A stretch of DNA of 64,000 bases, taken from positions 1,494,618 to 1,558,617 of the forward strand of contig CP181263.1 of assembly GCA_047834405.1 (NCBI GenBank), read 5' to 3'. The translations under genes were made by a program, and so were the position numbers. The stretch is from Eubacteriales bacterium. Its GTDB lineage: Bacteria; Bacillota; Clostridia; Oscillospirales; Acutalibacteraceae. Positions 1-64,000 of the stretch are shown here, piece by piece (the stretch's first letter is position 1; each line of letters begins with the position of its first letter). The notes below the pieces were generated by a model that worked only from the letters and a program-made list of their open reading frames with translations, had not been told where the DNA came from and searched no databases.

Positions 1-1
1 G

Positions 2-754
2 AGGGATTCGGATATAGGGCTGATTGACCCGTTTGACAAAGAATTTTCCGCTTTTGTATTTAAAATTCAGGCGAATATGAACAAGGCCCACCGCGACCGC
101 ATCGCGTTTATGCGCATCTGTTCCGGAAAATTCGACAGGAGTCTGGAAGTTTACCATATGCAGGGCGGAAAAAAGATGAAGCTTTTGCAGCCGCAGCAAC
201 TGATGGCTCAGGACCGTGAGGTCATCGACGAAGCGTATGCGGGCGACATTATCGGCGTTTTCGACCCCGGTATCTTTTCCATCGGGGACACCCTGTGCTC
301 CCCCTCCAAAAAGTTTTCGTTCGGCGGTATCCCGACGTTTGCCCCGGAGCATTTTTCCCGCGTGCAGCAGGTCGATACCATGAAACGCAAGCAATTCGTG
401 AAAGGAATGTTCCAGATCGCGCAGGAAGGCGCGATTCAGATTTTCCAGGAGCTGGGCGGCGGCATGGAAGAAGTGATTGTCGGCGTTGTCGGAACCCTTC
501 AGTTTGACGTGTTGGAATACCGGCTGAAAAATGAATACAATGTGGACATCCGCATGGAAGGTCTACCGTATCAGTATATCCGTTGGATTGAAAACAGCGA
601 TCTTGACCCGAAAACCCTGAACCTTACATCCGACACCAAGCGGATTCAGGACTTACGGGGGCATCACCTCTTGATCTTTGCCAATGAGTGGAGCATCCGA
701 TGGGCGCAGGAACACAACGAGGGATTGGTTCTTGCGGAATTCGGAAGAAGTTGA
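2..754 (+). CDS. prfC: Peptide chain release factor 3, C-terminal part (5' truncated by window edge)
   Basis: Frame is open from base 2. Motifs FKIQANMNKAHRDRIAFMRICSG, DEAYAGDIIG, GIPTFAPEHF, EGAIQIF and VGVVGTLQFDVLEYRLKNEY are typical of RF3. Confidence 0.95.
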   Translation, partial: RDSDIGLIDPFDKEFSAFVFKIQANMNKAHRDRIAFMRICSGKFDRSLEVYHMQGGKKMKLLQPQQLMAQDREVIDEAYAGDIIGVFDPGIFSIGDTLCSPSKKFSFGGIPTFAPEHFSRVQQVDTMKRKQFVKGMFQIAQEGAIQIFQELGGGMEEVIVGVVGTLQFDVLEYRLKNEYNVDIRMEGLPYQYIRWIENSDLDPKTLNLTSDTKRIQDLRGHHLLIFANEWSIRWAQEHNEGLVLAEFGRS

Positions 755-803
755 TGCATCGTGCAAAGCTCTTTTGGATTCATTTTTCGAAACAGGGGGA
801 TGG

Positions 804-1766
804 ATGGTGCGCTTTCTGTATTCCTTTAATACATTCATAGAAAAGCGGATGGCGTTCGTCACACCCGCGTGCCTGCTTTTCGGTGTCCTTTTTGCGGATT
901 CACTCAGCCATGTCCTGTTTATCGTTCCATATGTCTTTGCGTTCATGACGTTCTGCGGCAGTTTGGGTTCGCGGTTCGGCGATTTGAAGCGCGTGTTCCA
1001 GCACCCGATGCCGCTGATGGTTTCCCTGTTCGTTATTCATTTGGTTGTCCCCTTGCTGGCGAATATGGTCGGAAGCCTGCTCTTTCCGGGGCACCCTTAT
1101 ACCGTTACGGGAATGGTTTTGGAGTTTGTCGTTCCCAACGCGGTTGTCAGCTCGATGTGGGTTTCCATTTACCGCGGAAGCGTTCCGTTCACGCTGTCGA
1201 TTATTCTGATTGACACGCTTCTGGCGCCGTTCCTTGTCCCATTCAGCCTGCATCATTTTGTAGGTTCCAATGTTCAGGTCAATACGGCTGCGATGATGGA
1301 GGAACTGCTGCTGATGGTCGCCGTGCCGGCGGTTCTGGCTATGACGCTGAATCAATTCAGCGGAGGCACTCTGAAGCAGACGCTTTCCCCAAAGCTTGCG
1401 CCGTTCGGGAAAATTGCGCTGATGATCGTTGTTGCCGTGAATTCCTCTAAGGTTGCGCCGTTTATCAAGCATATGAACGGCTTCCTTTTTGCCGTTACCG
1501 GGACGATGCTGGTTATCGCGGCGTCGGGCTATGCCATCGGTTGGGCCTGCGCGCTTTTGCTCAGAAGGAAGCGGGAGTTGATTGTTTCGATGACCTACGC
1601 CTGCGGGATGCGCAATATCAGCGCGGGCGCCGTGATCGCCGCCGCATATTTCCCCGCGGAAGTAATGTTCCCGGTGATGATCGGAACGCTCTTCCAGCAG
1701 GTTCTTGCCGCCTTTTATGCGCAGCTTCTTGTGAAATTTTATGGGACCGGCGAAGAAACTACATAA
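804..1766 (+). CDS. Bile acid:sodium symporter family transporter
   Basis: Many hydrophobic helices with SBF-like motifs (VPNAVVSSMW, GMRNISAG). ATG at 804 follows GGGGGA; the track start at 678 overlaps prfC. Confidence 0.8.
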   Translation: MVRFLYSFNTFIEKRMAFVTPACLLFGVLFADSLSHVLFIVPYVFAFMTFCGSLGSRFGDLKRVFQHPMPLMVSLFVIHLVVPLLANMVGSLLFPGHPYTVTGMVLEFVVPNAVVSSMWVSIYRGSVPFTLSIILIDTLLAPFLVPFSLHHFVGSNVQVNTAAMMEELLLMVAVPAVLAMTLNQFSGGTLKQTLSPKLAPFGKIALMIVVAVNSSKVAPFIKHMNGFLFAVTGTMLVIAASGYAIGWACALLLRRKRELIVSMTYACGMRNISAGAVIAAAYFPAEVMFPVMIGTLFQQVLAAFYAQLLVKFYGTGEETT

Positions 1767-1775
1767 AATGAAACA

Positions 1776-1808
1776 ACCGCCGCCCCTTTGGGACGGCGGT
1801 AAATTTTT
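1776..1808 (+). terminator. Intrinsic terminator-like hairpin
   Basis: ACCGCCG...CGGCGGT stem followed by AAATTTTT. Confidence 0.55.
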
Positions 1809-1942
1809 AGGGAAACAATATGTAAAATTCTCCTATGCAGTCAGGTTTTCCCTGTTTTCCTTGTGATTTTGTGAAAACAGTCTATAATATTAGGAAAATA
1901 CATAACGGCTCGTCGAAAAGACGGTTGATCTGGAGGTATTCT

Positions 1943-2764
1943 ATGGCATTCCATTTTGAAAATTACTGGCAGCAGCTGCTGACGGCGCTGGAAGCCGGCC
2001 TGCCGAAGATAATCGGCGCCCTGTTAATTCTGGGGATCGGCTGGTGGCTCAGCAACAAGCTGGTTCATCTGATGTTCCGGGCGATGCAGCGTTCGATAGC
2101 GGACACCGGTATTACAACCTTCCTGTGCTCGCTGAGCAAATCGCTTTTGAAAATTATCGTCTGCATTACGGCTGCGGCGCAGCTCGGTATGAACGTGAGT
2201 TCCATTGTCGCGGCCCTTGGCGCCGCGGGTCTGACCATTGGTCTGGCAATGAAAGACAGCATGTCGAATATTGCCAGCGGGGCGCAGATTATTTTTACCC
2301 ACCCCTTCCGCGTCGGCGATTACCTTGCGTTCGATAAGGAGGAAGGAACGGTTGAGCGGATTGAAATCATGTTTACTTCGCTGAGGACATCCGACAATAA
2401 AGTGGTGGTGATTCCGAATTCCAAAATCACCGCCAGCGTCATTACCAATTACTCCGCCATGCCGACCCGCAGGCTGGACCTGCATTACGGCATAGGCTAC
2501 GACGCCGATATTGCGAAAGCGAAACAACTGCTGAAAAAAGTGATAGAGGACAATCCGCTGGCGCTGAAAGAACCCGCTCCGCTTGTGGCCGTGGGCGAAC
2601 ATAAGGATAGTTCCGTTACCATAGAAGTTCGGATTTGGTGTAAGAGAGAAGATTTTACCGCCCTCTATTTCGATATGCAGGAGAAGGTAAAGCTTGCATT
2701 CGACGAGGCGGGAATGAATATCCCTTATAACCAGTTGGACGTACATGTAAAGCCGGAAGGCTGA
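1943..2764 (+). CDS. mscS: Small-conductance mechanosensitive channel
   Basis: Motifs LGAAGLTIGLAMKDSMSNIASG, PFRVGD and IPNS. GGAGG RBS precedes the ATG at 1943. Confidence 0.9.
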   Translation: MAFHFENYWQQLLTALEAGLPKIIGALLILGIGWWLSNKLVHLMFRAMQRSIADTGITTFLCSLSKSLLKIIVCITAAAQLGMNVSSIVAALGAAGLTIGLAMKDSMSNIASGAQIIFTHPFRVGDYLAFDKEEGTVERIEIMFTSLRTSDNKVVVIPNSKITASVITNYSAMPTRRLDLHYGIGYDADIAKAKQLLKKVIEDNPLALKEPAPLVAVGEHKDSSVTIEVRIWCKREDFTALYFDMQEKVKLAFDEAGMNIPYNQLDVHVKPEG

Positions 2765-2767
2765 AAT

Positions 2768-2806
2768 AAAAAACAGGAGCCTGTAACAGCAGGCCCCTGT
2801 TTTTTT
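2768..2806. terminator. Bidirectional terminator between convergent mscS and metY
   Basis: AAAAAACAGG.GCCTG...CAGGC.CCTGTTTTTTT. Confidence 0.8.
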
Positions 2807-2820
2807 ATGATACGTTGCAT

Positions 2821-4101
2821 TTACGATAATGCCTGGTTAAGGTCATAAAGCAAATCGTCGATGTGCTCGGTGCCGATGGAAAGGCGGATGGTGTTTGGTT
2901 TAATACCGGACTGAAGCAGTTCGCTTTCCGTCATCTGGGAGTGCGTGGTGCTCGCCGGATGGATGACCAGCGATTTAACGTCGGCCACATTGGCAAGCAG
3001 GGAGAAAATCTGGAGCCGGTCAATAAAATGCTTCGCTTCCTGTGCGCCGCCCTTAATCTCGAAAGTAAAGATCGAACCGGCGCCGTTCGGGAAATATTTC
3101 CGATACAGGGTATGGTACGGGCTGTCGGGCAGGGACGGATGGTTCACGCGTTCCACCCTCGGATGCTTCGAGAGAAAGTCAACGACCTTTAAAGCGTTTT
3201 CCACGTGCCGCTCAACGCGGAGGGAGAGCGTTTCAAGCCCCTGCAGGAGCAGGAAGGAATTGAACGGGCTGATCGTCGCCCCGGTGTCCCTCAGCAGGAT
3301 TACGCGGATGCGCGTTACGAACGCCGCGGCTCCAACGTCCTTGGTAAAGCGGATTCCGTGGTAGCTGGGGTCCGGCTCGCTCAGCCACGGGAATTTTCCG
3401 GAAGCCTCCCAGTCGAATTTCCCGGAGTCCACGATTACGCCGCCCAGGGACGTGCCGTGCCCGCCGATGAATTTCGTTGCCGAATGCACCACGATATCCG
3501 CGCCATGCTCAATGGGGCGGAGAAGATACGGGGTTGCGAAGGTATTGTCCACAATCAGCGGGATGCTGTGCTTGTGCGCGACGGCGGCAACCGCGTCCAT
3601 ATCCACAAGGCTGGAATTCGGGTTGCCGAGTGTCTCGATAAAAACCGCCTTTGTGTTTGGGCGTATGGCGTTTTCAAAACTGTTTTCCTTGTCAGCGTCA
3701 ACAAAGGTCGTGTGGATTCCGAAAGCTGCAAGCGTATGCTCCAGCAAATTATATGTACCGCCGTAGATGGTGTTTGCGGAAACGATATGGTCACCCGCGT
3801 GTGCTAAGTTCTGAATGGCATAGGTAATGGCCGAAGCCCCCGAAGCGGTTGCAAGGGCGGCGACGCCGCCTTCCAGCGCGGCTACACGCTGCTCGAATAC
3901 GTCCGAGGTGGGGTTCATCAGCCTGCTGTAAACGTTGCCCGTCTCGGCTAAGCCAAAGCGGTTGGCGGCCTGCGCGCAATCCTTGAATACGTAAGAGGTG
4001 GTCTGGTAAATCGGTACGGCCCTTGCGTCCGTCGCCGGATCGGGCTTTTCCTGCCCCGCATGTACCTGTAAGGTTTCAAATTGATATTTTCTGCCGTTCA
4101 T
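2821..4101 (-). CDS. metY: O-acetylhomoserine aminocarboxypropyltransferase (OAH/OAS sulfhydrylase)
   Basis: Motifs [32 protein letters not shown]-lysine motif [11 protein letters not shown] and [21 protein letters not shown]. Confidence 0.93.
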
Positions 4102-4128
4102 AATAACAAAGCTCCTTCTGCATGATTT

Positions 4129-4224
4129 TTATTGATTAAAACAACAAGAGGAGCCGCACATTCGTTCATGCAGAAAATTACGGAGTAACATCCGGCCGTG
4201 GTTTATTGCTTTCGCTTGATTCAT
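4129..4224 (-). CDS. Putative leader peptide of metY (31 aa: MNQAKAINHGRMLLRNFLHERMCGSSCCFNQ)
   Basis: Hand-translated. Strong RBS (GGAGGAG). Ends 27 nt before the metY ATG and has a Met-Cys-x3-Cys-Cys cluster near its 3' end. Confidence 0.7.
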   Translation of the reverse strand: MNQAKAINHGRMLLRNFLHERMCGSSCCFNQ

Positions 4225-4280
4225 AGGACTCCTCCTTTAACATTATAATTCATATAAAAATAGTAATGTTTATTGCTGCT

Positions 4281-4309
4281 ATATTACTACTTTACAAGGG
4301 TGATGTCAA
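4281..4309 (-). promoter_or_regulatory. sigA promoter for leader peptide-metY
   Basis: TTGACA-N17-TAATAT on the minus strand. Confidence 0.75.
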
Positions 4310-4318
4310 GTAGAATTT

Positions 4319-4352
4319 AAAAACTCCCGCGACAGTTTGTCGCGGGAGTTTT
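4319..4352 (-). terminator. Terminator after rRNA methyltransferase gene
   Basis: Perfect inverted repeat AAAAACTCCCGCGACA/TGTCGCGGGAGTTTTT. Confidence 0.85.
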
Positions 4353-5583
4353 TTATACGATTTGGAAGATATAAAATTTCAGATAGCTTGTTTCCGGCAC
4401 GTTCCACAGGATGGGGTGGTCGGGGGCCTGCTGGCGGGCTTCGATCTGTTTCAGCGATACCTGCGCGTCAAACGCCGCGCTTCGGAGCATGCTGCGGAAA
4501 AGCTCGTCGGTCATAAAGTGGGAACAGGAGCAGGTTGCCAGATATCCTCCGCGCGGGAGCACCTTCATTGCGCGCAGATTGATTTCTTTGTAGCCCTTTA
4601 TCGCGTGCTCAACAGTATGGCGGGACTTGGTAAAAGCGGGAGGATCCAATATGATGAAATCGTAACCGTCCTTTGCGCCGCAGGGCAGTTCCGGAAGGAG
4701 GTCGAATACATTTGCGGTTTGAAAGGTTATTTTTTCCTGAAGGCCGTTCCGCTCTGCGTTTTTCTGCGCCATGGCGATGGCGTCTCCGGAGATATCCACG
4801 GCGTGGACGCGTTCGGCGCCGCCTTTTGCCGCGTTCAGCGCGAAGGAACCGGTGTGGGTAAAGCAGTCCAGGACTTTTTTCCCGCGGCTGAGCTGCGCGA
4901 CCGCTTTGCGGTTGTATTTCTGGTCGAGGAAAAAACCGGTTTTCTGCCCGTTTTCAAAGTCCACGCTGTATTCGATTCCGTTTTCAAGAATCGTTGTTTC
5001 TGTGGATTCCGGCTGCGGCAATCCGGGGATCGGATAAAAGCCTTTGTTTTGCTCCATGCCTTCCAGTTCGCGGATCGTAACATCGTTTCGCTCGTAAACG
5101 CCGTCGATGGCCTGCCCGTCTTCCGCAAGGATTTTGTAAAGCAGCGGAAAGAGAATCGGCTTCAGCTTTTCCATTCCAAGGGAAAGCGTCTGTGTTACCA
5201 GAATGTTGTTGAAACGATCCACCGTAAGCCCGGGAAATTGATCCGCTTCACCGAAAATTATGCGGCAGCAGGACAAATCGTTCCCCATAACCGTTTTGCG
5301 GTAGTTCCAGGCGTACCGCAGGCGGCGCTCGAAAAAGGCTTCGTCGAAAACATCGTTCGCGTTTCGGGAAAGCAGGCGAATCCAGGATTTTGGAATGGTC
5401 GTTAATGAATCCTGTGCCCAGGTATTTTTCCCGCATATTGAATACATCAATGAGTTCGCCGTTCTGATATGCGCCCTCGATTTTTAAAATTTCGGTATTA
5501 TAGACCCATGGATGGCCGGCCAGAATGCTGCTTTCCGCTTTCCGGGTCAAAATGGCTTTCGGATAATTTCTTATTTGTTTCAT
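4353..5583 (-). pseudogene. RlmI/RlmL-like class I SAM-dependent rRNA methyltransferase, frameshifted (+1 near 5382-5386)
   Basis: The N-terminal PUA part (GHPWVYNTEI, ORF 5248-5583) and the C-terminal part (GEADQFPGLTVDRF, GQKTGFFLDQ, ILDPPAF, ORF 4353-5450) join into one gene if one base is removed at DHSKI|RIRLL. Could be a sequencing error. Confidence 0.8.
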
Positions 5584-5786
5584 GTTTATTCCTCTTTTGT
5601 TTTACTTGACAGCCGACCGCTTTTTGAAGTTATCCGGTTGTCCGTTTTCTTCTGAACTTGCTAGTCCGGCGCACCGTTTACAGTTTTGTAGCAACCCCTT
5701 ACAGTTCTGTTGCTTTTCTTGCTTTCCTGCTGAGCCCGGGTTATGATTAAAATAGAAAAAGAATGATGAACAGGGGTGGGATTTCA

Positions 5787-6170
5787 ATGAAAATCAAGAA
5801 GTTTACGGTTCTAATCGTTTTGACGCTTTTCTTATTGATTCCGGCCGCCTGTACCAAAGCCGGTTCCACGAAGGAACAGCCTGCGGAGCTTCGGCCGACG
5901 CTGACCGTACAGAATATTGACCGGGAAGAGGCCGAGAGCGTAATTAAAAATACGATCCGCTTGAATTATAATCAATATCGGCTGGATTTGACGAACGAAA
6001 ATCTTTCCTATGGCGGCGATCAATTCTACCAATTCGAAATTTCCGATCACAACAGCACGGTCGGTCCGTCGATTATCGTCAGCAAGAGCAACGGCGTGAT
6101 TTTGTGCTATTATCCGGACCATTCCGTTTCGGACGTCTATCAGGACGAAGTTTTCAAAACCAAATGCTGA
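5787..6170 (+). CDS. Hypothetical lipoprotein
   Basis: Signal peptide MKIKKF... ending in lipobox-like PAAC, followed by its own terminator. Confidence 0.7.
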   Translation: MKIKKFTVLIVLTLFLLIPAACTKAGSTKEQPAELRPTLTVQNIDREEAESVIKNTIRLNYNQYRLDLTNENLSYGGDQFYQFEISDHNSTVGPSIIVSKSNGVILCYYPDHSVSDVYQDEVFKTKC

Positions 6171-6194
6171 TGGGATAGTTTCGAAAGAATATTG

Positions 6195-6225
6195 ACTGCG
6201 CCTGCGATGTGCAGGCGCAGTTTTT
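6195..6225. terminator. Terminator between convergent genes
   Basis: ACTGCGCCTGC-gatgt-GCAGGCGCAGT then a T run. Confidence 0.8.
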
Positions 6226-6244
6226 CTCTGAGAGCTGTGGAATC

Positions 6245-6934
6245 CTACATTCCAATCAGTTTCTTTACAATAAAATAGAGAAAAGGGAGAAAAAGGGCCG
6301 GCAGCATATTGCCGACCTTTATTTTTTTGATTTTCAGCATATTCAGGCTGATCGCTATGATTAACACGCCGCCGATCGCCGTAATTTCCCGGATCATTTC
6401 CGCTGACAGGAGCGATTTTAGGGACGAAGCCAAAAGGGTGATGGTTCCCTGATAGAGCAGGATTACGGCGGCGGAAAAAATGACGCCAACGCCCAGCGCC
6501 GAGGTGAGGAAGACGGCACAGATTCCGTCCAGTATTGATTTTGCGAAAAGCGTCTGATGGTTCCCGGTAAGGCCGCTTTCGATGGAACCGACAATCGACA
6601 TGGAGCCGACACAGAAAATCAGGCTGGCGGTTACAAAGGCTTTTGCAACCCCGCCGTCTGAACGGGAGGTCCGGCGCTCGATTATTCTGCCGAGGCCCTC
6701 GAGCCGGTCCTCGATTTTCAGCGCTTCCCCGATTATGCTGCCGACGGCCATGCAGGTAATCAGCAGAAGCAGATTATTGGCTTTGACCGCGCTTATAATG
6801 CCGATCAGCAGCACCGAAAGGCCAATCGCATTCATTATGGTTTCCTGATAGTTTTCCCGGATTCCGCTTTTTAAAACCAGCCCCAAAGCGGTTCCCGCCA
6901 CTACCGCAAGCGCGTTTACAATCGTTCCCAGCAT
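6245..6934 (-). CDS. DUF554 family membrane protein
   Basis: Motifs MLGTIVNALAV, LIFCVGSMSIVGSIESG and AKSILDG. Confidence 0.88.
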   Translation of the reverse strand: MLGTIVNALAVVAGTALGLVLKSGIRENYQETIMNAIGLSVLLIGIISAVKANNLLLLITCMAVGSIIGEALKIEDRLEGLGRIIERRTSRSDGGVAKAFVTASLIFCVGSMSIVGSIESGLTGNHQTLFAKSILDGICAVFLTSALGVGVIFSAAVILLYQGTITLLASSLKSLLSAEMIREITAIGGVLIIAISLNMLKIKKIKVGNMLPALFLPFLYFIVKKLIGM

Positions 6935-7164
6935 ATCCTTCCGACTTCCCATCCGTTCATGTGTTTTTTATGATATATCAATTCGCGTTTCGATGTCAAT
7001 AAGGTTTCCTTTTTATTTGCGGCATTTCCAAAAGACGCCGTGAAAACCATTTGCTTTCTTCCCTTTCCGCAGGCCCGGGAATACCGCCCTGCCTTTCAGT
7101 TTTTATTTAAAATTGCAATAGGGTATGGTATGATATGTTTATCAGTCAGGGAGGTGTCGGCGTA

Positions 7165-10100
7165 GTGAATAAGACGGTGATTAAGGCGTTTGCAACCAAT
7201 GCGAGAAGGAAGCTCATTGCGTCGGTCTCCCAAAGGATTACGGACAATATCGGCAGCGGAAAACCGATTGCCGAGCTTGCGGCGGACCTTGCGGAAAAGG
7301 GGTTCGACGCCGTCGCGGAGGAAGTGTCCTATATCTGGTTTAAACGGATTGTCGGCGTTCGTTTTATGGAAGTCAACGGGTATCTGCCCGGCGGCGTGCG
7401 CGTGCTGTCTTCGGAACATCCGGGGCAGGTTCTTCCGGATATTGTTGCCGCCGCGCCGCAGAAGGAAAAAACCGACGCGCTTTTTACCTCGCTGTTTATC
7501 GATTGCTGCCGTTCCCTTGCTGAAATCCTGCCGGATTATTTTGGGAGTGCATGCGGGTATCTGGACGCTCTGCTGGAACTGTCCTTTCAGGATAAAAACG
7601 GGATTGTCCGAAGGCTGGTCGACGGTATATCCGAAGAGGATTTCCGCGAAGCGGTTGAAATCGTCGGCTGGCTGTACCAGTACTATAACGATGACCGGAA
7701 AAATGCAGTAACCGGCTTGAACGGCGGGCGGGTAAAACGTGAGGATGTCCCCGCCGCGACCCAATTTTTTACGACCGACTGGATTGTGCGCAGCATGGTT
7801 GACAATTCGCTCGGCAGATACTGGCTGGAACGCCACCCCAAAAGCCCGTTGAAGGAGAAGCTTCTCTATTATCTGGGGGGCGGGGAGGAAGCGGCGGGAC
7901 AGGAGATTTCCCCGCAGGAAATAAAAATCCTCGACCCCTGCATGGGCAGCGGGCATATCCTGGTTTATGCCTTTGAAATACTGGTTGAAATATACGGGGA
8001 ATGCGGCTATTCGGCTTATGACGCCGCCGAGCAGATCCTTCGCCATAACCTTTACGGCCTTGATGTGGACCAGCGTTCGTATGAATTGGCTTATTTTGCC
8101 CTTTTTATGAAGGCGAGAAGCTATAACGCGGATATTTTTACAAGGAAAATACCGCTCAATCTGTTTCCAATTCAGGAAAGCAACGGAATCAGCGAAGAAT
8201 TGCTTTCCTTTGTGGCTGACGGGGATAAAGAATTGCAGGAGGATTTGCAAAGCTTAACGGCTTCTTTTCGGGACGCCAAAGAATACGGAAGCCTGATTTC
8301 GGTCGGTTCCCTGCATTTTGACCGTATTGACCGGCGTGTGGAAAAAATTCGCCAAGAGGAATACGGTTTGTCCTGCCCGGCCCTCCGGGAGGATACGCTG
8401 AAAAAGCTCCTGCCGCTTATCCGACAGGCGCGGGCAATGGCGGGAACCTATCCGGTTGTGGCGACAAATCCCCCGTATCTTTATAAGATGAATCCGAAGC
8501 TGAAAGCGTATGTCAACCGCCACTATCATGCATATGCCGGCGATTTGTTTGCGGTGTTTTTATACCGTAATTTCGGATTCTGCACAGAAAACGGGTATTG
8601 CGCGTTTATGTCCCCGTTTGTGTGGATGTTCATTAAAACGTATCAGAAATTAAGGGAATACATCCTCCGGGAGAAATCCATATCTTCCCTTATCCAGTTG
8701 GAGTACTCCGCGTTTGAGGAAGCGACCGTGCCGGTCTGCACCTTTGTCCTGAAAAACGGGCCCGAGACGAGGCCGGGCATTTACTTAAGGCTGTCCGATT
8801 TCCGCGGCGGTATGGAGGTGCAGAAGCAAAAGGCAATCGAAGCCTCCCGGAACCCCCGGTGCCCTTACCGCTATGAAACACCGGCGGCTCGCTTTACCAG
8901 AATCCCCGGAATGCCGATCGCGTATTGGGCGGACAGGGAATACAGCGAAATATTCCTCAATACCCCCGGTATCGGCGCGTACGCTGCCGTAACCAACGGG
9001 CTTTTTACCTGTAACAATAAACGCTTCCTGCGCTATTGGTTTGAGGTGCCGCGCGAAGAAATCCATTTTCATTGCTCCGGCAGGGAGGACTGTGAAAAAA
9101 GTCCGCTGAAATGGTATCCCTACAATAAAGGCGGCGGATTTCGGAAATGGTACGGCAATCAGGAGTATGTCGTGAATTTTCAGAATTTCGGGGAGGAAAT
9201 CAGCAAATACCGGGTGCAGTCCGGACAATCCGCGGTTTTCCCCGGGCAGGACTATTATTTTTTACCGGGTATTTCCTGGTCTTTCGTCAGTTCATCCAGA
9301 TTCGGCGTGCGTTATTATCCCGGCGGCTTTGTGTTTGATATTGCCGGTTCCTCGGTTTTTATGAAGCGCAGGGAGGATGTCCTTTACACGCTGGGCTTTT
9401 TGTCCAGCAAATGCGCGTTTGCGATGCTGAATTTAATCAATCCGACGTTGAATTATCAGGCTGGGAACATTGCGCAGCTTCCGCTCCGCATTGACGAAAG
9501 CGTAAAACCCCGGATTGACGCGCTTGTCCGCGAAAATATTGCGATTTCCAAAGCGGACTGGGATTTTTCCGAAACAAGCTGGGGTTTCGAAACGCACCCG
9601 TTTGTAAAGTTTCAGTCCGGAAGCGGGAAAATAGCAGATGCTTATGCCGCGTGGAAGGAATACGCGGAGCGCCGGTTTCAGCGTCTGAAGGAAAATGAAG
9701 AAGAAATTAACCGGATCTTTATCCGGATATATGGTTTGCAGAACAATCTGAGCCCGGAGGAGGAAGAACGGGACATTACCGTCCGCCGCGCCGCGCTTGC
9801 CCGGGACACCCGAAGCTTCCTCCATTTTGCGGTCGGTTGTGTCTTCGGCCGTTTTCCTGTGCCGGGCTACCATACCGATGTTACGGATACGGTGCCGATT
9901 TGCGGCGAGATACCGGATGACCTTGTAGCAAGGGTGGTTGCTTTCGTCCGGTGCGTGTTTGGAAAGGCGTCCCTGCAGGAAAATCTGGAATTCCTTTCCT
10001 CCGCTCTGGACGGCAGCGGCAGCCCTCTGGAAAAGATACGGGCGTATTATACGTATTCCTTTTACCAGGAGCATTGCAGGCTGTATAAAAAAAGGCCGAT

Positions 10101-10407
10101 CTATTGGCTTTTTAACGGCGGCGGGTGCAGGGTGCTTTGCTATATGCATTCGTATCACGAAGATACCCTTTGCAACGTGCTGGGCTATTTTAAGGAAGCC
10201 CGGCTGCGGCTGGAAAAAACGCTCAACCGCGGGGGCACCAAAGGGAAATCAGCGGCGCGGGTGAAACGGCTCCGCCGGCTGGAGCAGTACGAAGGGAGGC
10301 TGGAAAAGGCTGCTTCCGCCCACATCCGGCTGGACTTGGACGACGGGGTATTGTATAATTACAGCAAAATTCAAAACGGACAGAACTTGCTTCCGCCCTT
10401 AAAATAA
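7165..10407 (+). CDS. pglX: BREX-1 type adenine DNA methyltransferase PglX (BrxX), solitary
   Basis: PglX signatures EEVSYIWF.R...RFMEVNGYLP, ATQFFTTDWIVRSMVDNSLGRYW, motif I ILDPCMGSGHIL, motif IV NPPY, YNKGGGFRKWYGN, KRPIYWLF and LDLDDGV. GTG at 7165 follows GGGAGGTG. Confidence 0.88.
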   Translation: MNKTVIKAFATNARRKLIASVSQRITDNIGSGKPIAELAADLAEKGFDAVAEEVSYIWFKRIVGVRFMEVNGYLPGGVRVLSSEHPGQVLPDIVAAAPQKEKTDALFTSLFIDCCRSLAEILPDYFGSACGYLDALLELSFQDKNGIVRRLVDGISEEDFREAVEIVGWLYQYYNDDRKNAVTGLNGGRVKREDVPAATQFFTTDWIVRSMVDNSLGRYWLERHPKSPLKEKLLYYLGGGEEAAGQEISPQEIKILDPCMGSGHILVYAFEILVEIYGECGYSAYDAAEQILRHNLYGLDVDQRSYELAYFALFMKARSYNADIFTRKIPLNLFPIQESNGISEELLSFVADGDKELQEDLQSLTASFRDAKEYGSLISVGSLHFDRIDRRVEKIRQEEYGLSCPALREDTLKKLLPLIRQARAMAGTYPVVATNPPYLYKMNPKLKAYVNRHYHAYAGDLFAVFLYRNFGFCTENGYCAFMSPFVWMFIKTYQKLREYILREKSISSLIQLEYSAFEEATVPVCTFVLKNGPETRPGIYLRLSDFRGGMEVQKQKAIEASRNPRCPYRYETPAARFTRIPGMPIAYWADREYSEIFLNTPGIGAYAAVTNGLFTCNNKRFLRYWFEVPREEIHFHCSGREDCEKSPLKWYPYNKGGGFRKWYGNQEYVVNFQNFGEEISKYRVQSGQSAVFPGQDYYFLPGISWSFVSSSRFGVRYYPGGFVFDIAGSSVFMKRREDVLYTLGFLSSKCAFAMLNLINPTLNYQAGNIAQLPLRIDESVKPRIDALVRENIAISKADWDFSETSWGFETHPFVKFQSGSGKIADAYAAWKEYAERRFQRLKENEEEINRIFIRIYGLQNNLSPEEEERDITVRRAALARDTRSFLHFAVGCVFGRFPVPGYHTDVTDTVPICGEIPDDLVARVVAFVRCVFGKASLQENLEFLSSALDGSGSPLEKIRAYYTYSFYQEHCRLYKKRPIYWLFNGGGCRVLCYMHSYHEDTLCNVLGYFKEARLRLEKTLNRGGTKGKSAARVKRLRRLEQYEGRLEKAASAHIRLDLDDGVLYNYSKIQNGQNLLPPLK

Positions 10408-10421
10408 AAGGTGAGGTTGTA

Positions 10422-11063
10422 ATGATCAAAGCAGTAATATTTGATATGGACGGCACAATGTTTAATACGGAACGCGTCAAGATGCAGGCTTGGGAAAAAG
10501 CCGGAAAAGAGCTTCATTGCGCGGATGGTCATGAAATCTACGCGCAGCTTATGGGATTCACCTACGAATATGTGGAAAAAGCATTCAAAGAAACCTATGG
10601 CAAGGATTTCCCTTATGAGGACTTTATCAAACTCGGCACCAAATACTTCAAGGAATACCTTGCGGAAAATGGGGTTCCGGTGAAAGAGGGGCTTTACACT
10701 TTATTGGATTATCTGAAGGATAACGGCTATAAAATAGCGGTTGCAACCTCCACACAGAGGGAAACCACGCTGCACCATTTGAAAAGCACGAATACGCTTT
10801 CGTACTTTGATTCGATTGTGTGCGGGGATATGCTGGAAAAAAGCAAGCCGGACCCGGATATTTATCTGAAAGCGGCGGCCTCGCTTCGGGTTTCGCCCGC
10901 GGAATGCATGGCGGTTGAAGATTCCCTCAACGGAATCACCTCGGCTTACCGCGCAGGCATGAAAACGGTAATGGTTCCGGATATGGTGAAGCCTAATCCG
11001 GAACTGAATAAAATGCTGTATGCCTGTGTTAAAACGCTGGACGAGATCATCCCGATCTTATAA
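10422..11063 (+). CDS. HAD family phosphatase (beta-phosphoglucomutase-like)
   Basis: Motifs IFDMDGT, VATST, KPDPDIY and VEDS. Confidence 0.9.
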   Translation: MIKAVIFDMDGTMFNTERVKMQAWEKAGKELHCADGHEIYAQLMGFTYEYVEKAFKETYGKDFPYEDFIKLGTKYFKEYLAENGVPVKEGLYTLLDYLKDNGYKIAVATSTQRETTLHHLKSTNTLSYFDSIVCGDMLEKSKPDPDIYLKAAASLRVSPAECMAVEDSLNGITSAYRAGMKTVMVPDMVKPNPELNKMLYACVKTLDEIIPIL

Positions 11064-11088
11064 AAAAGCTGCCAGTTTTCTGGCAGCT
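11062..11088. terminator. Terminator between convergent genes
   Basis: AGCTGCCAG/CTGGCAGCT stem with a flanking A run. Confidence 0.7.
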
Positions 11089-11092
11089 ACTG

Positions 11093-11599
11093 TTATTGTG
11101 AATCGGTATTTAATATTTTGAACCGTTTCTTTACTTCTTCCGTCGGGAGAATCATGCTGTTGTATAGGTCTGCCTTCGTTCCTACGTCGTAGGGACATTC
11201 CTTTGGCAGCTTACCAATATAGACAGTATTTCCCTTTGTGCCAAGATAGATCGGTTTTGATGTGTGTTTAGCCGACTCCCACGATTTTTTGGGAACAAGA
11301 GAAATGGCGAGCAAAGGGTTTTCCGCATCTCCTTGAAACTCAAAGGAGATGGTTGTCTTTTTTGAACCATCCTTCAGCGTTTTTTCGCTGACGACCGCTT
11401 TATAATTTTCCGTTTCCCAACTGTCCGGTATGGCAAAGGAAAAGCCCAGTTCTTCATTTGTATAAACGATTTGCGCAGCAGCGTCTTCCAAAGGCGCGGA
11501 TAGTGCCAATTGTACGGAAGAAGGTTCCGCCTTGGCCGTACATGCGGCAAGAGCGATCATGCACAAGGCAAGCCAGAGTAAAAGGACGGGTTTTCGCAT
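11093..11599 (-). CDS. Hypothetical lipoprotein
   Basis: Lipobox LAAC, RBS AGGAGA and upstream TTGACA-N17-TATGAT (11635-11663). Confidence 0.72.
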   Translation of the reverse strand: MRKPVLLLWLALCMIALAACTAKAEPSSVQLALSAPLEDAAAQIVYTNEELGFSFAIPDSWETENYKAVVSEKTLKDGSKKTTISFEFQGDAENPLLAISLVPKKSWESAKHTSKPIYLGTKGNTVYIGKLPKECPYDVGTKADLYNSMILPTEEVKKRFKILNTDSQ

Positions 11600-11772
11600 A
11601 AATCTCCTTCTTTCGGGTAGACGTTTACCAATAAATCATATGCCGGAGGCATACAAATGTCAATGTAAGTATTAAATCTGTAACAAATTCATTACAATAC
11701 TGTTATAATTAAAAAATTTTTGGGATTTGTGCTATAATGAAAGTGGTATAATTTTGAAGGCGGCGATGGTCA

Positions 11773-12210
11773 ATGAAAATTCTGGTAGATGCGGATGCCT
11801 GCCCGGTAAAGGAAATTATCGTTCGGCTGGCGCGTGAAAAAGCTCTTCCGGTTACAATGCTGATTGATACCAGCCACGAGATTCATGACGGTTACAGCAC
11901 CGTTATTACCGTTGACAAGGGGCGTGACAGCGCGGATATCCGCCTTGTCAACCTGATTGAATCCGGGGATATCGTCGTTACCCAGGATTTCGGCGTGGCG
12001 GCAATGGCCCTTGCCAAGGAAGCGAAGGTGCTGAACCAGAACGGGATGATTTACGACAATTCCAACATGGACCGCCTTCTTTTCGAACGCGCGCTCGGCC
12101 AAGAAGTGCGGCGCGCCGGTGGAAGAACCGGGAAAATCAGAAAACGTACCAAACAGGATGATGAAGCATTTGAGCGGACGCTTTCCCGCATGATTGAAGA
12201 AAGTATTTGA
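11773..12210 (+). CDS. YaiI/YqxD (UPF0178) family protein
   Basis: Motifs MKILVDADACPVK, DSAD and DIVVTQDFGVAAMAL. Confidence 0.92.
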   Translation: MKILVDADACPVKEIIVRLAREKALPVTMLIDTSHEIHDGYSTVITVDKGRDSADIRLVNLIESGDIVVTQDFGVAAMALAKEAKVLNQNGMIYDNSNMDRLLFERALGQEVRRAGGRTGKIRKRTKQDDEAFERTLSRMIEESI

Positions 12211-12274
12211 CATATTTCTTATTAATGGTATAATACCTATGTTTTGCTCAAAATTAAGACGTGGGGTTGAAGAT

Positions 12275-13702
12275 ATGTTTGATTATGACGTAATCGTAAT
12301 CGGAGCCGGCCCAGCCGGCATTTTTACTGCCTTGGAAATGGATAAGCTTGCCCCTGAAAAACGGGTGCTGCTTGTCGATTCGGGCAGCGCGATTGACCGC
12401 CGCGCCTGTCCGGCAAGGACTTCCGGACAGTGCGCCCATTGCCCTACCTGTAATATTATGAACGGCTGGGCGGGGGCCGGCGCGTTTTCCGACGGAAAGC
12501 TTTCCCTTTCGGAGGAAGTCGGCGGCAACATTACCGATTACATGCCGGTTGCAAAAGCAAGGGAATTGATTCATTATGCGGATGAGATCTATCTCCATTA
12601 TGGAGCGCCGCGTAAGGTGTTTGGAAAAAGCGACAAATTTGCGGAAAAAGTGTCCTATCAGGCGCGCAAAGAGAACATCCGGCTGATCCCCTGCCCGGTA
12701 CGCCACATGGGAACCGAATATTCCTTTGAAGTTCTGCGCGGTATGTATCGCTATCTTTCCAGCCGTCCGAATTTTGAATTCCGCGAGCATACTACGGCGG
12801 ATACGATTGAAGTGGAGGGTGGAAAAGCGCAGGGCGTATGGCTTATTGATTCCAAGGGGGAGCGCACGCTGGTGCGCGCGCCTTATGTCGTTATCGCTCC
12901 GGGACGCGGCGGTGCGGATTGGCTTGCGCGTATCGCGCAGGAGAATAATCTTACGACCATCAACAACGAAGTGGACATCGGCGTGCGTGTAGAAGTCCCG
13001 AACGCGGTGATGGATCACCTGACGAAAAACCTGTACGAGGCTAAGCTGGTATATTACTCGGATACGTTTGAAAATAAGGTCCGCACCTTCTGCATGAACC
13101 CCGGCGGGATTGTCAGCGAGGAGCATTACGACGGGGGAATCGACGGGGGAATCGCGGTTGTGAACGGCCATTCCTATGCGGACGAGGATAAGCACAGCGA
13201 AAACACCAATTTCGCGCTGCTTGTTTCCACCAAGTTTACGGAACCGTTCAAACGGCCGATTGAATACGGGCGCTATATCGCGCAGCTTGGCAATATGCTG
13301 ACCGGCGGCGGTATTATGGTGCAGCGGCTTGGCGACCTGCTTCTCGGCAGGCGTACGGATTATACAAGGCTGAAAAAGTCCACGACGATACCGACCCTTA
13401 CAAACGCGGTGCCGGGTGATCTTTCATTTGTGCTGCCGCATCGCCATCTGACAAGCATTGTGGAGTCTTTGCGGGCCTTCGATAAGCTGGCGCCTGGACT
13501 GTATTCCAAAAATACGCTGCTCTACGGCGTAGAAGTGAAATTCTATTCTTCGAAGATATCCGTTGGGAATAATTTTGAAACGGCGATTAAAAACCTGTAC
13601 GCCGTGGGAGACGGGGCCGGAATCACCCGGGGCCTGATGCAGGCTTCTGTGACCGGCATTGTTGTCGCAAGGGATATCGCAGAAAAACAGAAGAAGAAAT
13701 AA
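12275..13702 (+). CDS. FAD-dependent oxidoreductase (uncharacterised family with N-terminal Cys cluster)
   Basis: Motifs IGAGPAG, C-x6-C-x2-C-x2-C, GAGAFSDGK, RTFCMNPGG and GDGAGITRG. Internal promoter TTGACA-N16-TATAAT at 12207-12234. Confidence 0.85.
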   Translation: MFDYDVIVIGAGPAGIFTALEMDKLAPEKRVLLVDSGSAIDRRACPARTSGQCAHCPTCNIMNGWAGAGAFSDGKLSLSEEVGGNITDYMPVAKARELIHYADEIYLHYGAPRKVFGKSDKFAEKVSYQARKENIRLIPCPVRHMGTEYSFEVLRGMYRYLSSRPNFEFREHTTADTIEVEGGKAQGVWLIDSKGERTLVRAPYVVIAPGRGGADWLARIAQENNLTTINNEVDIGVRVEVPNAVMDHLTKNLYEAKLVYYSDTFENKVRTFCMNPGGIVSEEHYDGGIDGGIAVVNGHSYADEDKHSENTNFALLVSTKFTEPFKRPIEYGRYIAQLGNMLTGGGIMVQRLGDLLLGRRTDYTRLKKSTTIPTLTNAVPGDLSFVLPHRHLTSIVESLRAFDKLAPGLYSKNTLLYGVEVKFYSSKISVGNNFETAIKNLYAVGDGAGITRGLMQASVTGIVVARDIAEKQKKK

Positions 13703-13707
13703 ACATT

Positions 13708-13739
13708 CAGCGAACCTGAAAACCGGGTTCGCTGTTTTT
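13708..13739 (+). terminator. Intrinsic terminator
   Basis: CAGCGAACCT/GGGTTCGCTG then a T run. Confidence 0.8.
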
Positions 13740-13854
13740 ATGCATGGAATAAAAGCTGTGACATATAATTTGATAGATATGCCGTTCTTTCCAAGCAAAC
13801 AGTCTTCCTGAGTACCATGGAATTAGCCGGCATGATAAGTGAGGAGGGGATATT

Positions 13855-14874
13855 TTGCCCGAATATACATTAAATTATTATATCCGGTCCAATAGCGCAA
13901 GGGGCTATGCGAGCTTTTTTGAGTCAAATTTCAGCCGTCTGCGTACGGTTGTCCGCTTAGACGGTTATCCATCCGTTGCAGTAGCGGATATTGTCGGAAA
14001 CATTTGCGCAGATGCGCTTGAAAGAAGCTTTCATGTCGAGCTGATTCATAACTGCTTGGACAATTCGCTGGAAGGCGTGATCGTTCCGGAAAAAAGCGCC
14101 GGTGTTATCAACTTTCCGCTTTATGATGAAGAAGAATTCAGCGTTGCTGCAATTCTGAATGACGAAAACCTGCACCAGACTTTTGCAGGGCTGGAGGCGG
14201 CCCGCCGCCATTTTGCCGCGGCGCTGGAAATTCATGACCGATGGGAGCAGATTTATATATCGAATATGGATTTTGCTGCCGCCAACAAGCTGGCATCCGA
14301 TACGATTGAAAGGGTAATCGGCGGGAATACGCTTCCGAAAAAAGGGGAGCAGATTCATCGCTTTTTCGGCGCGGCAACCATGGACGGTTCCCTTGACTAT
14401 ATCGACAGCCTTACATCCCATCTTGCAAAGCGGTATTTTATCAAAGGGCGGCCCGGAACGGGCAAGTCCACGTTTTTAAAAAAGATTGCCGAGTATGCTT
14501 GCGCCGCGGGATATGAAACAGAGGTATACCACTGCGCCTTTGACCCGAACAGCGTGGACATGATTGTTTTAAGGGAGCTCGGCATGTGCGTGTTCGACAG
14601 CACGTCGCCGCATGAATACTTCCCGTCCCGCCCCAATGACGAGGTCATCGATATTTACAAGACCGCGGTCGCGGAGAAAACGGATGAGAAACACCGTTCG
14701 GAGATTGCCGCGATCATGACGGACTATAAGGCGGAAATCGCAAAGGCAACAAAACAGCTTGCCCGCGCGAAACGGTATTACGACGAAGTCCAGCGGGGGC
14801 TTCTTTCGAAAATCAATGCCGGAGCGCTTGGAAATATGGAAAAGAAAATTCACGACAAAATTTTTGAAAGCTGA
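13855..14874 (+). CDS. PRK06851-like P-loop ATPase protein
   Basis: Walker A GRPGTGKST, HCAFDPNSVDM and DSTSPHEY. TTG start follows GAGGAGG. Confidence 0.75.
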   Translation: MPEYTLNYYIRSNSARGYASFFESNFSRLRTVVRLDGYPSVAVADIVGNICADALERSFHVELIHNCLDNSLEGVIVPEKSAGVINFPLYDEEEFSVAAILNDENLHQTFAGLEAARRHFAAALEIHDRWEQIYISNMDFAAANKLASDTIERVIGGNTLPKKGEQIHRFFGAATMDGSLDYIDSLTSHLAKRYFIKGRPGTGKSTFLKKIAEYACAAGYETEVYHCAFDPNSVDMIVLRELGMCVFDSTSPHEYFPSRPNDEVIDIYKTAVAEKTDEKHRSEIAAIMTDYKAEIAKATKQLARAKRYYDEVQRGLLSKINAGALGNMEKKIHDKIFES

Positions 14875-14888
14875 TGATTCCTAAATCT

Positions 14889-14966
14889 AAAGCGGCTATG
14901 GGAAACCATAGCCGCTTTTGCGATTGCAATCATGACGGCTGGGGCGGAATACGCCCCGGCTTTTTT
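14889..14966 (+). terminator. Tandem terminator hairpins
   Basis: AAAGCGGCTATGG/CCATAGCCGCTTT, then GCTGGGGCG/CGCCCCGGC followed by T6. Confidence 0.75.
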
Positions 14967-15009
14967 GCCTGTTTTTTCACGCCGGGCGGATATTTTGTAT
15001 GATACGCTA

Positions 15010-15058
15010 TTGACAAATTGCCCGGAAGCGGTTATAGTGTTCCTATAAAGAAACACTA
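15010..15058 (+). promoter_or_regulatory. sigA promoter with overlapping inverted repeat (candidate TrmB operator)
   Basis: TTGACA-N17-TATAGT, with TAGTGTT-N10-AACACTA overlapping the -10 and +1. Confidence 0.65.
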
Positions 15059-15071
15059 CTGGAGGGATTGC

Positions 15072-15767
15072 ATGGATGCCGCTGAAATGCTGGGCTATTT
15101 CGGGCTGACCCGTCAGGAGTCGGTGCTCTACCTCATGCTTTGCTCCGAGGGCAGGATGACGGGATACGAAGCGGCGAAGGTGACGGGAATTTCGCGCTCG
15201 AATACGTATACGGCGCTCGCCGGCCTTGTGGAAAAGGGCGCGGCGTTTATAGAAGAGGATACCGCAACCCATTACCTCCCGGTTCCGGCGGAGGAATTCT
15301 GCGGCAACCGGATTCGCCGCATGCAGGAATACGCACAATTGCTTACGCAGGTTCTCCCGGAGCAAAGGGAGGAAACCGGGGGTTATATCACCGTAAAGGG
15401 CGAAGAAAATATTTTTGACAAAATGAAAAACATGATTGACAAGGCGAAGGAGCGGGTCTATCTCGCCGTTTCCGGGCAGACACTTTCGAAGCTGATGCCC
15501 CAGATCGAGGGGGCTGTCGCGCGGGGGTTGAAAGTCGTGATTATCACCGACCCGCCGTTTGCGTTGGATGGGGCGCAGGTTTATCATACGAAAACCGGGC
15601 AGCACCAAATCCGGCTGATTGCGGACTCGAAAAACGTACTGACGGGGGACACCGCGGCCGGGTCCGAATCAACCTGCCTGTATTCTCAAAAACGGAATCT
15701 GATTGAGCTTTTTAAAGAAGCATTAAAAAATGAAATTACGCTGATCACAATGATGGAAGGAAGTTGA
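15072..15767 (+). CDS. TrmB family transcriptional regulator
   Basis: wHTH motif TGYEAAKVTGISRSNTYTALAGLVEKG and a C-terminal effector domain. Confidence 0.88.
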   Translation: MDAAEMLGYFGLTRQESVLYLMLCSEGRMTGYEAAKVTGISRSNTYTALAGLVEKGAAFIEEDTATHYLPVPAEEFCGNRIRRMQEYAQLLTQVLPEQREETGGYITVKGEENIFDKMKNMIDKAKERVYLAVSGQTLSKLMPQIEGAVARGLKVVIITDPPFALDGAQVYHTKTGQHQIRLIADSKNVLTGDTAAGSESTCLYSQKRNLIELFKEALKNEITLITMMEGS

Positions 15768-15771
15768 TTTT

Positions 15772-17061
15772 TTGAAGAAGCCGTTTGTTACACTGGAACA
15801 ATTAAAAAAAATTACTGAAAAATACCCCACTCCCTTTTATCTCTACGACGAAAAGGGAATACGGGAAAATGTGCGAAGGCTGCAAAAGGCTTTTTCCTGG
15901 AATCCCGGTTTCCGGGAATATTTTGCGGTAAAGGCAACCCCGAATCCTTTTTTGCTTCGCCTGTTAAAAGAAGAAGGCTGCGGCACGGACTGTTCGTCTT
16001 TAACGGAGCTGATGCTCGCGGACGCGGTCGGCTTCCACGGAAGCGATATCATGTTTTCTTCCAATGACACGCCTGCGCAGGAATTTGTGCTGGCAAAAAA
16101 ACTGGGCGGAATCATTAACCTGGACGATTTTACGCATATTGAATATCTGAAAGAAGCCGCGGGTATTCCGGAAACCATCTGCTGCCGCTACAATCCCGGC
16201 GGAACCTTCCAAATCAGCAACGCGATTATGGATAATCCGGGTGAGTCAAAATACGGGTTCCCCTACGACCAGTTGAAGGAAGGATTCCTCAAGCTGCGTT
16301 CGTATGGAGCGAAACGGTTCGGCCTGCATGCTTTTCTGGCAAGCAATACAACCGATGACGCGTATTATCCGACGCTGGCGGGCATTTTATTCCGTACGGC
16401 AGTCGACCTGTACAAGCAGACGGGGATTGCCGTATCCTTCATTAACCTGTCCGGCGGCATCGGTATTCCGTACCGCCCCGAACAGAAACCGGCGGATATT
16501 GAAAAAATCGGTGAGGGCGTCCGCAAGGCCTACGAAGAAATTCTGGTTCCGGCGGGACTTAAAAATGTGGATATTTACACCGAACTCGGGCGTTACATCC
16601 TTGGGCCATATGGCTGCCTTGTCACAACGGCAATCCATGAAAAGCATATTTACAAGGAATACATCGGCGTGGATGCCTGCGCTGCAAATCTGATGCGCCC
16701 CGCAATGTATGGAGCGTACCACCATATTACGGTCATGGGAAAGGAAAACGCGCCTTGTGACCATCGGTACGATATTACCGGAAGCCTGTGTGAAAACAAC
16801 GACAAATTTGCCATTGACCGTATGCTTCCGAAAATCGATAAGGGCGATTTGCTGGTGATACATGACGCAGGGGCGCACGGGCACGCCATGGGGTACAATT
16901 ATAACGGCCGGCTGCGTTCTGCAGAACTGCTCCTGAAAGAGGACGGGTCCGTCGAATTAATCCGGCGTGCGGAAACCCCGATGGATTACTTCGCAACCCT
17001 TGATTTTTCGGAGACATTTCAAATATTGAAAAAGCGTGAGGAAGAACTGGGGATCAAATAG
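15772..17061 (+). CDS. lysA: Diaminopimelate decarboxylase
   Basis: Motifs TPFYLYDE, YFAVKA (PLP Lys), SGGIG, ELGRY, GSLCENND and GYNYNG. Confidence 0.9.
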   Translation: MKKPFVTLEQLKKITEKYPTPFYLYDEKGIRENVRRLQKAFSWNPGFREYFAVKATPNPFLLRLLKEEGCGTDCSSLTELMLADAVGFHGSDIMFSSNDTPAQEFVLAKKLGGIINLDDFTHIEYLKEAAGIPETICCRYNPGGTFQISNAIMDNPGESKYGFPYDQLKEGFLKLRSYGAKRFGLHAFLASNTTDDAYYPTLAGILFRTAVDLYKQTGIAVSFINLSGGIGIPYRPEQKPADIEKIGEGVRKAYEEILVPAGLKNVDIYTELGRYILGPYGCLVTTAIHEKHIYKEYIGVDACAANLMRPAMYGAYHHITVMGKENAPCDHRYDITGSLCENNDKFAIDRMLPKIDKGDLLVIHDAGAHGHAMGYNYNGRLRSAELLLKEDGSVELIRRAETPMDYFATLDFSETFQILKKREEELGIK

Positions 17062-17087
17062 TGCATTCAGATTCTTTCCGAAATACA

Positions 17088-17115
17088 TTGACATTTTATT
17101 GGATTATGATAGAAT
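17088..17115 (+). promoter_or_regulatory. sigA promoter for riboswitch-ppa
   Basis: TTGACA-N16-TAGAAT with an extended TG. Confidence 0.7.
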
Positions 17116-17122
17116 AATTACT

Positions 17123-17209
17123 GGGAATGAAGTTCTCCCATAGCGAATGCTAAAATTGCTTTTTAAGCTGATGACTTCTGTGGCATACACAGCAGGCATC
17201 AGCTTTTTT
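17123..17209 (+). ncRNA. Fluoride (crcB) riboswitch with overlapping intrinsic terminator
   Basis: GGGAATGAAGTTCTCCC...GCTGATGACTTCTG matches the crcB aptamer layout (P1 GGGA/UCUCCC, pseudoknot GAAGU/ACUUC). GCTGATG/CATCAGC-TTTTTT forms the terminator. Confidence 0.88.
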
Positions 17210-17257
17210 GTTTACTCCGGGGAGCGGGGAAGAGGTGCGTCTTCGTTTGAAGGAGTT

Positions 17258-17821
17258 ATGAATAAAAATATTGGAGGGGTGTTTTTGAACATTTGGCACG
17301 ATATTTCCAAAGAAAGAATCCAGACAGACGATTTTTGCGCGGTCATTGAAATTCCAAAGGGCTGTAAAACCAAATATGAGCTTGATAAAAGTACGGGAAT
17401 GCTCTATATGGATCGAATTCTTTATACTTCCGCACATTATCCCGCAAATTATGGGTTTATTCCGCGCACGATAGCGGAAGACCACGATCCTCTGGATGTT
17501 CTTGTGCTCTGCACCGAGGATATACAGTCTCTTTCTCTTGTTCGGTGTCGCCCGATCGGTGTCATTGCCATGCTGGACAGCGGTTTTGTGGATGAGAAAA
17601 TTATTGCTGTTCCCTTTCATGACCCTACCTATAATGCCTATCACGACATAACGGAGCTGCCGAACCATGTGCTTGAAGAAATGTCGCACTTTTTCTCCGT
17701 GTACAAGCAGCTTGAAGGAAAAGCCACGGCTGTTGAGCATATCCGGAACGCGCAGGAAGCGAAAAAGATCATACGGGTATGCATTGAAAGATATGAAAAA
17801 GAGTATGGCGCAAAAGAATGA
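17258..17821 (+). CDS. ppa: Inorganic pyrophosphatase, family I
   Basis: Motifs VIEIPKG..TKYELDK, DRILY, YPANYGFIP and DHDPLDVLV. Alternative TTG start at 17285. Confidence 0.93.
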   Translation: MNKNIGGVFLNIWHDISKERIQTDDFCAVIEIPKGCKTKYELDKSTGMLYMDRILYTSAHYPANYGFIPRTIAEDHDPLDVLVLCTEDIQSLSLVRCRPIGVIAMLDSGFVDEKIIAVPFHDPTYNAYHDITELPNHVLEEMSHFFSVYKQLEGKATAVEHIRNAQEAKKIIRVCIERYEKEYGAKE

Positions 17822-17832
17822 ACGCAATAAAG

Positions 17833-17863
17833 AAACGCCTGCCGTTTTCGGCAGGCGTTTTTT
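17833..17863. terminator. Bidirectional terminator
   Basis: AAACGCCTGCCG/CGGCAGGCGTTT. Confidence 0.85.
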
Positions 17864-18905
17864 AATTTTGCTTCATTAGGCTGTTTAGCCGATCGGCAAT
17901 GTGAACGGATTCCTGTATCACGGCGGAAACCTCCTCCATTGCGCTCGACTGTTCCTGGGTCGTATGTAAAGTGATATTTGAGTTGTTTACGGTATCTCGG
18001 ATGGATTCCTGGATCTTCTTTGTCAGCTTCATGATATGTTCGGCCGTATTGTTTGAAGTTTGGGACAAGGTCTGAATTTCCTTTGCAACGACGTCGAATC
18101 CCTTTCCGGCCTCCCCGACGTGCGCCGATTCTATGGATGCGTTGATGCCCAGAATATTTGTATAGGAGGCAATTTGCGTAATGGATTTCAAAACATCATT
18201 AATTTCTTCCGTAATAGTCTCCACTTGCGAAATCTCGTTGTTCAGATCCTGCTGCCGTTCCGTAATATTCTGCGCGGAGGCTGCAAGCTCTTCCAGAGTG
18301 GACGAAATCTCGATGAATTTGCTTGCCAGAAGCTTAGCGAGATGTTCAAGCTCGATTTTTGCGTAGCCGTTTTTGGCGAGTGCATTGACGACAATAAACA
18401 AAACTTCCGCGGCGGCGCTGATGCTCTTCATATCCGTAACCTTGACCTTCTTCACCGCGTCGACCAACCCGTCCCCGCTGACATTGATTTCATTTGCAAC
18501 TTTGCGGTAATGTTCCTCCCGGGGCTTTTCCGAAAGTACCTGTCCGCCCAAAACGGTTCCGATCAGTTCGCCGTTAATGATGATCGGTGCGGCGAAATCA
18601 ATCAGACCCGCGTGGCATTGACCGACAAACGGCCTGCCGGAGCGGGCGGCCATTTCGCCCATGCGGTTGTGGGATTCAGCACAGCGGCGGTCACCAATTT
18701 GGGACTGGTGGACAAATCCGTCGCAAAATCTTGTATAGGAACTGGGATTTGTTACCGGGGTGCCGTTACGGTCTACGGTCACGCTGGCGCAATTCATTCC
18801 GATTGCAAAATTATCCTGGAATTTTTGCAACAAAGAGATGTCGATGATATCGCTTATTTCGAGCAGCTTCATGTCAAGCGTGCCGTCTTCGTTTGTTTTT
18901 ATCAT
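17862..18905 (-). CDS. Cytoplasmic chemoreceptor with PocR ligand-binding domain
   Basis: PocR-like N-terminus ([10 protein letters not shown]...[18 protein letters not shown]) plus MCP hairpin [28 protein letters not shown]. No TM helices. Confidence 0.85.
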
Positions 18906-18973
18906 TCTTTCGTTCGTCCTTTTTTGTATTTTGTTTGGCAGTAAAAGAGTCTCTTAATCGTCCGATTTCGTAT

Positions 18974-19507
18974 TTATGAATCCGGGTAACGCTTTTCAAG
19001 AAGGGAAAGAAAAGCCTTCATATACTCCGGCAAATCCTGCGGCCGGCGGCTGGAAACGATATTGCCGTCCACGACGACGGGCTTGTCCAGCCACTTTGCT
19101 CCCGCGTTTTCCATATCGTCTTTAATACCCGGCGTGCTTGTGACGTTCTTTCCATTCAGTATTTTTGCGGAAATCAGAACCCAGCCTGCGTGGCAAATCT
19201 GGCCGATTGGTTTATTTCCCCGGTCCATTGCGCGAACCATTTCGATCACTTCCGGAAAACGCCGGAGCCTGTCCGGAGCCCAGCCGCCCGGGACAAGAAG
19301 TGCGTCGTAATCCTCGATGGCGATGTCGCCAAACGCATAATCGGAAGTGGCGGGCACGCCGTATTTTCCGATGTATTTTTCACCGGCTTTTTCTCCAATC
19401 AGATGAACGGTTACACCTTCTTCCCGAAGCCTTAGAACGGGGTACCATAATTCCAAATCCTCAAAGTCGTTTGCAATGAAACAGGCCGCTTTTAATCCTT
19501 TTCTCAT
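18974..19507 (-). CDS. PfpI/DJ-1 family protein (type 1 glutamine amidotransferase-like)
   Basis: Motifs DFEDLE, LVPGG.APD.LR, ICHAG nucleophile elbow and VVVDGNIVSSR.P.DL. Confidence 0.9.
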   Translation of the reverse strand: MRKGLKAACFIANDFEDLELWYPVLRLREEGVTVHLIGEKAGEKYIGKYGVPATSDYAFGDIAIEDYDALLVPGGWAPDRLRRFPEVIEMVRAMDRGNKPIGQICHAGWVLISAKILNGKNVTSTPGIKDDMENAGAKWLDKPVVVDGNIVSSRRPQDLPEYMKAFLSLLEKRYPDS

Positions 19508-19947
19508 AAATAATCCTCCCTTCACTTGCTTTTATATCTGATTTGAATTTTTTCCTAAATTTTATATAATTATTATATCATAATTCCAGGATATGGTCTT
19601 CTCTTTTCACAAATGTTTTTTAATTTTTATGCTTTTTATAGTATTTTTGCTGTTGCGGGAGGAAATCATGCCTGTGTAAAAATAGAGGCGCGAAGGGTAC
19701 CTATGCAAAGGAAGTACCTTGTCTTCCAAAATAAGGCTGCATAAATCGGGAATTTTATAATAAATTCCGAAAAAATACAAAGTAATAAAAAAATTTCAAA
19801 AAAAACTTGCATTTTACTGCTGAATGTAGTAGAATATATCTCGCTGACACGTTAGCCCCCATTACGATATAGGTATTGACGGGATGAACGGAATACAATA
19901 TATGGTATGACAAAACCATAAAGTCATTATAGTAGCCAATATTTTGA

Positions 19948-20021
19948 TGCGGAATTGTGTAAGGGTAGCACGACAGACTCTGACTCTGTTTGTGAGGGTT
20001 CGAATCCTTCTTCCGCAGCCA
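19948..20021 (+). tRNA. tRNA-Gln(CTG)
   Basis: Cloverleaf: TGCGGAA/TTCCGCA acceptor, ACAGA-CTCTGAC-TCTGT anticodon arm, GGTTCGAATCC, encoded CCA. Confidence 0.95.
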
Positions 20022-20046
20022 TGGCCCCAAACGGGGCCGAATTTTT

Positions 20047-20123
<77 letters not shown>

Positions 20124-20131
20124 GACGAAAA

Positions 20132-20176
20132 CCCGCATGAATACTGGATTTCCGGTGATTCATGCGGGACTTTTTT
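20132..20176 (+). terminator. tRNA operon terminator
   Basis: CCCGCATGAAT/ATTCATGCGGG then T6. Confidence 0.75.
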
Positions 20177-20342
20177 ATGCCTTTTCAGCCCGTAAAAGCC
20201 ATTAAAAAGCACTAAAAAACATAAATGATGTGGCACTCATGCGGCACTTAAACCCACGCACTCTACGAATGTCCTGTATATCTCCGGCCTGCACCTTTAT
20301 AATTGGTATGAACCAGACTTTATGACGATGGAGGGACTATAG

Positions 20343-20368
20343 AAAAGGCTCTGACCGAAGCCAGAGCC
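20343..20368 (-). terminator. Terminator of the Cys-rich peptide gene
   Basis: Minus strand GGCTCTG...CAGAGCC-TTTT, 11 nt after the stop codon. Confidence 0.75.
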
Positions 20369-20379
20369 CGAAATATTAT

Positions 20380-20628
20380 TTATTGAATATGTCCACACTC
20401 GCATATTGCACGGCTTGTATGATTTCTACTTGTTGGGCATCTGTAGTAATAAGCTGTGTAATAGCAGCCACTATGGTTGCACATGCCTACATTAGCTACT
20501 TTCGATAGATTTGCACCACAAGTATCGCAGGCGTATATATTTTGGTATGCAAAAGCTGAAACACAACAACCAACCGCTAAAGTTAAGCAAGCAAATAACG
20601 CAACAATTTTTTTCTAGAGCTTTTTCAT
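20380..20628 (-). CDS. Small secreted cysteine-rich protein (82 aa), absent from ORF track
   Basis: Hand-translated as MKKALEKIVALFACLTLAVGCCVSAFA-YQNIYACDTCGANLSKVANVGMCNHSGCYYTAYYYRCPTSRNHTSRAICECGHIQ. Has RBS AAAGGA, promoter TTTACT-N17-TAATAT (20721-20749) and its own terminator. Confidence 0.85.
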
Positions 20629-20870
20629 ACAAATACATCCTTTCAAATTAAAAAGTTGAGTATGGGCTTAAAAAGGAAATGTGCATCGGAATCATTCCTT
20701 TCTGAAATTATTCTGCTGATATATTATCACATAAGAACTAAAAAGTAAACCTTTTTTATTCGAATATATACATATTAACGGATTGACGAAAAAATCGGCT
20801 CAAGCTGTAAAGCAAGAGCCGAAAATCTGGAAATGATACTATCAGGGTTAATCTTTTGGTCTGTGTCTTT

Positions 20871-22710
20871 CTAAAAGACTCGTACGAATGCGGTGTTATT
20901 GTCTATACTTAATTGGTCAGTGTCATAATATTGAGCGATATTTGACATTAACTCAATGTCGCAGACGCCGTTTTTAATCCCACTCCAATAATTGCCCATA
21001 ATACTCATGGAACCACTAGATACAAAGATGCCGGTCTGCGTTCCTTCAATGTGGTTGTTATTTACGTTCCCAACTGCTCCCGAGCTGATCCCGATTCCTT
21101 GTGAAAGCGAATGGATATGGTTGTTTTCGACGACAATACCGACCTTGGTACCCAGTAAAATTCCGCGATTGACGGCGCCGGAATTCGTAAGGCCGTAAAT
21201 CTGGTTATTGCGCAACGTAACGTTATCGCCCGCAACTTCAATCAATGCGCCCAGATAGTCTTTATCGCTTGTGACGTTGAGGTTTTGTATGGTGACATTA
21301 CTGCCTGAAATGAACAGGGGGGTTACCGACTCTTTTATTTGCACCAGCCTGTTCCCCGGTTCACCGGAAAGAGTAATGCCGTTTTTGTTGACTACAATAT
21401 TTTCAGAGATTGGGTATTCGCCGGCCAGAATGTGAACGGTGCCGCCCGGATTCACAGCGGAGATGCCGTCCGGAATCGTACCAAAAGGCTTTGTGAGACT
21501 GCCGTTTCCACCCGTTGCACCCGCCTGAACAAAAATATTATCGAGATCCACTTCCGTTTGCACCATTGTTACCTCATAATCCAGCATATCCTGTAGGTCC
21601 GGCATAGTGACATAACCAAGGGTAGGCCGATTACGGAGTAATCCAGCAAGCACATCATTCTGTAAAGACGGAATGAGCATATTGAATTTGGTCAAATTTA
21701 ATCCAAGTGACGGATCGTTAATGGCAGTCTGCATTTCGGCGGAAGTCTGCGCGGCATTAACATCTGCCAATGTCGGATCCGGCTCAACAATCGGTCCGAC
21801 TTTTGAAAGGAATATCGAAGCACTTACACACTTTTTTGCTCCGCCCGCCGCATTGCTGAGGGTGACGGGATAGCCCGTGCAATTGCGCAGGCTGATGATG
21901 TCTCCAGCCGCGGCGTTGATTGTCGTTGTGCCGTAGTTCGCGCCGGAAGCAGTTCCCTAGAGGCTGCTTAGCAGCACGGCTTCATTCTGGTACAGGGCAA
22001 ACTGATTCGGCGTTTGACCGAAAACAGAAAACCAGACCGAATACAGGCCCTCTTTTGTTATGGTGACCTGCCCGGAACCAACCAAATGAGTGATTTCACT
22101 CATCGGGCCGTTGTGATCCAGCGGGACGGAATTGTCTGCCGCTACCGTCTGATTCCCAGTATTATAAAATCATCCCATAAGGGGAAGCGGTTGGAATCGG
22201 CGTACTAGAATAGGTCAGAATCAGCCTTGGAAAATACGGTTCATAGACGATTTTGTTCGTGCCGAACTGAACGATAGAGATGCCGTCGGAATTTGTTAGC
22301 GCAATACCGTTGTTGGCATAAGTGCCGCCAAGCCAGCCGTTGACGAGCTCCGTGATGTCGATTTGAATGGAAGTATATAAATCGGATTCTGAAATGTCGT
22401 AGTGGGAATCTGTCGCCGTATAAGCGGGGCAGCTATAATAGGTGACCGAATTTATATTGAAAGCATCATCGACCCGGTTGACTACAACCTGGCTGAGATT
22501 TGCACCGCTCTTGACAACTACGGTAAGCTGAAGCATTGCGCTTACAACCCTTGAATCCGGCAGGGAAGGCAGAACCATCTGCATCAGACCAATGCAGGTC
22601 CCAAAGTTGGGGTCGGTTCCCGTATAGAGCAGTGGGTAATAGGACAAGTTCGTATCTGGCTGCGCGGAGGACACAAAAGTAGTGTCCGGAAATAAAGTTA
22701 TGGATGGCAT
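20871..22710 (-). pseudogene. DNRLRE + BclA-C-terminal-like + parallel beta-helix surface protein, disrupted
   Basis: One reading path runs from MPSITLFPDTTFVSS (22710) through an extra A at 22166-22169 and an in-frame TAG at 21957-21959 into ORF 20871-21770 (beta-helix repeats). Confidence 0.75.
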
Positions 22711-22730
22711 AATTTTCACTCCTCTGTCCC

Positions 22731-22758
22731 CATAATATGCCTTTGGGGTGGGAGTTGT
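22731..22758 (-). promoter_or_regulatory. Candidate mother-cell sigK promoter
   Basis: ACA-N16-CATATTAT about 20 nt upstream of the ATG at 22710. Confidence 0.45.
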
Positions 22759-22992
22759 TTCGATATTTAAAATTTCAATATTAAAATAGTTTCTGTGCCC
22801 CACTCTTTCAGAATCCCATCTGTTATGCGCGAGATGCGCGGAGCAATACGTTTGCCGGGGCGAGCAGGCTATACAGATAATTTGTGATTCGGAAATATCT
22901 TTTGCGTTTTCGTGTTATAGCGGAATAATCATTAAGTGATGTATAACATGTGGTAAAATAATGAAAAATGATTTTGAAATGAGGTAGGGGAA

Positions 22993-23478
22993 ATGATGGA
23001 TAACGGATTTATTACATTTACCATTGGGAAACAGAAAAACATCGCGTTAATCGCCCATGATGGGAAAAAGCGCGAACTAATCGAATGGTGTGCGGAAAAC
23101 CAGGATATCCTCAGAAACCATTTCTTATGCGGCACCGGAACAACAGCGAGGCTGATTGCGGAAAAAACCGGACTTCCCGTAAAGGGTTATAACAGCGGCC
23201 CTTTGGGCGGCGACCAGCAAATCGGGGCCAAGATTGTAGAAGGTGTAATCAATTTCATCATATTTTTTTCCGACCCATTGGAGGCACAGCCGCATGATCC
23301 GGATGTAAAGGCGTTGTTAAGGATTGCACAGGTTTATGATATTCCTATTGCGAATAATAAGGCGACTGCCGATTTTATGATCCGTTCTCCGCTAATGAAT
23401 CAGGAATATGAGCATAAGGTCATTAATTTCAAACAGAAAATTATTGACCGTGTGAACGATAGCCAACTGATTAAATAG
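22993..23478 (+). CDS. mgsA: Methylglyoxal synthase
   Basis: Motifs IALIAHDGKK, GTGTT, SGPLGGDQQIG and PHDPDVKALLR. Confidence 0.95.
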   Translation: MMDNGFITFTIGKQKNIALIAHDGKKRELIEWCAENQDILRNHFLCGTGTTARLIAEKTGLPVKGYNSGPLGGDQQIGAKIVEGVINFIIFFSDPLEAQPHDPDVKALLRIAQVYDIPIANNKATADFMIRSPLMNQEYEHKVINFKQKIIDRVNDSQLIK

Positions 23479-23496
23479 AAAAGTAGGGGATATATT

Positions 23497-23727
23497 ATGA
23501 TTTCTGTAAAAATTCGAATCGATAGTGTGGATAAAGTAAAAAAATTCTCCTCCATTATCACGAAGGAGAATCTGGACTGTGAACTCGTCGAAGGAGTTTA
23601 TATTCTTGATGCTAAGTCTATTATGGGAATTTTCAGCCTGGATTTAACAAAGCCGATTCAACTCAATATTCACTCCGACGACAAGAAAATCCTGAACAAA
23701 TTGCAAGACTTCATTATCGATGAATGA
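23497..23727 (+). CDS. HPr-family protein lacking the His15 motif (Crh-like)
   Basis: Keeps the Ser46 motif LDAKSIMGIFSL. No N-terminal HARP motif. Confidence 0.8.
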   Translation: MISVKIRIDSVDKVKKFSSIITKENLDCELVEGVYILDAKSIMGIFSLDLTKPIQLNIHSDDKKILNKLQDFIIDE

Positions 23728-23972
23728 TACGCCGTCCGCGCTGGCGCAGGGAATACGGTACGCTTGAATTTTATTCCCAATTGAAAATCGGCTGGTTTGG
23801 ATCCGGGCATTGCGCAGGATATTTGCATTTGCTTCCTGCGGTTATGGGAATTCAAGCAGGCGTTTCAAAGGATTGCTTGCCCAGGAATCCTTTTCCTATG
23901 ATTTTAATCAGGTTTTCTCCATACTGTTCCATTCCCCTGCCGCCGGAGCAAGCGGCAGGGGAATGTTGTGGA

Positions 23973-25500
23973 TTAGTGAAGATTATTATAGGCCGCGGAG
24001 AGCAGCGTGTAATTTCGATCGAAGCTCAGTTCCCAAGCGGCCACGCCTTTCAGGCCGTGCGAAGCGGAATACCGTGCCTTCAAGGCAATTGAGGAAGCAT
24101 CGTCGTAGCTTATAAACGTACTGCTGCCGAACAGGGTGGGAACCTTTGCTGCGGACGAAAAACTCGACAGCAGTCCCTTTGACAGATAATTGGCAACAAT
24201 TGAATCATAACCGATTGCTTTTGCGTTTGTGAACCGGGAATAAAGCCCGTTGTTTTCTGCGCTTACTCCGTTATATATATAACCGTAGAACGGCAAGCCC
24301 ATGACAAGCTTCTTTGCGGGGAAGCCCGCGTTCTGCAGAAACCACGCTGATTTTATACTGCGGGGAGGAATCCGTTGGGGGATAAAGCGGTGCGTTCAGG
24401 TCAGTATAGGTATCCCACGGCCCGTGCATATCGTAAGTCATATCGACCGCGTAATCGACACAGCTTGCCAGCTGCGAAAGCTGTACATTGCGGGTATAAT
24501 TGTCCGAGGAACCGCCCGCAAAGGTCAGGTAATAGTATTTGCCGTCGGCGGCTGCCTGGGCGCTCAGCGCGGAGCGCAGGGCCCGCATAAGCAGGGTGAA
24601 ATTTGTTTTATCCTCAGCCCGGCCGGCAGCGCCGCCGCTCACCGGATATTCCCAATCAATATCCACTCCGTCGAAACCGTACTGCTTAATAAAGGCTGCA
24701 CAGCTTTTTGCAAAGGCTTTGCGCCTCGCATCGGTAAGGGAGGCATCCGAAAACCGGGCGGAACCGTTCCACCCGCCAATGGTGATAAGGGCTTTCAGAT
24801 GGGGGTATTTCTTTTTAAGAGCGGTGAGCTTTTTGAAATTGGCGTAGTCAACCGAAGGGTCATTCACCGCGATTTCCAAATTTGCGCCAATGTCTGCAAA
24901 AGCGTAGTGTACGACATTTATCATGGAAGCCTTGATTTTATCGGGCGTAAAGCCGCTGTGTGCCGACCAGTTCGCGTAATAACCCGCCGTTATTTTTGAC
25001 GGCAGCGCCGAAGCCGGCAATTTTGCCGCCGGTTTTGAGGAAACAGCGGATGACCTCGATGAGCTTGCGGTGCCGCTCGACGTTGGTGCGGAGGAACCGG
25101 ATGAGGAGGAAGAGCCGGCTGCAGAAGAACTGGGAAAGGAGCTCGACGGGCTGCTCACCGTGTGAATGTTTTCTAGGTATGCCCCGTAAACCCAGCCTGT
25201 TCCGTTGTTGAATGTAATTTTATGCCATCCTTGGTAGCTGTTTATTATGTATGCGGTGACTCCTTGCGGAAGGGAGCCGATAACCCGGGATGTTTCGGTA
25301 TAGGTTTCGTGAACATACAGCGGGTTTGCCGTAACGGTACCTGCGCGGATTGTTTCGCTCGTCTTGGTGGATGTTCCGCTTTTCACCGCTGCACCTTTGG
25401 CAAGCTGTGAACCGGAAGTGATACTTACCATCAACACAAAGATGAGTAAGGCGGAACAAGCCTTTTTCCATTTTAGCACTACTGAATACCTCTCTGTCAT
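23973..25500 (-). pseudogene. Secreted SH3b + Ser-rich linker + GH18 glycosyl hydrolase, frameshifted near 24335-24350
   Basis: ORF 24271-25521 has a signal peptide, SH3b (WHKITFNNGTGWVYGAYL) and GH18 motif FDGVDIDWEYP. The C-terminus LQNAGFPAKKLVMGLPFYG...GVAAWELSFD is in another frame (23973-24302). Confidence 0.82.
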
Positions 25501-26076
25501 CAGAATTCCATCTATTTCCAAAGCTTAGGTTGCTTGGCTTAGCGTTTTCCTAGTTATTATAAAAGATTTGCATCGCCGGAAACAATGAATAAATAATGGA
25601 AACCCGGAAGGCCAGGGAGTGAGGGTGTTGTATTGCCCTGTATGTTCCGATGTGGAGTTATGGTGGTTGATGCGGAGATTTTGCTATAAGATAGAGTTTT
25701 ATTCATAGGTTCATACGTTTTCTTCGTTAAAGGTTGGAGGTGAATCCGGCCTTTATTTTTTATAATTTGAAAACTACCGGATATACCGAAGATGATGCCG
25801 GAAGTTAAAGAGCTTTAGCGGTGAGAAAAATGAACAAATTGGCAGGGAGGGGGCAAGGGGTGAGCAGGATTGTTGCAAGCGAATGTTCATACGGCATGAT
25901 GAGTGAAGTGGTTATATTGCCAGCGGTTTTAACGGTACTCACAGCGACAGGAATATGACTGGGAAATTTGAATATTTTGAATTATAAAAAGAATAAGGCC
26001 GTCTGTTTCATCGAATTACATTCGGATTTCGTGTTATTTAACAAAAAATATTGTTTTTATTTATGCTTTATAAGTG

Positions 26077-26141
26077 TTGACTACAATGAAAATCAGAGTA
26101 TAATGAACTTGTAACTGGTTATGACGACATGATGTCATGAC
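26077..26141 (+). promoter_or_regulatory. sigA promoter and twin palindromes (candidate GntR operator)
   Basis: TTGACT-N16-TATAAT, then GTTATGAC-N8-GTCATGAC just upstream of the RBS. Confidence 0.65.
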
Positions 26142-26157
26142 GATAGGAGGAGCGCTT

Positions 26158-26886
26158 ATGGACCAAATTATGCTTCCAAAATATTATATTTTGAAGCAAA
26201 AGTTGATTGAAAAGATTGATCAGGAAGAGTTTAAAGCAAACGAGATGATTCCAAGCGAACGGGAATTAATCCAGCAGTACGATGTAAGCCGCATCACCGT
26301 TCGCAAAGCAATCGATGAGCTGGTGAATGAAGGATACCTGTACAAGGTGCAGGGCAAAGGAACGTTTGTGAAGTCGGATGCGTATAGCCAGGACTTAATT
26401 TCGATTACAAGCTGTACGCAGGATGTTATCAATCTGGGGATGACACCCAGCAGGAAAGTCATTTCGGCCTCTGTTCTTGAAGCGGATAACAAAAGATGCC
26501 GCAATTTGGAACTTGGAAAAAACGAAAAGGTATTCCGGCTGGAAAGGGTTTACTATGCGGACAGCGAACCCATCAACCATACCGTAACCTATCTTCCCTA
26601 TAAGCTGTTCCCCGGCATTGAGAAGTTCGATTTTTCAAAAGAATCCCTGTATAAAGTACTGGAAGAAAAGTATGATATTAAAATCACGAAAGCGAAGCGG
26701 TCTGTCGAAGCCATTCTGGCGAAAGACAAGATTGCCGAATATCTGGATGTGGAACCCGGAAAGCCCATTCTTCTGTTTGGCTGTATTACGTATGGCATTT
26801 CAAACGGAAAAGAAATCCCGATTGAAAATTTTAAATGCTGCTATCGCAGCGACAAATTTAAATTTTATATCAATCAGGTAAAGTGA
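26158..26886 (+). CDS. GntR (HutC/UTRA) transcriptional regulator
   Basis: Motifs IPSERELIQQYDVSRITVRKAIDELV and GKGTFV, plus a UTRA domain. Confidence 0.92.
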   Translation: MDQIMLPKYYILKQKLIEKIDQEEFKANEMIPSERELIQQYDVSRITVRKAIDELVNEGYLYKVQGKGTFVKSDAYSQDLISITSCTQDVINLGMTPSRKVISASVLEADNKRCRNLELGKNEKVFRLERVYYADSEPINHTVTYLPYKLFPGIEKFDFSKESLYKVLEEKYDIKITKAKRSVEAILAKDKIAEYLDVEPGKPILLFGCITYGISNGKEIPIENFKCCYRSDKFKFYINQVK

Positions 26887-26938
26887 GCCCCTTTCATATG
26901 TCCCCCTATTTTTTTATTTAAATAAAAGGAGAATCGCA

Positions 26939-28141
26939 ATGAAAAGAACATTGAAAAAGGTCTTATGTTTTGCAATGGCGGCAATAATGGGCCTGTCGGC
27001 TCTGGCCGGCTGCGGCAACAAAACGGCTGCTTCAAGCGGCGCGGCTTCCACTCCCGCAAAAAGCGACAAGAAAATCGCAATTGTCTGCGATGCCGCGGGA
27101 CAGAACGATAACGGCTACAATCAGGCCGCTGTAAACGGCGCAAAGGAAGCGGCGGAGAAGTTCGGCGTTCAGTACAAGGTAGTGGAACCCACTAACGGTG
27201 TTCCTGCAGCCCTGGAAGCGTTGGCGGATGACGGCTACGATGTAATCTTCAGCCTAGAATACGATTTCGACGCTTTAATCAAAGGCGTGGGCGGCGCAAA
27301 ACCGATCGCGGAAAGCTATCCGGATACCACATTTGTTGTATTCAACGATAATCCGAATGTGACTTCGAGCGGTGATGTAAAATACAAAAATGTTATTTCC
27401 GTTATGTTCGACGTTCACGAAGCCTCTTTCCTTGCAGGCAGCTTAAGCGTACTGGTCAATGAAAATGCCAAAACACTCTTCGCAGACGGATACAAGTTTA
27501 AGGACCCGGCCAGCGGCGGCCGTGCAATCGGCTTTATCGGCGGCACAAACTCCAACGGTATTACCGTATTCTCCTATGGCTATATCCAGGGCATCAACTA
27601 TATGGCCAAAGAACTCGGTGTAAAGTATGACTACTATGCAAAATACGATGCGGGCTTTACGGATTCCGCGCTCGGCAGCACAGTAGCGGGCACGTACTAT
27701 GATAAGGGCGCCAACATCGTTTACGGCGTGGCCGGCGGCGTCGGCGAAGGAATCACCTCCAAAGCAAAGGAAGTAGGCAGACTGGCAATTCAGGTCGATG
27801 CGAACAAAGACAATCAGCAGCCCGGTTACGTCCTTACAAGTGTTCTGAAAAATACCAACGTTCCGGTTGTGACGATCTGCACCGCGTTGGTTGAAAACAA
27901 ACTTTCTTCCATGGAGAACTTACAGTCTTATTCCCTGTCTTCGGGCGCCACCGGCATTACGGATTTGTCCGAAATCAGCAAGCATATCGCTTCCACCGAC
28001 GCGGCAAAAGCCAAGTGGGACGAAATCAAAGCAAAGATTGCCGAGATTGAAACCAAGATTGGTTCGGAGATCAAAGTTGTCAACGCACAGGCCGGCGAGA
28101 AGTTGGACGCGTCCGCCTGCCCGAATGTGAACATAAAATAA
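26939..28141 (+). CDS. BMP family ABC substrate-binding lipoprotein (nucleoside-type)
   Basis: Lipobox LAGC and motifs DNGYNQAA, HEASFLAG, GFIGG and AIQVDANK. Confidence 0.88.
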   Translation: MKRTLKKVLCFAMAAIMGLSALAGCGNKTAASSGAASTPAKSDKKIAIVCDAAGQNDNGYNQAAVNGAKEAAEKFGVQYKVVEPTNGVPAALEALADDGYDVIFSLEYDFDALIKGVGGAKPIAESYPDTTFVVFNDNPNVTSSGDVKYKNVISVMFDVHEASFLAGSLSVLVNENAKTLFADGYKFKDPASGGRAIGFIGGTNSNGITVFSYGYIQGINYMAKELGVKYDYYAKYDAGFTDSALGSTVAGTYYDKGANIVYGVAGGVGEGITSKAKEVGRLAIQVDANKDNQQPGYVLTSVLKNTNVPVVTICTALVENKLSSMENLQSYSLSSGATGITDLSEISKHIASTDAAKAKWDEIKAKIAEIETKIGSEIKVVNAQAGEKLDASACPNVNIK

Positions 28142-28170
28142 CGAAAACGATGCAAGGGGCGTAGATTGAA

Positions 28171-29715
28171 ATGAGCATCATTAAGACAATCGATCTAACC
28201 AAAAAATTCGGTGATTTTACTGCAAATGACAGGATTAACATTTCAGTAGAAAAACAGGAGATTAAATGTATAGTAGGCGAAAACGGCGCGGGGAAATCCA
28301 CTTTGATGAATATGCTTTATGGATTGCTACGTCCCACAAGCGGAAAAATATTGCTCCATGACAAAGAGACTGTGATCAATGGGCCAATGGACGCTATTGC
28401 ACACGGGTTGGGTATGGTGCACCAGCATTTTAAGCTGGTGCCCAGCCTTACCGTTTATGAAAACATCCTACTTGGTACGGAATTAAAAAAGTCTTCAAAA
28501 TCACCGATTATTGATCGAAAAAAGGAAATTGACGAAGTCACAAAGCTGATTGAAAAGTACAAGTTTGAATTAAATCCTACCGATAAAATCGAGGATATCT
28601 CCGTTGGCGGAAGGCAGCGGGTAGAAATCCTCAAGATGCTGTACCGCAACGTCGATATTCTGATCCTCGACGAACCGACCGCAGTGCTGACCCCGCAGGA
28701 AGTGGACGAGCTTTTTGTAAACCTGAAGGAACTGCGCGCACAGGGCAAGACGATCATTGTCATTACCCACAAGCTTCGTGAAGTGATGGAATTGAGCGAC
28801 AGCGTTACGGTTATCAAGCAGGGCAAGGTCGTAGGGAATGTTTTGACCAAGGACACTTCGGAAGAAGAACTGGCGCAAATGATGGTGGGCAGGGAAGTTG
28901 TTCTGACCGTACAGAATACGGCGGAAAACAAAGCATCGGAGGAAATTGCCTACCAGGTAGAGAATGTCTGCACGATTAATGACTACGGGAAGGAAGTGCT
29001 TCAGAATATTTCCTTCTGTGTGCATAAGGGCGAAATCCTTGGTGTGGCCGGTGTGGAAGGAAATGGCCAGTCGGAACTGGTGAAAGTACTGACAGGCCTC
29101 ATGAAAACGACCAAAGGTAAGGTTTCCATATATGGCAAGGACGTTACAGACAAGTGGCCGGACGAACTGCGGCAAAACGGCTTGGGGATTATTCCGGAGG
29201 ACCGGTATGCACAGGGCCTTTGTGGCACAATGAGTATTGCGGATAACTGTATCGCCGGTTATCACAACGCCCCGGATGTCTGCAAATTCGGTCTGCTGGA
29301 CAGAAAGAACATAAGCAGCAAGAGAGATCGTTTTATAAAGGATTTTGATATTCGTGTAGGCGATATCAACGGCAATGTTGGCCAGCTTTCCGGCGGAAAC
29401 GCGCAGAAAATTATTATTGCGAGAGAGTTTGAAAGCAATCCAAAGCTTTTAATAGCCTGCCAGCCAACGCGCGGCGTCGATATCGGCTCCATTGAATTTA
29501 TCCATAAACAGATTTTGAATTTCCGCAATAAAGGCAATGCGGTTCTGTTGATTTCTAGTGAGCTGTCGGAGGTTATGAGCCTGTCCGACCGGATTATCGT
29601 TATGTACAAAGGTAGGATTATCGGCGAGCTTTCTCCGAAAGAGGTCAGCAGATCTGAAATTGGCCTGCTGATGGCGGGAATTCAAAATAACAAGGCAAAA
29701 GGGGCATTTTTATGA
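28171..29715 (+). CDS. ABC transporter ATP-binding protein (two NBDs, nucleoside/sugar CUT2 type)
   Basis: Motifs GENGAGKST, MVHQHFKLV, LDEPTAVL, LSGGNAQK and QPTRGVDIG. Confidence 0.93.
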   Translation: MSIIKTIDLTKKFGDFTANDRINISVEKQEIKCIVGENGAGKSTLMNMLYGLLRPTSGKILLHDKETVINGPMDAIAHGLGMVHQHFKLVPSLTVYENILLGTELKKSSKSPIIDRKKEIDEVTKLIEKYKFELNPTDKIEDISVGGRQRVEILKMLYRNVDILILDEPTAVLTPQEVDELFVNLKELRAQGKTIIVITHKLREVMELSDSVTVIKQGKVVGNVLTKDTSEEELAQMMVGREVVLTVQNTAENKASEEIAYQVENVCTINDYGKEVLQNISFCVHKGEILGVAGVEGNGQSELVKVLTGLMKTTKGKVSIYGKDVTDKWPDELRQNGLGIIPEDRYAQGLCGTMSIADNCIAGYHNAPDVCKFGLLDRKNISSKRDRFIKDFDIRVGDINGNVGQLSGGNAQKIIIAREFESNPKLLIACQPTRGVDIGSIEFIHKQILNFRNKGNAVLLISSELSEVMSLSDRIIVMYKGRIIGELSPKEVSRSEIGLLMAGIQNNKAKGAFL

Positions 29716-30800
29716 AAAGACTGGATTTCGGGAAACGCCTTGTCAATTCGATTCTGCCTGTTTTGTTGGCGTTTGTGATTGGCGGAATCGTAATTTTGAT
29801 GATTGGCGAAAATCCCTTGGACACATACGGAATCCTGCTCGGTAAATCACTGTTTACCGTAAAAGGTTTTCTGAACACGCTGCATTATGCTTCGCCGCTT
29901 ATTCTGACCGGCCTTGCGATTGCTGTTACATTTAAAGCGAATATCTTCAACATGGGCGTGGAAGGCCAGCTGCTGCTTGGTGCGTTTTTCAGCGGTATTG
30001 TCGGTACCTCGCTTCCGGCCTCGCTGAATCCGGCAGCGGCCCAACTTATCTGCCTCGCGGTGGGCGTTATCTGCGGCGTCGTGTTCGCGCTGGTTCCGGC
30101 CATCCTCAAAGCGTACTGCCATGTAAATGAAATGGTTGTTACCCTGATGCTCAACTATGCGATGATCAAGGTGTTGGAATTCCTTGCAACTGGCGTGTTC
30201 CGCGACTACAGCTCCGGATACGTCTGCACGCCGATCATCAAGGAGAATGCAATGTTTCCCCGCTTTGGGAACTCCAAGCTTACGATGTTCTTTTTTATCG
30301 CGATTCTTATATTCATCGCTATGTATGTTGTCATTAACAAATCAAAGCTGGGTTATGAAATCACCGCCATTGGGAAAAATCCGGAATTCGCGGAAGCGAC
30401 CGGCATGAAAGTGCACAAGAAGATTATGATTATGATGGTTATCAGCGGCGCGCTTTCCGGCTTGGCCGGTGCGGGCTACATGATGAGCGAGCAGTTCAAA
30501 TACACCCTGAGCTTTTCCGGGAATCCGGGACTCGGCTGGGACGGTATGCTGATTGCCCTGCTGGGTGGCCATTCCCCCGTCGGTATTTTGGTTGCGGCAA
30601 TTTTCTATTCCGCTTTGAAGACCGGTGCGGACCATATCAATCTTTACTCGGCCGTTCCGAAAGAGATTGTTTCGGTTATTCAGGGTTTAATAATCCTGTT
30701 CCTTGCGGTGAAATTTGTAGATGAGCATACGAATATCCGGGAAAGGCTTTTCAGAAAAAAGGCCGGTAAACCCGAAACGGCCATAAGTGAGGAGGCGTAA
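29712..30800 (+). CDS. ABC transporter permease
   Basis: Motifs FNMGVEGQ, NEMVVTLMLNY and GWDGMLIALLG. Confidence 0.9.
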   Translation: MKRLDFGKRLVNSILPVLLAFVIGGIVILMIGENPLDTYGILLGKSLFTVKGFLNTLHYASPLILTGLAIAVTFKANIFNMGVEGQLLLGAFFSGIVGTSLPASLNPAAAQLICLAVGVICGVVFALVPAILKAYCHVNEMVVTLMLNYAMIKVLEFLATGVFRDYSSGYVCTPIIKENAMFPRFGNSKLTMFFFIAILIFIAMYVVINKSKLGYEITAIGKNPEFAEATGMKVHKKIMIMMVISGALSGLAGAGYMMSEQFKYTLSFSGNPGLGWDGMLIALLGGHSPVGILVAAIFYSALKTGADHINLYSAVPKEIVSVIQGLIILFLAVKFVDEHTNIRERLFRKKAGKPETAISEEA

Positions 30801-30801
30801 A

Positions 30802-31716
30802 ATGGACATCATAGGAAATATTTTATATGATACCATTTATCATAGTGCCCCTATTATTTTGTGCGTAATCGGCGGTATCTTTGCCTATAAGGCAAATGTG
30901 CTCAATATTGCGCTCGAAGGCATGATGCTCATCGGCGCGTTTGTTTCAACGCTTACCGCGTTTATGACGCAGAATATCGCGCTCGGAGTGCTGCTCGCCA
31001 TGCTGGCGGCGCTGGCCTTTGGAGTGGTTTTTTCCCTTATGGGGGTTACTTTCAAGGGGAATGTAATTATTATCGGCCTGGCAATCAACCTGCTTGCCTC
31101 GGCCATTGCAAAATTTGTTCTGGTTCGGATGAATACATCCAATATCACGCTGAGCTTTATGAATGTGGCTGATCTGAAGCTCCATATCCCGGTGGTCGAA
31201 AACATTCCGCTTGTGGGGAGCATTTTAAGCGGCCATCCGCTGATCACGTACATCAGCTTCCTCGGTATCTTTTTCATGTGGGTTTTGATGTATAAAACAC
31301 GGTTTGGCATCTATGTCCGTGTGGTCGGTGAAAATGAAGACGCGGCGAAGAGCATCGGACTGAAAACCGATTTTTATAAGTATGCCGCGATTTTAATCGG
31401 CGCTGTTTGCTGCGGGCTTGCGGGGGCAAACCTTTCTACCGAACGCCTAGGCCTTTTTACCAATGATATGACCGCCGGGCGGGGATTTATCGCAATTGCA
31501 GCAATCTACTGCGGCCAGGGGTCCCCAACTTTATCCGCCATATATGCCATTGTCTTCGGCCTGGCGCGCGCCCTCTCCGTCAATCTGAGCATCTATGCCG
31601 GTCCCGCGGCGGGACTGTTTGACGTTATCCCGTATGTCATTATGGTGTGTGTGCTTACGGTGGTATCTGTTTTGAAACATAAAAACAACAAGATAAGAGG
31701 TTTTAAGAATGAATGA
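30802..31716 (+). CDS. ABC transporter permease
   Basis: Motifs GVLNIALEG-like ANVLNIALEGMML and AGRGFIAIAA. Confidence 0.9.
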   Translation: MDIIGNILYDTIYHSAPIILCVIGGIFAYKANVLNIALEGMMLIGAFVSTLTAFMTQNIALGVLLAMLAALAFGVVFSLMGVTFKGNVIIIGLAINLLASAIAKFVLVRMNTSNITLSFMNVADLKLHIPVVENIPLVGSILSGHPLITYISFLGIFFMWVLMYKTRFGIYVRVVGENEDAAKSIGLKTDFYKYAAILIGAVCCGLAGANLSTERLGLFTNDMTAGRGFIAIAAIYCGQGSPTLSAIYAIVFGLARALSVNLSIYAGPAAGLFDVIPYVIMVCVLTVVSVLKHKNNKIRGFKNE

Positions 31717-32272
31717 GACAGCTCTTATTATTGTGGATATGGTAAAGGACTTTACGGATCCGGACGGTTTGGTGTTTTATCCGCAGAATCGCGAGATTCT
31801 GCCGCGGATTGCGCAGGTTTTGGAAAAATGCCGGGAAAAAGGGAAGCTGGTTATTTTCCTTCAGCACTGCAACCGTGCGGGCAAGCCGGATGAAAAGGCG
31901 GCGGCCATGCGCCCGAACTGTGTGGAAGGAACCAGCGGCATTGAAATCGACCCGATGCTGAAAGTGAATCCGGAGGATTATGTGATTCGAAAGCGCCGCT
32001 ACAGCGGTTTCTTCGGCACGGATCTTGACCTTGTTCTCCGTGAAAATCATATTAAAAATACCGTAATCGTCGGAACAAAAACCAACTGCTGCATTCGGGC
32101 CACCGTTACGGACGCGTTTTATCTGAATTACAATCCGATTGTCATCCGTGAATGTGTGGCGACTAATTCAGAAACAGTAAATGAAGTACACCTCAACGAT
32201 ATCCAGAAATATCTGGGTACGGTTGTGGACATGAAAACATTTTTTGAGAAATTGGATAACGGAGAATGGTAA
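31709..32272 (+). CDS. Isochorismatase-family cysteine hydrolase
   Basis: Catalytic triad present: IIVDM (Asp), IRKRRYSGF (Lys), GTKTNCC (Cys). Confidence 0.88.
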   Translation: MNETALIIVDMVKDFTDPDGLVFYPQNREILPRIAQVLEKCREKGKLVIFLQHCNRAGKPDEKAAAMRPNCVEGTSGIEIDPMLKVNPEDYVIRKRRYSGFFGTDLDLVLRENHIKNTVIVGTKTNCCIRATVTDAFYLNYNPIVIRECVATNSETVNEVHLNDIQKYLGTVVDMKTFFEKLDNGEW

Positions 32273-33228
32273 TGAAAAAATATGATGTAATTGTGAGCGG
32301 CTATGTGAGCATGGACCACATGCTGAAAATCAAAACGCCGGCGGCCGTTGGTTTTACCTCTCTCATCGAGAATAAGACGAATTCCAGAATTTATTACGGC
32401 GGCTGCTCCGTGAACATTGCATACGCACTATGCAAGCTTGGATTGAAGGCGATGCCGATTCTTCGCGTAGGCGGGGATTATGAGGAAATCGGATTTAAGA
32501 AATTCATGGAGGACGGCGGCGTTCCGCTGGACGCAACCTCCGTTATTGAAGAGGAAACAACGTCCGTTTGCTACCTGATTCAGGATAATAAAGGGCAGCA
32601 TATCACACTTTACTATACGGGCGCCATGGATGAGAAATATTCCTGTGAACTCAGCGACGACATATTTGAAAATACGAGCCTTGGAGTTATTACCGTCGCG
32701 GCACGTAAGGACAACGAGGAGTTTTACAGAAAGTGCCGCGCGCACAATGTGCCGATTGTTTTCGGTATGAAAGCGGACTTTGACGCCTTCCCGGAGCCGT
32801 TCCTCAAGGAACTGCTGCTGCACAGCAAGATTATCTTCACCAATGAATCGGAACGCGAAACGATTGAGAAGCTCCTTAACCTCAAATCGATTACAGATTT
32901 GTTTGCCCTTGGCGAGATGGAAATTATTGTGACAACATACGGGAAACAGGGAAGTACTTATTATCAGCGGAAGGCGGACGGCACGATCGACACCCAATGC
33001 ATTCCGATTTGTGACTGCACGAAGGTGGTGGACACCACCGGCTCCGGGGACGGTTATGTGGCGGGGTTCCTGTACGGCTACCTGCAAGGGCTGCCGATGG
33101 CGGATTGCTGCCGGATGGGCAGCACCCTCTCTTCCTTTATCATAGAAAAAGAAGGCTGCTGTACGAATGCGCCGACTGTGGAAGAGATCACAAGACGCTT
33201 TGAAAACTTTAAAAAATGCGCAATGTAA
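32272..33228 (+). CDS. PfkB family carbohydrate/nucleoside kinase
   Basis: Motifs GGCSVNIA, FTNESE and VDTTGSGDGY. Confidence 0.9.
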   Translation: MKKYDVIVSGYVSMDHMLKIKTPAAVGFTSLIENKTNSRIYYGGCSVNIAYALCKLGLKAMPILRVGGDYEEIGFKKFMEDGGVPLDATSVIEEETTSVCYLIQDNKGQHITLYYTGAMDEKYSCELSDDIFENTSLGVITVAARKDNEEFYRKCRAHNVPIVFGMKADFDAFPEPFLKELLLHSKIIFTNESERETIEKLLNLKSITDLFALGEMEIIVTTYGKQGSTYYQRKADGTIDTQCIPICDCTKVVDTTGSGDGYVAGFLYGYLQGLPMADCCRMGSTLSSFIIEKEGCCTNAPTVEEITRRFENFKKCAM

Positions 33229-33239
33229 GGAGACAAAAA

Positions 33240-33995
33240 ATGTCAACATTATATTTAGGAGCGGATACGTCAACGGTTGCCCCTTATGTTCTGTTTTCGG
33301 GCGACCCGTTCCGCGTGGAAGTTCTGAAAAAATATCTTGAAAACTCGCAGCATGTCGCCTTTAAACGGGAATTCAACACCTACACCGGTTCGTACAAGGG
33401 GGTGCCTGTTACGGTAACTTCTACGGGAATCGGCGCTCCCTCCGCGGCGATTGCCATGGAAGAAATGTATGAATCCGGCATGAAGGTGGCTGTCCGTATG
33501 GGTACGGTGATGGCCTTGCAGGATGATATGCTGGGGCATTTTATTATTCCGATTGCCGCCATGCGCCGCGAAAGCACCAGCAAGACCTATGTGGAAGAAA
33601 GCTATCCCGCGGTTGCCGATATCGAGCTGGTCAATATCATGAACCAGACGGTGACTTCTTTTGGAAAGCGTTACCTCAATGGCGTCAACTGCACTATGGA
33701 CGGCTTTTACAGCAAGATGCACGATTCTAAATTTTCCAAGGAATGCGGAATTGACATGCTCAAAACCTTTGAAGAATTAAAAAAGCTTCATGTAACCGGA
33801 ATCGATATGGAATCCTCGTGTATGCTGACGATCGGGCGGCTGATGGGTGTGAAAACCTGCATTGTTACCATGGCTACCGTGCTTGAGAATTTGAAGGAAG
33901 CGCTGGCCGGTCAGGACCGCGTTGATGCGGAAGACTTGCTGTGCCGCGTTGTTCTTGAGGGATTATACCGCTATCATACGCAAAAAGTGGAGTGA
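33240..33995 (+). CDS. Nucleoside phosphorylase (uridine phosphorylase/PNP family)
   Basis: Motifs GDPFR, REF, STGIGAPSAAI, RMGT, YPAVAD and DMES. Confidence 0.88.
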   Translation: MSTLYLGADTSTVAPYVLFSGDPFRVEVLKKYLENSQHVAFKREFNTYTGSYKGVPVTVTSTGIGAPSAAIAMEEMYESGMKVAVRMGTVMALQDDMLGHFIIPIAAMRRESTSKTYVEESYPAVADIELVNIMNQTVTSFGKRYLNGVNCTMDGFYSKMHDSKFSKECGIDMLKTFEELKKLHVTGIDMESSCMLTIGRLMGVKTCIVTMATVLENLKEALAGQDRVDAEDLLCRVVLEGLYRYHTQKVE

Positions 33996-34036
33996 ATATC
34001 CGGCTTCTGTTTTTATTAAGAAAGGAAGAGAATGTT

Positions 34037-34831
34037 ATGGACATCAGAGAAATTATTGCCTGTAGAAAAAGATTTGTCATCGGTATGGTTCACTGCCTTG
34101 CATTGCCCGGAACCCCCGGGTTTGCAGGCGACTGCGATAAAATCCTGAACCAGGCTGTTCAGGATGCCGTCACGCTTGAAAAAGCAGGCGTTGACGCGAT
34201 TATTGTTGAAAATATGGGGGACGACCCGTTTGCCGCCCTGTTGGACACTCCGCAGGTGGCCGCGCTTTCCGCCGCGACGGCTTTGGTAAAAAAAGCAGTG
34301 AAAATTCCGGTTGGCGTCGACGCGGCCTTTAACGACTGTGTTGCGTCTCTTTCCATCGCCAAAATTAACGGCTGTGACTTTGTGCGTATTCCGGTGTTTG
34401 TGGATACTGTTGAGTTTTACGGTGGAATCATTAACCCCTGCGCAAGACTCTGTATGCAGACCAGAAAAAATCTGGACGCGGAAAACATTATGATCCTTGC
34501 CGACGTTCAGGTAAAGCACACGAATATGGTGCTCCCGCAGGTGACGATTGAAGCGTCTGCAAAAGCCGCGGCAGGCTGCGGAGCGGAGGCCATTATCGTA
34601 ACCGGCTCCGCAATCGGTGTGGAAACCCCGCTTGAAATGATCCAACGCGTAAAGAAGGTTGTTAAGCTTCCGGTTATTGCGGGCAGCGGCGTCAATGCGC
34701 ACAATATCCGCGAACAGCTGGAGATTGCGGACGGCGCGGTGATCGGCAGCAGCCTGAAGAAAGACGGTGTGCTGACGAATCCGATTTCTTACGACCTTGT
34801 ACGCGAAGTGCTTGACGGACTTAACAAATAA
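34037..34831 (+). CDS. BtpA/SgcQ family TIM-barrel protein
   Basis: Motifs IGMVHC, IIVENMGD.PF, ADVQVKH, IVTG, GSGV and DGAVIGSSLKKDG. Confidence 0.88.
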   Translation: MDIREIIACRKRFVIGMVHCLALPGTPGFAGDCDKILNQAVQDAVTLEKAGVDAIIVENMGDDPFAALLDTPQVAALSAATALVKKAVKIPVGVDAAFNDCVASLSIAKINGCDFVRIPVFVDTVEFYGGIINPCARLCMQTRKNLDAENIMILADVQVKHTNMVLPQVTIEASAKAAAGCGAEAIIVTGSAIGVETPLEMIQRVKKVVKLPVIAGSGVNAHNIREQLEIADGAVIGSSLKKDGVLTNPISYDLVREVLDGLNK

Positions 34832-34849
34832 AAGGAGCAGTTAAAAACC

Positions 34850-35995
34850 ATGATGAGACCAATGAAATTAGCGGGCAGCGAGCTGATGTTCGGAGCGAAC
34901 TGCCTTGAATATATTAAATCCGTTCCCTGTAAAAAGGCGTTCATCGTTGTGGGCGGCAAGAGCATGGAGCGCAGCGGGATCCTGGCAAAAGTCGAAGGGT
35001 ATTTTCATGAAAATGGTGTTCAGACAACCGTATTCCAGGGTGTGGAACCGGACCCTTGCTTTTCAACCGTGAAGAGGGGCGCCGAACAAATGAAGGAATT
35101 CCAGCCGGATATGATCGTGGCTTTGGGCGGCGGTTCGGCAATGGACGCGGCGAAAACCATGTGGGTGTACTATGAACACCCGGAGCTGACCACGTTGGAG
35201 CAAGTCCTTACCGCGAATCCGTTCCCGAAGCTCCGTCGGAAAGCCCGCTTTATGTGCATCCCATCCACCAGCGGCACCGCAAGTGAGGTTTCCCGCTCGG
35301 TTGTTATTTCCGACGATGAAACAGGCATGAAGCACGGCTTGGGAAACATGGAAATGATGCCGGATATCGCAATCTGCGATCCGGAGGTTACCGCCACCAT
35401 GCCGCCCCATATTACGGCGGAAACCGGTATGGACGCATTGACCCATGCAATTGAAGCGCTGGTTTCCAATCGGGCGAATTACCTTTCCAACATCCTTGCG
35501 CGCGCGGCGGCAATCGATATTGTCAATACTCTGCCGAAAGCATATCAAGACGGCAAAGACATGGCGGCGCGTGAAACCATGCTGAATGCTTCCATGACGG
35601 CGGGCCTCGCGTTTACGAATGTATCCCTTGGCATCGTTCACTCCATGGCACACACACTGGGCGGATTCTTCCATGTTTCCCACGGCCTTGGCGATGCGAT
35701 CGTTCTGCCGTATATTATTGACTTCAACAGCGGAAATCCGGAAGCAAAAGCCGTGTATGACCACTTGGCTGCCGCTTTGGGTGGTACGGACCTTGCGGAG
35801 ATTGTCCGGAACCTGAATAAGAAAATAGGCATTCCCGCCTGTGTGAGAGAAGTTGTGAAGGACGAAGCCGCGTATACCTCCCAATTAGAGGAAATGGCCG
35901 AAACCGCCAAAGCGGACGGCTGTACCAAGACAAACCCGATCATCCCGACCATCCCGCAGTTCGTGGAACTGTTCAAGAAAGTGTATCATGGATAA
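34850..35995 (+). CDS. Iron-containing alcohol dehydrogenase
   Basis: Motifs ALGGGSAMD, IPSTSGTASE, GMDALTHAIE, VHSMAH and HG metal ligands. Confidence 0.92.
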   Translation: MMRPMKLAGSELMFGANCLEYIKSVPCKKAFIVVGGKSMERSGILAKVEGYFHENGVQTTVFQGVEPDPCFSTVKRGAEQMKEFQPDMIVALGGGSAMDAAKTMWVYYEHPELTTLEQVLTANPFPKLRRKARFMCIPSTSGTASEVSRSVVISDDETGMKHGLGNMEMMPDIAICDPEVTATMPPHITAETGMDALTHAIEALVSNRANYLSNILARAAAIDIVNTLPKAYQDGKDMAARETMLNASMTAGLAFTNVSLGIVHSMAHTLGGFFHVSHGLGDAIVLPYIIDFNSGNPEAKAVYDHLAAALGGTDLAEIVRNLNKKIGIPACVREVVKDEAAYTSQLEEMAETAKADGCTKTNPIIPTIPQFVELFKKVYHG

Positions 35996-36025
35996 AAAGA
36001 AATATACAGAAGGAATGAAAATGCT

Positions 36026-36742
36026 ATGAATTTAATCTGCTACCTATCAAATGGATATCCAACGATTGAGGACAGCATCGAGATGGCCAGGACCTACGTG
36101 GAAGCTGGCTGTGATATGATCGAAATTGACTTCCCTTCTCACAACCCTTTTTTGGAAAGCGAGTATATTTCCAACCGTATGGCAGAGGCATTAAAGAACT
36201 GCGATGATTTCGAGAAATACATGGAGGGCATGATCAAGGTTAAGAAGCTGCTTCCCGATACAAACTTTATCCTCATGGTGTATGAAAACACCGTTGAAGA
36301 AATCGGTGTGGAGAAATTTATCCGGTTCTGTCTTGACAATGATTACCGTGATATTATTCTTGTCGGTTTAAAAGATGAAACGATCAAGAATCAGTTTATT
36401 AAAGAAGGCATTCGTGTCAGTTGTTACGTACAGTTCCATTTACCGGAGCAGGAAGTAGAATATGCGCTGAAGTCCAACGGCTTTACCTATATGCAGGCGG
36501 TGCCGGCCCCGGGACAGGCAACCAAGGAACACCCGACTTTGAAATCCTGTATACAGTATCTGCGGGAACGCGGTTTGAAGAACCCGATTTACTGCGGCGT
36601 AGGAGTACATAATCCGAAGGATGCGGCAATGGTAAAGGCGGCGGGCGGCGACGGAGTGTTTGTAGGTAGCACCATTCTGAAACTGCATAACGATAAGCCG
36701 GCGCTCATGGCCAAAATCCGTGAGTTTAAGGCAGAATGTTGA
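36026..36742 (+). CDS. Tryptophan synthase alpha-like TIM-barrel, stand-alone and divergent
   Basis: Aligns by eye to TrpA: YL..GYP, GCDMIEIDFP (Glu49), CGVGV and DGVFVGS phosphate site. No trpB nearby. Confidence 0.78.
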   Translation: MNLICYLSNGYPTIEDSIEMARTYVEAGCDMIEIDFPSHNPFLESEYISNRMAEALKNCDDFEKYMEGMIKVKKLLPDTNFILMVYENTVEEIGVEKFIRFCLDNDYRDIILVGLKDETIKNQFIKEGIRVSCYVQFHLPEQEVEYALKSNGFTYMQAVPAPGQATKEHPTLKSCIQYLRERGLKNPIYCGVGVHNPKDAAMVKAAGGDGVFVGSTILKLHNDKPALMAKIREFKAEC

Positions 36743-36824
36743 TTTTAAGCGAATTCCTGCATGAAAGAGAGTCATCCATTTGCACCTATAACGCCTTTTA
36801 AAAACAATCAAAAAAGAGAAAGAA

Positions 36825-36867
36825 AGCCGTACCGGTATCCCTTGATGGATACCGGTACGGCTCTTTT
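36825..36867. terminator. Bidirectional terminator ending the catabolic operon and the fliDST transcript
   Basis: 16-bp perfect inverted repeat AGCCGTACCGGTATCC/GGATACCGGTACGGCT. Confidence 0.88.
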
Positions 36868-36879
36868 AGGCTTTACGAC

Positions 36880-37320
36880 CTATTTGATATTTCGGTAGAG
36901 AGTATAATCTTTTTCCTCTTTACGAAGCTGATTGATTTTTTCTTTCAGCTCCATACATTGTTTATTCAGCGTTTCCCGGGCCGCTTTATCCAATGCACCC
37001 GCTTTTTGAAGAATTTCCGCACAGTCGCGGGTAAGCTTCAAAATCTTCCGTTCTTCATCGCTGTTACATTGCTCATCTGAAAGATCCTGTCGGAATATAC
37101 GGGTCAAATGCTCCTGCTGTTCGGCGGAAAAATTCTTCGTCAGCTTTTGAATCAGGCTGTTGCATTTATTTACCCTTTCAATGTATATACCGCGTAAATC
37201 AAGGAGTTGATCCAGTTCAACCTCCGGTTCCATGCAGCGAACTTCAATCTGCTTTGTTAAATTCCATATCTTTGTAAGCAAAAGAACCTTTTGCTCAAGA
37301 CAGGCAATGATTTCATCCAT
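36880..37320 (-). CDS. Flagellar chaperone-like coiled-coil protein (FliT/FlgN-like)
   Basis: Helical protein directly after fliS, in the fliT position. Assignment is mostly by synteny. Confidence 0.55.
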   Translation of the reverse strand: MDEIIACLEQKVLLLTKIWNLTKQIEVRCMEPEVELDQLLDLRGIYIERVNKCNSLIQKLTKNFSAEQQEHLTRIFRQDLSDEQCNSDEERKILKLTRDCAEILQKAGALDKAARETLNKQCMELKEKINQLRKEEKDYTLYRNIK

Positions 37321-37363
37321 TCTCAAAAAGCCCTCCGGAAAGGTGAAATTTTACTTCCGCCTT

Positions 37364-37741
37364 TTATTTTTTCATATGGCAGAGTTTTTCGGCTTCCGTC
37401 CATGTATCCCTCATATTTTCCACTAAAGGAACCAGTTCATCCAAATAGGAGGATTCACGTTTAACCTCGGCTTTTATGATTTGCTGGTTGAAAAAATAGT
37501 ATAGATCATATAATTCCTTTGATATACTATAATTCCAATCCAATATGGAAGAAAGATAAGTAAAAATCTGTTTGCATTTATCGGTGCATTTCTCGGCGGT
37601 CTCATAATTTTTTTCCTTAAACATCATGGACCCATAATGCAGATTCTTTAATGCCTCGTTGAACAGCATTACAAGCTGTTCGCCTTTGGACATCGTATTA
37701 ATCGATTGTGTTTTATATTGCCTAATGGGATCAAATGGCAT
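37364..37741 (-). CDS. fliS: Flagellar export chaperone FliS
   Basis: Motifs QLVMLFNEAL, ELYDLYYFFNQQ and MRDTW. Confidence 0.9.
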   Translation of the reverse strand: MPFDPIRQYKTQSINTMSKGEQLVMLFNEALKNLHYGSMMFKEKNYETAEKCTDKCKQIFTYLSSILDWNYSISKELYDLYYFFNQQIIKAEVKRESSYLDELVPLVENMRDTWTEAEKLCHMKK

Positions 37742-37777
37742 TTTTAAGCTCCTCCTGAACTTGAATTATGCGGAAAA

Positions 37778-40525
37778 TCACGAGGAAGTGCCGTAATCAA
37801 AGAACATACTCGCCTGTATATTCATCCGGCTGATATATTGTTCCAGCCTGGTGAATTTCGCGTAGTAACGATCCTGCTCGGTTTTCAGCCGTGCTTGCAA
37901 TTCTTTTATTTTTTGTGTATAATTGCTGATTTCCTTCGAAAGGGTGCTGTTGTCATATTTTGTGCTGCTCTCAAGACCTGCTTTTGCAACCAGGAACCCG
38001 TCTCCTCCGGTTGTTTTGATGTTATCTTTGATTACGTTCTGTACCTTGGTCGCAACACCGTCGGAATCCGTAAACAGAGAAGCAACCTTATCCGGATCAT
38101 TCGTAAGAGCCGCTTTCAGCTTCTCTTCGTCAATTACAAGCAGACCGTTTCCGGAATAATCATTCGCTTTTGTGGAAATTCCGATTTCGTAGAGGGAACT
38201 CTTAACGGAGTCCACTTGACCCGTCATTGCATTGCGAAGGTTGAGGCAGAGATTCATCAGAAGGGAATCGCTGTTTAATATACCGACCTTCGCCTTCTTT
38301 TCATATTCTTTAATCTGCGTTTCCGTCATTTCCGCTTTTTGGGCGTCCGTCAGCGGTAAATATTTGTCGTCTGCTTTTTGGCGCTCATTGATTTTGGTTG
38401 TGCAAAGAGTAATGATGCTATTGTAATCGTCTACAAAATTCTTTATTTTATCATACAATTTATCCGTTTCGCTGTTTACGGAAAACTTAATCGGGTTTGT
38501 GTCGGAAACAGTACTGTCCGTTGTCCCGAGTAATTCAAAGTCGACCCCGTCGAGCGTGAATTTATTTTCCGACCGGGTGATTTCGATTGCATTGTTCACG
38601 TTGCCGTCAAAGCTGACCGTCATCTTGGCGTCCTGGCCTTTTGTCAGGCTGTACGCAGCACTGTTTTCGATGTAATTCCCGTCCGCATCCTTCGTCGGCA
38701 CAGTACCAAAGAGAACGTCTGCAAGATTGTAGGTGCCATCAATGCTTTGTACATCCACACGGCTGGAACTGCCGCCGCTTTTCGCCGTAATGGTGAACGA
38801 GTCGTTCACGCTGGAGTACGAAATATTCACGTTCGCTTGCGTATCGCTGTTGATTGTTTTGATAATCGTATCAATGGTATCTGTCTTTTTAAAATAAAAC
38901 TCTTTATCGTTGATCTTGATGCCATACATACCGTTGCACGGACCGTCACCTGCTACTGTGAACGAAGTGCTGAGGTCAGACTGGATATCTTCCAGCGTTT
39001 TATTGGTGTTAATGCGGTTTGTTTCGCCGGCATACACCTTCAGCGCACCGTTGATGCCGAGGACGCCGCTCTTGTCACAGGATTCCAGCGACAGGACGGA
39101 GGTGCTCACGGCAACGCCGTTTTGCTTGGTATCTTTATAGGTTGAAAAAGACAACGAACCGGATTCTATGGATACTTGTACCTTGCTTACCGTATTCCCG
39201 TCCGCATCTTTTGCTGTTCCAAATTCCGCTGTCAGCTTTTTCTGCAAATATTCCTGAAGCTTTTCCGGCGTAGAATAATCATTGTCTGCAGAGTTTAAGT
39301 CGCTTACGTCGAATGTAATGTATTTTTTCACACCGTCCAGCGAAAACGTAAGGGTGGAACCTGCGAGCGTATCACCCAGATATTTGCTTACAAGCTTGGT
39401 GTGGTCAACCGTACCGGAGGTTGAAATCGTATCGCCCGACCTTAGGCCGAGCCCCTCCAGCAGATTCTGGCTTCCGCCGGTAATGGACAGGGCCTCGGAT
39501 ACGCCGTCTTTTGTGAAGAAGGAAACCGTGCCGTCTTCAGAAACAGAAACATCCAATTTGTCCTTCAAATCGGTTGCAGTTCCGCTTGAATCCGTATTCT
39601 GCTGAATCGCTTCGCTTAACACTTCCTGCAGAGTGTTTGCCGCCGCCGCAGGATCGGAAGAGATTTTGGTATCTTTCGGAATGGTAAGCGTGTAGTTGGT
39701 GGAACCAATCTTAATATTCAGTATGGATCCGGCGCTCAGCGTATTTGGGAAAATGGAATCCGGGTTCGGCGCGGTGCTTCCCGTGATTTGCGTGGCGTCG
39801 GATGCATTTTTTTCAAGGCCTAATCCGGCCAGAAGAGCTGCCGTTCCGTCCTTAATGGTGATGTTTCCGGCTGCGGAACCGGTTTTTGTTAACGTTACTT
39901 TTCCCTCCGCGTCAACGCCGAACGAAACATTGCCGGCCAGCTCGGTTGTTCCTGCAATCGCATCGTTTAAGGCATCCGTGATTTTGCTGACGTCGTCGCC
40001 CGGGTTAAAAGAAAGGGTGCTGTCCAAGGTCAGCTCATAATCCTTGCCGCCGTAATTGATCACCATTGTATTTCCCAAAACAGAGCTGAGTTTTCCGGTT
40101 TTAATTGCCTGATTCGAGACCTTGTGCATGGAAGTAAAGCTTGCCTGCTGTGCAAGCTGGGTTATCTGGGTTACCAGCATATTTTTGGCAGCCGTCGCAC
40201 TTCCCGTTACATTCAGGAAAGGGGATGAATTTTTAATGGAAGTGGAAGTAAAGAAACTGCGGTTCAAAATACTGCTGCTGCTGGTAGTGGTTGAAAAATA
40301 TTTTGTTTGGAATTCTGACAGCGCCTTTATTACTTCCCGGTAGGACTCTTGCCTCCATTGCGCAATTTGTTTGCTTTGAAGCTGTTTATCTATTTTACTC
40401 TGTGTTCCCGATGAAAGCTGTTTTACCAGCTCATCCGTGTCTAATCCGGAAACAAGACCGCTTAACCGTTTATTTGACGATGTTGTGGTAGCACTTGAAG
40501 AAGAATTCGGCTTTGAAACGATCAT
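37778..40525 (-). CDS. fliD: Flagellar filament cap protein FliD (long, 915 aa)
   Basis: N-terminal SGLVSGLDTDELVKQL, GQDAKM, IKNFVDDYN, YLPLTDAQK and C-terminal YYAKFTRLE. Confidence 0.92.
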   Translation of the reverse strand: MIVSKPNSSSSATTTSSNKRLSGLVSGLDTDELVKQLSSGTQSKIDKQLQSKQIAQWRQESYREVIKALSEFQTKYFSTTTSSSSILNRSFFTSTSIKNSSPFLNVTGSATAAKNMLVTQITQLAQQASFTSMHKVSNQAIKTGKLSSVLGNTMVINYGGKDYELTLDSTLSFNPGDDVSKITDALNDAIAGTTELAGNVSFGVDAEGKVTLTKTGSAAGNITIKDGTAALLAGLGLEKNASDATQITGSTAPNPDSIFPNTLSAGSILNIKIGSTNYTLTIPKDTKISSDPAAAANTLQEVLSEAIQQNTDSSGTATDLKDKLDVSVSEDGTVSFFTKDGVSEALSITGGSQNLLEGLGLRSGDTISTSGTVDHTKLVSKYLGDTLAGSTLTFSLDGVKKYITFDVSDLNSADNDYSTPEKLQEYLQKKLTAEFGTAKDADGNTVSKVQVSIESGSLSFSTYKDTKQNGVAVSTSVLSLESCDKSGVLGINGALKVYAGETNRINTNKTLEDIQSDLSTSFTVAGDGPCNGMYGIKINDKEFYFKKTDTIDTIIKTINSDTQANVNISYSSVNDSFTITAKSGGSSSRVDVQSIDGTYNLADVLFGTVPTKDADGNYIENSAAYSLTKGQDAKMTVSFDGNVNNAIEITRSENKFTLDGVDFELLGTTDSTVSDTNPIKFSVNSETDKLYDKIKNFVDDYNSIITLCTTKINERQKADDKYLPLTDAQKAEMTETQIKEYEKKAKVGILNSDSLLMNLCLNLRNAMTGQVDSVKSSLYEIGISTKANDYSGNGLLVIDEEKLKAALTNDPDKVASLFTDSDGVATKVQNVIKDNIKTTGGDGFLVAKAGLESSTKYDNSTLSKEISNYTQKIKELQARLKTEQDRYYAKFTRLEQYISRMNIQASMFFDYGTSS

Positions 40526-40578
40526 GGCTATGTACCTCCTTGACCATGGAATGGCAAATAATAAACTTCTTAATCCAT

Positions 40579-40606
40579 ATATCGTACTGATACAAGAAAA
40601 AATTAA
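40579..40606 (-). promoter_or_regulatory. Candidate sigma28 (FliA/SigD) promoter for fliD
   Basis: TTAA-N16-TACGATAT on the minus strand. Confidence 0.5.
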
Positions 40607-40754
40607 GTAAATTACATTAAAAAACTATAAAAGTAGAATTATTTATATAATATACTTTGACCAAATAAGGTTACGTATGGTATGATATACAATAATAATT
40701 CGAAATATGTGGGAAAATATATTTAAATTGAATGCAAAGGGGATGGTGTATGAT

Positions 40755-41855
40755 ATGGCCTTTGTTCCAATCAACAAATTAAAACCTGGCATGATATTAG
40801 ACAGAGATATCTACTTATACAATGACGTAACGTCAAAGATCATTATGCTGCGATCCGGCCAAGTTTTATCAGAAGCTTATATTGAAAGGCTTCATGAGTT
40901 TGATATTCTCGGAGCCTATATTCATACGAATGAAGAAAGAACCCGCATTCCATCACTGAAATTACGATATCCCATTAAAAAGGAGTTAAGACAGGAAGCA
41001 CTTCTAAGCCTTAAGCAGGTTTATAAAATGTTTAACCAGGGTGCTCAAAAAATTAATGTGAGAAGTATTAACCAAACCATGAATATCTCCAAAAAATTGG
41101 TGAATTCTTTAAAGTGCAACGTAGAAGCGAAAATCAGCATCGCTAATTTAAAATTATACGATGATTATACATATAACCATTCTCTTGGGGTTTCCATTTT
41201 GTCGATTGCAATCGGATTGGAACTGGGGCTGAATACACAGGAATTGTATGACCTTGGGCTGTGTGCCCTTTTACACGATATTGGGAAGATGGCCGTGCCG
41301 ATATCCATTATTTCAAAGCCGGCCAGGCTTACCGAGGAAGAGTTTAATATTGTTAAGCAGCATCCCACAAACGGAGCGCTGTTTTTTCTTAAGCATCATT
41401 TGGCGAATAAGTCGATTTGCGAAGGAATTCAAACCCATCATGAAAAATACGATGGCACCGGGTATCCGCGCGGGCTTTCCGGGGAAGACATTCCTTTATT
41501 TGGGCGGATTATCTCCGTAGCGGATGTTTACGACGCGTTAACCTCCGTTCGGCCTTACCGGAAACCGTCCACGCCCACGGAGGCAATCGAATATATTATG
41601 GGATCAAGCGGCATTGCGTTTGACCTAAAAATTGTCAAAGCTTTTTTAAATAAGGTTGCGCCGTATCCGATCGGCTCCTGCGTGAAGCTGAGCAACGGTG
41701 AAGTCGCGATTATTGTAAAACAGAACGACTTTAATCCGAGCCGGCCTATTGTACGCCTTCTGAAAAAGCCGGATGTATTGATGGATTTATGCTTTCAGCG
41801 TGATGTGCAGAATATTGTAATCGAAGATATCTGCACAATTACAACAGAACCATGA
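40755..41855 (+). CDS. HD-GYP domain c-di-GMP phosphodiesterase
   Basis: Motifs YTYNHS, LLHDIGK, HHEKYDGTGYP and RPYR. Confidence 0.9.
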   Translation: MAFVPINKLKPGMILDRDIYLYNDVTSKIIMLRSGQVLSEAYIERLHEFDILGAYIHTNEERTRIPSLKLRYPIKKELRQEALLSLKQVYKMFNQGAQKINVRSINQTMNISKKLVNSLKCNVEAKISIANLKLYDDYTYNHSLGVSILSIAIGLELGLNTQELYDLGLCALLHDIGKMAVPISIISKPARLTEEEFNIVKQHPTNGALFFLKHHLANKSICEGIQTHHEKYDGTGYPRGLSGEDIPLFGRIISVADVYDALTSVRPYRKPSTPTEAIEYIMGSSGIAFDLKIVKAFLNKVAPYPIGSCVKLSNGEVAIIVKQNDFNPSRPIVRLLKKPDVLMDLCFQRDVQNIVIEDICTITTEP

Positions 41856-41860
41856 AAAAT

Positions 41861-41893
41861 AAAAGGATGGAAAATTTATTTCCATCCTTTTTT
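41861..41893. terminator. Bidirectional terminator
   Basis: AAAAGGATGGAAA/TTTCCATCCTTTT. Confidence 0.8.
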
Positions 41894-41903
41894 AAACGGT
41901 ATT

Positions 41904-42431
41904 TTAATTTTGTTCGATGTTTTCTACCATTGTGCTGTTTACAAGCTCGATTTCATTTTCATTCAGAATCTTGCTGGTGTCCAAAAGCATGACAACTTTA
42001 TTTTCTACCTTGCCGATTCCCGTTAAGTAGGCATTTGTGCGGTCCTTGGACATTTTCGGCGGGGGAGAGATGTTGTTATCCGAAATAGTAGTAACTTCAT
42101 CAACCGAGTCAACAATAAAACCAATATGGCTTTCGTCAATTTTCGTTACAATAATGCAGGTGTGCTCGTCATATTCCACCTCTTCTTTGCCGAAACGCAG
42201 GCGGACGTCAATAACAGGAATAATGTCTCCCCTTAAATTAATGACTCCCTTCGCGTAATGGGGGGAATCTGGGACAGGCGTTATTTCCTGTTTGCCGATA
42301 ATTTGTACAACATCGGCGATCGGAACGCCGAAAAGCTGTTTATCGGTCCAGAATGTTAAGTATTTTCCTTTCATTTCGTTCGTATCATTTTGCTCAGCGA
42401 TAATCTCTTTATCATTTTCCACATTGATCAC
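41904..42431 (-). CDS. cheW: Chemotaxis coupling protein CheW
   Basis: Motifs KYLTF, GVINLRGDIIPVIDVR and GFIVDSVDEV. Confidence 0.92.
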   Translation of the reverse strand: MINVENDKEIIAEQNDTNEMKGKYLTFWTDKQLFGVPIADVVQIIGKQEITPVPDSPHYAKGVINLRGDIIPVIDVRLRFGKEEVEYDEHTCIIVTKIDESHIGFIVDSVDEVTTISDNNISPPPKMSKDRTNAYLTGIGKVENKVVMLLDTSKILNENEIELVNSTMVENIEQN

Positions 42432-42466
42432 CCTATCATAAAAAATTTTTATATAATACTGTGTGA

Positions 42467-43105
42467 TTAAAGAAGCCCTCTGGCAATCCTGATTTGCTCC
42501 CTCTGCAGTTCAAAGAGATATCTGCAAAGCAAATCAGACTGATGCGTCGTATTATCCAGAAAAGAACACCCGTAACCGTTCATATACGGGTCCCCCTTGA
42601 TCCGCTCTACCTTGCAGTTGAAAGGAATACGATTTCCAAAAAGGCACAGGGTTACCGTAAAGCGTTGATTGATTTCCAACTTCTGCGTTGTATTCATAAA
42701 TAAGCCGCTTAAACTCAGGTCCGTAATGGTTGCGTCAAATTCCTTTGAGTCCGTTTCCCCGGCTGCTTTGTCCGGCAGCAAACGCGCCTTCACTTTTTTG
42801 GTAACTTTTAGCCGGAAGAAGCTTCTTTGTTCAAAATCGACCAGATTCTGAATATCTGTAATTTGCATTAATTCGGCAGTCGAAAGGAACACCTTACCAA
42901 CCAGAACCTTAAACCCTGCAGTATTATTATAAATGTTCATTTTTACCGGTGTATTGCAATGGATAATTGGAAGATTATCGAAGTCATTGCAGATCTGAAT
43001 CGCACCATGCAGAATATCGCTGATCGACCCGGTGGTAATCAATTCATTTGAGATTGTCCTTATTTCACACGGCGAATGAAGATACTGCGTTGATATGGGG
43101 AACAT
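42467..43105 (-). CDS. PilZ domain c-di-GMP receptor (YcgR/flagellar brake-like)
   Basis: RxxxR motif EQRSFFRL and DxSxxG motif DLSLSG. GGAGG RBS precedes 43105. Confidence 0.85.
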   Translation of the reverse strand: MFPISTQYLHSPCEIRTISNELITTGSISDILHGAIQICNDFDNLPIIHCNTPVKMNIYNNTAGFKVLVGKVFLSTAELMQITDIQNLVDFEQRSFFRLKVTKKVKARLLPDKAAGETDSKEFDATITDLSLSGLFMNTTQKLEINQRFTVTLCLFGNRIPFNCKVERIKGDPYMNGYGCSFLDNTTHQSDLLCRYLFELQREQIRIARGLL

Positions 43106-43159
43106 ATTGAAAATACCTCCAAAAAACAAATATCCGGTAAAACTGAAGAAATGTTAATT

Positions 43160-43660
43160 TCAAGGTATTTGGTCATCGTCTTCATCCGTCAGGATTCTTT
43201 CAATATCGAGCAGCATGATGGCGTTTTCGTTCAGCGTTGCGATTCCTTTTACGAAATTATTGACGGAATCTTTCGCCAGCCGTGGCGTTTCGCTGATCTG
43301 ATTTTTGGCAATATTCGTTACGTCGTTGACGCTATCGACAATAAGCCCCACGCTTAATTCGCTGACTTCCGCAACAATGATGCTGGTGTGGTCATCATAT
43401 TCCCGCTTTTCTTTATTAAACTTCAGCCTTACGTCAACCAATGGAACGATTTTTCCTCTTAAATTGATAACGCCAATGATAAAAGGCGGTAATTTTGGAA
43501 CAAAAGTGATAGGCTGCATGCGGATAATCTCGACTACCTCGCTGCTTGGGATCGCAAAAAGCTGTCCGTCAATAAAGAAAGTTAAATATTTTTCCGTAGG
43601 AACATTTTCAACTTGTGTATTATTTTTCATTAAAACGTCTTCTGCCATATCATTCACCAT
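43160..43660 (-). CDS. cheW: Chemotaxis coupling protein CheW (second copy)
   Basis: Motifs KYLTF, GVINLRGKIVPLVDVR and GLIVDSVNDV. Confidence 0.92.
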   Translation of the reverse strand: MVNDMAEDVLMKNNTQVENVPTEKYLTFFIDGQLFAIPSSEVVEIIRMQPITFVPKLPPFIIGVINLRGKIVPLVDVRLKFNKEKREYDDHTSIIVAEVSELSVGLIVDSVNDVTNIAKNQISETPRLAKDSVNNFVKGIATLNENAIMLLDIERILTDEDDDQIP

Positions 43661-43753
43661 TTCTACCGTTGCCGTTTTCGGTAAGATCTTTTTGCACCGA
43701 CAATGCCGGCCTTATTTTGTCAGTGCCAAAACGATAAAAACCGCTATAAATAT

Positions 43754-43780
43754 ATATCGGCCTTTTTTTAAATAATTAAA
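43754..43780 (-). promoter_or_regulatory. sigma28 promoter for cheW-pilZ-cheW
   Basis: Consensus -10 GCCGATAT (43754-43761) with an AT-rich TTAA -35 region. Confidence 0.65.
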
Positions 43781-43803
43781 GGAAATCGAAATAAAAATAT
43801 ATT

Positions 43804-44130
43804 TTATTTTGTGTTTTCCTCGGTTTCAGGGGGTGTAAAATCCCTTTTCTCCGTTTTTTCCATGGAATAATTTAGAAAATAAATGTAAATATCAACAATC
43901 GCATGGTACAGCTCCGGCGGAATTTCCGCCCCGACCTCCAGCTGGGTGAGCAGGGAAGCCAGAGAGTCGTCGTGATAAACAGGCACGTTGCTGTCCTGCG
44001 CGACTTCAATGATTTTTTCCGCGATATACCCGGAACCGGACGCAACCACGACGGGTGCGCTGTGGGGGGAGTCCAGCGAATATTTCAGGGCCGCGGCATG
44101 ATTGTGGTCAAACTGTGACATCGATGACAT
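43804..44130 (-). CDS. FlhB C-terminal-like (EscU/YscU/HrcU family) small protein
   Basis: Motifs AAALKY, APVVVASG.G.IAEKII and IPPELYHAIV. Confidence 0.88.
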   Translation of the reverse strand: MSSMSQFDHNHAAALKYSLDSPHSAPVVVASGSGYIAEKIIEVAQDSNVPVYHDDSLASLLTQLEVGAEIPPELYHAIVDIYIYFLNYSMEKTEKRDFTPPETEENTK

Positions 44131-45538
44131 TCTTCCTTTCATAAACCTTTTTCAGAATCTGTTTTTTCGTGCCTGCGCCGCGGCCTGTAAGCAGTTCGAT
44201 TTTCTGCGCGGTCAGGCCGTTTTGTGCAAAGATATCCGCTATTTTCTCGCTGATTGCCCGTTTGTCTTTTTCCAGGGATTCGGGGCAGTTCAGTTGGATG
44301 TCCGCTTTGCCGTCGATAAAGGAAACAGCGGCTTCAAAGTTGCCGAGCTTCTTTATGTCGAACGTCAGGTAAAGGCGGACGGGCGAACCGCCGCTTTCCA
44401 GGTTCCCCCTGCGGGATTTTTCCTTTTCGCTTTCTCTTTCAATCCAAATTTCCGTGAACATGAACTGCCCGTTATAATTGATCGGGAGAAAAATATGATT
44501 AAAAGGCATGTAAACGCTGTTATCCAGCAGAAGGGATGTCAAGGTGTCCCGGCAAAGGGATTGGGTCACGCTCGAGCTGCTTTGCTTCATGTTTTCCGAG
44601 AGCACCTTTATTATGGAATCGAAAAGCGGATTTTCCGGTTTCTGAGAAGCTTCTGTTACTGTCTTCAAAAACATGGATTTGATTTCATTCATTTTCGGTT
44701 CCGGTAAATTCAGCTCATATTTACAATAATCCAAAAGGGCGGTAAAGGTATCTACCAGTTCCTGATGGGAGCTCATGTTCAGGCGGGCAAGATTATGCAC
44801 CAGAAGCGTGATGCTGTCTCTTGCGATTCCGTAATCGTTCGAAGCCGCTACATACTTGCCCAAAAGCGGAATGATTTTTTCCTTTAAAACCGAAAGGTTT
44901 AAATCCAGGCCCTTCACAGGCTGATCCGTTATCAATTCTTTTGTCAGTTCTTTAAGCTGTTTGCTGTACGGATTCGGAATTTGGTGGGAAAGTGTGTCCA
45001 ATTCCTTTGCAATTGCCTGTGTAGTATCGGCAGTAGAAAAATATCCGTCATACGCTTTCAAAAAATTTGAGATGGTTTGCTTCAACTCCCGGTCGCCCGC
45101 GTGCTCATTTAATATGTTTCGAAGAATGTCAAAGATGGGCCCGGTAAATTTTGTGCGGTTGTTGCTTTGAAAAGTCAGGTTCTTCAAAATATCCGCGGGC
45201 TCCATTTTCATAGCCGCGGTAAGCTCTTTCATGAAAGGGGCGGTTGTGCGGTTGTCGTGAACGTTTTCCGGCCTGCTGAAAGCCTCGAAGGTGAATTTTT
45301 GCAGCGTTTCAGACAAAGCGGGCGTCCGGTTCAACTGTTCTAGGAATTTATTAAAAACAGAATTGCGATTTAACAGGAATTCAAAGCGCGCATTTGTGTC
45401 GCCCTGCTTGTCGGTGTTTGGCTGAACGACCTTTGAAGGGTCAATCGGCGTCATCGGCCCTGTTTGCTTCGTGGTGGGGATTTTATTGACGGTGTCGCTG
45501 TTCGGTACGGGAGGGGTAATTCTTAAATTATCGGGCAT
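44108..45538 (-). CDS. Flagella-associated hypothetical protein (FliK-like C-terminus)
   Basis: C-terminal LPINYNGQ..EIWI...LYLTFDIKKLG motif, and position upstream of the FlhB-like gene. Confidence 0.55.
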   Translation of the reverse strand: MPDNLRITPPVPNSDTVNKIPTTKQTGPMTPIDPSKVVQPNTDKQGDTNARFEFLLNRNSVFNKFLEQLNRTPALSETLQKFTFEAFSRPENVHDNRTTAPFMKELTAAMKMEPADILKNLTFQSNNRTKFTGPIFDILRNILNEHAGDRELKQTISNFLKAYDGYFSTADTTQAIAKELDTLSHQIPNPYSKQLKELTKELITDQPVKGLDLNLSVLKEKIIPLLGKYVAASNDYGIARDSITLLVHNLARLNMSSHQELVDTFTALLDYCKYELNLPEPKMNEIKSMFLKTVTEASQKPENPLFDSIIKVLSENMKQSSSSVTQSLCRDTLTSLLLDNSVYMPFNHIFLPINYNGQFMFTEIWIERESEKEKSRRGNLESGGSPVRLYLTFDIKKLGNFEAAVSFIDGKADIQLNCPESLEKDKRAISEKIADIFAQNGLTAQKIELLTGRGAGTKKQILKKVYERKNVIDVTV

Positions 45539-45566
45539 AAAAACACCTCAAATATAAAATTTGGCA

Positions 45567-45598
45567 TTAATTTTATCGACTTTGTTACGATATATAAA
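45567..45598. promoter_or_regulatory. Overlapping divergent sigma28-type promoters (cheA operon / FliK-like operon)
   Basis: Plus strand TTAA-N15-TACGATAT; minus strand TTTA-N14-GTCGATAA. Confidence 0.5.
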
Positions 45599-45628
45599 TT
45601 ATAAAGTATAATTAGGCGGTGAATTATC

Positions 45629-47728
45629 ATGGATAACAATATGGAATCTATGTTGGAAGTTTATTTATTTGAAGCAAATGATTTGCTTGAACATCTTGAT
45701 GAAATTTTAATCAATTGCGAAAAGGCAAATTCCTTTGATACAGACAGCATCAATGAAATTTTCCGAATCATGCATACCATAAAGGGTTCCTCTGCTATGA
45801 TGCAGTTCAACGGCCTTGCGACAATTTCCCATAAGGTAGAGGATCTGTTCTACTATGTACGCGAAAATGGGATTGATGAGAAATACAATGAAGAACTTTT
45901 CGACCTGATGTTCCGGTCGAGCGATTTCATTAAGGATGAAATCGCAAAGGTGGAAAATAACGAGCCGCTTACTACAGATATCGGCACTTTTGAGCAGGAA
46001 ATTAATGATTTTCTTAAAAAGATTTCGACAGGCGAATCAAGCGAAGGCGCGGATGAGCCGGCAAAGCAGCCAGAAGGAAAACAGGCTGAACCGCAGCCGC
46101 AGACACCGCCGGCACAGCCGGAATCCGCCCCTAACCAGGAGCTTCCAAAGCAGACGCAGGCCGCCGCAGAGCCAATTGTGTTTGATCCGGAATATCCATA
46201 TGCCGTCCGTGTGTACTTTGACGAAGAGACAGAGATGGAGAACCTCCGTGCCGTTATCCTGATCAATGCGATTAAGGATGTTTACCAATATGTGAAATAC
46301 CAGCCGGACGATATTGAAACGAATCCGGCCAGCGCGGAGGAAATCATCAAAAATGGTTTCGTGATTTTTTTCAAGGACGAGCAGGGCTTAAAGAGCGTCT
46401 TGAAAATCATTGAAAATTTTGTTTATACGAAAAATTATACCGTGATCAATAAGCCGGATGATACAGCGCAGGAAAAATCCGGTGAAAAAAACGCGAGCGC
46501 ACAGGATGAACAAAATAAACAGCAGGCGCAGAATACGGCGCACTCGGTGGTTAAACAGAATCTTATTAATGTAAACCTTTCAAAGCTTGATAATCTGATG
46601 GACCTGATGGGTGAAATCGTCATAACGGAATCCATGGTTACCACCCCTCCGGCCGGGCAGAGCGCCGCGGTGGACAATAATTTCACCAAGGCTTCCAGGC
46701 AGCTGCGGAAACTGACGGACGAGCTTCAGGAAATTGTAATGTCCATCCGCATGGTCCCGATTTCGGGCGTGTTTCATAAGATGAACCGCATTGTGCGCGA
46801 TATGAGCAAGAAGCTGGATAAAGACGTCCAACTGGTTATGATCGGCGAGGACACCGAAGTCGACAAGACGATTATTGACAACATCGGCGACCCGATTATG
46901 CACGTTGTGCGCAATGCCATGGACCACGGCATTGAAACCAAGGAAGAACGCGCCCAGACAAACAAACCGCCCAAGGGAACCATTACCCTGTCGGCACAAA
47001 ACACAGGCGGGGAAATTATCATTACCATAACGGATGACGGCAAAGGAATTGACCGGAAGGCTGTCCTTGAAAAGGCAAAGAAGCAAGGCCTTGTGAAAAG
47101 ACCGGAATCGGAGTATTCCGCAAGAGAAATCAATAACTTCCTTCTGATGCCCGGGTTCTCGACCAACGAAGTGGTGACGGAGTATTCCGGCAGAGGGGTC
47201 GGCATGGACGTTGTTAAGAAAAATGTCGAAAAAGTCGGCGGCGACGTTTCCATTGAAAGCGAGTTTGGAAAGGGAACCAAAATACTCTTTAAAATCCCGC
47301 TTACCCTCGCGATTGTGAACGGCATGAAGATTTCCGTCGGCGAAACGGTATTTACCATTCCGATTAATAATATCCGGCAGTCCTTTAAGGTGGATCAAAG
47401 TGCGATTCATTATGACACGGATATGAATGAGATTATCATGGTTCGAAACCAGTATTATCCGGTTGTCCGCCTGCACAAGGTGTTTGGCATTGAGACGGAA
47501 ATTACGGATATCAGCAGCGGAATTGTTATCTTGGTTGAAACACACGAAAAGTCGTTCTGCATTTTTGCAGATTCGCTTTTAGGCGAGCAGCAGGTTGTTG
47601 TTAAATCCCTTCCGTTATATCTTAATAAATATAATGTCAAGGAAACCGGCATTACCGGCTGCGCTATTCTGGGCGACGGCAGTATCAGCCTGATACTGGA
47701 TATACTCAACCTTTACAATAACAATTAA
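45629..47728 (+). CDS. cheA: Chemotaxis histidine kinase CheA
   Basis: HPt motif FRIMHTIKGSS, HVVRNAMDHGIE, DDGKG, GRGVGMDVV and a C-terminal CheW domain. Confidence 0.96.
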   Translation: MDNNMESMLEVYLFEANDLLEHLDEILINCEKANSFDTDSINEIFRIMHTIKGSSAMMQFNGLATISHKVEDLFYYVRENGIDEKYNEELFDLMFRSSDFIKDEIAKVENNEPLTTDIGTFEQEINDFLKKISTGESSEGADEPAKQPEGKQAEPQPQTPPAQPESAPNQELPKQTQAAAEPIVFDPEYPYAVRVYFDEETEMENLRAVILINAIKDVYQYVKYQPDDIETNPASAEEIIKNGFVIFFKDEQGLKSVLKIIENFVYTKNYTVINKPDDTAQEKSGEKNASAQDEQNKQQAQNTAHSVVKQNLINVNLSKLDNLMDLMGEIVITESMVTTPPAGQSAAVDNNFTKASRQLRKLTDELQEIVMSIRMVPISGVFHKMNRIVRDMSKKLDKDVQLVMIGEDTEVDKTIIDNIGDPIMHVVRNAMDHGIETKEERAQTNKPPKGTITLSAQNTGGEIIITITDDGKGIDRKAVLEKAKKQGLVKRPESEYSAREINNFLLMPGFSTNEVVTEYSGRGVGMDVVKKNVEKVGGDVSIESEFGKGTKILFKIPLTLAIVNGMKISVGETVFTIPINNIRQSFKVDQSAIHYDTDMNEIIMVRNQYYPVVRLHKVFGIETEITDISSGIVILVETHEKSFCIFADSLLGEQQVVVKSLPLYLNKYNVKETGITGCAILGDGSISLILDILNLYNNN

Positions 47729-47765
47729 TTTCCTTTACCCGAAGGATTAAACGCGGAGGAAAACG

Positions 47766-48572
47766 ATGATACGCCTGACAGATAAAGAATTTAACGATAT
47801 TGTTACTTATATAAAAAGCAATTATGGCATTAATCTTACAAAGAAAAGGCAGCTGATTGAATCCAGGATGCAGGCTGTCCTGGTAAGCAAGGGCTTCACA
47901 AATTTTACGGATTATTTTAATCTGGTTAAGCAAAACAAGTCCGATGAAGTTACGTTGATGCTCAATAAGCTGACGACAAATCATACGTATTTCTACCGGG
48001 AGCCTGCTCACTTTGAATTCATGAGGAAAGTTTTCCTTCCGATGCAGGAAAAAACAAATACCCGTAAAGTCCTCCGTATCTGGAGTGCCGGCTGCTCTTC
48101 TGGGGAAGAAGCATACACGACCATCATGACGATGATGGAATACTTCGGTATAAAAAAAGCAAGCTGGGATTTCCGGATTCTGGCAACGGATATTTCCTTG
48201 AAAGCAATGGAGGCTGCAAAAAACGGGGTTTATGGTGAAGAATCGTTAAAAGAGCTTCCCAAAACGTGGAAAATGAAGTATTTTAATAAGCAGGGGGACG
48301 AATATTATGAACTGAAGGATGAAGTTCGGAACCAGGTTATTTTCAAGCGGCTGAATCTTATGGATCCTTTTCCGTATCAACAGCCTTTTGATCTGATCTT
48401 TTGCAGGAATGTTATGATCTATTTTGATCAACCCACGAAAAACGCTTTGATCAATAAATTTTATAATGCATTAAAATCAGGCGGTTATCTGTTTATTGGG
48501 CATTCTGAAACGGTTCAGAGGGACACATCCCCGTTCATATATGTTGAACCTTCAATATATCGGAAAGGATAA
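47766..48572 (+). CDS. cheR: Chemotaxis methyltransferase CheR
   Basis: Motifs TTNHTYFYRE, WSAGCSSGEEAYT, FCRNVMIYF and FIGHSE. Confidence 0.96.
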   Translation: MIRLTDKEFNDIVTYIKSNYGINLTKKRQLIESRMQAVLVSKGFTNFTDYFNLVKQNKSDEVTLMLNKLTTNHTYFYREPAHFEFMRKVFLPMQEKTNTRKVLRIWSAGCSSGEEAYTTIMTMMEYFGIKKASWDFRILATDISLKAMEAAKNGVYGEESLKELPKTWKMKYFNKQGDEYYELKDEVRNQVIFKRLNLMDPFPYQQPFDLIFCRNVMIYFDQPTKNALINKFYNALKSGGYLFIGHSETVQRDTSPFIYVEPSIYRKG

Positions 48573-48578
48573 TTTTAG

Positions 48579-49610
48579 ATGCCGATAAATCATAGGGTCA
48601 GAGTTCTTATTGTTGATGATTCGCTTTTTTTTCGCACGGCGTTGCAGAAAGCGCTGCTGAATAATCCGGATATCGAGATTATTGGAACCGCGGGAAATGT
48701 GGCGGAAGCAGAGAAAAAAATAAAGGAATTATCGCCGGATGTCGTTACAATGGATGTGGAAATGCCGGATAGCAGAGGAACCGATTTTTTAAAAAAGCTG
48801 CTCCCTGCACATCCTTTGCCCGTCGTTCTTGTAAGCTCGCTGGATATTGGGATTTTTGAGGCGTTGAGCGCAGGTGCCGTTGATTTTGTTCAAAAGCCGA
48901 ATTTGAAAAGTAGTGAGGATTTCGCTGTTTTTTCGCAGGAACTCAGTCAAAAGATAAAAGTTGCTTCATCCGCAAAGGTAAAGAAAACGCCGGCGTCGGC
49001 GGCTTCTTTACCTTTGCCTGCGCTTTCCAAAAGCGCAAATAGTGAACATATCATCGCTATTGGGGCCTCTACCGGGGGAACGGAGGCTACCGCTGAAATT
49101 TTGAAACAGCTTCCGGCGGATATTCCGGGTATTTTAATAGTACAGCATATGCCGGTCGGCTTTACGAAAATGTATGCGGACAGGCTCAACAAGCTGTGTA
49201 AGTTTACTGTATTGGAGGCGCAGAATGGTGATCGTGTGAAACAGGGGCAGGCGCTGGTTGCCGCGGGCGACAAACATATGACCCTTGAAAAGGATTACAA
49301 GGGCTATTATGTAAAGTGTACCAAGGGCGAAAAAGTCAGCGGCCATTGTCCTTCGGTAGATGTTATGTTCCGTTCGGTTGCGAAAACGGCGGGGAAGGAT
49401 GCCATTGGGGTTATCCTGACCGGTATGGGCAGGGATGGCGCCAGCGGCTTGCTTGAGATGCGCAAAAGCGGCTCCTTTACAATCGGACAGGACAAACAGA
49501 CCAGTGTTGTTTATGGGATGCCGATGGTTGCGTTTGATATCGGCGCCGTTGTGAAACAAGCGCCTATCCATGCGATTGCAGGGATTATTATTCAAAAATT
49601 GAATAAATGA
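48579..49610 (+). CDS. cheB: Chemotaxis methylesterase CheB (receiver + esterase)
   Basis: Motifs VDDS, TMDVEMP, GASTGG, VQHMP and LTGMGRDG. Confidence 0.96.
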   Translation: MPINHRVRVLIVDDSLFFRTALQKALLNNPDIEIIGTAGNVAEAEKKIKELSPDVVTMDVEMPDSRGTDFLKKLLPAHPLPVVLVSSLDIGIFEALSAGAVDFVQKPNLKSSEDFAVFSQELSQKIKVASSAKVKKTPASAASLPLPALSKSANSEHIIAIGASTGGTEATAEILKQLPADIPGILIVQHMPVGFTKMYADRLNKLCKFTVLEAQNGDRVKQGQALVAAGDKHMTLEKDYKGYYVKCTKGEKVSGHCPSVDVMFRSVAKTAGKDAIGVILTGMGRDGASGLLEMRKSGSFTIGQDKQTSVVYGMPMVAFDIGAVVKQAPIHAIAGIIIQKLNK

Positions 49611-49770
49611 TGCATTTAATACATCAAACACCTTTTAGGGTTTCCGCTTAATTTCAAATACCGTTGATATAATTTACGAAGAAAAGCGCTCGAATTTTGC
49701 TGTATGCAAAAGGACGCGTATCTTTTCTTGTACTGTATTTTTTATACAACTAAGAAGGAACGTGGAATAA

Positions 49771-51834
49771 ATGAACAAAAAAGGGAAAAGAACTAGTTTA
49801 AAAAAAGCATTGCTTTTAGGAATGGTGGGGCTTACCGTATCGGTCAGTCTTGTATGCAGTATAGCAAACGGTTTTATAATCTATAAAAACTGTCAAAATA
49901 ACATGGTCTCCATGGTACAGTCGAATGCAAATTCCTATAATGAAGCTGTTAAAAATGCAATTGCAGCATTAAAAATCAAAGCGGAAGCCATTGCAAGTGA
50001 AAGTCAGATAACGGACGCAACGGATCCGGCTGCGCAAAAAGTCCTGTTGACAAAACTTAGCGAACAATATGGCTTTGAAGATGTTAATTTAGCCGACGCA
50101 AGTGGAAAAACAACAAATGGAACAGATATCAGCGACCGCGATTATTTCCAAAAAGCCATCGCCGGCCAGACGTACATTTCCAGTACGGTTACACGAAAGA
50201 CGGATTCCGGCATTGTGATGTTTGTTGCGGCCAAAATTAACAACGGGTCAAATTATAACGGGATTGTCTACGCAAGCTTGTCAAGCGATACCTTTGCGAA
50301 AATGATTGACAACGTATCGGTCGGGAATAAGGGATATGGCTTTATTGTTGATAAAACCGGGAAATTCATAGCGCATAAAGACCGGAATAATGTCAACAAC
50401 TTTATCAACTATATTGAAAAGGCGCAGGAGAATCATTCCTATGACAGCGCGGCTTCCCTTGTCAAGGATATGATCGCGTGTAAGACAGGAAGCCAAACGG
50501 TTACAATCGACGGTGTCCGTGAACTGGTTGCCTACTGCCCGATCGACGAAACAGACGGCTGGTCGTTGGGTGTCAGCGCAGATTACAGCGAGATGATGCG
50601 ATCTTATTACATATCCCTTTTCATTACGGGTGTTCTGCTGCTTGTGTTTATTGTTATTTCCAGCATTTTTGCTGTTCGGATCGCCAATACGATTACCAAG
50701 CCCATTGAAAACCTTGTACAAAGGATTAAACTGCTTGCGGAGGGCGATCTGCATACCGAAGTCCCCGTTATCCGCGCCCGCAATGAACTCGGCGATTTAG
50801 CGGATTCTTTTTCGAATACAATTGAAACACTTACAAGATATATCGGCGAAATTGCACTTGTGCTGGACAGCCTTTCGTGCGGAGACTGTACGATTCAACC
50901 CGAGGAGGATTATAAAGGCGACTTTGTAACCATTAAAGATTCGCTGAATGCAATTACTGAAAATCTGAACCGTATGTTTACGGAAATTAACCAGTCTGCG
51001 GATCAGGTAGCCAGCGGTTCCGATCAGGTTTCGAGCGCCGCGCAGGCTTTGTCACAGGGGGCTACGGAGCAAGCCAGCTCGATTCAGGAGCTTTCTGCGT
51101 CCATTACTGAAATTGCCGAAGAAGTCAATAAGAACGCGGATCATTCACAGCAGGCAAATCAGTATTCGCTTGAAGCTTCCGAGGAAGTGGAACGCGGAAA
51201 TGAACATATGCGGCAGCTTGTTAACGCAATGGTGGAGATTAACGAATCCTCCAAGCAGATTGAAAAGATTATTAAGACCATTGAGGATATCGCCTTCCAG
51301 ACCAACATTCTTGCGCTGAACGCTGCGGTTGAAGCGGCAAGGGCCGGATCGGCGGGCAAGGGTTTTGCGGTTGTTGCCGATGAAGTCCGCAACCTTGCAA
51401 GCAAGAGCGCAGAAGCGGCGAAAGATACCACCTTGCTGATTCAGAACTCCATCAAAGCTGTTGAAAACGGCTCGTGGATTGCGAGTGAAACCGAAGAATC
51501 GCTCAATGCGATTATTGAAAAAGTGAAGAATACAACGGATTTGATCCGGGAAATTTCCAAATCCTCTCAAGGTCAGGCGTCTTCCATCAATCAGATTACA
51601 TTGGGAGTCGATCAGATTTCTGCGGTTGTACAGACGAACTCCGCTACTGCGGAGCAAAGCGCTGCGGCTAGTGAGGAGTTAAACGGGCAGGCGCAGCAGT
51701 TGAAGAATATTTTATCTACGCTGAAGCTCAGAGATGTATCCGGCGAAATCCGGCAGAATACTGGCATTGAATTTTCCGAGCCGGAAGCATCCGGCAGCCT
51801 CGAGGAGATCCCTTCCGATAACGATAAATATTAA
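49771..51834 (+). CDS. Methyl-accepting chemotaxis protein (dCache, HAMP)
   Basis: Two TM helices, Cache motif RDYFQKA and [17 protein letters not shown]. Confidence 0.93.
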
Positions 51835-51848
51835 GATTCCTTCTACCA

Positions 51849-51882
51849 CCCCCTGCGGTCCAAACCCGCAGGGGGATTTTTT
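51849..51882. terminator. Terminator between convergent MCP and comM
   Basis: CCCCTGCGG/CCGCAGGGG then a T run. Confidence 0.8.
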
Positions 51883-53413
51883 ATAATTCCTTCATCCAGT
51901 ATTTCCGGTCCAGGCTTCGGTACTGGATTGCCTCCGCAATATGCCTTGGCTCAATTTCTTCGCTTTGGTCCAGATCCGCAATGGTTCTGGATACTTTCAG
52001 TATCCGGTCGTAAGCCCGTGCGGAAAGGCCGAGCTTTTCAAATGCTTTTTTCAGAAGTGCTCGGCTAGGGTCGCTTAAGCGGCAGGTTTCGTGCAGAATA
52101 TCCGGTGTAATGCGGGCATTGCAGGCAATGGAGGTGCCCTTGAACCGTTCGTTCTGTATCTTCCGCGCCGCATTAACGCGGGCTTTTATAACGCTGGAAC
52201 TCTCGGCCTTTTCGTCTGAACTGATTTCATCAAATTCGACGGGCGGCACCTCGATGTGCAAATCGAGCCGGTCAAGCAGCGGGCCGGAAACGCGGGAAAG
52301 ATACCGGGAGACAGCGTTGGCGGTACAGGTGCAGGGCTTTGTCGGATGCCCGAAGTACCCGCATGGGCAGGGGTTCATTGCGGCGACAAGCATGACCGTA
52401 CAGGGATAGGATATGGTTCCGTTTACGCGGGAAATCGTCACTTTCCCGTCTTCAATCGGCTGGCGCAGAACCTCCATCGCACTACGTGAAAATTCCGGTA
52501 GCTCGTCCAAAAACAGAACGCCGTTGTGCGCAAGGGACATCTCCCCCGGGCGCGGGATGCTCCCGCCGCCGGAAAGCCCCGCGGGGGATACCGTATGGTG
52601 CGGTGAGCGGAACGGCCGGGTTCGTATTAAGGAAACCCCGTCCGGCATGGTTCCCGCTATCGAGTGTATTTTTGTTGTTTCAATGGTTTCTTCGAAAGTC
52701 ATATCCGGCAAGATGGAAGGAAGCCGTTTCGCAAGCATGCTCTTGCCGGCGCCCGGAGAACCGATTAAAAGGACATTGTGCCCGCCCGCCGCCGCAATTT
52801 CCAGCGCGCGCTTCGCTTCAAACTGGCCGCGTACTTCCGAAAAATCCGGGAGTGGGACGGAGGTGAAAGGGGTATCCGTGTTTTTACCGGCGGGAAGAAT
52901 TTTTTCCTCCCCGGTCAGGTGCCGGATCAGGGAGGGCAAATCCTTTACGGGGTAGACGGTGATTCCTTCAACAACAACGCCTTCGGGGGCATTTTGCGCG
53001 GGAATATACAGCTTGCGGAAACCGCTTTTCTGCGCCTGTATTGCCATCGGAAGAATCCCGCGTACGGGCCGGGCCTCACCGTTTAAGGACAGTTCCCCGA
53101 TAAATACGCTGTCCTCTAAATCCGCCCCAAGCTGCCCGCTGGCCTGCATAAGGGCTATAAAAAGCGGCAGGTCGTAAATCGGCCCTTCCTTGCGCTTGTC
53201 TGCCGGTGCAAGGTTCACCGTTATTTTATGTACGGGAAATGTGAAACCGCAGTTTTTCATGGCGGAACGCACCCGGTCACGCGACTCTCTTACTGCGGCG
53301 TCCGGAAGGCCTACCACGTCGAAACCGGGTAATCCGACGCTCACATCCGCTTCCACCGTGACCACAAAAGCGTCCATGCCGTACAGCCCCATGCTGAAAG
53401 AACGAGATACCAT
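51881..53413 (-). CDS. comM: YifB/ComM Mg-chelatase-like AAA+ ATPase
   Basis: Motifs [40 protein letters not shown] and SGPLLDRLD. Confidence 0.93.
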
Positions 53414-53503
53414 TGCCTTTCCTCCTAATATCGAATAATAACATTATACTCTGTTCGAATTCCAATCGCAAATTTATGTGAATGAAGAATAAATTATTTC
53501 TTG

Positions 53504-53532
53504 TTTACAGAACATAAGTTCTGATGTATAAT
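53504..53532 (+). promoter_or_regulatory. dinB promoter with LexA (SOS/Cheo) box
   Basis: TTTACA-N17-TATAAT with GAAC-ATAA-GTTC (53510-53521) in the spacer. Confidence 0.82.
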
Positions 53533-53564
53533 TAAAAAAAGAACGGATGAAAGGAGGCGGAAAG

Positions 53565-54779
53565 TTGGAACGGATCATCCTGCATTGCGATCTGAATAAT
53601 TTTTTTGCTTCCGTTGAATGCAGGGATCATCCCGAGCTGAAAGAGCGCCCCGTTGCGGTATGCGGTAGTGTGGAAGACCGCCACGGGATTGTCCTTGCGA
53701 AAAATGAATGCGCAAAGCGGTTCGGCGTAAAAACGGCCGAAACGGTCTGGCAGGCGAAAAGGAAATGCCCCGACCTTTTCATTGTTCCGCCTCATTTTAG
53801 CCGGTATTATTATTTTTCAAATTTAATCAAACAAATTTACCTTTGCTATACAAATCAGGTGGAATCCTTCGGGATTGACGAATGCTGGCTGGACGTTACC
53901 GGAAGCACCCGGCTTTTCGGCAGCGGGATGGATATTGCCGAGGAAATTCGGGCGCGAACAAAAGCGGAAGCCGGTTTGACGGTTTCCATTGGCGTAAGCT
54001 TCAACAAAGTGTTTGCAAAATTAGGGAGCGACCTGAAAAAGCCGGATGCCGTAACGGAAATCAGCCGCGAGAATTTTAAGGAAAAAATATGGCCTTTGCC
54101 TGTTGATGCCATGCTGGGCGTTGGGAAAATAACGAGCAAGCGTTTGAACGGGCTGGGGGTCCGGACAATCGGCGATCTTGCGGCGCTGGATTTGAAGCAG
54201 GCGGTTTCCATTTTCGGGAAAGCGGGAGAAGACATGTGGCGGAATGCAAACGGCCTTAACCAATCCGAGGTTTTGGAAGCCGACGCGGACCCGCCGCCCA
54301 AAAGCATAGGGAACAGCGTCACCTGTGTTCACGATTTGTTTGACATGGAGGAAGTTTGGCCGGTGCTTTTGCATCTGTCGGAAAAAATATCCTGCCGGAT
54401 GCGCGACGCCGGCGTGATTGCTTCGGGGCTCCAGCTTTCTGTGAAAGACAATCGTTTGCATGTTACGCAACATCAGATGCGTTTTCCGGCTCCGACACGC
54501 CTTACCATGGATTTGGCGTGCGCCGCAAGGGACCTTTTCCGGAAAAATTATCCCTGGAAAGCCCCGGTTCGTGCCTTGGGAATCAGCGGCTTTGCTTTGC
54601 TTCCCGATTCGGAAATGCAGCAGACGTCCCTCTTTGAAAATATCCTCGAGAAGGAAAGAGACGAGCGGCTGGAAAGGCAGTTGGACGCCCTGCGCGATAA
54701 ATTCGGAAAGGCGTCCATTACACGCGCCGCGTTAATGCAGCCGATGCCTTTGCCGAGCGAAAAGGACGGGAAAAAATAG
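53565..54779 (+). CDS. dinB: DNA polymerase IV
   Basis: Motifs ILHCDLNNFFASVE, GIDECWLDVT and KVFAKLGSD.KKPD. TTG start follows AGGAGG. Confidence 0.93.
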   Translation: MERIILHCDLNNFFASVECRDHPELKERPVAVCGSVEDRHGIVLAKNECAKRFGVKTAETVWQAKRKCPDLFIVPPHFSRYYYFSNLIKQIYLCYTNQVESFGIDECWLDVTGSTRLFGSGMDIAEEIRARTKAEAGLTVSIGVSFNKVFAKLGSDLKKPDAVTEISRENFKEKIWPLPVDAMLGVGKITSKRLNGLGVRTIGDLAALDLKQAVSIFGKAGEDMWRNANGLNQSEVLEADADPPPKSIGNSVTCVHDLFDMEEVWPVLLHLSEKISCRMRDAGVIASGLQLSVKDNRLHVTQHQMRFPAPTRLTMDLACAARDLFRKNYPWKAPVRALGISGFALLPDSEMQQTSLFENILEKERDERLERQLDALRDKFGKASITRAALMQPMPLPSEKDGKK

Positions 54780-54861
54780 AAAACTTGTTAAAAAAATAAT
54801 GGCTTAAAAATATTTTTTTATAAAATAAAACAAATATTTAGCTCCAAAAGCAAAATATTTG

Positions 54862-54890
54862 TTGACTTACTCGCCGGAATGCGGTATGAT
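54862..54890 (+). promoter_or_regulatory. sigA promoter upstream of sigH
   Basis: TTGACT-N17-TATGAT. Confidence 0.7.
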
Positions 54891-54959
54891 ATATACAGTT
54901 TTTTAATTTCATGTTGCCATGAGGTGTTGGGCTTGGTTGTTCATGACCATTGTAATGAG

Positions 54960-55523
54960 ATGGCAGATTGTACCGACGATCAGCTTGTTCGCCTTGTGAG
55001 CGATGGGAATTCAGATGCTTTTGTTGAACTGACCGCGCGTTACATGTCGTTAATTCGGGCGAAGGCGGCTCCATTTTGCAGTACAATACTTGAAGCGGAT
55101 GATTTGTATCAGGAAGGATTAATGGGCCTTTTAAATGCGGCGCGTACTTATGACGCGTCCGGGAAAGCCGGTTTCAGAACGTATGCCGGTGTTTGCATTC
55201 AAAATCGAATCATTATGGCGTATCGTACATCTGGAAGAAAGAATTTGCCTCTTCATAATTCGGTTTCTCTAAACGACGACGGAGCGCACGTGGATATATC
55301 GAACTGTGCCATGGACCCGGAAACATTGCTGATGGACAGCGAAAGTTTCAAGGCAACGCAGCAGTGTATTAGACAATTGCTTTCCAAATTGGAACAGCAG
55401 GTTCTGATGCTTTATTTAGGCGGTTGTAGCTATGGCCAAATCGCTGAAAAACTCGGGGTGACCTCTAAGGCGGTTGATAATGCTTTACAGCGAGTTCGTC
55501 TGAAATTAAAACAACTGCTTTAG
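54960..55523 (+). CDS. sigH: RNA polymerase sigma-H factor
   Basis: Motifs DDLYQEGLMGL, FRTYAGVCI.NRI, SVSL and KAVDNALQRVR.KL. Start codon uncertain. Confidence 0.82.
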   Translation: MADCTDDQLVRLVSDGNSDAFVELTARYMSLIRAKAAPFCSTILEADDLYQEGLMGLLNAARTYDASGKAGFRTYAGVCIQNRIIMAYRTSGRKNLPLHNSVSLNDDGAHVDISNCAMDPETLLMDSESFKATQQCIRQLLSKLEQQVLMLYLGGCSYGQIAEKLGVTSKAVDNALQRVRLKLKQLL

Positions 55524-55537
55524 TAAAAACTAAATAT

Positions 55538-55600
55538 GCCCAGGTAGCTTAAGTAGAGCGTTGGTAATCAAAGGCGTCGGTGCGAATCCGTCTATGGGCA
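55538..55600 (+). ncRNA. tRNA-like structure (degenerate/pseudo-tRNA, Thr(GGT)-like)
   Basis: GCCCA/TGGGC acceptor, GCTT/GAGC D-stem, TTGGTAA, CGG-TGCGAAT-CCG T-arm. Anticodon arm is shortened and there is no CCA. Confidence 0.55.
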
Positions 55601-55630
55601 AATATCTTTATCCAAAGCGAGGTAAATTAA

Positions 55631-55906
55631 ATGTACGAAGACAAGACTCTCATCTGCAAAGAATGTGGCGCTGAATTTGTATTCACCGCCGGTGAGCAGG
55701 AATTCTATGCTTCCAAAGGCTTTGTAAATGAGCCGCAGAGATGCAAGGCCTGCCGCGATGCTCGTAAGAATGCCGCTAAGCCGGAGCGCGAGATGTTCAC
55801 AGCCATCTGCGCAAGCTGTGGCAAAGAAGCAAAGGTCCCCTTTAAGCCGCGTGAAGACCGTCCTGTATATTGCAGCGAGTGCTTTGCAAAGATGAGGGAA
55901 GAATAA
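55631..55906 (+). CDS. Zinc-ribbon protein (zf-trcl-like + CxxC-x17-CxxC domains)
   Basis: Motifs DKTLICKECG.EFVFTAGEQEFY and C-x2-C...FKP..DRPVYCSECF. Confidence 0.9.
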   Translation: MYEDKTLICKECGAEFVFTAGEQEFYASKGFVNEPQRCKACRDARKNAAKPEREMFTAICASCGKEAKVPFKPREDRPVYCSECFAKMREE

Positions 55907-55932
55907 GCATATATTTCTTATTCAAGACCAGG

Positions 55933-55962
55933 TACCCCGGATGTAAATCCGGGGTATTTTTT
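55933..55962 (+). terminator. Intrinsic terminator
   Basis: TACCCCGGAT/ATCCGGGGTA then T6. Confidence 0.85.
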
Positions 55963-56048
55963 GTAGAAAATAGAAATGTATTGCATTGCCGCGGCGCGGG
56001 TATTATAATAGACATGAAAAATATGCAGAATGCTGGAGGATTAAAATT

Positions 56049-56252
56049 ATGGCAGTTATAACAAAAGATACAATTATCGGAGATATTCTTGATATTGACA
56101 AAACTACGGCGCCGTTCTTTCTGGAAATGGGCATGCATTGCCTCGGCTGCCCTTCTTCACGCGGGGAAACTTTGGAGCAGGCCTGCATGGTGCATGGCGT
56201 AGATGTAAATGAGATGGTGGAAAAGCTGAACGCGCATATCGCTTCCAAGTAA
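56049..56252 (+). CDS. DUF1858 domain protein (hybrid-cluster-associated redox disulfide domain)
   Basis: Motif ITKDTIIGDIL...GMHCLGCPSS.GETLEQAC.VHG. Confidence 0.88.
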   Translation: MAVITKDTIIGDILDIDKTTAPFFLEMGMHCLGCPSSRGETLEQACMVHGVDVNEMVEKLNAHIASK

Positions 56253-56385
56253 TCCCGGCTTTGCAATATCCGGAAATTTTATTTAATGTATGAATATGGC
56301 CGTCCGTCAATCAAAATTGCCGGGCGGCAATTCGTTTTGAATCGAATTTTAACTGCTTTAAAATAGAAAATAGGAGGTTTCATCT

Positions 56386-57090
56386 GTGGGTTTGCATCCC
56401 TTATTTACTCTTGGCGGAAGGCTGCAGCTTTGCGCTTCCATGGTGCGCGACCAGACCGCTTTGGCGGATGTTGGAACAGATCACGCCTATCTTCCGATTT
56501 GGCTTGCAAAACAGGGGCGCATTTCAAAGGCCGTTGCCTCCGACATCCGGCCCGGTCCGCTGCAGACAGCAAGGGGGAATATCATCCGGTACCGTGTGCA
56601 GGATATCGTTACCACCCGCTTGTCGGACGGCCTGAAGGCGATACTTCCGAATGAAGCGGAGGATATCGTAATGGCGGGGATGGGCGGCGAGCTGATTAAA
56701 CAGATTCTCTCCGCTGCGCCATGGGTAAAGGAAGGACAGAGAAGGCTGATTTTGCAGCCAATGACCTCGATCCCCCCGCTTCGCTGCTTTTTGGCGGAGC
56801 AGGGCTTTGCCATCCTGCGGGAACAGGCGGTCATGGAGGAAAATCACGTGTATACCGTTATGCTTGCGCAGTATCAGCCGCAGGAAGTGGGTACCGGTAC
56901 ACTGTATCCTTATCTCGGCAAACTTGACGCCAAAACCGCGGATAACCGGGAATATATGTACCGGCTGGCTGCAAACTTAGAAAAAAAAGCACGCGGGCTT
57001 TGTCTTTCCAGCAAAAATAAGGATGCGGACGCATTAAACGAAATCATCCGCCAGATTCGAGAAATCGCGGACAAGGGGGAACAGCAATGA
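56386..57090 (+). CDS. trmK: tRNA (adenine22-N1)-methyltransferase
   Basis: Motifs LADVGTDHAYLPI, SDGL, IVMAGMGG and LILQPM. Confidence 0.9.
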   Translation: MGLHPLFTLGGRLQLCASMVRDQTALADVGTDHAYLPIWLAKQGRISKAVASDIRPGPLQTARGNIIRYRVQDIVTTRLSDGLKAILPNEAEDIVMAGMGGELIKQILSAAPWVKEGQRRLILQPMTSIPPLRCFLAEQGFAILREQAVMEENHVYTVMLAQYQPQEVGTGTLYPYLGKLDAKTADNREYMYRLAANLEKKARGLCLSSKNKDADALNEIIRQIREIADKGEQQ

Positions 57091-57881
57091 TATTCGTGGG
57101 GGACATATACGATTTTATCGACGGCATGGCGCCGTTTCATACGGCAATGGACTTTGATAATCCCGGCCTGCTGGTAGGCGGGCGCAATATGCCGGTTCAG
57201 TCGGCGCTGCTTTCGCTGGACATTACCCCTGCGGTTGTCCGGGAAGCAAAAGAGCTGCAGGCCGATCTGATTATCAGTCATCACCCGGTTATCTTCCGTC
57301 CTCTGAAACATATCGATACGGATACCGCGCCGTATCTGCTGGCCGAATGCGGCATTGCGGCAATCTGCGCCCATACCAACCTGGACATGGCCGCGGAAGG
57401 GGTCAACACCTGCCTTGCGAAACGGTTGGGACTGAAAAACATCCGTATGCTGAAGGAATATGGAAATACGGGCCTGCCGGAAGGCTTAGTCGGCGAAACG
57501 GAGCGGGAATATTCCCCGCGGGCGTTTGCCGAATTTGTCAGGGACGCCCTCGGCTGTGACGGGCTTCGTTATACGGACGGAGGCCGGGCCATTTCAAAAG
57601 TAGGGCTTTGCAGCGGCGGCGGCGCCGATCTGGTTTATGATGCGGCGGAATACGGCTGCCAGGCTTTTGTTACCGGCGAAAGCAAGCATAATATTTTGCT
57701 GGATGCCGAAAATATGGGGGTAACATTGGTGGACGCAGGCCATTTTTACACAGAGGATGTTGTGATAGAGCCGCTCATGGAAAAGCTGCAAAAACAATTT
57801 CCTCAGGTCCGCTTCGCGAAATCAAAGCGGATGCATAGTCCGGCAAAAACCATTGGATGTACCCGTACAGGAGGAATTTAA
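57087..57881 (+). CDS. Nif3-like dinuclear metal centre protein
   Basis: Motifs DNPGLLVG, SHHP, HTNLD, CSGGG and DAGHF.TE. Confidence 0.92.
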   Translation: MIFVGDIYDFIDGMAPFHTAMDFDNPGLLVGGRNMPVQSALLSLDITPAVVREAKELQADLIISHHPVIFRPLKHIDTDTAPYLLAECGIAAICAHTNLDMAAEGVNTCLAKRLGLKNIRMLKEYGNTGLPEGLVGETEREYSPRAFAEFVRDALGCDGLRYTDGGRAISKVGLCSGGGADLVYDAAEYGCQAFVTGESKHNILLDAENMGVTLVDAGHFYTEDVVIEPLMEKLQKQFPQVRFAKSKRMHSPAKTIGCTRTGGI

Positions 57882-59675
57882 ATGGCTCTTGACGGAGCTT
57901 TTTTAAGACATATAAAAAAAGAAATAGAAGAAACGGCGCTCGGCGCGAAGCTGGATAAAATTTATCAGCCGAACAAAGAGGAAATGGTTTTAACCTTCCG
58001 CACACGAAGCGATACCATGAAGCTTCTGATGTCCGCAAGGGCGAACAGCGCGCGGATTCACTTTACGCAATACGTGCCGGAAAATCCGAAGTCCCCGCCG
58101 ATGCTCTGCATGCTTTTACGCAAGCGCCTGCTGGGGGCGCGCCTTGCGGAGGTTCGCCAACCGGGTTTGGAACGGTTGCTGTGCCTGGATTTTGACGCGG
58201 TCAACGAGTTGGGCGACCCGGTCCGCCTGACGCTGGTCATGGAAATCATGGGGCGGTACAGCAATATTATTTTTGTGGATGAAAACGGAAAAATCATTGA
58301 CGCCTTAAAGCGTGTTGATGCGGAAATGTCTTCCGAACGCCTTGTCCTTCCGGGGTTAACCTATCAGCTTCCCCCGCCGCAGAACAAGCTTTGCCTTTTA
58401 CAGGCTTCCATGCGGGAAATTGAGGACAGATTACAGAGCATTCCGTCCGATATGGAGCTTTCCAAGGCGCTGCTGAATCATTTACAGGGCCTTTCGCCGA
58501 TTGTCTGCCGTGAGCTAGCATATTTGACCGGGCGGGGCAGTGACGTCACCGTCAAAACCATGACAGCGGAACAGCGCGAACGGCTCTTCTTCTTTCTCGG
58601 AAGAATGGCTGAAACCGTGAAAAACAGGGATGGGAAGCCCTATATGGTGGTCAACCCGGCGCAGAAGCCGATTGACTTTTCTTTTTTCAATATCGAGCAA
58701 TATGGCCTGACAGCTGTGGTAAAATCGTATACGCGCTTTTCCGAGCTGTTGGATGCTTTTTATACGGAAAGGGATCGCATTGACCGTATGCGGGTGCGTT
58801 CCCAGGATTTACTGCGCGTTTTAACAACGGCCTCGGAACGGCTCAGCCGGAAAATCAATCTTCAGCGCGCGGAGCTGTCGCGCTGTGCCGAGCGGGATAC
58901 ATTGCGTATTTACGGCGATATTCTCAGCGCCAATTTATATACAATCCCAAAAGGGGCCAGTTTCGTCGAATTGCAGAATTTCTATGAGGAAGATCTGCCG
59001 CTTGTAAAAATCAAGCTGAACCCCGCGCTTTCCCCGTCGCAAAATGCGCAAAAATATTATAAGGAATACCACAAAGCCAGCACGGCGGAAAAAATGCTTA
59101 CGGTTCAAATCCAGCAGGCACAGCAGGAGCTGGAATATCTTGACTCGGTATTTGACGAGCTTAGCCGTGCGGCAACGGAACGGGATTTGTCTGAGATTCG
59201 GGAAGAACTGACCGAGCAGGGCTATATCCGCGCGTCGAAAGGCCGCCGCCAGAAACAGCCCGCGGCCATGGGGCCGATGGAGTTTGCGTCCTCCGACGGC
59301 TTCCTGATTCTGGTTGGGCGCAATAACCGCCAAAATGACCGCCTTACATTAAAACAGGCCAATAATAACGATATCTGGCTTCATACCAAGAACATACCCG
59401 GATCGCATACCATTATTGTGACGCAGGGGCGCGATGTGACCGAAACCGCGATTTTCGAAGCGGCGAATCTGGCGGCTTTTTACAGCAGGGGAAAAGAATC
59501 CTCCAAGGTCCCGGTGGATTACACCGAGGTTCGCCATGTCAGCAAACCGCAGGGGGCGAAACCCGGAATGGTCATCTACGTAAATTATAAAACCATTTAC
59601 GTAACACCGGATTCCGGTTTGGTAGATTCTCTCAAGTCAAATTTTAATGGCAAACGAATGGAATCCGTGCTATAA
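57882..59675 (+). CDS. rqcH: NFACT family protein (RqcH/Rqc2, FbpA/PavA-like)
   Basis: Motifs MALDG, LRK.L.G, EIMGRYSNII, NAQKYYK.Y, VGRNNRQND, WLHTKNIPGSH and VDYT. Confidence 0.92.
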   Translation: MALDGAFLRHIKKEIEETALGAKLDKIYQPNKEEMVLTFRTRSDTMKLLMSARANSARIHFTQYVPENPKSPPMLCMLLRKRLLGARLAEVRQPGLERLLCLDFDAVNELGDPVRLTLVMEIMGRYSNIIFVDENGKIIDALKRVDAEMSSERLVLPGLTYQLPPPQNKLCLLQASMREIEDRLQSIPSDMELSKALLNHLQGLSPIVCRELAYLTGRGSDVTVKTMTAEQRERLFFFLGRMAETVKNRDGKPYMVVNPAQKPIDFSFFNIEQYGLTAVVKSYTRFSELLDAFYTERDRIDRMRVRSQDLLRVLTTASERLSRKINLQRAELSRCAERDTLRIYGDILSANLYTIPKGASFVELQNFYEEDLPLVKIKLNPALSPSQNAQKYYKEYHKASTAEKMLTVQIQQAQQELEYLDSVFDELSRAATERDLSEIREELTEQGYIRASKGRRQKQPAAMGPMEFASSDGFLILVGRNNRQNDRLTLKQANNNDIWLHTKNIPGSHTIIVTQGRDVTETAIFEAANLAAFYSRGKESSKVPVDYTEVRHVSKPQGAKPGMVIYVNYKTIYVTPDSGLVDSLKSNFNGKRMESVL

Positions 59676-59700
59676 TATGGGACAAGTACGTTAGGGAAGT

Positions 59701-61245
59701 GTGCCAATGATAAAAGTAAAATCAGAGGATCTATTACGAGATACAATCCTTTTCGGGATAACAATTCTATTGATGTTAGCCGCCAATTTTTTCACCGTAT
59801 TGGGCGGGGATTTTTGGAAAACCGCGGTTGACGTTTTGTTTTTTGCCATCATTTCTTTAAATATTGCAATTGCCGCCAGTTTGATTCGCAACGTAAGGCG
59901 TGATTTTGCGTTACTGATCTTTCTTCTCACTTATAACGTCCTGCTTATGGGGCGTGTGTATACCTCCTGGTTCGGGTATCACCATAAGCTTCTTCTTCTT
60001 TTGGAAGCGGACGATTTCCCAAAGCTGTTTCAGTCGCTGCAACTGGTGGCTCTTTCTTTGTTCTGTGTCTATTTTGCCTACCGGCTGGCAGGGCCGATTT
60101 TTCACAAACGTGAATCCGCAATCAAGAAGCTCCACACCAAAGCGGTTTATGAAGACCATTTGGTCCCCATTATCCGCCGGCTCAGCACAATCGTGCTGTA
60201 TATCAGCTCGGTTCCATTCCTTTATATCCTATTTAAAACGGCGCTGGACGTTGTAAGGCATGGTTACCTTCAGTCATTCACAAATACATCGGATGTGCCG
60301 TCCGTTATCAGCCGGCTTTCCATGTTCTTTGTCCCTGCTTTTGCGGTTTTCCTTGCAACCCTGCCGAACAAGAAGCAGATGAAACTGCCGCTTGCGGTGT
60401 ACAGCGTCTATATGCTCGCGTCCCTTTTTACGGGCAGGCGGAATACCATTGTCTGTGAAGCGCTGATGCTTATCTTTTACTTTGTAATGCGCGACTCCCT
60501 GTTGGAAAAAGGCAAGCGGTTTTTAAAGAAGAGGATGGTAGCTTATGTCGGGGTATTCGGCGTAATTGCCATGTACTTTCTGCAGATGCTGGCGCTGGTC
60601 CGTTCAGGGGCTGAAAATACCCGCCGCGGGCTGGGCGAAATGCTGGTCAGCTTTATTGATTCCCAGGGAGCGAGCTTCCGCGTAATCGTGCAGACCGTGA
60701 ACCATATTCAATCGTTTAACCCGTCTACGACCTATTTGTATTTGTTTTATCCTTTCGAGCTGTTCATACACAATAATGTTGTTACCCGCACGTTATTCGG
60801 GTTTACTCCGATTATTGAAGTACAGAATTCGGAATTCGTCCAGACAACGCATAATTTCGGTCATGCGTTAACCTATATGGTCGATCCGGACCGTTATCTT
60901 TCCGGCGGCGGCTTCGGTACCTCTTATGTAGCGGAGGCGTATGTTGCTTACGGTGTTCTGGGTGTTATTTTCGTCAGCGCAATGATCGGCCTGATCTTCC
61001 GCTTTTTTGCTTCTTTATTGACGCACAACTGGGTGGTTATCACCTGCGGCTTGCTTGCCATTAAGAGCTTTGTGTATATCCCGCGTAATTTTGCGTTTTT
61101 ATGGGTTACCGATGTCTTTAATATTACGTATGTCTGTTTCTATGCTGCAATTTATCTTGCGGCGCTGTTTATTGCGAAGGGAACGCATGTCCGGCGGACG
61201 CATATGGATGTCCCCGAACCTCTTGTATTGGAGGAACGAATTTGA
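59701..61245 (+). CDS. wzy: O-antigen/polysaccharide polymerase Wzy
   Basis: About 12 TM segments with motifs TGRRNT, FIDSQGAS and YLSGGGFGTSYVAEAY. Confidence 0.8.
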   Translation: MPMIKVKSEDLLRDTILFGITILLMLAANFFTVLGGDFWKTAVDVLFFAIISLNIAIAASLIRNVRRDFALLIFLLTYNVLLMGRVYTSWFGYHHKLLLLLEADDFPKLFQSLQLVALSLFCVYFAYRLAGPIFHKRESAIKKLHTKAVYEDHLVPIIRRLSTIVLYISSVPFLYILFKTALDVVRHGYLQSFTNTSDVPSVISRLSMFFVPAFAVFLATLPNKKQMKLPLAVYSVYMLASLFTGRRNTIVCEALMLIFYFVMRDSLLEKGKRFLKKRMVAYVGVFGVIAMYFLQMLALVRSGAENTRRGLGEMLVSFIDSQGASFRVIVQTVNHIQSFNPSTTYLYLFYPFELFIHNNVVTRTLFGFTPIIEVQNSEFVQTTHNFGHALTYMVDPDRYLSGGGFGTSYVAEAYVAYGVLGVIFVSAMIGLIFRFFASLLTHNWVVITCGLLAIKSFVYIPRNFAFLWVTDVFNITYVCFYAAIYLAALFIAKGTHVRRTHMDVPEPLVLEERI

Positions 61246-62462
61246 AACTGCTGCTTTTACTGACGACTTCTTTTCCGTATGACAACGGCGAAGAATTTTT
61301 ACTCAATGAAGTGAATTATATCAAAGGCTTTGATAAAGTGCTGGTCTGCCCTTGTAATTTAAAAAAGGATTCCGTAGTCACGAAAAAACTGCCGGATTTC
61401 ATATCCTGTTATCCTCTGAAAACAATCGACAGCGGCAAGGGTGCGTACGCCTCGCTTTTGTGCAAGCCCTATATATGGCACGAGCTGAACCACTTATGGA
61501 AATCCGGCTCGTTTACTGCCGCGAAAGCACACGAAATGCTTTACTTTATGAAACGCGCGTTTGAAATTTACGGTGCGCTTTCCAATATCGAGGAGCTTCG
61601 TGCCGCGGATGAAGTGACCATTTACAGCTATTGGCTGTTCGACGCCGCAGCGGCCGGCGTGCTGCTCGCGAAGGATTTGAAGCAGCAGGGGAAAAAGGTG
61701 CTGCAGATTTCCCGCGCCCACCGTTTTGACATCTACAACGAATTTGCGAAATACAATTATATTCCGATGCGGGAATTTATTTTGCGCCATATTGACCGTG
61801 TTCTTCCCTGTTCGGCTTCCGGTACGGAGTATATTCGCGGGCAGTTTCCGCAGTATGCCGAAAAAATCCGTCCCGCCTTTTTGGGGACTTCCGATCACGG
61901 AGAAAACTACGGCAGCAGGGAAAACGGCTTCCATATTGTTTCCTGCTCTTTTATGGTGCCGGTCAAACGCCTTCACTTAATTGTGGAAGCGCTTCAAAAA
62001 GCGGATTTTCCCATTTTGTGGACGCATATCGGCTCCGGACCGCTCAACGATGAGATAAGGGAAATGGCTTCCAAGCTTCCTTCCTGCGTCCAAACGGAAT
62101 GGAAGGGGCAGATGGACAATGCCTCCATTATGGATTATTATAAAACCACCGCGATTTCCGCCTTTGTGAACGTCAGCGCCAGCGAAGGCATTCCGGTTTC
62201 TATTATGGAGATCAGTTCGTTCGGCGTACCGGTGATTGCAACGGATGTCGGCGGCACAGGGGAAGCGGTCATAACCGGTGAAAACGGGTATCTTTTGCCG
62301 GCGGACTTTTCCCCGGAAATGCTCTTGTCGCGCCTGCGCGCATTAAAGGAACTTCCCGACGGGGAATACGCGCGGCTTTGCCAAAACGCGCGCAGATTGT
62401 GGAATGAAAAGTTTAATGCGCAGAGGAATTACGAAAAATTTTATAAGGAGATCAGTCAATGA
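61242..62462 (+). CDS. Glycosyltransferase (GT4-like)
   Basis: Motifs PFPY.NGEEF-like, SRAHRFD, VKRLHLI and SEGIPVSIME. Confidence 0.88.
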   Translation: MKLLLLLTTSFPYDNGEEFLLNEVNYIKGFDKVLVCPCNLKKDSVVTKKLPDFISCYPLKTIDSGKGAYASLLCKPYIWHELNHLWKSGSFTAAKAHEMLYFMKRAFEIYGALSNIEELRAADEVTIYSYWLFDAAAAGVLLAKDLKQQGKKVLQISRAHRFDIYNEFAKYNYIPMREFILRHIDRVLPCSASGTEYIRGQFPQYAEKIRPAFLGTSDHGENYGSRENGFHIVSCSFMVPVKRLHLIVEALQKADFPILWTHIGSGPLNDEIREMASKLPSCVQTEWKGQMDNASIMDYYKTTAISAFVNVSASEGIPVSIMEISSFGVPVIATDVGGTGEAVITGENGYLLPADFSPEMLLSRLRALKELPDGEYARLCQNARRLWNEKFNAQRNYEKFYKEISQ

Positions 62463-63631
62463 ATTTGATGTATCTCACTTTTCAGGAGGATGCTCCGCTG
62501 TATTTGGGCGTAAAAAATAAGATAGAAGGCCAAATCAGCGCGTTCGAAAAGATGGGTTATCGGGTAACCTGTTCCATGTGGCAGGGAGGCCGTTTCCGCT
62601 TCTTTGGTGCGGATTCCTTTGAAAAGCCGCTTGACCCGGCAAAAAGGCTTATGAAACAGATGGCTGCCATTGCGAATGAATATATCGGCAGGCATCCGTT
62701 TGATGTTTTATACATGCGGCTTGACCGCATCAGCTCCGATGTGATTCGAATCTGTAAAACCGCCCGGGCGAATCATGTGAAAACCATCGTGGTGGAAATC
62801 CCGAATTATCCTTATTTGGGGGATTATGTACGCAATATAAAATATGCGAAGTCGCTGGGAACAAAAGCCAAAACGGCGGCAAAGGTTGCGGTGACGGTGC
62901 TGGACGACCGGCTGTCCGGCAGACAACTGAAGAAGTATGTTGACGCGGTTGTACTGTACGGGAACAAGGCGGATTCTTTCTTTGGCGTAAAAGCTATGAA
63001 CGGCGACAACGGGATTAATATTGACCGGATTGAACCGATTCCGCATTGTGCGGATACTGCGAAGGATATTGCGATTCTCGGGGTGGCCGGTACGCTCTGG
63101 TGGCAGGGCTATGACCGGATTTTACAAGGCATGAGCATATACAAACAGAAGCATTCCGACGGTCCGGCGCTGAAATTTGTGCTGGTCGGCGGGGATAAGA
63201 CGGAGATGCCCGAATTCCGCGCGCTGGTGGAAAAGCTGGGGCTGTCCGATGACGTTACCTTTTGCGGCTTTAAGAAAGGAAAAGAGCTTTCCGATATTTA
63301 CAAAACGGTGGATGTCGGCGCTTCCTCGCTGGGGTGCTACCGCAGGGGGCTGACGCGCTGTTCATCCTTAAAGGCGCGGGAATACTGCGCCGCGGCGCTT
63401 CCGTTCCTGTACGCCTATGACGATGCAAAGCTGAGGGATGACACACCCTTTGCCCTGCGCCTTCCGAACGACGAATCACCTGTCGATATGGACAAGGTGG
63501 TTGAATTTGTCCAGCGTTGCAGGAAGGATGCTTCGATTGCGCAGAAGGAGCGCGAATTTGCCGAAAAAAACTATGATTGGAAAACAATTATGAAGCAGGT
63601 TCTTGAATTTGCCGGTGCTTCAATGAAATAA
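62459..63631 (+). CDS. Glycosyltransferase (GT4-like)
   Basis: Motifs GV.NKI.GQ, EIPNYPY, WQGYDR and LK.REY.A.ALPF. Confidence 0.85.
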   Translation: MNLMYLTFQEDAPLYLGVKNKIEGQISAFEKMGYRVTCSMWQGGRFRFFGADSFEKPLDPAKRLMKQMAAIANEYIGRHPFDVLYMRLDRISSDVIRICKTARANHVKTIVVEIPNYPYLGDYVRNIKYAKSLGTKAKTAAKVAVTVLDDRLSGRQLKKYVDAVVLYGNKADSFFGVKAMNGDNGINIDRIEPIPHCADTAKDIAILGVAGTLWWQGYDRILQGMSIYKQKHSDGPALKFVLVGGDKTEMPEFRALVEKLGLSDDVTFCGFKKGKELSDIYKTVDVGASSLGCYRRGLTRCSSLKAREYCAAALPFLYAYDDAKLRDDTPFALRLPNDESPVDMDKVVEFVQRCRKDASIAQKEREFAEKNYDWKTIMKQVLEFAGASMK

Positions 63632-63666
63632 AACTTAAAAACAGAATTATATTTGGAGGATAACAT

Positions 63667-64000
63667 ATGGAATTATTCGTAAGTTTTTCAGAAGTGATGG
63701 ACTTTTTTAAGAAAACCAGGCTCCGATTTTTGATTGTAGTGGCTGTGTTCGGCATTGTATTTGGCCTGATGCCGCTGAAGTTTGTAAAGCATGTGTATAC
63801 CTGTGATACGACGATCGTGATATCCTGCGAGGTGCCGGAGGATGCTGGGACCGATTACCGGCTCCAATATACAAGTATTTTAAACAGCCGCGTGCAGACG
63901 GCGATCGCAATGGCTTCCGGTCAGGAAATTGTCACGCAGACCGCGCAGAAACTTGGCATTGACGAAAAAGAAATCAATTCGATTTCTGCTACACAGGTGA
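63667..64000 (+). CDS. Wzz/CpsC-like chain-length determinant (3' truncated by window edge)
   Basis: Hand-translated open frame MELFVSFSEVMDFFKKTRLRFLIVVAVFGIVFG..., with an N-terminal TM helix, RBS GGAGG and polysaccharide-locus context. Confidence 0.6.
   Translation, partial: MELFVSFSEVMDFFKKTRLRFLIVVAVFGIVFGLMPLKFVKHVYTCDTTIVISCEVPEDAGTDYRLQYTSILNSRVQTAIAMASGQEIVTQTAQKLGIDEKEINSISATQV

Follow-up and report, generated by a model that had tools for sequence, protein, structure and literature searches.

The region upstream of metY in this clostridial genome is likely to be a ribosome-mediated, ermC-like translational attenuator that senses the supply of methionine (and cysteine). Its core is a short leader ORF containing the codons CGA-AUG-UGC (Arg21-Met22-Cys23; 4156..4164), which we propose as the sensing and pause site. 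A ribosome pausing at these codons probably turns metY on when methionine or cysteine is short; here, we infer both the identity of the sensed amino acid and the pausing at the Arg-Met-Cys codons. Comparison with related sequences suggests that the key conserved feature, beyond anything in the original prediction, is an invariant rare CGA codon before AUG. Apart from a bidirectional terminator, the features described below lie on the minus strand, and their coordinates are those of the window, the 64-kb stretch of DNA that was analysed.

The metY locus and its leader ORF

The regulated gene, metY (2821..4101, with its ATG at 4101-4099), codes for an O-acetylhomoserine sulfhydrylase of 426 aa. 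This identity, already proposed in the original prediction, is established by a TIGR01326 score of 666.6 bits, above the cut-off of 495.1. The encoded protein is 88% identical to MetY of Caproiciproducens sp. R1, the closest named relative, and the synteny is common to both. Upstream of metY lies an rlmI-like methyltransferase gene (5450..4353), and a bidirectional intrinsic terminator at the end of this gene (4318..4351, sequence AAAAACUCCCGCGACAAACUGUCGCGGGAGUUUUU) sets metY apart as a separate transcription unit. A sigma-70-type promoter follows (4281..4309), with 10 of 12 matches in a promoter scan: a -35 box TTGACA at 4309-4304, a 17-nt spacer, and a -10 box TAATAT at 4286-4281. Transcription is predicted to begin close to 4274. 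The order of terminator, TTGACA and -10 box is the same in Caproiciproducens sp. R1.

The predicted 5' UTR of the leader is about 50 nt long. A 5'-UTR hairpin (AACAUUA...UAAUGUU, 4239..4270) was present in all folds and is located directly 5' of the leader Shine-Dalgarno (SD) sequence. At the same position, relatives carry AUAUUAC...GUAAUAU, which looks like covariation. Short DNA matches to this hairpin in other genomes proved to be AT-rich chance matches and were discarded.

The leader SD, GGAGGAG (4235-4229), precedes the leader start as part of a GGAGGAG(C/U)C sequence that is conserved across the genus. The leader ORF itself (4224..4129) has 31 codons plus UAA and encodes MNQAKAINHGRMLLRNFLHERMCGSSCCFNQ*. 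Apart from the start codon, codons 12 and 22 specify Met, and codons 23, 27 and 28 specify Cys, with no tandem run. The stop codon (UAA, 4131-4129) is exactly 27 nt from the metY ATG and 3 nt from the 3' arm of the stem that sequesters the metY SD. The original prediction had described this ORF, its ribosome-binding site (RBS), the distance to metY and the placement of Met22, Cys23, Cys27 and Cys28, and all of them were found as described. The metY ribosome-binding region, UCAUGCAGAAGGAGC (4111..4125), contains the SD GAAGGAG at 4118-4112.

Given that the leader is carried before metY in 15 of 20 genus genomes and belongs to a large leader family, these comparisons indicate that the ORF is real and not a chance frame; it is presumably translated in vivo. 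A second copy of the leader was looked for in the source genome and none was found. A recurring CGAATGTGT match at genome position 573346 was rejected, as it falls within the gene of a NUDIX hydrolase and in a different frame.

Known regulatory elements and level of control

An Rfam covariance-model search agreed with the earlier impression that the region has no SAM riboswitch or T-box. Neither SAM-I (RF00162) nor T-box (RF00230) matched in 3900-4500, even at E<=10, and no Rfam family of any kind matched at the leader. Matches to the Rfam His and Thr leaders scored 36-37 bits, below their cut-offs (49 and 55), and were caused by the terminator of the upstream gene. The source genome has a single S-box, which controls metK. 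An S-box or T-box was present at only 3 of 40 metY loci, too few to compare the exclusivity of leader and S-box. No terminator-like site was found between the leader ORF and metY (4129-4101), where only 27 nt are available. Since, in addition, a terminator is present in only 2 of 90 members of the leader family, control at the level of translation rather than transcription is supported.

Two anti-SD arms flank the Arg-Met-Cys codons

Two segments complementary to the metY SD region flank the Arg-Met-Cys codons, one 5' and one 3'. The upstream arm, UUUUCUGCAUGA (4166..4177, leader codons 17-20), contains UUCUGCAUGA (4175-4166), the perfect 10-nt complement of UCAUGCAGAA (4125-4116). This pairing beside the SD had been noticed before; with two further G.U pairs it reaches 12 bp (4177-4166 with 4125-4114), giving a duplex of -17.3 kcal/mol. 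The downstream arm, GGCUCCUCU (4147..4155), includes GCUCCU (4154-4149), which is complementary to AGGAGC (4116-4111), again as originally proposed. In the free-mRNA ensemble, the partners of the metY SD are 4153-4147, with a probability of ~0.99. The leader SD (4229..4235) is also able to pair with GGCUCCUCU, with a duplex of -16.6 kcal/mol.

In the fold model, the metY SD is sequestered in free mRNA, with an unpaired probability of 0.17. A modelled ribosome with its P site on CGA, AUG or UGC hides both anti-SD arms and raises this value to 0.63-0.68 (about 0.66), and from the UCC/UCU codons onward it is back to 0.21. The pattern was the same for four ribosome footprint sizes. The modelled SD is open with the P site anywhere from codon 13 to codon 24, a range wider than Arg-Met-Cys alone. 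The idea that a stalled ribosome would mask the anti-SD and free the metY RBS is thus supported by the modelled change from 0.17 to 0.66, together with conservation. As for the codons at which stalling was expected to have this effect, the model agrees for Met22 and Cys23 (0.66) and disagrees for Cys27 and Cys28, where the upstream arm would re-pair and the SD would be shut (0.21).

The predicted structure varies with the amount of 3' context that is folded. A short 3' context gave a different minimum free energy (MFE) structure and ambiguous window accessibility, and extending the folding into metY resolved both. Forcing the 10-bp stem costs 7 kcal/mol relative to the MFE.

Taken alone, the 10-bp stem is only modestly significant. 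When the 176-nt leader was shuffled 1000 times with its dinucleotides preserved, 31 shuffles (3%) contained a perfect stem of at least 10 bp, and the fold of the whole leader is not unusually stable (z = -1.25). Both values would suit a functionless chance ORF with chance complementarity in an AT-rich 5' UTR. Nevertheless, the genus has kept the ORF, the codons in it and both arms, even though the leader DNA of the window and that of other members of the genus are only ~70% identical, and the wider family has at least 120 members. Judging from these conservation data, the chance reading appears to be effectively refuted, and we give it almost no credence. What places the features beyond chance is their conservation in 15 of 20 genus genomes with compensatory change, along with the conserved CGA-AUG-UGY core.

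Conservation within the genus

When relatives are aligned, the ORF and the Arg-Met-Cys codons are found to be conserved both in the genus and in the wider family. Genus leaders share the motif [FS]L[HY][EDK]-R-M-C, and a CUGCAUG core and a pyrimidine run are conserved directly 5' of CGA across the genus. The 10-nt stem that had been proposed is kept as well. One of its pairs shows a C-G to U.G to U-A series, the covariation of the stem in the genus being essentially this one base pair. In the downstream arm, 11 of the 15 genus leaders compared keep C-UCC, with the encoded residue varying among G, A, C and T. The non-coding CAUGCAGAAGGAG in the metY ribosome-binding region is likewise kept in 11 of 15 genus members. 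Across the genus, the metY RBS pairs with leader sequence that lies inside the footprint of a ribosome at R-M-C.

A widespread family of CGA-AUG leaders

Sequence comparisons suggest that the window leader is a diverged member of a widespread leader-peptide family from gut and rumen Clostridia. This family is apparently undescribed, and we found no publication or database entry on it. It consists of ~23-codon leaders with the consensus M..I.F.MLRHNFRNGRMC and an invariant CGA-AUG-UGY (Arg-Met-Cys) core, and its members were defined as short uORFs with their own SD and with CGA-AUG, usually followed by UGY. The MLRHNFRNGRMCRCK leader is the canonical form. The pattern N[FY]RNG-CGA-ATG-TGY yielded at least 120 matches in species-representative genomes against an estimated ~4 by chance, and nearly all those listed are uORFs of 15-35 aa. 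The only non-CGA match to the pattern (L204, with AGA) is a chance match inside purD. Among the 80 closest metY loci across species, about 16 have a short uORF with R-M-C in which Arg is always CGA, and no genuine leader from the unbiased samples departs from CGA-AUG.

Nearly all family members stand in front of metY, metQ/metN or another gene linked to methionine; the family position was taken to be ~20-130 nt directly upstream of a gene for methionine synthesis or uptake. The downstream genes are metY (~85%) and those for MetQ/NlpA lipoproteins, MetN-like ATPases (assigned from N-terminal sequence only) and URO-D-like methyltransferases. One member precedes a LanC-like gene. The window leader, with CGA-AUG-UGC at codons 21-23, its own SD and a position 27 nt before metY, has the family core and fits the family position.

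The family peptide reads L-R-x-N-[FY]-R-N-G before R-M, and the corresponding stretch in the window is L-L-R-N-F-L-H-E-R-M-C. The window copy keeps Asn and Phe in register (-6 and -5), R-N-G is replaced by L-H-E, and peptide forms intermediate between the window and the family motif exist at other loci. Because most of the NFRNG motif is lost, a nascent-chain contribution is uncertain for the window copy. Among columns that lie outside the search pattern, position -8 is Arg in 108 of 111 leaders, with all six codons used, and position -9 is Leu in 88 of 112. At the conserved Arg, Leu and Gly positions of the family, all synonymous codons are used. Residues conserved through synonymous codons point to selection acting on the family peptide.

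About 11 residues, up to and including Met-Cys, are conserved as amino acids. Conservation stops at Met/Cys, and the position of the stop codon varies among leaders, leaving Cys-rich tails of 0 to 24 residues. This combination raises the question of a ligand-sensing arrest peptide, as in TnaC, SpeFL and plant CGS1, in which nascent chain and ribosome would bind a small molecule, for instance methionine, SAM, homocysteine or O-acetylhomoserine, and would stall at Arg-Met-Cys on binding it, with no sensing of charged tRNA. Residue conservation with synonymous codons is typical of arrest peptides and unneeded for codon starvation, and a conserved stretch ending at Met/Cys before a variable stop would also suit them. 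However, the pause is expected to turn metY on, so an end-product ligand such as Met or SAM would have the wrong sign; the ligand would have to be a precursor or to signal shortage. Moreover, the clade of the window lacks NFRNG yet keeps CGA-AUG-UGC, which makes the codons, and not the peptide, the part common to all. Leaders before metY are enriched in additional Cys codons, and this enrichment fits codon sensing. We therefore regard an arrest peptide as improbable.

The same peptide-level selection, the Cys-rich tails and the LanC-like gene after one family member might be taken for marks of a free functional micropeptide containing Cys, be it a MetY partner, a metal or redox peptide or a RiPP precursor, and not a cis-regulator. 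Such a product is very hard to reconcile with a core that stands before the unrelated proteins MetY, MetQ, MetN and URO-D-like, which have only methionine metabolism in common, or with tails that range from nothing to 24 residues. Furthermore, the window gene list has no modifying or export genes near the leader ORF, a Pfam and NCBIfam scan of four leader peptides gave no match, and RNA pairing with the downstream RBS co-varies.

At the RNA level, RNAalifold found no consensus in a fixed-register pseudo-alignment of 86 family members, whose helices lie in different registers, and a native-versus-swapped duplex test was used in its place. Native arm-RBS duplexes were the stronger ones, at -11.3 kcal/mol versus -8.8 kcal/mol with RBSs swapped from other loci (p=1e-5), and an upstream control region had no native-over-swapped pairing advantage. 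Within the family, the segment that pairs best with the metY RBS begins at the Cys codon, and RBS accessibility goes up only after the modelled P site reaches CGA. A helix between the leader SD/spacer and the CGAAUGUGCC codons is clear in only ~25-30% of family members, and for this reason it was rejected as the sole explanation of CGA invariance.

This occasional helix, which joins the leader RBS to the CGAAUGUGCC codons in roughly one family member out of four, suggests further RNA-level control. In addition, with the leader stop only 3 nt from the 3' arm, a ribosome terminating there would also briefly open the metY RBS, and a conserved 5'-UTR hairpin adjoins the promoter. These observations would be compatible with a leader that is translated without being a sensor, either as a constitutive standby or helicase ORF or as an mRNA-stability element, any control by Met or Cys being exerted by a trans-acting protein or sRNA on the hairpin or on the CAUGCAGAAGGAG box. 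Yet such a role would leave unexplained why a rare CGA invariably precedes AUG in hundreds of species, why the leaders are confined to methionine genes, why those before metY in particular are enriched in Cys, and why the anti-SD arms are placed around exactly the Arg-Met-Cys codons, and we consider it unlikely.

The CGA codon and the proposed mechanism

CGA is the rarest Arg codon in the source genome, accounting for 5.6% of Arg codons. As no tRNA-Arg(UCG) was found in this genome, CGA is readable here only via I:A wobble. Inhibitory CGA codon pairs in yeast have reportedly been studied by Letzring and Grayhack. In yeast, a P-site I:A pair at CGA leaves the A site decoding-incompetent, a defect partly rescued by a higher tRNA concentration (Tesina et al., 10.1101/755652). 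The two cases have in common that CGA is decoded only by I:A wobble, this genome also being without tRNA-Arg(UCG). In contrast, the yeast pairs act on eukaryotic ribosomes and represent a defect that triggers quality control, not a regulatory device; bacterial ribosomes might respond similarly to CGA-AUG.

According to the attenuator model that we favour, the metY mRNA would begin ~50 nt before the 31-codon leader ORF, and the leader ORF would be translated. In ribosome-free mRNA, the metY SD would be sequestered by GGCUCCUCU, just downstream of CGA-AUG-UGC, or by UUUUCUGCAUGA, just upstream of it. When charged tRNA-Met and/or tRNA-Cys are scarce, the ribosome would pause with CGA or AUG in the P site, and its footprint would cover both anti-SD segments, exposing the metY SD and allowing MetY to be made. 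Under good supply, the ribosome would run on, the upstream arm would re-pair with the SD behind it, and metY would be off. CGA, being read by I:A wobble only, probably slows decoding of the next codon, which would make a single Met codon a sensitive gauge. The composition of the regulon (metY, metQ and metN) suggests that methionine is the primary signal and that cysteine has a secondary part. Compared with the sensors of classical attenuators, a single Met codon is unusually small.

We also entertain, with rather less than even confidence, a broader interpretation of CGA-AUG as a new kind of single-codon aminoacyl-tRNA gauge. Here, CGA in the P site, decoded by I:A wobble, would make for such poor acceptance of Met-tRNA and then of Cys-tRNA that one Met codon would report the methionine supply, the conserved LRxNFRNGR nascent chain in the exit tunnel would contribute in most members, and the sensor would be joined to differing outputs. 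These output platforms would be a downstream helix in which SD and start codon are sequestered, the two-arm clamp of the genus and, occasionally, a terminator. The leader would then be a ribosome-based counterpart of the S-box in the methionine regulon of gut and rumen Clostridia.

Relation to known systems and significance

The classical attenuators trpL, hisL, pheL, thrL, leuL and ilvL combine tandem regulatory codons with a terminator/antiterminator switch. Our candidate resembles them in that a ribosome on a short leader would sense charged tRNA through codons for the end product of the pathway. It differs in that it lacks a terminator and has a single codon for Met and between one and three for Cys, and its output would be translation initiation. 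No Met- or Cys-specific classical attenuator was found in the literature searched.

In ermC, cat and cmlA, the SD is kept in a hairpin, one arm of which falls inside the footprint of a ribosome stalled at a defined leader codon; stalling opens the hairpin and activates the gene, with no terminator. Relief of SD sequestration by a leader ribosome is shared with the window locus, in silico, as the change from 0.17 to 0.66 and back to 0.21. However, the inducer of those systems is a ribosome-bound antibiotic acting with a specific nascent peptide, whereas amino-acid shortage is presumed here. Their four-segment hairpin relay contrasts with two anti-SD arms flanking the stall site, and the context downstream is methionine biosynthesis, with no resistance gene.

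In Bacillota, the textbook control of methionine genes is by S-box riboswitches, T-boxes or transcription factors. The leader family shares with the S-box and Met T-box of metY/metNIQ both the regulon (metY, metQ/metN, methionine-synthase-like) and the 5'-UTR position, which makes it a functional analogue. Unlike them, it has no aptamer and no tRNA-binding RNA, and it is the translating ribosome that would read the signal. We found no published case of a ribosome-sensing leader peptide for methionine in bacteria.

A further parallel is offered by the mycobacterial polycysteine leaderless sORFs, the 'Cys ribulon' of Canestrari et al., in which a paused ribosome blocks an RBS-sequestering structure (10.1101/834739). 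Both systems have a short uORF, a sulfur amino acid sensed by pausing, translational control and one sensor at several loci. The mycobacterial sORFs, from Actinobacteria, are leaderless and poly-Cys, have no conserved peptide and precede cysteine genes, whereas the window leader has its own SD and 5' UTR and Cys at positions 23, 27 and 28, which is no tract. The family in Clostridia as a whole has a single CGA-AUG core, an 11-residue conserved peptide and a regulon of methionine synthesis and uptake.

Altogether, in many abundant Clostridia of the gut and rumen, it is apparently this leader family that fills the methionine-sensing role for metY and metNIQ. The family would account for the regulation of about a fifth of close metY homologues without a known riboswitch, and it would add functional, unannotated small ORFs to the genomes of Clostridia. 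With its invariant rare CGA codon and its conserved nascent peptide, it provides a bacterial case in which "sensitisation" of one sensing codon by a codon pair or a nascent chain can be tested directly. In anaerobe engineering, the leader may find use as a compact part responsive to methionine and cysteine.

Results

On the minus strand, the upstream neighbour of metY is an RlmI-like rRNA methyltransferase gene (5450..4353), which ends in a strong bidirectional terminator (4351-4318). Downstream lie a sigma-70-type promoter on the same strand (TTGACA, 4309-4304; 17-nt spacer; TAATAT, 4286-4281), the SD GGAGGAG (4235-4229) and the 31-codon leader ORF (4224..4129), which encodes MNQAKAINHGRMLLRNFLHERMCGSSCCFNQ and whose UAA is 27 nt from the metY ATG (4101), all of them on the minus strand. 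ORF, RBS and spacing were thus found where the original prediction had placed them. The metY product is a 426-aa O-acetylhomoserine sulfhydrylase (TIGR01326, 666.6 bits against a cut-off of 495.1). An Rfam scan at the leader returned no genuine family match and neither a riboswitch nor a T-box, which agrees with the absence of a SAM riboswitch or T-box previously proposed. Sub-threshold matches to the Rfam His/Thr/Leu leader models at 4318-4351, on both strands, originate from the bidirectional rlmI-like terminator, a trap for automated "leader" RNA annotation. The minus strand also encodes a 5'-UTR hairpin (AACAUUA-N18-UAAUGUU, 4270-4239) that separates the leader SD from the predicted transcription start; genus relatives carry an AUAUUAC...GUAAUAU counterpart. 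The difference between both versions looks like covariation, and the hairpin may serve to stabilise the 5' end or as an operator for a protein. Elsewhere, short sequences matching it are AT-rich and attributable to chance.

Two leader segments are exact complements of the metY SD region, as had been claimed: GCUCCU (4154-4149) of AGGAGC (4116-4111), and UUCUGCAUGA (4175-4166) of UCAUGCAGAA (4125-4116), the latter stem reaching 12 bp once G.U pairs are counted. In a thermodynamic model of the transcript from about 4274 to 4060, the metY SD (4118-4112) is predicted to be 17% unpaired in the free transcript, its partners being positions 4153-4147, which include GCUCCU (probability ~0.99). The 10/12-bp stem is a strong predicted alternative (duplex, -17.3 kcal/mol), but forcing it costs 7 kcal/mol relative to the MFE. 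When the ribosome is modelled as an unpaired stretch around each P-site codon, predicted SD accessibility stays at 0.17-0.21 over codons 1-12, rises to about 0.6 from codon 13 onwards and is maximal (0.66-0.68) with the P site on CGA, AUG, UGC or GGC. It is back to 0.21 once the P site is at UCC/UCU or beyond, because the upstream arm UUCUGCAUGA would emerge behind the ribosome and re-capture the SD. This modelled profile, stable over footprints from -12..+11 to -17..+15, suggests a clamp: Arg-Met-Cys has an anti-SD arm on either side, and a ribosome halted there would mask both. Hence, the proposal that stalling frees the metY RBS holds in the model for Met22 and Cys23, but not for Cys27 and Cys28, where the SD is closed again. 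Dinucleotide shuffling yields a perfect 10-bp stem in 3% of cases, and folding the leader as a whole gives nothing unusual (z = -1.25); the case therefore depends on the comparison with other genomes.

The closest named genome, Caproiciproducens sp. R1, shares the gene order, terminator and promoter, codes for a MetY that is 88% identical and carries the leader MNTKSHSFHKLNRPFFLYDRMCTSYCCNRKSIL. Upstream of metY, the ORF and its Arg-Met-Cys codons are kept in 15 of the 20 species-representative genus genomes, with the motif [FS]L[HY][EDK]-R-M-C. The best RBS partner within these leaders is consistently the 15 nt directly 5' of CGA, a CUGCAUG plus pyrimidine anti-SD (-14 to -20 kcal/mol), and one base pair of this duplex covaries (C-G, U.G, U-A). 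The C-UCC after Arg-Met-Cys is kept in 11/15 leaders even though the encoded residue varies, and 11 of the 15 members likewise keep CAUGCAGAAGGAG, a non-coding box at the metY RBS. In the genus fold model, the RBS is predicted to be open for P-site codons -11 to +1 and closed after +2. Altogether, what was originally observed is confirmed, and its interpretation is supported once the Cys27/Cys28 pauses are excluded.

One leader of the genus (L236, genome G476) has ACG instead of ATG at the conserved start position, preceded by an intact GGAGGAG; it is either decaying or uses a non-canonical start. Elsewhere in the window's own genome, TTCTACCCGCGAATGTGT (C1:573338-573355, minus) mimics the leader core (..NFYPRMC*). 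This match, conserved in four genus genomes, really lies in another frame within a NUDIX hydrolase CDS.

In other species, about 16 of the 80 closest MetY loci have a short R-M-C uORF; many read ...LRxN[FY]RNGRMC..., and the nucleotides are CGA-ATG-TGY in all. Scanning species-representative genomes for N[FY]RNG-CGA-ATG-TGY yielded at least 120 matches, with ~4 estimated by chance. Among the matches listed, nearly all are uORFs 15-35 codons long (median 23) and ~85% are positioned 20-130 nt before a metY orthologue. The other genes behind these canonical leaders are mostly methionine-linked: MetQ/NlpA lipoproteins, URO-D-like methyltransferases (Treponema), an SsuA-like binding protein, a LanC-like protein and DUF7010. 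The URO-D-like, LanC-like and DUF7010 genes (Treponema loci L098, L143, L162 and L179; also L192 and L105) could have functions in methionine or sulfur metabolism that have gone unrecognised. For leaders lacking Cys after Met, a complementary scan gave 43 matches, ~35 of them genuine (RMR.., RMQ.., RMT.. or RML..). These precede metY, metQ or metN-like genes, with metN assigned from the N-terminal sequence only. Cys follows CGA-AUG in at least three quarters of family cases; given the Cys-less leaders, the universal core is CGA-AUG.

In 112 canonical leaders, columns outside the search pattern show conserved residues with many synonymous codons. Position -8 is Arg in 108/111 leaders (AGA 41, CGG 20, CGC 14, CGT 13, AGG 13, CGA 7), position -9 is Leu in 88/112 with at least five codons, and Arg(-4) and Gly(-2) use the full set of codons. 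Wherever sampling did not require CGA, every genuine leader still uses it for the Arg preceding Met: 17 metY-anchored loci, 15 genus genomes and all four genuine matches from a class sample of 401 genomes. A fifth class-sample match, with AGA, lies within purD and is not a leader. This pattern argues for selection on the peptide across the family, and on the codon itself at the Arg before Met. CGA is the rarest Arg codon of the window's genome (5.6%); tRNAs Arg-ACG, Arg-CCG, Arg-CCU and Arg-UCU are present and Arg-UCG is absent, so CGA must be decoded by inosine through I:A wobble. In yeast, a P-site I:A pair distorts the mRNA and leaves the A site decoding-incompetent, with partial rescue by more tRNA (10.1101/755652); by analogy, we infer that bacterial ribosomes may behave similarly.

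The canonical arm lies on the opposite side to that of the genus: it begins at the Cys codon, covers ~18 nt including the tail and stop codon, and pairs with the metY SD, spacer, AUG and second codon. An example is UGCCGUUGUAAGUAA with GGUACUUACAAUG; other members show visibly different but matching pairs. Native arm/RBS duplexes are predicted at -11.3 kcal/mol, versus -8.8 kcal/mol with RBSs swapped from other loci (Wilcoxon p = 1e-5), and the same test on an upstream control region gave no such advantage. In the model, accessibility would increase, by 0.11-0.13, only upon the P site reaching CGA. About one canonical leader in four (L082, L083, L095, L096, L099, L110, L120, L125, L127 and others) could pair its own SD and spacer (GGAGGCACAUUC) with the CGAAUGUGCC codons, a complementarity that most members lack. 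This pairing may add a nucleotide-level constraint; ribosome-free mRNA of these members would be predicted to shut both the leader and metY RBSs, which suggests that the decision is made in the pioneer, co-transcriptional round of translation.

An intrinsic terminator occupies the leader-metY spacer in only 2/90 canonical members, which argues for a mainly translational output. In those two (L172 and L177), a strong terminator (ACUCCCCGAAG...CUUUGGGGAGU plus a U-run, -18 kcal/mol) would provide a transcriptional output platform on the same sensor peptide.

Discussion

Stalling of a ribosome to unmask an RBS, as in ermC-type leaders, is a known class of mechanism. It also operates in mycobacterial poly-Cys sORFs (10.1101/834739), which, unlike the metY leader, are leaderless. 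The metY leader also differs from riboswitch and T-box systems, as it has neither element, and the lack of both a terminator and a codon run sets it apart from classical transcription attenuators. We found no entry for the leader in Pfam, NCBIfam or Rfam, and no paper with its motif or on a methionine leader peptide before metY.

Methionine is the signal suggested by the regulon (metY, metQ, metN) and by the invariant AUG. Cys likely matters for metY as well: tail residues of canonical leaders are 20% Cys, and extra Cys codons occur in 60/88 metY-linked versus 1/8 MetQ-linked leaders (Fisher p = 0.003), a comparison affected by phylogenetic non-independence and by some UGU codons that also pair with ACA-AUG. 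The genome's only SAM-I riboswitch (S-box; C1:1718049-1718145, outside the window; 81.9 bits) precedes metK, which places metY outside SAM control and separates the SAM circuit from the metY leader here.

Translational attenuation of metY in response to Met and Cys is the most likely function of the element. The differing arm position and the occasional terminators indicate one sensor core with different output structures. In this bacterium, the leader is most likely a diverged, two-arm-clamp member of a leader-peptide family that is widespread and seems to be undescribed.

What the first reader, a model, noticed from the sequence alone, without database searches (positions are those of the whole stretch)
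7165..10407. Orphan BREX PglX methyltransferase in a housekeeping neighbourhood
Seen: a ~1080-aa PglX with intact SAM-binding (DPCMGSG) and catalytic (NPPY) motifs and a target-recognition-like region. It is flanked by DUF554 and a HAD phosphatase, with no brxA/B/C, pglZ or brxL nearby and no mobility genes. Established: in type I BREX, PglX is the specificity and methylation subunit, and methylation is generally reported to need other Brx proteins. Inference: a domesticated solitary methylase (epigenetic role or protection from incoming BREX), a spare specificity subunit for a BREX locus elsewhere, or a decaying remnant.
Basis: partly seen in the sequence, partly recalled or inferred. Interest (0 to 1): 0.62.

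Follow-up and report, generated by a model that had tools for sequence, protein, structure and literature searches.

The report
Lineage-fixed solitary BREX-type DNA methyltransferase
This is an intact DNA methyltransferase gene of the kind normally built into the six-gene BREX anti-phage system. It has been inherited alone, at one housekeeping spot, through a whole clade of Caproiciproducens species, so it looks like a defence part converted into a stand-alone methylase.

Summary
Window 7165-10407 (+) encodes a 1080-aa BREX type 1 PglX/BrxX with invariant SAM-binding and NPPY motifs, between DUF554 and a HAD hydrolase.

"Orphan" needs qualifying. The same single-contig genome has a complete BREX-1 operon about 631 kb away, with its own 1244-aa PglX (39% identical).

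The window gene does not depend on that operon.
- Thirteen of 20 species genomes of the genus carry a full-length orthologue (58-94% identity) at the same position.
- Carriers form one clan (100/100) and the gene tree matches the tree of the flanking genes.
- Ten of the 13 have no PglZ or BrxC anywhere. The five of these ten that were checked for BrxB lack it too.
- dN/dS is 0.08-0.17.

Non-carriers have DUF554 and HAD adjacent, with no remnant. The gene sits between the old HAD promoter and the HAD ribosome-binding site.

The pattern of constraint is the reverse of BREX-linked PglX. The target-recognition domain is the best conserved part, and the N- and C-terminal domains are the least conserved. 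The N-terminal β-sheet segment and both Asp of the C-terminal metal site are lost.

Best reading: a domesticated, probably autonomous m6A methyltransferase of fixed specificity. Activity is untested. The scan has noted similar solitary PglX lineages on other DNA.

The parts
6245..6952 (-). DUF554 membrane-protein gene, the left boundary of the insertion site, transcribed divergently
   Evidence: Pfam DUF554, 270 bits. It lies directly next to HAD in non-carrier genomes.
7106..7134 (+). Promoter-like site (TTTAAA/TTAAAA, 16-17 nt spacer, TATGAT with TG extension) inside a conserved block. In non-carriers the homologous block lies upstream of HAD.
   Evidence: Consensus scan. The block TGTCAATAAGATTAACTTTT...TATGGTATGATA (with small variations) is upstream of pglX in most carriers; related versions of it are upstream of HAD in the non-carriers G160, G166, G162 and G156. 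Function as a promoter is inferred.
7149..7154 (+). Ribosome-binding site GGGAGG, 10 nt before the GTG start
   Evidence: Sequence. A purine-rich, Shine-Dalgarno-like stretch sits at this position in the orthologues.
7165..10407 (+). Solitary short PglX/BrxX gene (1080 aa plus stop)
   Evidence: Family scores. AF2 model with pLDDT 88. Foldseek TM 0.86-0.87 to Salmonella PglX 8c45/8q56.
7165..7653 (+). N-terminal domain (residues 1-163), all-helical. It lacks the roughly 31+8-aa segment that aligns with the region where E. coli BrxX has its three-stranded β-sheet, and a further 18-aa segment.
   Evidence: Alignment deletions. The model shows only helices H3-30, H36-45 and H47-70. E. coli domain definitions are from PMC11842806. 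Boundaries were transferred by alignment and are approximate.
7654..8901 (+). Methyltransferase domain (residues 164-579), with motif I DPCMGSG (7933-7953) and motif IV NPPY (8467-8478)
   Evidence: Motif core residues invariant in 74 sequences. T199, Q200, N435 and Y438 align with the E. coli BrxX SAM/adenine contacts T243, Q244, N508 and Y511. dN/dS is about 0.10.
8902..9510 (+). Target-recognition domain (residues 580-782), the most conserved domain within the clade
   Evidence: Mean pairwise identity 0.73, against 0.43 in BREX-linked PglX at the same overall divergence. dN/dS 0.07-0.12.
9511..10404 (+). C-terminal domain (residues 783-1080), trimmed. The PDxDN metal-site segment is lost, and this is the least conserved domain.
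   Evidence: Identity 0.50, against 0.67 in BREX-linked PglX. dN/dS 0.16-0.29.
10422..11063 (+). HAD-family hydrolase gene, 14 nt downstream with its own RBS (GTGAGGTT). It is a pre-existing housekeeping gene, now the second gene of the operon.
   Evidence: Pfam HAD_2, 139 bits. Present in carriers and non-carriers alike. No terminator-like site lies in the 14-nt gap between pglX and HAD.
11067..11088 (.). Hairpin just after HAD; the scan lists it on both strands, with a clear T-run only on the - strand
   Evidence: Consensus scan: 9-bp stem with 6 GC pairs. A terminator role for the + strand operon is inferred.

Best explanation
An ancestor of one Caproiciproducens subclade captured a single pglX (brxX) gene derived from a type 1 BREX system. 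The gene landed in the 5' untranslated region of a housekeeping HAD hydrolase gene, between that gene's promoter and its ribosome-binding site. Since then it has been inherited vertically as the first gene of a pglX-HAD operon, whether or not the genome holds a BREX system.

It most likely now works as a stand-alone, SAM-dependent N6-adenine DNA methyltransferase. It would mark one fixed, probably short and asymmetric, motif across the chromosome, in the manner of a persistent orphan methylase with an epigenetic or housekeeping role. Specificity would be held constant, because the target-recognition domain is the most conserved part.

The N- and C-terminal domains are proposed in the literature to dock BrxC and PglZ and to keep BrxX inactive on its own. 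Here they are under relaxed constraint and have lost the N-terminal β-sheet segment and the C-terminal metal site.

Shown: identity, fold, motifs, distribution, synteny, insertion site, selection and the domain pattern. Inferred: catalytic autonomy, the kind of motif, the physiological role, and use of the HAD promoter.
For: Identity and fold.

Independence from BREX: 13 of 20 genus genomes carry a full-length orthologue. Only G000, G155 and G163 also have PglZ and BrxC. Five BREX-less carriers also lack BrxB. Two of the BREX-less carriers are single-contig genomes that are 98-100% complete.

Vertical inheritance: the gene order is identical in 11 genomes. Carriers form one clan with 100/100 support and one change, and the PglX tree matches the flanking-gene tree.

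Clean insertion: non-carriers have DUF554 and HAD 150-270 bp apart with no remnant. The same promoter-like block lies upstream of HAD in non-carriers and upstream of pglX in carriers, and the HAD RBS is kept after the pglX stop codon.

Selection: dN/dS is 0.075-0.167 for the whole gene. By domain it is about 0.10 for the methyltransferase and recognition domains, and 0.08-0.30 (mostly 0.15-0.30) for the terminal domains.

Reversed constraint: domain identities in the short clade are NTD .57, MTD .69, TRD .73 and CTD .50. In BREX-linked PglX at equal overall identity they are .66.64.43 and .67. Columns at least 90% conserved in canonical PglX but lost in the clade: NTD 15%, MTD 4.7%, TRD 0%, CTD 19%.

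Catalytic and SAM-contact residues are kept in all members. The clade nests inside BREX-linked PglX when the tree is rooted on distant homologues.

Literature: E. coli BrxX alone is inactive, and its NTD, CTD and MTD insert are proposed cis-inhibitory or partner-docking elements (PMC11842806). A persistent PglX-like methylase with an assigned m6A motif is reported in Haloterrigena (PMC10609329).
Against: There is no methylome, expression or biochemical evidence.

Characterised type 1 BrxX proteins do not methylate without BrxB, BrxC and PglZ. Most of the NTD, the CTD and the MTD insert are still present here.

In E. coli BrxX, SAM binding and the NPPY tyrosine are needed for DNA binding itself. 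Conservation of these motifs therefore does not prove methyl transfer.

The structural losses are not unique to solitary copies. Some BREX-linked PglX have an N-terminal linker only 7 residues longer, and about a quarter lack the two metal-site Asp.

Pairwise comparisons within clades are not independent.
Confidence: 0.6

Rival explanations
1. It is a SAM-dependent, sequence-specific DNA-binding protein that no longer methylates, or never methylates alone. It would be kept for a role that needs site recognition only, such as a regulator, a nucleoid factor or a sensor.
For: E. coli BrxX binds its site with SAM and flips the adenine into the NPPY pocket without methylating when it is alone (PMC11842806). 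The same conserved motifs and the frozen recognition domain would be expected under this reading too.
Against: No effector or regulatory domain has been gained. The whole catalytic pocket is invariant across 74 sequences. Persistent solitary methyltransferases with assigned motifs are the commoner precedent, including a PglX-like one (PMC10609329).
Confidence: 0.2
2. It is one component of an undescribed system whose partner genes are encoded elsewhere in the carrier genomes. These partners would replace BrxB, BrxC and PglZ in activating it.
For: BREX-family and MANTIS methyltransferases all need ATPase partners for activity (PMC11842806; bioRxiv 10.64898/2026.09.23.753747). I could not run whole-genome phyletic profiling.
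Against: No candidate gene was gained with it. Its neighbours on both sides are present in non-carriers too. No PglZ or BrxC is present in the 10 BREX-less carriers, and no BrxB in the five checked. The regions proposed to dock partners are exactly the ones under relaxed constraint.
Confidence: 0.12
3. It is a spare or alternative specificity subunit that plugs into the BREX complex encoded 631 kb away.
For: This genome has a complete BREX-1 operon. Extra pglX copies next to BREX are known as phase-variation cassettes (own knowledge of Goldfarb et al. 2015; also PMC9881135, listed but not read).
Against: Ten of the 13 carriers have no BREX. BREX occurs equally often in carriers (3/13) and non-carriers (2/7). 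The nearest relative, G152, has the gene (94% identical) but no BREX. The two PglX proteins are only 39% identical. There are no shufflon-type repeats. The N-terminal sheet segment and the C-terminal metal site are lost.
Confidence: 0.05
4. It is a decaying remnant of a lost BREX locus.
For: It is a single BREX gene with several internal deletions compared with canonical PglX.
Against: The frame is full-length and free of stops in 13 species. dN/dS is 0.08-0.17 even where dS is 0.16-0.9. The same deletions are shared by all members, so they are old and fixed. No other BREX relics lie at the locus.
Confidence: 0.02

Closest known systems
BREX type 1 PglX/BrxX (E. coli HS BrxX, PDB 9ewz/8zek; Salmonella PglX, PDB 8c45/8q56)
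   Same: The four-domain architecture is shared (TM 0.77-0.87). The NCBIfam score is twice the cut-off. The SAM pocket and NPPY are identical. The clade nests among BREX-linked PglX in the tree.
   Different: There are no brx or pglZ partners in most carrier genomes. The position is a fixed housekeeping locus, not a defence island. The segment aligned to the E. coli N-terminal β-sheet and the C-terminal DxD metal site are lost. The recognition domain is the most conserved part of the protein instead of the most variable.
Persistent (lineage-conserved) orphan DNA methyltransferases, including the PglX-like HG5 group of Haloterrigena (CTGGAG m6A; PMC10609329)
   Same: A solitary methyltransferase conserved through a taxon and under purifying selection, with apparently fixed specificity.
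   Different: Most known persistent orphans are small Type II enzymes with 4-5 bp palindromic sites. This one is a 1080-aa BrxX-type protein whose characterised relatives cannot methylate alone. Its motif and activity are unknown. The passages I read on the Haloterrigena group do not say whether it is partner-less.
Streptomyces coelicolor PglX (BREX type 2 / Pgl)
   Same: A PglX that methylates in vitro without its partners. Drobiazko et al. cite it as support for the idea that the BrxX terminal domains are inhibitory.
   Different: According to that paper, the Streptomyces protein lacks the BrxX-type N- and C-terminal domains altogether and still sits in a Pgl operon. The window protein scores only 17 bits on the BREX-2 model and keeps trimmed versions of both domains.
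Type IIL/IIG enzymes (MmeI) and the orphan methylase CamA
   Same: A gamma-class N6-adenine methyltransferase core followed by a recognition domain (Foldseek hits).
   Different: TM scores normalised to the query are only 0.37-0.41. There is no nuclease domain. Pfam MmeI_Mtase scores just below its cut-off (26.8 against 27).

Membership tests
BREX type 1 PglX/BrxX | Sequence match to the curated family model above its cut-off | tested here: met
   NF033452 scores 1045 bits (cut-off 500), but only profile positions 59-1209 are matched. PADLOC PglX scores 1124 bits.
BREX type 1 PglX/BrxX | Four-domain BrxX fold (NTD-MTD-TRD-CTD) | tested here: met
   AF2 model with pLDDT 88 and pTM 0.79. Foldseek TMq 0.86-0.87 to 8c45/8q56 and 0.77-0.85 to E. 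coli BrxX.
BREX type 1 PglX/BrxX | SAM-binding motif I and catalytic motif IV (NPPY) | tested here: met
   DPCMGSG at 257-263 and NPPY at 435-438 are conserved in all 74 aligned sequences.
BREX type 1 PglX/BrxX | Encoded in an operon with brxA, brxB, brxC, pglZ and brxL | tested here: not met
   The flanks are DUF554 and HAD. Ten of 13 carrier genomes have no PglZ or BrxC anywhere, and no BrxB in the five tested. By contrast, about 59 of 63 non-clade homologues had BrxC and/or PglZ within 3 kb.
BREX type 1 PglX/BrxX | N-terminal three-stranded β-sheet after helix 1 (E. coli BrxX structure) | tested here: not met
   A 31+8-aa segment is deleted in 13/13 clade members and the model has no strands before residue 255. 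That this segment is the β-sheet is inferred from its position after helix 1. Some BREX-linked PglX also have a short linker, so this feature is not strictly defining.
BREX type 1 PglX/BrxX | C-terminal metal-binding site (E. coli D997, D999, D1012, Y1113), described as highly conserved | tested here: not met
   Both DxD Asp are present in 0/11 clade loci and 0/4 other solitary loci, against 44/59 BREX-linked loci. The equivalents of the D1012 neighbourhood and of the YW motif are partly kept.
BREX type 1 PglX/BrxX | [quoted passage not shown] | tested here: not met
   The TRD/MTD identity ratio is 1.06 in the clade and 0.68-0.69 in BREX-linked pairs at the same overall identity.
BREX type 1 PglX/BrxX | Methylation only within a BrxBCXZ complex | not testable with these tools
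   This needs methylome or biochemical data.
Persistent orphan DNA methyltransferase | Solitary gene conserved at one locus through a taxon by vertical descent | tested here: met
Persistent orphan DNA methyltransferase | Purifying selection on the catalytic and recognition parts | tested here: met
   dN/dS is about 0.10 in the methyltransferase and recognition domains.
Persistent orphan DNA methyltransferase | Demonstrated motif-specific methylation without partners | not testable with these tools
   No methylome data could be reached.
Type IIG/IIL restriction-modification enzyme (MmeI-like) | N-terminal nuclease domain fused to the methyltransferase | tested here: not met
   The N-terminal 163 residues are a helical BrxX-type domain. 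Pfam finds no nuclease domain.
DISARM class 1 DrmMI | Best match to the DrmMI model, with drm genes adjacent | tested here: not met
   DrmMI scores 659 bits against 1124 for PglX. The neighbours are housekeeping genes. The rest of the genome was not searched for drm genes.

The most novel reading that the evidence does not exclude
This is a natural, partner-independent BrxX. Loss of the N-terminal β-sheet and the C-terminal metal-site hairpin would free the methyltransferase from its need for BrxB, BrxC and PglZ.
Probability: 0.35. Interest if true: 0.78.

Novelty: new variant of a known kind. Interest (0 to 1): 0.62.

Why it matters
How BrxX is switched on inside the BREX complex is an open question. 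The published structures show a catalytically poised pocket, yet the protein does not methylate alone. The authors of those structures could only speculate that the N-terminal domain, the C-terminal domain or the MTD insert is auto-inhibitory.

A BrxX-type protein kept under selection across many speciation events in genomes with no BREX partners is a natural experiment. It points to specific elements to delete or graft in E. coli BrxX: the β-sheet segment after helix 1 and the DxD metal-site hairpin.

It also shows a defence-system subunit being absorbed into the core genome under a housekeeping promoter. Finally, annotation pipelines label such genes "BREX-1 system PglX", which could wrongly suggest a defence system in these gut and fermentation Clostridia.

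Tried and rejected
- **Misassembly or split operon:** rejected. The genome is one contig, and the BREX operon is complete with its own pglX.
- **Recent paralogue of the resident pglX:** rejected. The two are 39% identical with 16% gaps.
- **Mobile-element cargo, shufflon or phase variation:** only short, chance-level repeats; no flanking direct repeats. No mobility genes in the synteny block.
- **HAD as a functional partner acquired with the gene:** rejected. HAD is at the same place in non-carriers.
- **N-terminal shortening as a diagnostic of solitary PglX** (a lead from an earlier scan note): only partly upheld. The clade has the shortest linker (56 residues), but BREX-linked proteins with 63 exist.
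- **Metal-site loss as a diagnostic:** suggestive (0/15 against 44/59) but not exclusive.
- **Literature on a Caproiciproducens methylome or on solitary PglX:** nothing relevant. One loosely worded search returned only irrelevant papers.
- **MANTIS/Gao_RL and DISARM membership:** considered and dropped, on model scores and the absence of partner genes.
- **Motif prediction:** I did not try to predict the recognition motif from the recognition-domain residues; any guess would be unreliable.
Full report
**Observation**

The window holds an ORF at 7135-10407 (+). The start used by all extracted orthologues is GTG 7165. It is preceded by GGGAGG at 7149-7154 and gives a 1080-aa protein.

The protein scores 1045 bits on NCBIfam BREX_1_MTaseX (cut-off 500). 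Only profile positions 59-1209 are matched. It scores 1124 bits on PADLOC PglX, which is higher than on the Type IIG model (931) or DrmMI (659). Pfam finds Eco57I and N6_Mtase domains.

Motif I (DPCMGSG, residues 257-263) and motif IV (NPPY, 435-438) are present. The neighbours are DUF554 (6245-6952, -) and a HAD hydrolase (10422-11063, +).

**The genome does contain BREX**

The window is positions 1,494,618-1,558,617 of a single-contig 2.53-Mb genome that is 99.3% complete. A second PglX, which matches the full profile, lies at about 867-871 kb, followed by PglZ.

The region at 860.8-875.3 kb reads brxA, brxB, brxC, two inserted genes (PADLOC PDC-M14A and PDC-M14B), pglX (1244 aa), pglZ and brxL. 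All have strong matches. The window gene is thus about 631 kb from a complete BREX-1 operon that has its own methyltransferase. The two PglX proteins are 39% identical with 16% gaps. They are not recent duplicates.

**A genus-wide, vertically inherited gene**

A database search found 12 close clusters (57-80% identity, 1070-1088 aa). Several are named Caproiciproducens. Identity then drops sharply to 47% or less for proteins of 1105-1230 aa.

In one genome from each of 150 genera of the family, only the same-genus genome had an orthologue-level hit. Among the 20 species genomes of the genus, 13 carry a full-length, stop-free orthologue at 58-94% identity. One of these is split across two contigs. 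Record titles identify the genus: C. galactitolivorans BS-1 (94%) and YR-4 (80%), C. faecalis (64%) and Caproiciproducens sp. R1 (65%).

PglZ (Pfam) and BrxC were found in only 5 of the 20 genomes:
- G000, G155 and G163, which carry the short gene;
- G161 and G162, which do not.

So 10 of 13 carriers have no PglZ or BrxC. These include two single-contig genomes and the nearest relative G152, which is 99% complete. The five carriers I tested also have no BrxB. BREX occurs in 3/13 carriers and 2/7 non-carriers. It is sporadic and unrelated to this gene.

Gene order is conserved in the eleven carrier genomes fetched: MscS, Cys/Met PLP enzyme, RlmI-like methyltransferase, orf135, DUF554, then pglX, HAD, orf168, orf147, FAD-dependent protein and orf339. 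Some of these genomes have gaps or short contigs in the outer genes. The PglX identity tracks that of its neighbours.

A maximum-likelihood tree of five flanking genes puts all carriers on one side of a branch, with 100/100 support and one change. The PglX tree has the same topology.

**The insertion site**

In the four non-carriers where both genes were found (G160, G166, G162 and G156), DUF554 and HAD are direct divergent neighbours, 150-270 bp apart. No pglX remnant is detectable by tblastn.

The non-carrier intergenic regions contain a conserved block of the form TGTCAATAA.ATTAACTTTT...TATGATATAAT, followed by the HAD RBS GCGAGGTT. In carriers, the homologous block (...TATGGTATGATA) lies about 30 nt upstream of pglX, and the HAD RBS (GTGAGGTT) follows the pglX stop codon.

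The consensus scan reports a promoter-like site with a TG-extended -10 element at 7106-7134. It reports no terminator-like site in the 14-nt gap between pglX and HAD, and a hairpin right after HAD at 11067-11088.

I infer that a lone pglX ORF was inserted into the HAD 5' UTR and is now transcribed from the former HAD promoter as the first gene of a two-gene operon.

**Selection**

Whole-gene dN/dS is 0.075-0.167 in ten pairs, including pairs where dS is far from saturated (0.16-0.9). Values by domain:

| Domain | dN/dS |
|---|---|
| Methyltransferase (MTD) | 0.07-0.12 |
| Target recognition (TRD) | 0.07-0.12 |
| N-terminal (NTD) | 0.08-0.30 |
| C-terminal (CTD) | 0.16-0.29 |

This rules out a decaying remnant.

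**Structure and what has changed**

An AlphaFold2 model built from a 74-sequence alignment has pLDDT 88 and pTM 0.79. Foldseek finds Salmonella PglX (TMq 0.86-0.87) and E. coli BrxX (0.77-0.85) over the full length. CamA and MmeI score only 0.37-0.41.

The protein is therefore a true BrxX-type, four-domain protein. By alignment, T199, Q200, N435 and Y438 correspond to the E. coli SAM and adenine contacts T243, Q244, N508 and Y511 described in PMC11842806. T199, N435 and Y438 are invariant and Q200 is at least 90% conserved.

Compared with 61 canonical homologues, all 13 clade members share these deletions:
- 31 + 8 residues after helix 1. This is where E. coli BrxX has a three-stranded β-sheet, and the model shows only helices there.
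- 18 residues later in the N-terminal domain.
- A C-terminal segment that includes the conserved PDxDN motif.
- 3 and 13 residues further on in the C-terminal domain.

PMC11842806 names D997, D999, I1001, D1012 and Y1113 as a metal site that is highly conserved among BrxX homologues. The equivalents of the first two Asp are lost in every clade member.

**Reversed pattern of constraint**

Mean identity by domain, for pairs of sequences at about 62% overall identity:

| Set | NTD | MTD | TRD | CTD |
|---|---|---|---|---|
| Solitary clade | .57 | .69 | .73 | .50 |
| BREX-linked PglX | .66 | .64 | .43 | .67 |

The BREX-linked pattern matches the published statement that the recognition domain is the most variable part and the terminal domains are conserved.

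I also counted columns that are at least 90% conserved in canonical PglX but changed or lost in at least 80% of the clade: 15% of such NTD columns, 4.7% of MTD, 0% of TRD and 19% of CTD.

In plain terms, specificity is frozen, catalysis is preserved, and the parts proposed to dock BrxC and PglZ or to restrain activity are drifting. These pair counts are not phylogenetically independent, and the canonical set was chosen by similarity to the query.

**Is this a general route?**

Among 78 related loci from one genome per species, nearly all non-clade homologues have BrxC and/or PglZ within 3 kb. Four do not: L077, L086, L102 and L109. Three of these sit among unrelated, non-BREX genes, and the L086 flanks gave no Pfam match.

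Both metal-site Asp are present in none of these four and in none of the 11 clade loci, against 44 of 59 BREX-linked loci. L086 and L109 also have strongly trimmed N-terminal domains.

The association is not exclusive. About a quarter of BREX-linked proteins lack the Asp pair, and some BREX-linked proteins have an N-terminal linker only 7 residues longer than the clade's.

In a FastTree rooted on distant homologues, the clade (support 100, stem length 0.30) nests inside a 99%-supported group of BREX-linked PglX. The solitary proteins L086 and L109 are flagged as having long branches, so their exact placement is unsafe.

The scan's notebook holds two earlier notes of solitary PglX lineages on other DNA (e1-2353178 and e1-1381120). 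I did not see their sequences.

**Interpretation**

The evolutionary statement is well supported. A BREX-derived pglX was captured once, fixed under a housekeeping promoter, inherited vertically, kept under purifying selection, and is independent of BREX.

The functional statement is inference. I rate "autonomous m6A methyltransferase of fixed specificity" at about 0.6.

The main caveat is that characterised BrxX proteins do not methylate alone and use SAM and NPPY for DNA recognition as well. A non-methylating DNA-binding role (about 0.2) or dependence on unknown partners (about 0.12) therefore remains open. A role as a spare BREX subunit (about 0.05) or as a remnant (about 0.02) is poorly supported.

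**Comparison with what is known**

The closest family is BREX-1 PglX/BrxX. The protein meets the sequence, fold and motif criteria. It fails on operon context, the N-terminal sheet, the metal site and recognition-domain variability.

Functionally it resembles persistent orphan methyltransferases. A persistent PglX-like group with a CTGGAG m6A motif is reported in Haloterrigena (PMC10609329), although the passages I read do not state whether it lacks partners.

The held literature contained no description of a lineage-fixed, partner-less BrxX-type protein with these losses. I class the finding as a new variant of a known kind.

Noticed in passing
G000 genome 860.8-875.3 kb (L005:5843-20000, L132:73-2136): A complete BREX-1 operon with two extra genes (PADLOC PDC-M14A and PDC-M14B) inserted between brxC and pglX. 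PglZ and BrxC are absent from the nearest relative G152, so the operon is probably a recent arrival.
   Followed up: partly
L006:2317-3120, L006:3122-4348 and L006:9608-10834: Just downstream of the BREX operon there is a UzuA-like gene (PADLOC, 134 bits). There are also two ORFs of identical length (408 aa) about 6.5 kb apart, each with the same arrangement of overlapping ORFs, which may be a repeated, insertion-sequence-like element.
   Followed up: no
window 2821-4101 (-): The Cys/Met-metabolism PLP enzyme gene is intact here and in more distant species. In the two nearest relatives only fragments were detected: 98 of 426 aa in G152 and 28 aa in G153. This suggests loss in those lineages.
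   Followed up: no
window 17114-17187 (+): A fluoride riboswitch (Rfam RF01734, 41 bits) overlaps the listed start of the ORF at 17147-17821, so the true start of that gene is probably further downstream.
   Followed up: no
window 19948-20018, 20047-20120, 55538-55600 (+): Three tRNA genes were found by Rfam.
   Followed up: no
L077:1642-5085, L086:2929-6138, L102:2995-6597, L109:2983-6276: Four further PglX homologues from unrelated taxa have no BrxC or PglZ within 3 kb. All four lack the C-terminal DxD metal-site pair, and L086 and L109 have strongly trimmed N-terminal domains. L077, L102 and L109 have non-BREX neighbours; the L086 flanks gave no Pfam match.
   Followed up: partly
L060:3001-6243: In a metagenome-assembled genome labelled only 'Bacillota bacterium OH_PFB_158', an orthologue (57% identity) sits between DUF554 and orf147/FAD-dependent protein. 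No HAD or orf168 hit was found downstream, so the operon partner may have been replaced there.
   Followed up: no

What the first reader, a model, noticed from the sequence alone, without database searches (positions are those of the whole stretch)
22993..23727. mgsA in an operon with a His-less HPr: candidate dedicated Crh-like regulator of methylglyoxal synthase
Seen: the 76-aa HPr-fold protein starts 18 nt after mgsA, lacks the PTS phospho-His15 motif and keeps the Ser46 motif (DAKSIMG). Established: in Bacillus subtilis the His-less paralogue Crh binds and inhibits MgsA depending on Ser46 phosphorylation, but the two genes are not adjacent there. Inference: a genetically coupled enzyme-inhibitor pair gating the methylglyoxal bypass.
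Basis: partly seen in the sequence, partly recalled or inferred. Interest (0 to 1): 0.58.

Follow-up and report, generated by a model that had tools for sequence, protein, structure and literature searches.

The report
Methylglyoxal synthase with His-less HPr partner
A second methylglyoxal synthase gene and a tiny HPr-like protein without the phosphocarrier histidine form a two-gene cassette that stays together across one genus of gut and fermenter Clostridia, so the small protein is a good but unproven candidate for a built-in brake on production of toxic methylglyoxal.

Summary
A 161-aa methylglyoxal synthase (22993-23478) is followed after 18 nt by a 76-aa HPr-fold protein (23497-23727). 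The small protein has no His15 loop and keeps the Ser46 motif DAKSIMG.

- This mgsA is an accessory second copy of the long, E. coli/Thermotoga type. A short housekeeping mgsA lies elsewhere in the genome.
- The small protein belongs to a large, undescribed family of 76-aa His-less HPr proteins in Clostridia. Most members sit alone beside a radical-SAM methylthiotransferase, not beside mgsA.
- The mgsA-linked copies form one derived clade.

The adjacency holds in all 19 genomes that carry this clade (16 of 20 species of the genus plus 3 others). Sequence similarity stops about 100 nt outside the two genes. No genome has one gene without the other. Both genes are under strong purifying selection.

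Outside this clade the link is absent: 15 other long-form mgsA genes and 186 wide-family loci show no pairing.

No binding evidence could be obtained. A read-through AlphaFold model failed, and no MgsA-HPr fusion protein exists in the collections searched.

Verdict: a real, conserved operon. The Crh-like inhibitor reading is plausible, at about 0.5. It is a new variant of a known kind.

The scan had noted the wide family before on other DNA, but never next to mgsA.

The parts
22852..22992 (+). Upstream region of the cassette with a candidate promoter and the mgsA ribosome-binding site
   Evidence: The scan finds a sigma-70-like match TTGCCG-18-GATAAT at 22852-22881, 9 of 12, which is a consensus match only. 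GGTAGGGG precedes the ATGATG start. Between close species, DNA similarity extends only about 80-120 nt upstream of mgsA and is then lost.
22993..23478 (+). mgsA2: accessory long-form methylglyoxal synthase, 161 aa
   Evidence: It scores 185 bits on TIGR00160, above the cut-off. Its best solved relatives are 1vmd (3e-47) and the E. coli-type 1b93 (1.5e-43), matched over residues 8-154. The catalytic motifs are invariant in 33 long-form sequences. It is 43% identical to the genome's other, short mgsA at G000:C1:728714-729088. Median pairwise dN/dS is 0.04.
23479..23496 (+). 18-nt intergenic spacer with a Shine-Dalgarno (GGGGA) and no terminator
   Evidence: Read directly from the sequence. In 19 orthologous cassettes the distance from the mgsA stop to the next ATG is roughly 15-40 nt, purine-rich, with no hairpin. 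No terminator-like site lies on the + strand between the genes.
23497..23727 (+). 76-aa His-less, shortened HPr-fold protein of the mgsA-linked clade
   Evidence: The model has HPr topology with pLDDT 91.5 and Foldseek TM 0.75 to T. tengcongensis HPr. D38, A39, K40, S41, I42, M43, G44 and F46 are each at least 99% conserved in 190 unique family sequences. Lys stands where His15 aligns, and this stretch is 5 residues shorter than in HPr. The clade is monophyletic with SH-aLRT 99. Median pairwise dN/dS is 0.08.
23930..23965 (.). Perfect 14-bp hairpin between the cassette and the convergent GH18 pseudogene; candidate bidirectional terminator
   Evidence: The inverted repeat I2 is 100% complementary with an 8-nt loop. 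It is followed by TTGTGGATT on the + strand. This is an inference and is not required for the finding.

Best explanation
The two genes form an autonomous two-gene operon. One gene encodes an extra, long-form methylglyoxal synthase (MgsA2). The other encodes a dedicated regulatory partner drawn from a family of minimal HPr proteins that cannot carry phosphate on histidine.

The most likely mechanism runs as follows. The small protein is made together with MgsA2 and binds it directly. In its non-phosphorylated form it holds the enzyme inactive. Phosphorylation of Ser41, the Ser46 equivalent, by the genome's HPr kinase/phosphorylase when glycolytic intermediates are high releases the enzyme. The methylglyoxal bypass therefore opens only under sugar-phosphate overload. 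This copies the logic of Bacillus subtilis Crh-MgsA, but with non-orthologous parts that are wired together genetically.

Shown here: the operon structure, the fold, loss of the His site, invariance of the Ser motif, clade-specific conserved adjacency, purifying selection, and the presence of HPrK.

Inferred: binding, the sign of the effect (inhibition), and phosphorylation.
For: (1) Tight pairing. The gap is 18 nt with its own SD and no terminator. Spacers in 19 orthologous cassettes are similarly short.

(2) Conserved adjacency.
- In the genus, 16 of 20 species genomes carry both genes, and they are adjacent in all loci checked.
- 4 of 20 carry neither and none carries only one.
- The same pair occurs in G156 and in two Oscillospiraceae MAGs, L057 and L058.

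(3) The unit is what is kept.
- The flanks fall into at least 14 different contexts.
- Between close species, DNA similarity ends about 80-120 nt outside the pair.

(4) Evolution of the partner.
- The linked proteins form one clade (SH-aLRT 99, stem 0.71) nested in the wide family.
- They are distinct from the genus's own housekeeping paralogue.
- They have their own residues at positions 24, 28, 29, 32, 35, 55 and 71.

(5) The Ser motif.
- K40-S41-I42-M43-G44 is essentially invariant in 190 sequences.
- By contrast, 7 of the genome's 11 true HPr paralogues have lost Ser46. The fold therefore does not require the motif.
- HPrK is present in this genome.

(6) Both genes are strongly constrained, with dN/dS of 0.04 and 0.08.

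(7) Precedent. Non-phosphorylated Crh binds and inhibits B. subtilis MgsA (PMC12291648 and 10.1101/2024.02.22.581430, citing Landmann 2011 and Dickmanns 2018).

(8) Support by analogy.
- The same short HPr domain is naturally fused to PfkB sugar kinases.
- In one other lineage, long-form mgsA is directly followed by hprK.

(9) This genome has no canonical Gln15-type Crh. Its only His-less HPr proteins are the two short ones.
Against: - There is no direct evidence of contact.
- No MgsA-HPr fusion protein was found from either side.
- The AlphaFold model of the in-frame read-through product was too poor to read (pLDDT 58.6, pTM 0.41).
- 15 other long-form mgsA genes (60-76% identical) lack any HPr-like neighbour.
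- None of 186 wide-family loci outside the clade has mgsA nearby (28 order genomes, 78 genome contigs, 80 metagenome contigs). The link arose once, so it counts as one evolutionary event.
- Joint loss is expected for adjacent genes whatever their function. The pattern of both or neither is therefore weak evidence.
- The solved entry 6f2c, which I recall as the Crh-regulated B. subtilis enzyme, matches only the core residues 16-132. It lacks the N- and C-terminal extensions of MgsA2.
- The start of helix 1, which in HPr and Crh contributes to partner contacts, is remodelled here.
- HPrK is almost universal in the order (194 of 201 genomes), so its presence discriminates nothing.
Confidence: 0.5

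Rival explanations
1. The 76-aa protein is a general Ser-phosphorylated signalling protein. It might be a co-effector of CcpA/LacI-type regulators or a regulator of other enzymes. In this reading it is only co-transcribed with mgsA2, so both appear under the same conditions, and it does not touch MgsA2.
For: The wide family is usually a lone gene beside a methylthiotransferase (earlier scan notes). That arrangement fits a general regulator. The Ser46 motif is kept in every member, whatever its neighbour. Crh in Bacillus also serves CcpA.
Against: - The genus already keeps a housekeeping copy of the family in all 20 genomes.
- The linked copy is an extra, diverged paralogue that is never found without mgsA2.
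- The pair stays together while its flanks change.
- The His15 and Arg17 positions used by HPr and Crh to contact CcpA fall in the shortened stretch.
Confidence: 0.2
2. The small protein binds MgsA2 but acts positively or structurally. It might stabilise the hexamer, activate the enzyme, or alter phosphate inhibition, rather than act as an inhibitor released by phosphorylation.
For: The genomic evidence is the same as for the main model and says nothing about the sign of the effect. The substitutions specific to linked MgsA2 lie in three places: the N-terminal arm (positions 6 and 8), next to the catalytic HD (G24), and the C-terminal helix (134-155). From my recollection of the E. coli enzyme, these are the regions that carry inter-subunit phosphate allostery.
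Against: The only experimental precedent, Crh-MgsA, is inhibitory. Long-form MgsA works alone in E. coli and stands alone in 15 other genomes of the order, so no obligatory subunit is needed.
Confidence: 0.15
3. The pair is a selfish or mobile poison-antidote-like cassette. MgsA2 makes a toxic product and the small protein neutralises it. This keeps the pair together and lets it move between genomes.
For: - Flanks are variable and the unit has sharp edges.
- Its distribution in the genus is patchy, with at least 3 gain or loss events.
- It is present on one contig of a genome assigned to another family (G156).
- The cassette lies 2.9 kb from a tRNA pair.
- Cassette GC is 43% and 35%, against 48.7% for the genome.
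Against: - No flanking repeats or mobility genes were found at the cassette edges.
- Low GC is shared by the housekeeping paralogue (38%), so it reflects composition rather than transfer.
- G156 is a 76%-complete MAG, and the contig may be contamination.
- This reading still requires the same inhibitory binding as the main model.
Confidence: 0.08
4. The adjacency has no functional meaning. A short HPr paralogue landed next to mgsA2 once in an ancestor and has been carried along since.
For: The link arose once and the clade is monophyletic. It is absent everywhere else.
Against: The neighbours on both sides have been replaced repeatedly while the 18-to-40-nt junction survived in 19 genomes at dS of about 1.5. 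The partner shows a long, then strongly constrained, branch.
Confidence: 0.07

Closest known systems
Bacillus subtilis Crh-MgsA regulatory pair (Landmann et al. 2011; Dickmanns et al. 2018)
   Same: A His-less HPr-fold protein that keeps the Ser46 motif is associated with a methylglyoxal synthase. The proposed logic is that the non-phosphorylated form inhibits and HPrK-dependent Ser phosphorylation releases. The profile of the family hits solved Crh at E 2e-7.
   Different: - The genes are adjacent here. In Bacillus, crh lies in the glmR-whiA-crh operon (PMC10714963).
- The protein is 76 aa, not 85. The stretch around the His15 loop is 5 residues shorter, and Lys rather than Gln aligns with residue 15.
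- It belongs to a separate family and scores 19.5 bits on the closest NCBIfam HPr-family model, NF010354, whose cut-off is 123.
- The enzyme is a second, long-form MgsA.
- The interaction is untested.
Canonical PTS phosphocarrier HPr (PtsH, PF00381)
   Same: The fold and secondary-structure order are the same. The KSIMG helix-2 motif is the same.
   Different: There is no His15, so the protein cannot accept phosphate from Enzyme I. It is below the Pfam cut-off on its own. The genome has 11 true HPr paralogues in addition.
Wide family of 76-aa His-less HPr proteins of Clostridia (annotated only as 'HPr family phosphocarrier protein' or 'HPr domain-containing protein')
   Same: The length, the shortened loop stretch and the invariant DAKSIMGIFSLDL motif are the same. 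The window protein nests inside this family.
   Different: Wide-family members are lone genes divergent from a UPF0004/radical-SAM methylthiotransferase, or are fused to PfkB kinases, or lie in Enterocloster phages. Only the clade described here sits behind mgsA, and it has its own residue signature.
E. coli / Thermotoga maritima methylglyoxal synthase (PDB 1b93, 1vmd)
   Same: The full-length match includes the C-terminal helix, and the catalytic motifs are conserved.
   Different: Control of those enzymes is by phosphate allostery alone, as far as I know. No protein partner is encoded beside them.
HPr as a direct enzyme regulator in E. coli (for example the HPr-glycogen phosphorylase complex, PDB 9s8k, and HPr-Rsd, 4xwj)
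   Same: An HPr fold is used as a protein-binding regulator of a metabolic enzyme. These complexes appear among the fold matches.
   Different: Those cases use the ordinary His15-bearing HPr, with the His phosphorylation state as the signal. Here the His site has been deleted.

Membership tests
Methylglyoxal synthase (TIGR00160 / NF003559) | Score above the curated equivalog cut-off | tested here: met
   TIGR00160 gives 185.2 bits against a cut-off of 146.9. NF003559 gives 202.1 bits against 84.
Methylglyoxal synthase (TIGR00160 / NF003559) | Catalytic and phosphate-binding motifs (HD..K, GTGTT, GGDQQ, HDPD) | tested here: met
   All are present in the window protein and invariant in 33 long-form sequences. 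They align with 1vmd and an E. coli-type MgsA (5h3l).
HPr superfamily (PF00381) | Open-faced beta-sandwich with beta-alpha-beta-beta-alpha-beta-alpha order | tested here: met
   The AF2 model has pLDDT 91.5 with elements E2-6, H11-23, E28-32, E35-38, H42-46, E54-58 and H64-68. Foldseek gives TM 0.75 to HPr 3le3, and the top 40 hits are HPr, Crh or NPr.
HPr superfamily (PF00381) | Pfam gathering score | tested here: not met
   The window protein scores 19.1 bits against 23. However, 49 of 51 relatives hit the model at E <= 0.01, and the family profile hits solved HPr at 5e-8.
PTS phosphocarrier HPr (functional PtsH) | His15 in the GxHxRP active-site loop | tested here: not met
   There is no His in residues 1-58. 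This stretch is 5 residues shorter and reads S-V-D-K-V-K. All 11 true paralogues of the genome have G(L/I)HAR.
Crh (catabolite repression HPr of Bacilli) | His15 replaced, so no PTS function | tested here: met
   His is absent.
Crh (catabolite repression HPr of Bacilli) | Ser46 in the K-S-I-M-G context as the HPrK/P target | tested here: met
   The K40-S41-I42-M43-G44 sequence motif is at least 99% conserved in 190 sequences.
Crh (catabolite repression HPr of Bacilli) | Actual phosphorylation of Ser46 by HPrK/P | not testable with these tools
   HPrK is encoded in the genome. Phosphorylation needs a kinase assay.
Crh (catabolite repression HPr of Bacilli) | Orthology: full-length 85-aa protein, scoring on the curated HPr-family models, in the glmR-whiA-crh context | tested here: not met
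   The closest NCBIfam HPr-family model, NF010354, gives 19.5 bits against a cut-off of 123. The protein is 76 aa with a shortened stretch at the loop. It forms a family separated from canonical HPr by a branch of length 3. Its genomic context is different.
Crh (catabolite repression HPr of Bacilli) | Binds and inhibits MgsA in the non-phosphorylated state | not testable with these tools
   Only gene-neighbourhood evidence is available. The read-through AF2 model was uninformative.
Toxin-antitoxin-like or mobile cassette | Mobility signatures (flanking repeats, integrase or transposase at the edges, presence on plasmids or phages) | tested here: not met
   No flanking repeats were found. No close relative occurs on plasmids or phages; the hits there are wide-family members at 32-48% identity. 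The flanks are variable, which is compatible with mobility but not specific to it.

The most novel reading that the evidence does not exclude
The whole family of 76-aa His-less HPr proteins of Clostridia may be a set of enzyme-clamping regulatory modules read out through Ser41. The family has thousands of members, is also carried by Enterocloster phages, and is annotated only as 'HPr family'. The mgsA2-linked clade and the natural PfkB-kinase fusions would then be the first two visible targets of a so far undescribed layer of post-translational carbon-flux control that runs parallel to CcpA.
Probability: 0.3. Interest if true: 0.72.

Novelty: new variant of a known kind. Interest (0 to 1): 0.57.

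Why it matters
Methylglyoxal synthase opens a toxic overflow route from glycolysis. How bacteria keep it shut is known at the protein level only for Bacillus subtilis (Crh-MgsA).

A hard-wired enzyme-partner operon in Caproiciproducens-type Clostridia would have three consequences:
- It would show that HPr-fold control of MgsA evolved independently with different parts.
- It would give the first functional handle on a very widespread, unstudied family of minimal His-less HPr proteins.
- It would offer a simple two-gene system for testing how HPr kinase signalling gates an enzyme.

There is also a practical side. These organisms are chain-elongating fermenters and gut commensals, and methylglyoxal, lactate and 1,2-propanediol flux matters for product yields and cross-feeding. 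No paper describing this pairing or this family was found in the library searches.

Tried and rejected
Neighbourhoods were surveyed with the genome search, the search for related loci and tblastn instead.

Only 2 extra linked loci came from them.

(3) AlphaFold on the in-frame read-through product failed.
- The query was TAG read as Q (P0121), with alignment A3.
- The aim was to see whether the two domains dock.
- The first alignment, A2, was misaligned by MAFFT.
- A3 had only 5 rows covering MgsA, and the model was poor (pLDDT 58.6, pTM 0.41).
- The result is uninformative, and the tool gives no contacts in any case.

(4) The Rosetta-stone search found no MgsA-HPr fusion from either side.

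(5) Co-occurrence with HPrK is uninformative, because HPrK is in 194 of 201 genomes of the order.

(6) Net charge and pI do not separate linked from wide-family proteins.

(7) Horizontal transfer inferred from low GC was rejected as weak, because the housekeeping paralogue is equally AT-rich.

(8) The Dickmanns 2018 paper is not held. The Crh-MgsA interface residues could therefore not be compared, and what I say about N-terminal helices rests on my memory of its abstract.

(9) Conservation of the mgsA-hprK adjacency of G105 could not be tested, because it is the only genome of its genus held.

Full report
**What is in the window**

Two same-strand genes lie at 22993-23478 (161 aa) and 23497-23727 (76 aa). 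They are separated by 18 nt that carry a GGGGA ribosome-binding site and no terminator.

The first gene is a methylglyoxal synthase by the curated NCBI models: TIGR00160 at 185 bits (cut-off 146.9) and NF003559 at 202 bits. It keeps the catalytic motifs AHDGKK, GTGTT, GGDQQ and PHDPD, which are invariant in 33 related sequences.

The second gene has an HPr fold.
- The protein alone is below Pfam's cut-off for PF00381 (19.1 bits against 23).
- 49 of 51 relatives hit that model.
- A profile of the family finds solved HPr and Crh at E 5e-8 to 5e-7.
- An AlphaFold model (pLDDT 91.5) has the exact HPr element order.
- Foldseek returns only HPr, Crh or NPr in the first 40 places, with TM up to 0.75.

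The protein has no His before residue 59. The stretch that holds the His15 loop in HPr is 5 residues shorter here and reads S-V-D-K-V-K. Residues 38-44 are DAKSIMG, which aligns with the Ser46 region of HPr.

The genome (2.53 Mb, one contig, a Caproiciproducens by the names of its nearest relatives) has two mgsA genes.
- The window copy is a long form. It matches the family model over positions 2-141 and resembles the Thermotoga and E. coli enzymes over residues 8-154.
- A short-form copy lies at G000:C1:728714-729088 and is 43% identical.

The genome also has 11 true HPr paralogues. All have G(L/I)HAR, and only 4 keep Ser46. HPr kinase is present. A second 76-aa His-less HPr lies at G000:C1:2398692-2398904 and is 36% identical. 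No Gln15-type Crh is present.

**The family of the small protein**

It belongs to a large family. There are 2,322 database clusters at E <= 1e-3, and 117 of 201 sampled genomes of the order have a match. Many Lachnospiraceae members exist too.

In 190 unique sequences, D38, A39, K40, S41, I42, M43, G44 and F46 are each at least 99% conserved. Lys stands where His15 aligns.

Members are normally lone genes. They are transcribed divergently from a UPF0004/radical-SAM methylthiotransferase (five of five tested). This includes the window genome's own second copy. Earlier first-stage notes of this scan on other genomes describe the same lone 76-aa gene in the mtaB neighbourhood.

Two other contexts turned up:
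- A C-terminal fusion to PfkB-family sugar kinases occurs in 398-402-aa proteins. The 398-aa form is seen on more than 40 contigs from three sources.
- Copies occur in roughly 100-kb Enterocloster phages.

I found no paper on this family.

**How far the mgsA adjacency is conserved**

| Sample | Loci or genomes | With mgsA beside the HPr-like gene |
|---|---|---|
| Order genomes, best 30 loci | 30 | 2 (own genome and G156) |
| Species-representative genome contigs | 80 | 2 (L057, L058) |
| Metagenome contigs | 80 | 0 within 3 kb |
| Other long-form mgsA genes of the order (60-76% identical) | 15 | 0 have an HPr-like neighbour |
| Genus, species genomes | 20 | 16 have both genes |

Inside the genus the picture is sharp.
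- 16 of 20 species genomes have both the long-form mgsA (83-100% identical) and a 63-100% identical small protein.
- The two are adjacent in all 15 other loci examined.
- The other four genomes have neither gene, and no genome has only one.

With G156, L057 and L058, that makes 19 cassettes.

The flanks differ. Upstream flanks fall into 16 similarity groups and downstream flanks into 14. Even between close species, DNA similarity stops about 80-120 nt outside the two genes.

The intergenic spacers stay short, and several downstream regions show clear hairpin terminators.

On an rpoB tree the four cassette-less species are scattered, which needs at least three gain or loss events. I give that little weight, because one deletion removes both neighbours whatever their function.

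The retention of the junction while everything around it changed, at synonymous divergence near 1.5, is the stronger argument. Both genes are under strong purifying selection, with median dN/dS of 0.04 and 0.08.

**Origin of the partner**

In a tree of 102 sequences the 19 linked proteins form one clade (SH-aLRT 99) on a long stem (0.71). The clade is nested in the wide family and is separate from the genus's housekeeping paralogue group.

The clade has its own conserved residues: E24, C28, E29, E32, H35, Q55 and D71, where the wide family has F/Y, F, D, S, Y, D and P. This pattern suggests a recruited paralogue that changed its surface and was then frozen.

The linked MgsA2 proteins differ from unlinked long-form enzymes at ten positions. 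Eight of them lie in three places:
- the N-terminal arm (positions 6 and 8)
- G24, right after the catalytic HD
- the C-terminal helix (positions 134-155)

The other two are positions 42 and 88. This is suggestive only, because the clade is a single lineage.

**Mechanism**

The best-supported reading is a Crh-like control of MgsA2.
- The small protein is co-translated with the enzyme, binds it and keeps it inactive.
- Ser41 phosphorylation by HPrK/P under sugar-phosphate excess releases the enzyme.

The precedent is B. subtilis, where non-phosphorylated Crh binds and inhibits MgsA and preferred sugars trigger Crh phosphorylation (PMC12291648 and 10.1101/2024.02.22.581430, citing Landmann 2011 and Dickmanns 2018). 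There crh lies in the glmR-whiA-crh operon (PMC10714963).

Three observations support the Ser-motif part of the model:
- The Ser motif is invariant in this family, although 7 of 11 true HPr paralogues in the same genome have lost it.
- The same domain occurs fused to PfkB kinases.
- In one other lineage, long-form mgsA is directly followed by the genome's only hprK.

These points fit a Ser-gated enzyme-binding module. None of them shows binding.

The attempt to model the in-frame read-through product failed technically. No MgsA-HPr fusion exists in the collections searched. The paper with the Crh-MgsA interface is not held.

I put the full model at about 0.5. My estimates for its parts are:

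| Claim | Estimated probability |
|---|---|
| Functional coupling of the two genes | about 0.85 |
| Direct binding | about 0.55 |
| Inhibition relieved by Ser phosphorylation | about 0.35-0.4 |

**Rivals**

- A general Ser-P signalling protein that is merely co-expressed (0.2).
- A positive or structural partner (0.15).
- A mobile poison-antidote-like cassette (0.08). It lacks repeats or mobility genes at the edges.
- A meaningless inherited adjacency (0.07).

**Comparison and novelty**

The protein works like Crh on paper, but it is not a Crh.
- It fails the curated HPr-family models.
- It is 9 residues shorter, with a shortened stretch at the loop.
- It belongs to its own family.
- It sits in a different context.

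The enzyme is a true MgsA, but of the long type rather than the type for which Crh control was shown. I therefore class the finding as a new variant of a known kind.

The wider family, its PfkB fusions and its phage copies are probably the more novel matter. They deserve their own follow-up.

**Context noted**

No glyoxalase I was found in the genome. Two DJ-1/PfpI deglycase-type genes are present, one of them 3.5 kb upstream at 18974-19525. This is a possible glutathione-independent route for dealing with methylglyoxal. It lies outside the conserved cassette, and I did not test any link.

Noticed in passing
proteins P0133, P0134, P0135, P0141 (not in the window): There are natural fusions of a PfkB-family sugar kinase (PF00294, residues 3-307) with a C-terminal short His-less HPr domain that keeps DAKSIMGIFSLDLSKP. 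The 398-aa form is seen on more than 40 contigs from JGI, Logan and ENA. The commoner 204-207-aa cluster members cover only kinase residues 41-241.
   Followed up: partly
L045:1402-2967 (G105:C16), and protein P0221: In one other Oscillospirales genome a long-form mgsA is directly followed, on the same strand, by the genome's only HPr kinase gene. A 297-aa metagenomic gene call carries both MGS and HPr-kinase domains. Conservation could not be tested, because only one genome of that genus is held.
   Followed up: partly
G000:C1:2398692-2398904 (minus); L055:3190-3411: This is the housekeeping second copy of the 76-aa His-less HPr family, 36% identical to the window protein. It is divergent from a UPF0004/radical-SAM methylthiotransferase and is present in all 20 genomes of the genus. 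Its function is unknown.
   Followed up: partly
phage records OP172753-OP172757, OQ326496, MT835522: Short His-less HPr-like genes (35-39% identical to the window protein) are carried by roughly 100-kb Enterocloster bolteae phages and by a gut phage contig.
   Followed up: no
whole genome G000 (places listed): There are eleven His15-bearing HPr paralogues in a 2.5-Mb genome. Seven have Lys, Arg or Asn in place of Ser46, so they can only be PTS carriers. No Gln15-type Crh is present.
   Followed up: partly
window 18974-19525 (minus) and 17862-18905 (minus): A DJ-1/PfpI/YhbO-type deglycase (TIGR01382, 168 bits) lies 3.5 kb upstream of the cassette. Beside it is a protein with a PocR-type sensor region and a methyl-accepting-chemotaxis signalling domain. 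No glyoxalase I (TIGR00068) was found in the genome.
   Followed up: partly
window 23973-25521 (minus): A GH18 chitinase-like gene with an SH3 domain is split into two overlapping frames (24271-25521 and 23973-24302). This looks like a frameshifted pseudogene. The region is similar in the closest species, G202.
   Followed up: partly
window 20871-21770 (minus) and 22162-22803 (minus): A NosD-like right-handed beta-helix protein and a DNRLRE-domain protein lie between the tRNA-Gln/tRNA-Pro pair (19948-20123) and the cassette. The closest species, G202, does not share the DNRLRE gene upstream of its cassette.
   Followed up: partly
proteins P0170-P0175 (not in the window): Singleton metagenomic gene calls of 377-422 aa combine an MGS domain (71-74% identical to the window enzyme) with AraC-type HTH and cupin domains. 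They may be real fusions or calling artefacts.
   Followed up: no
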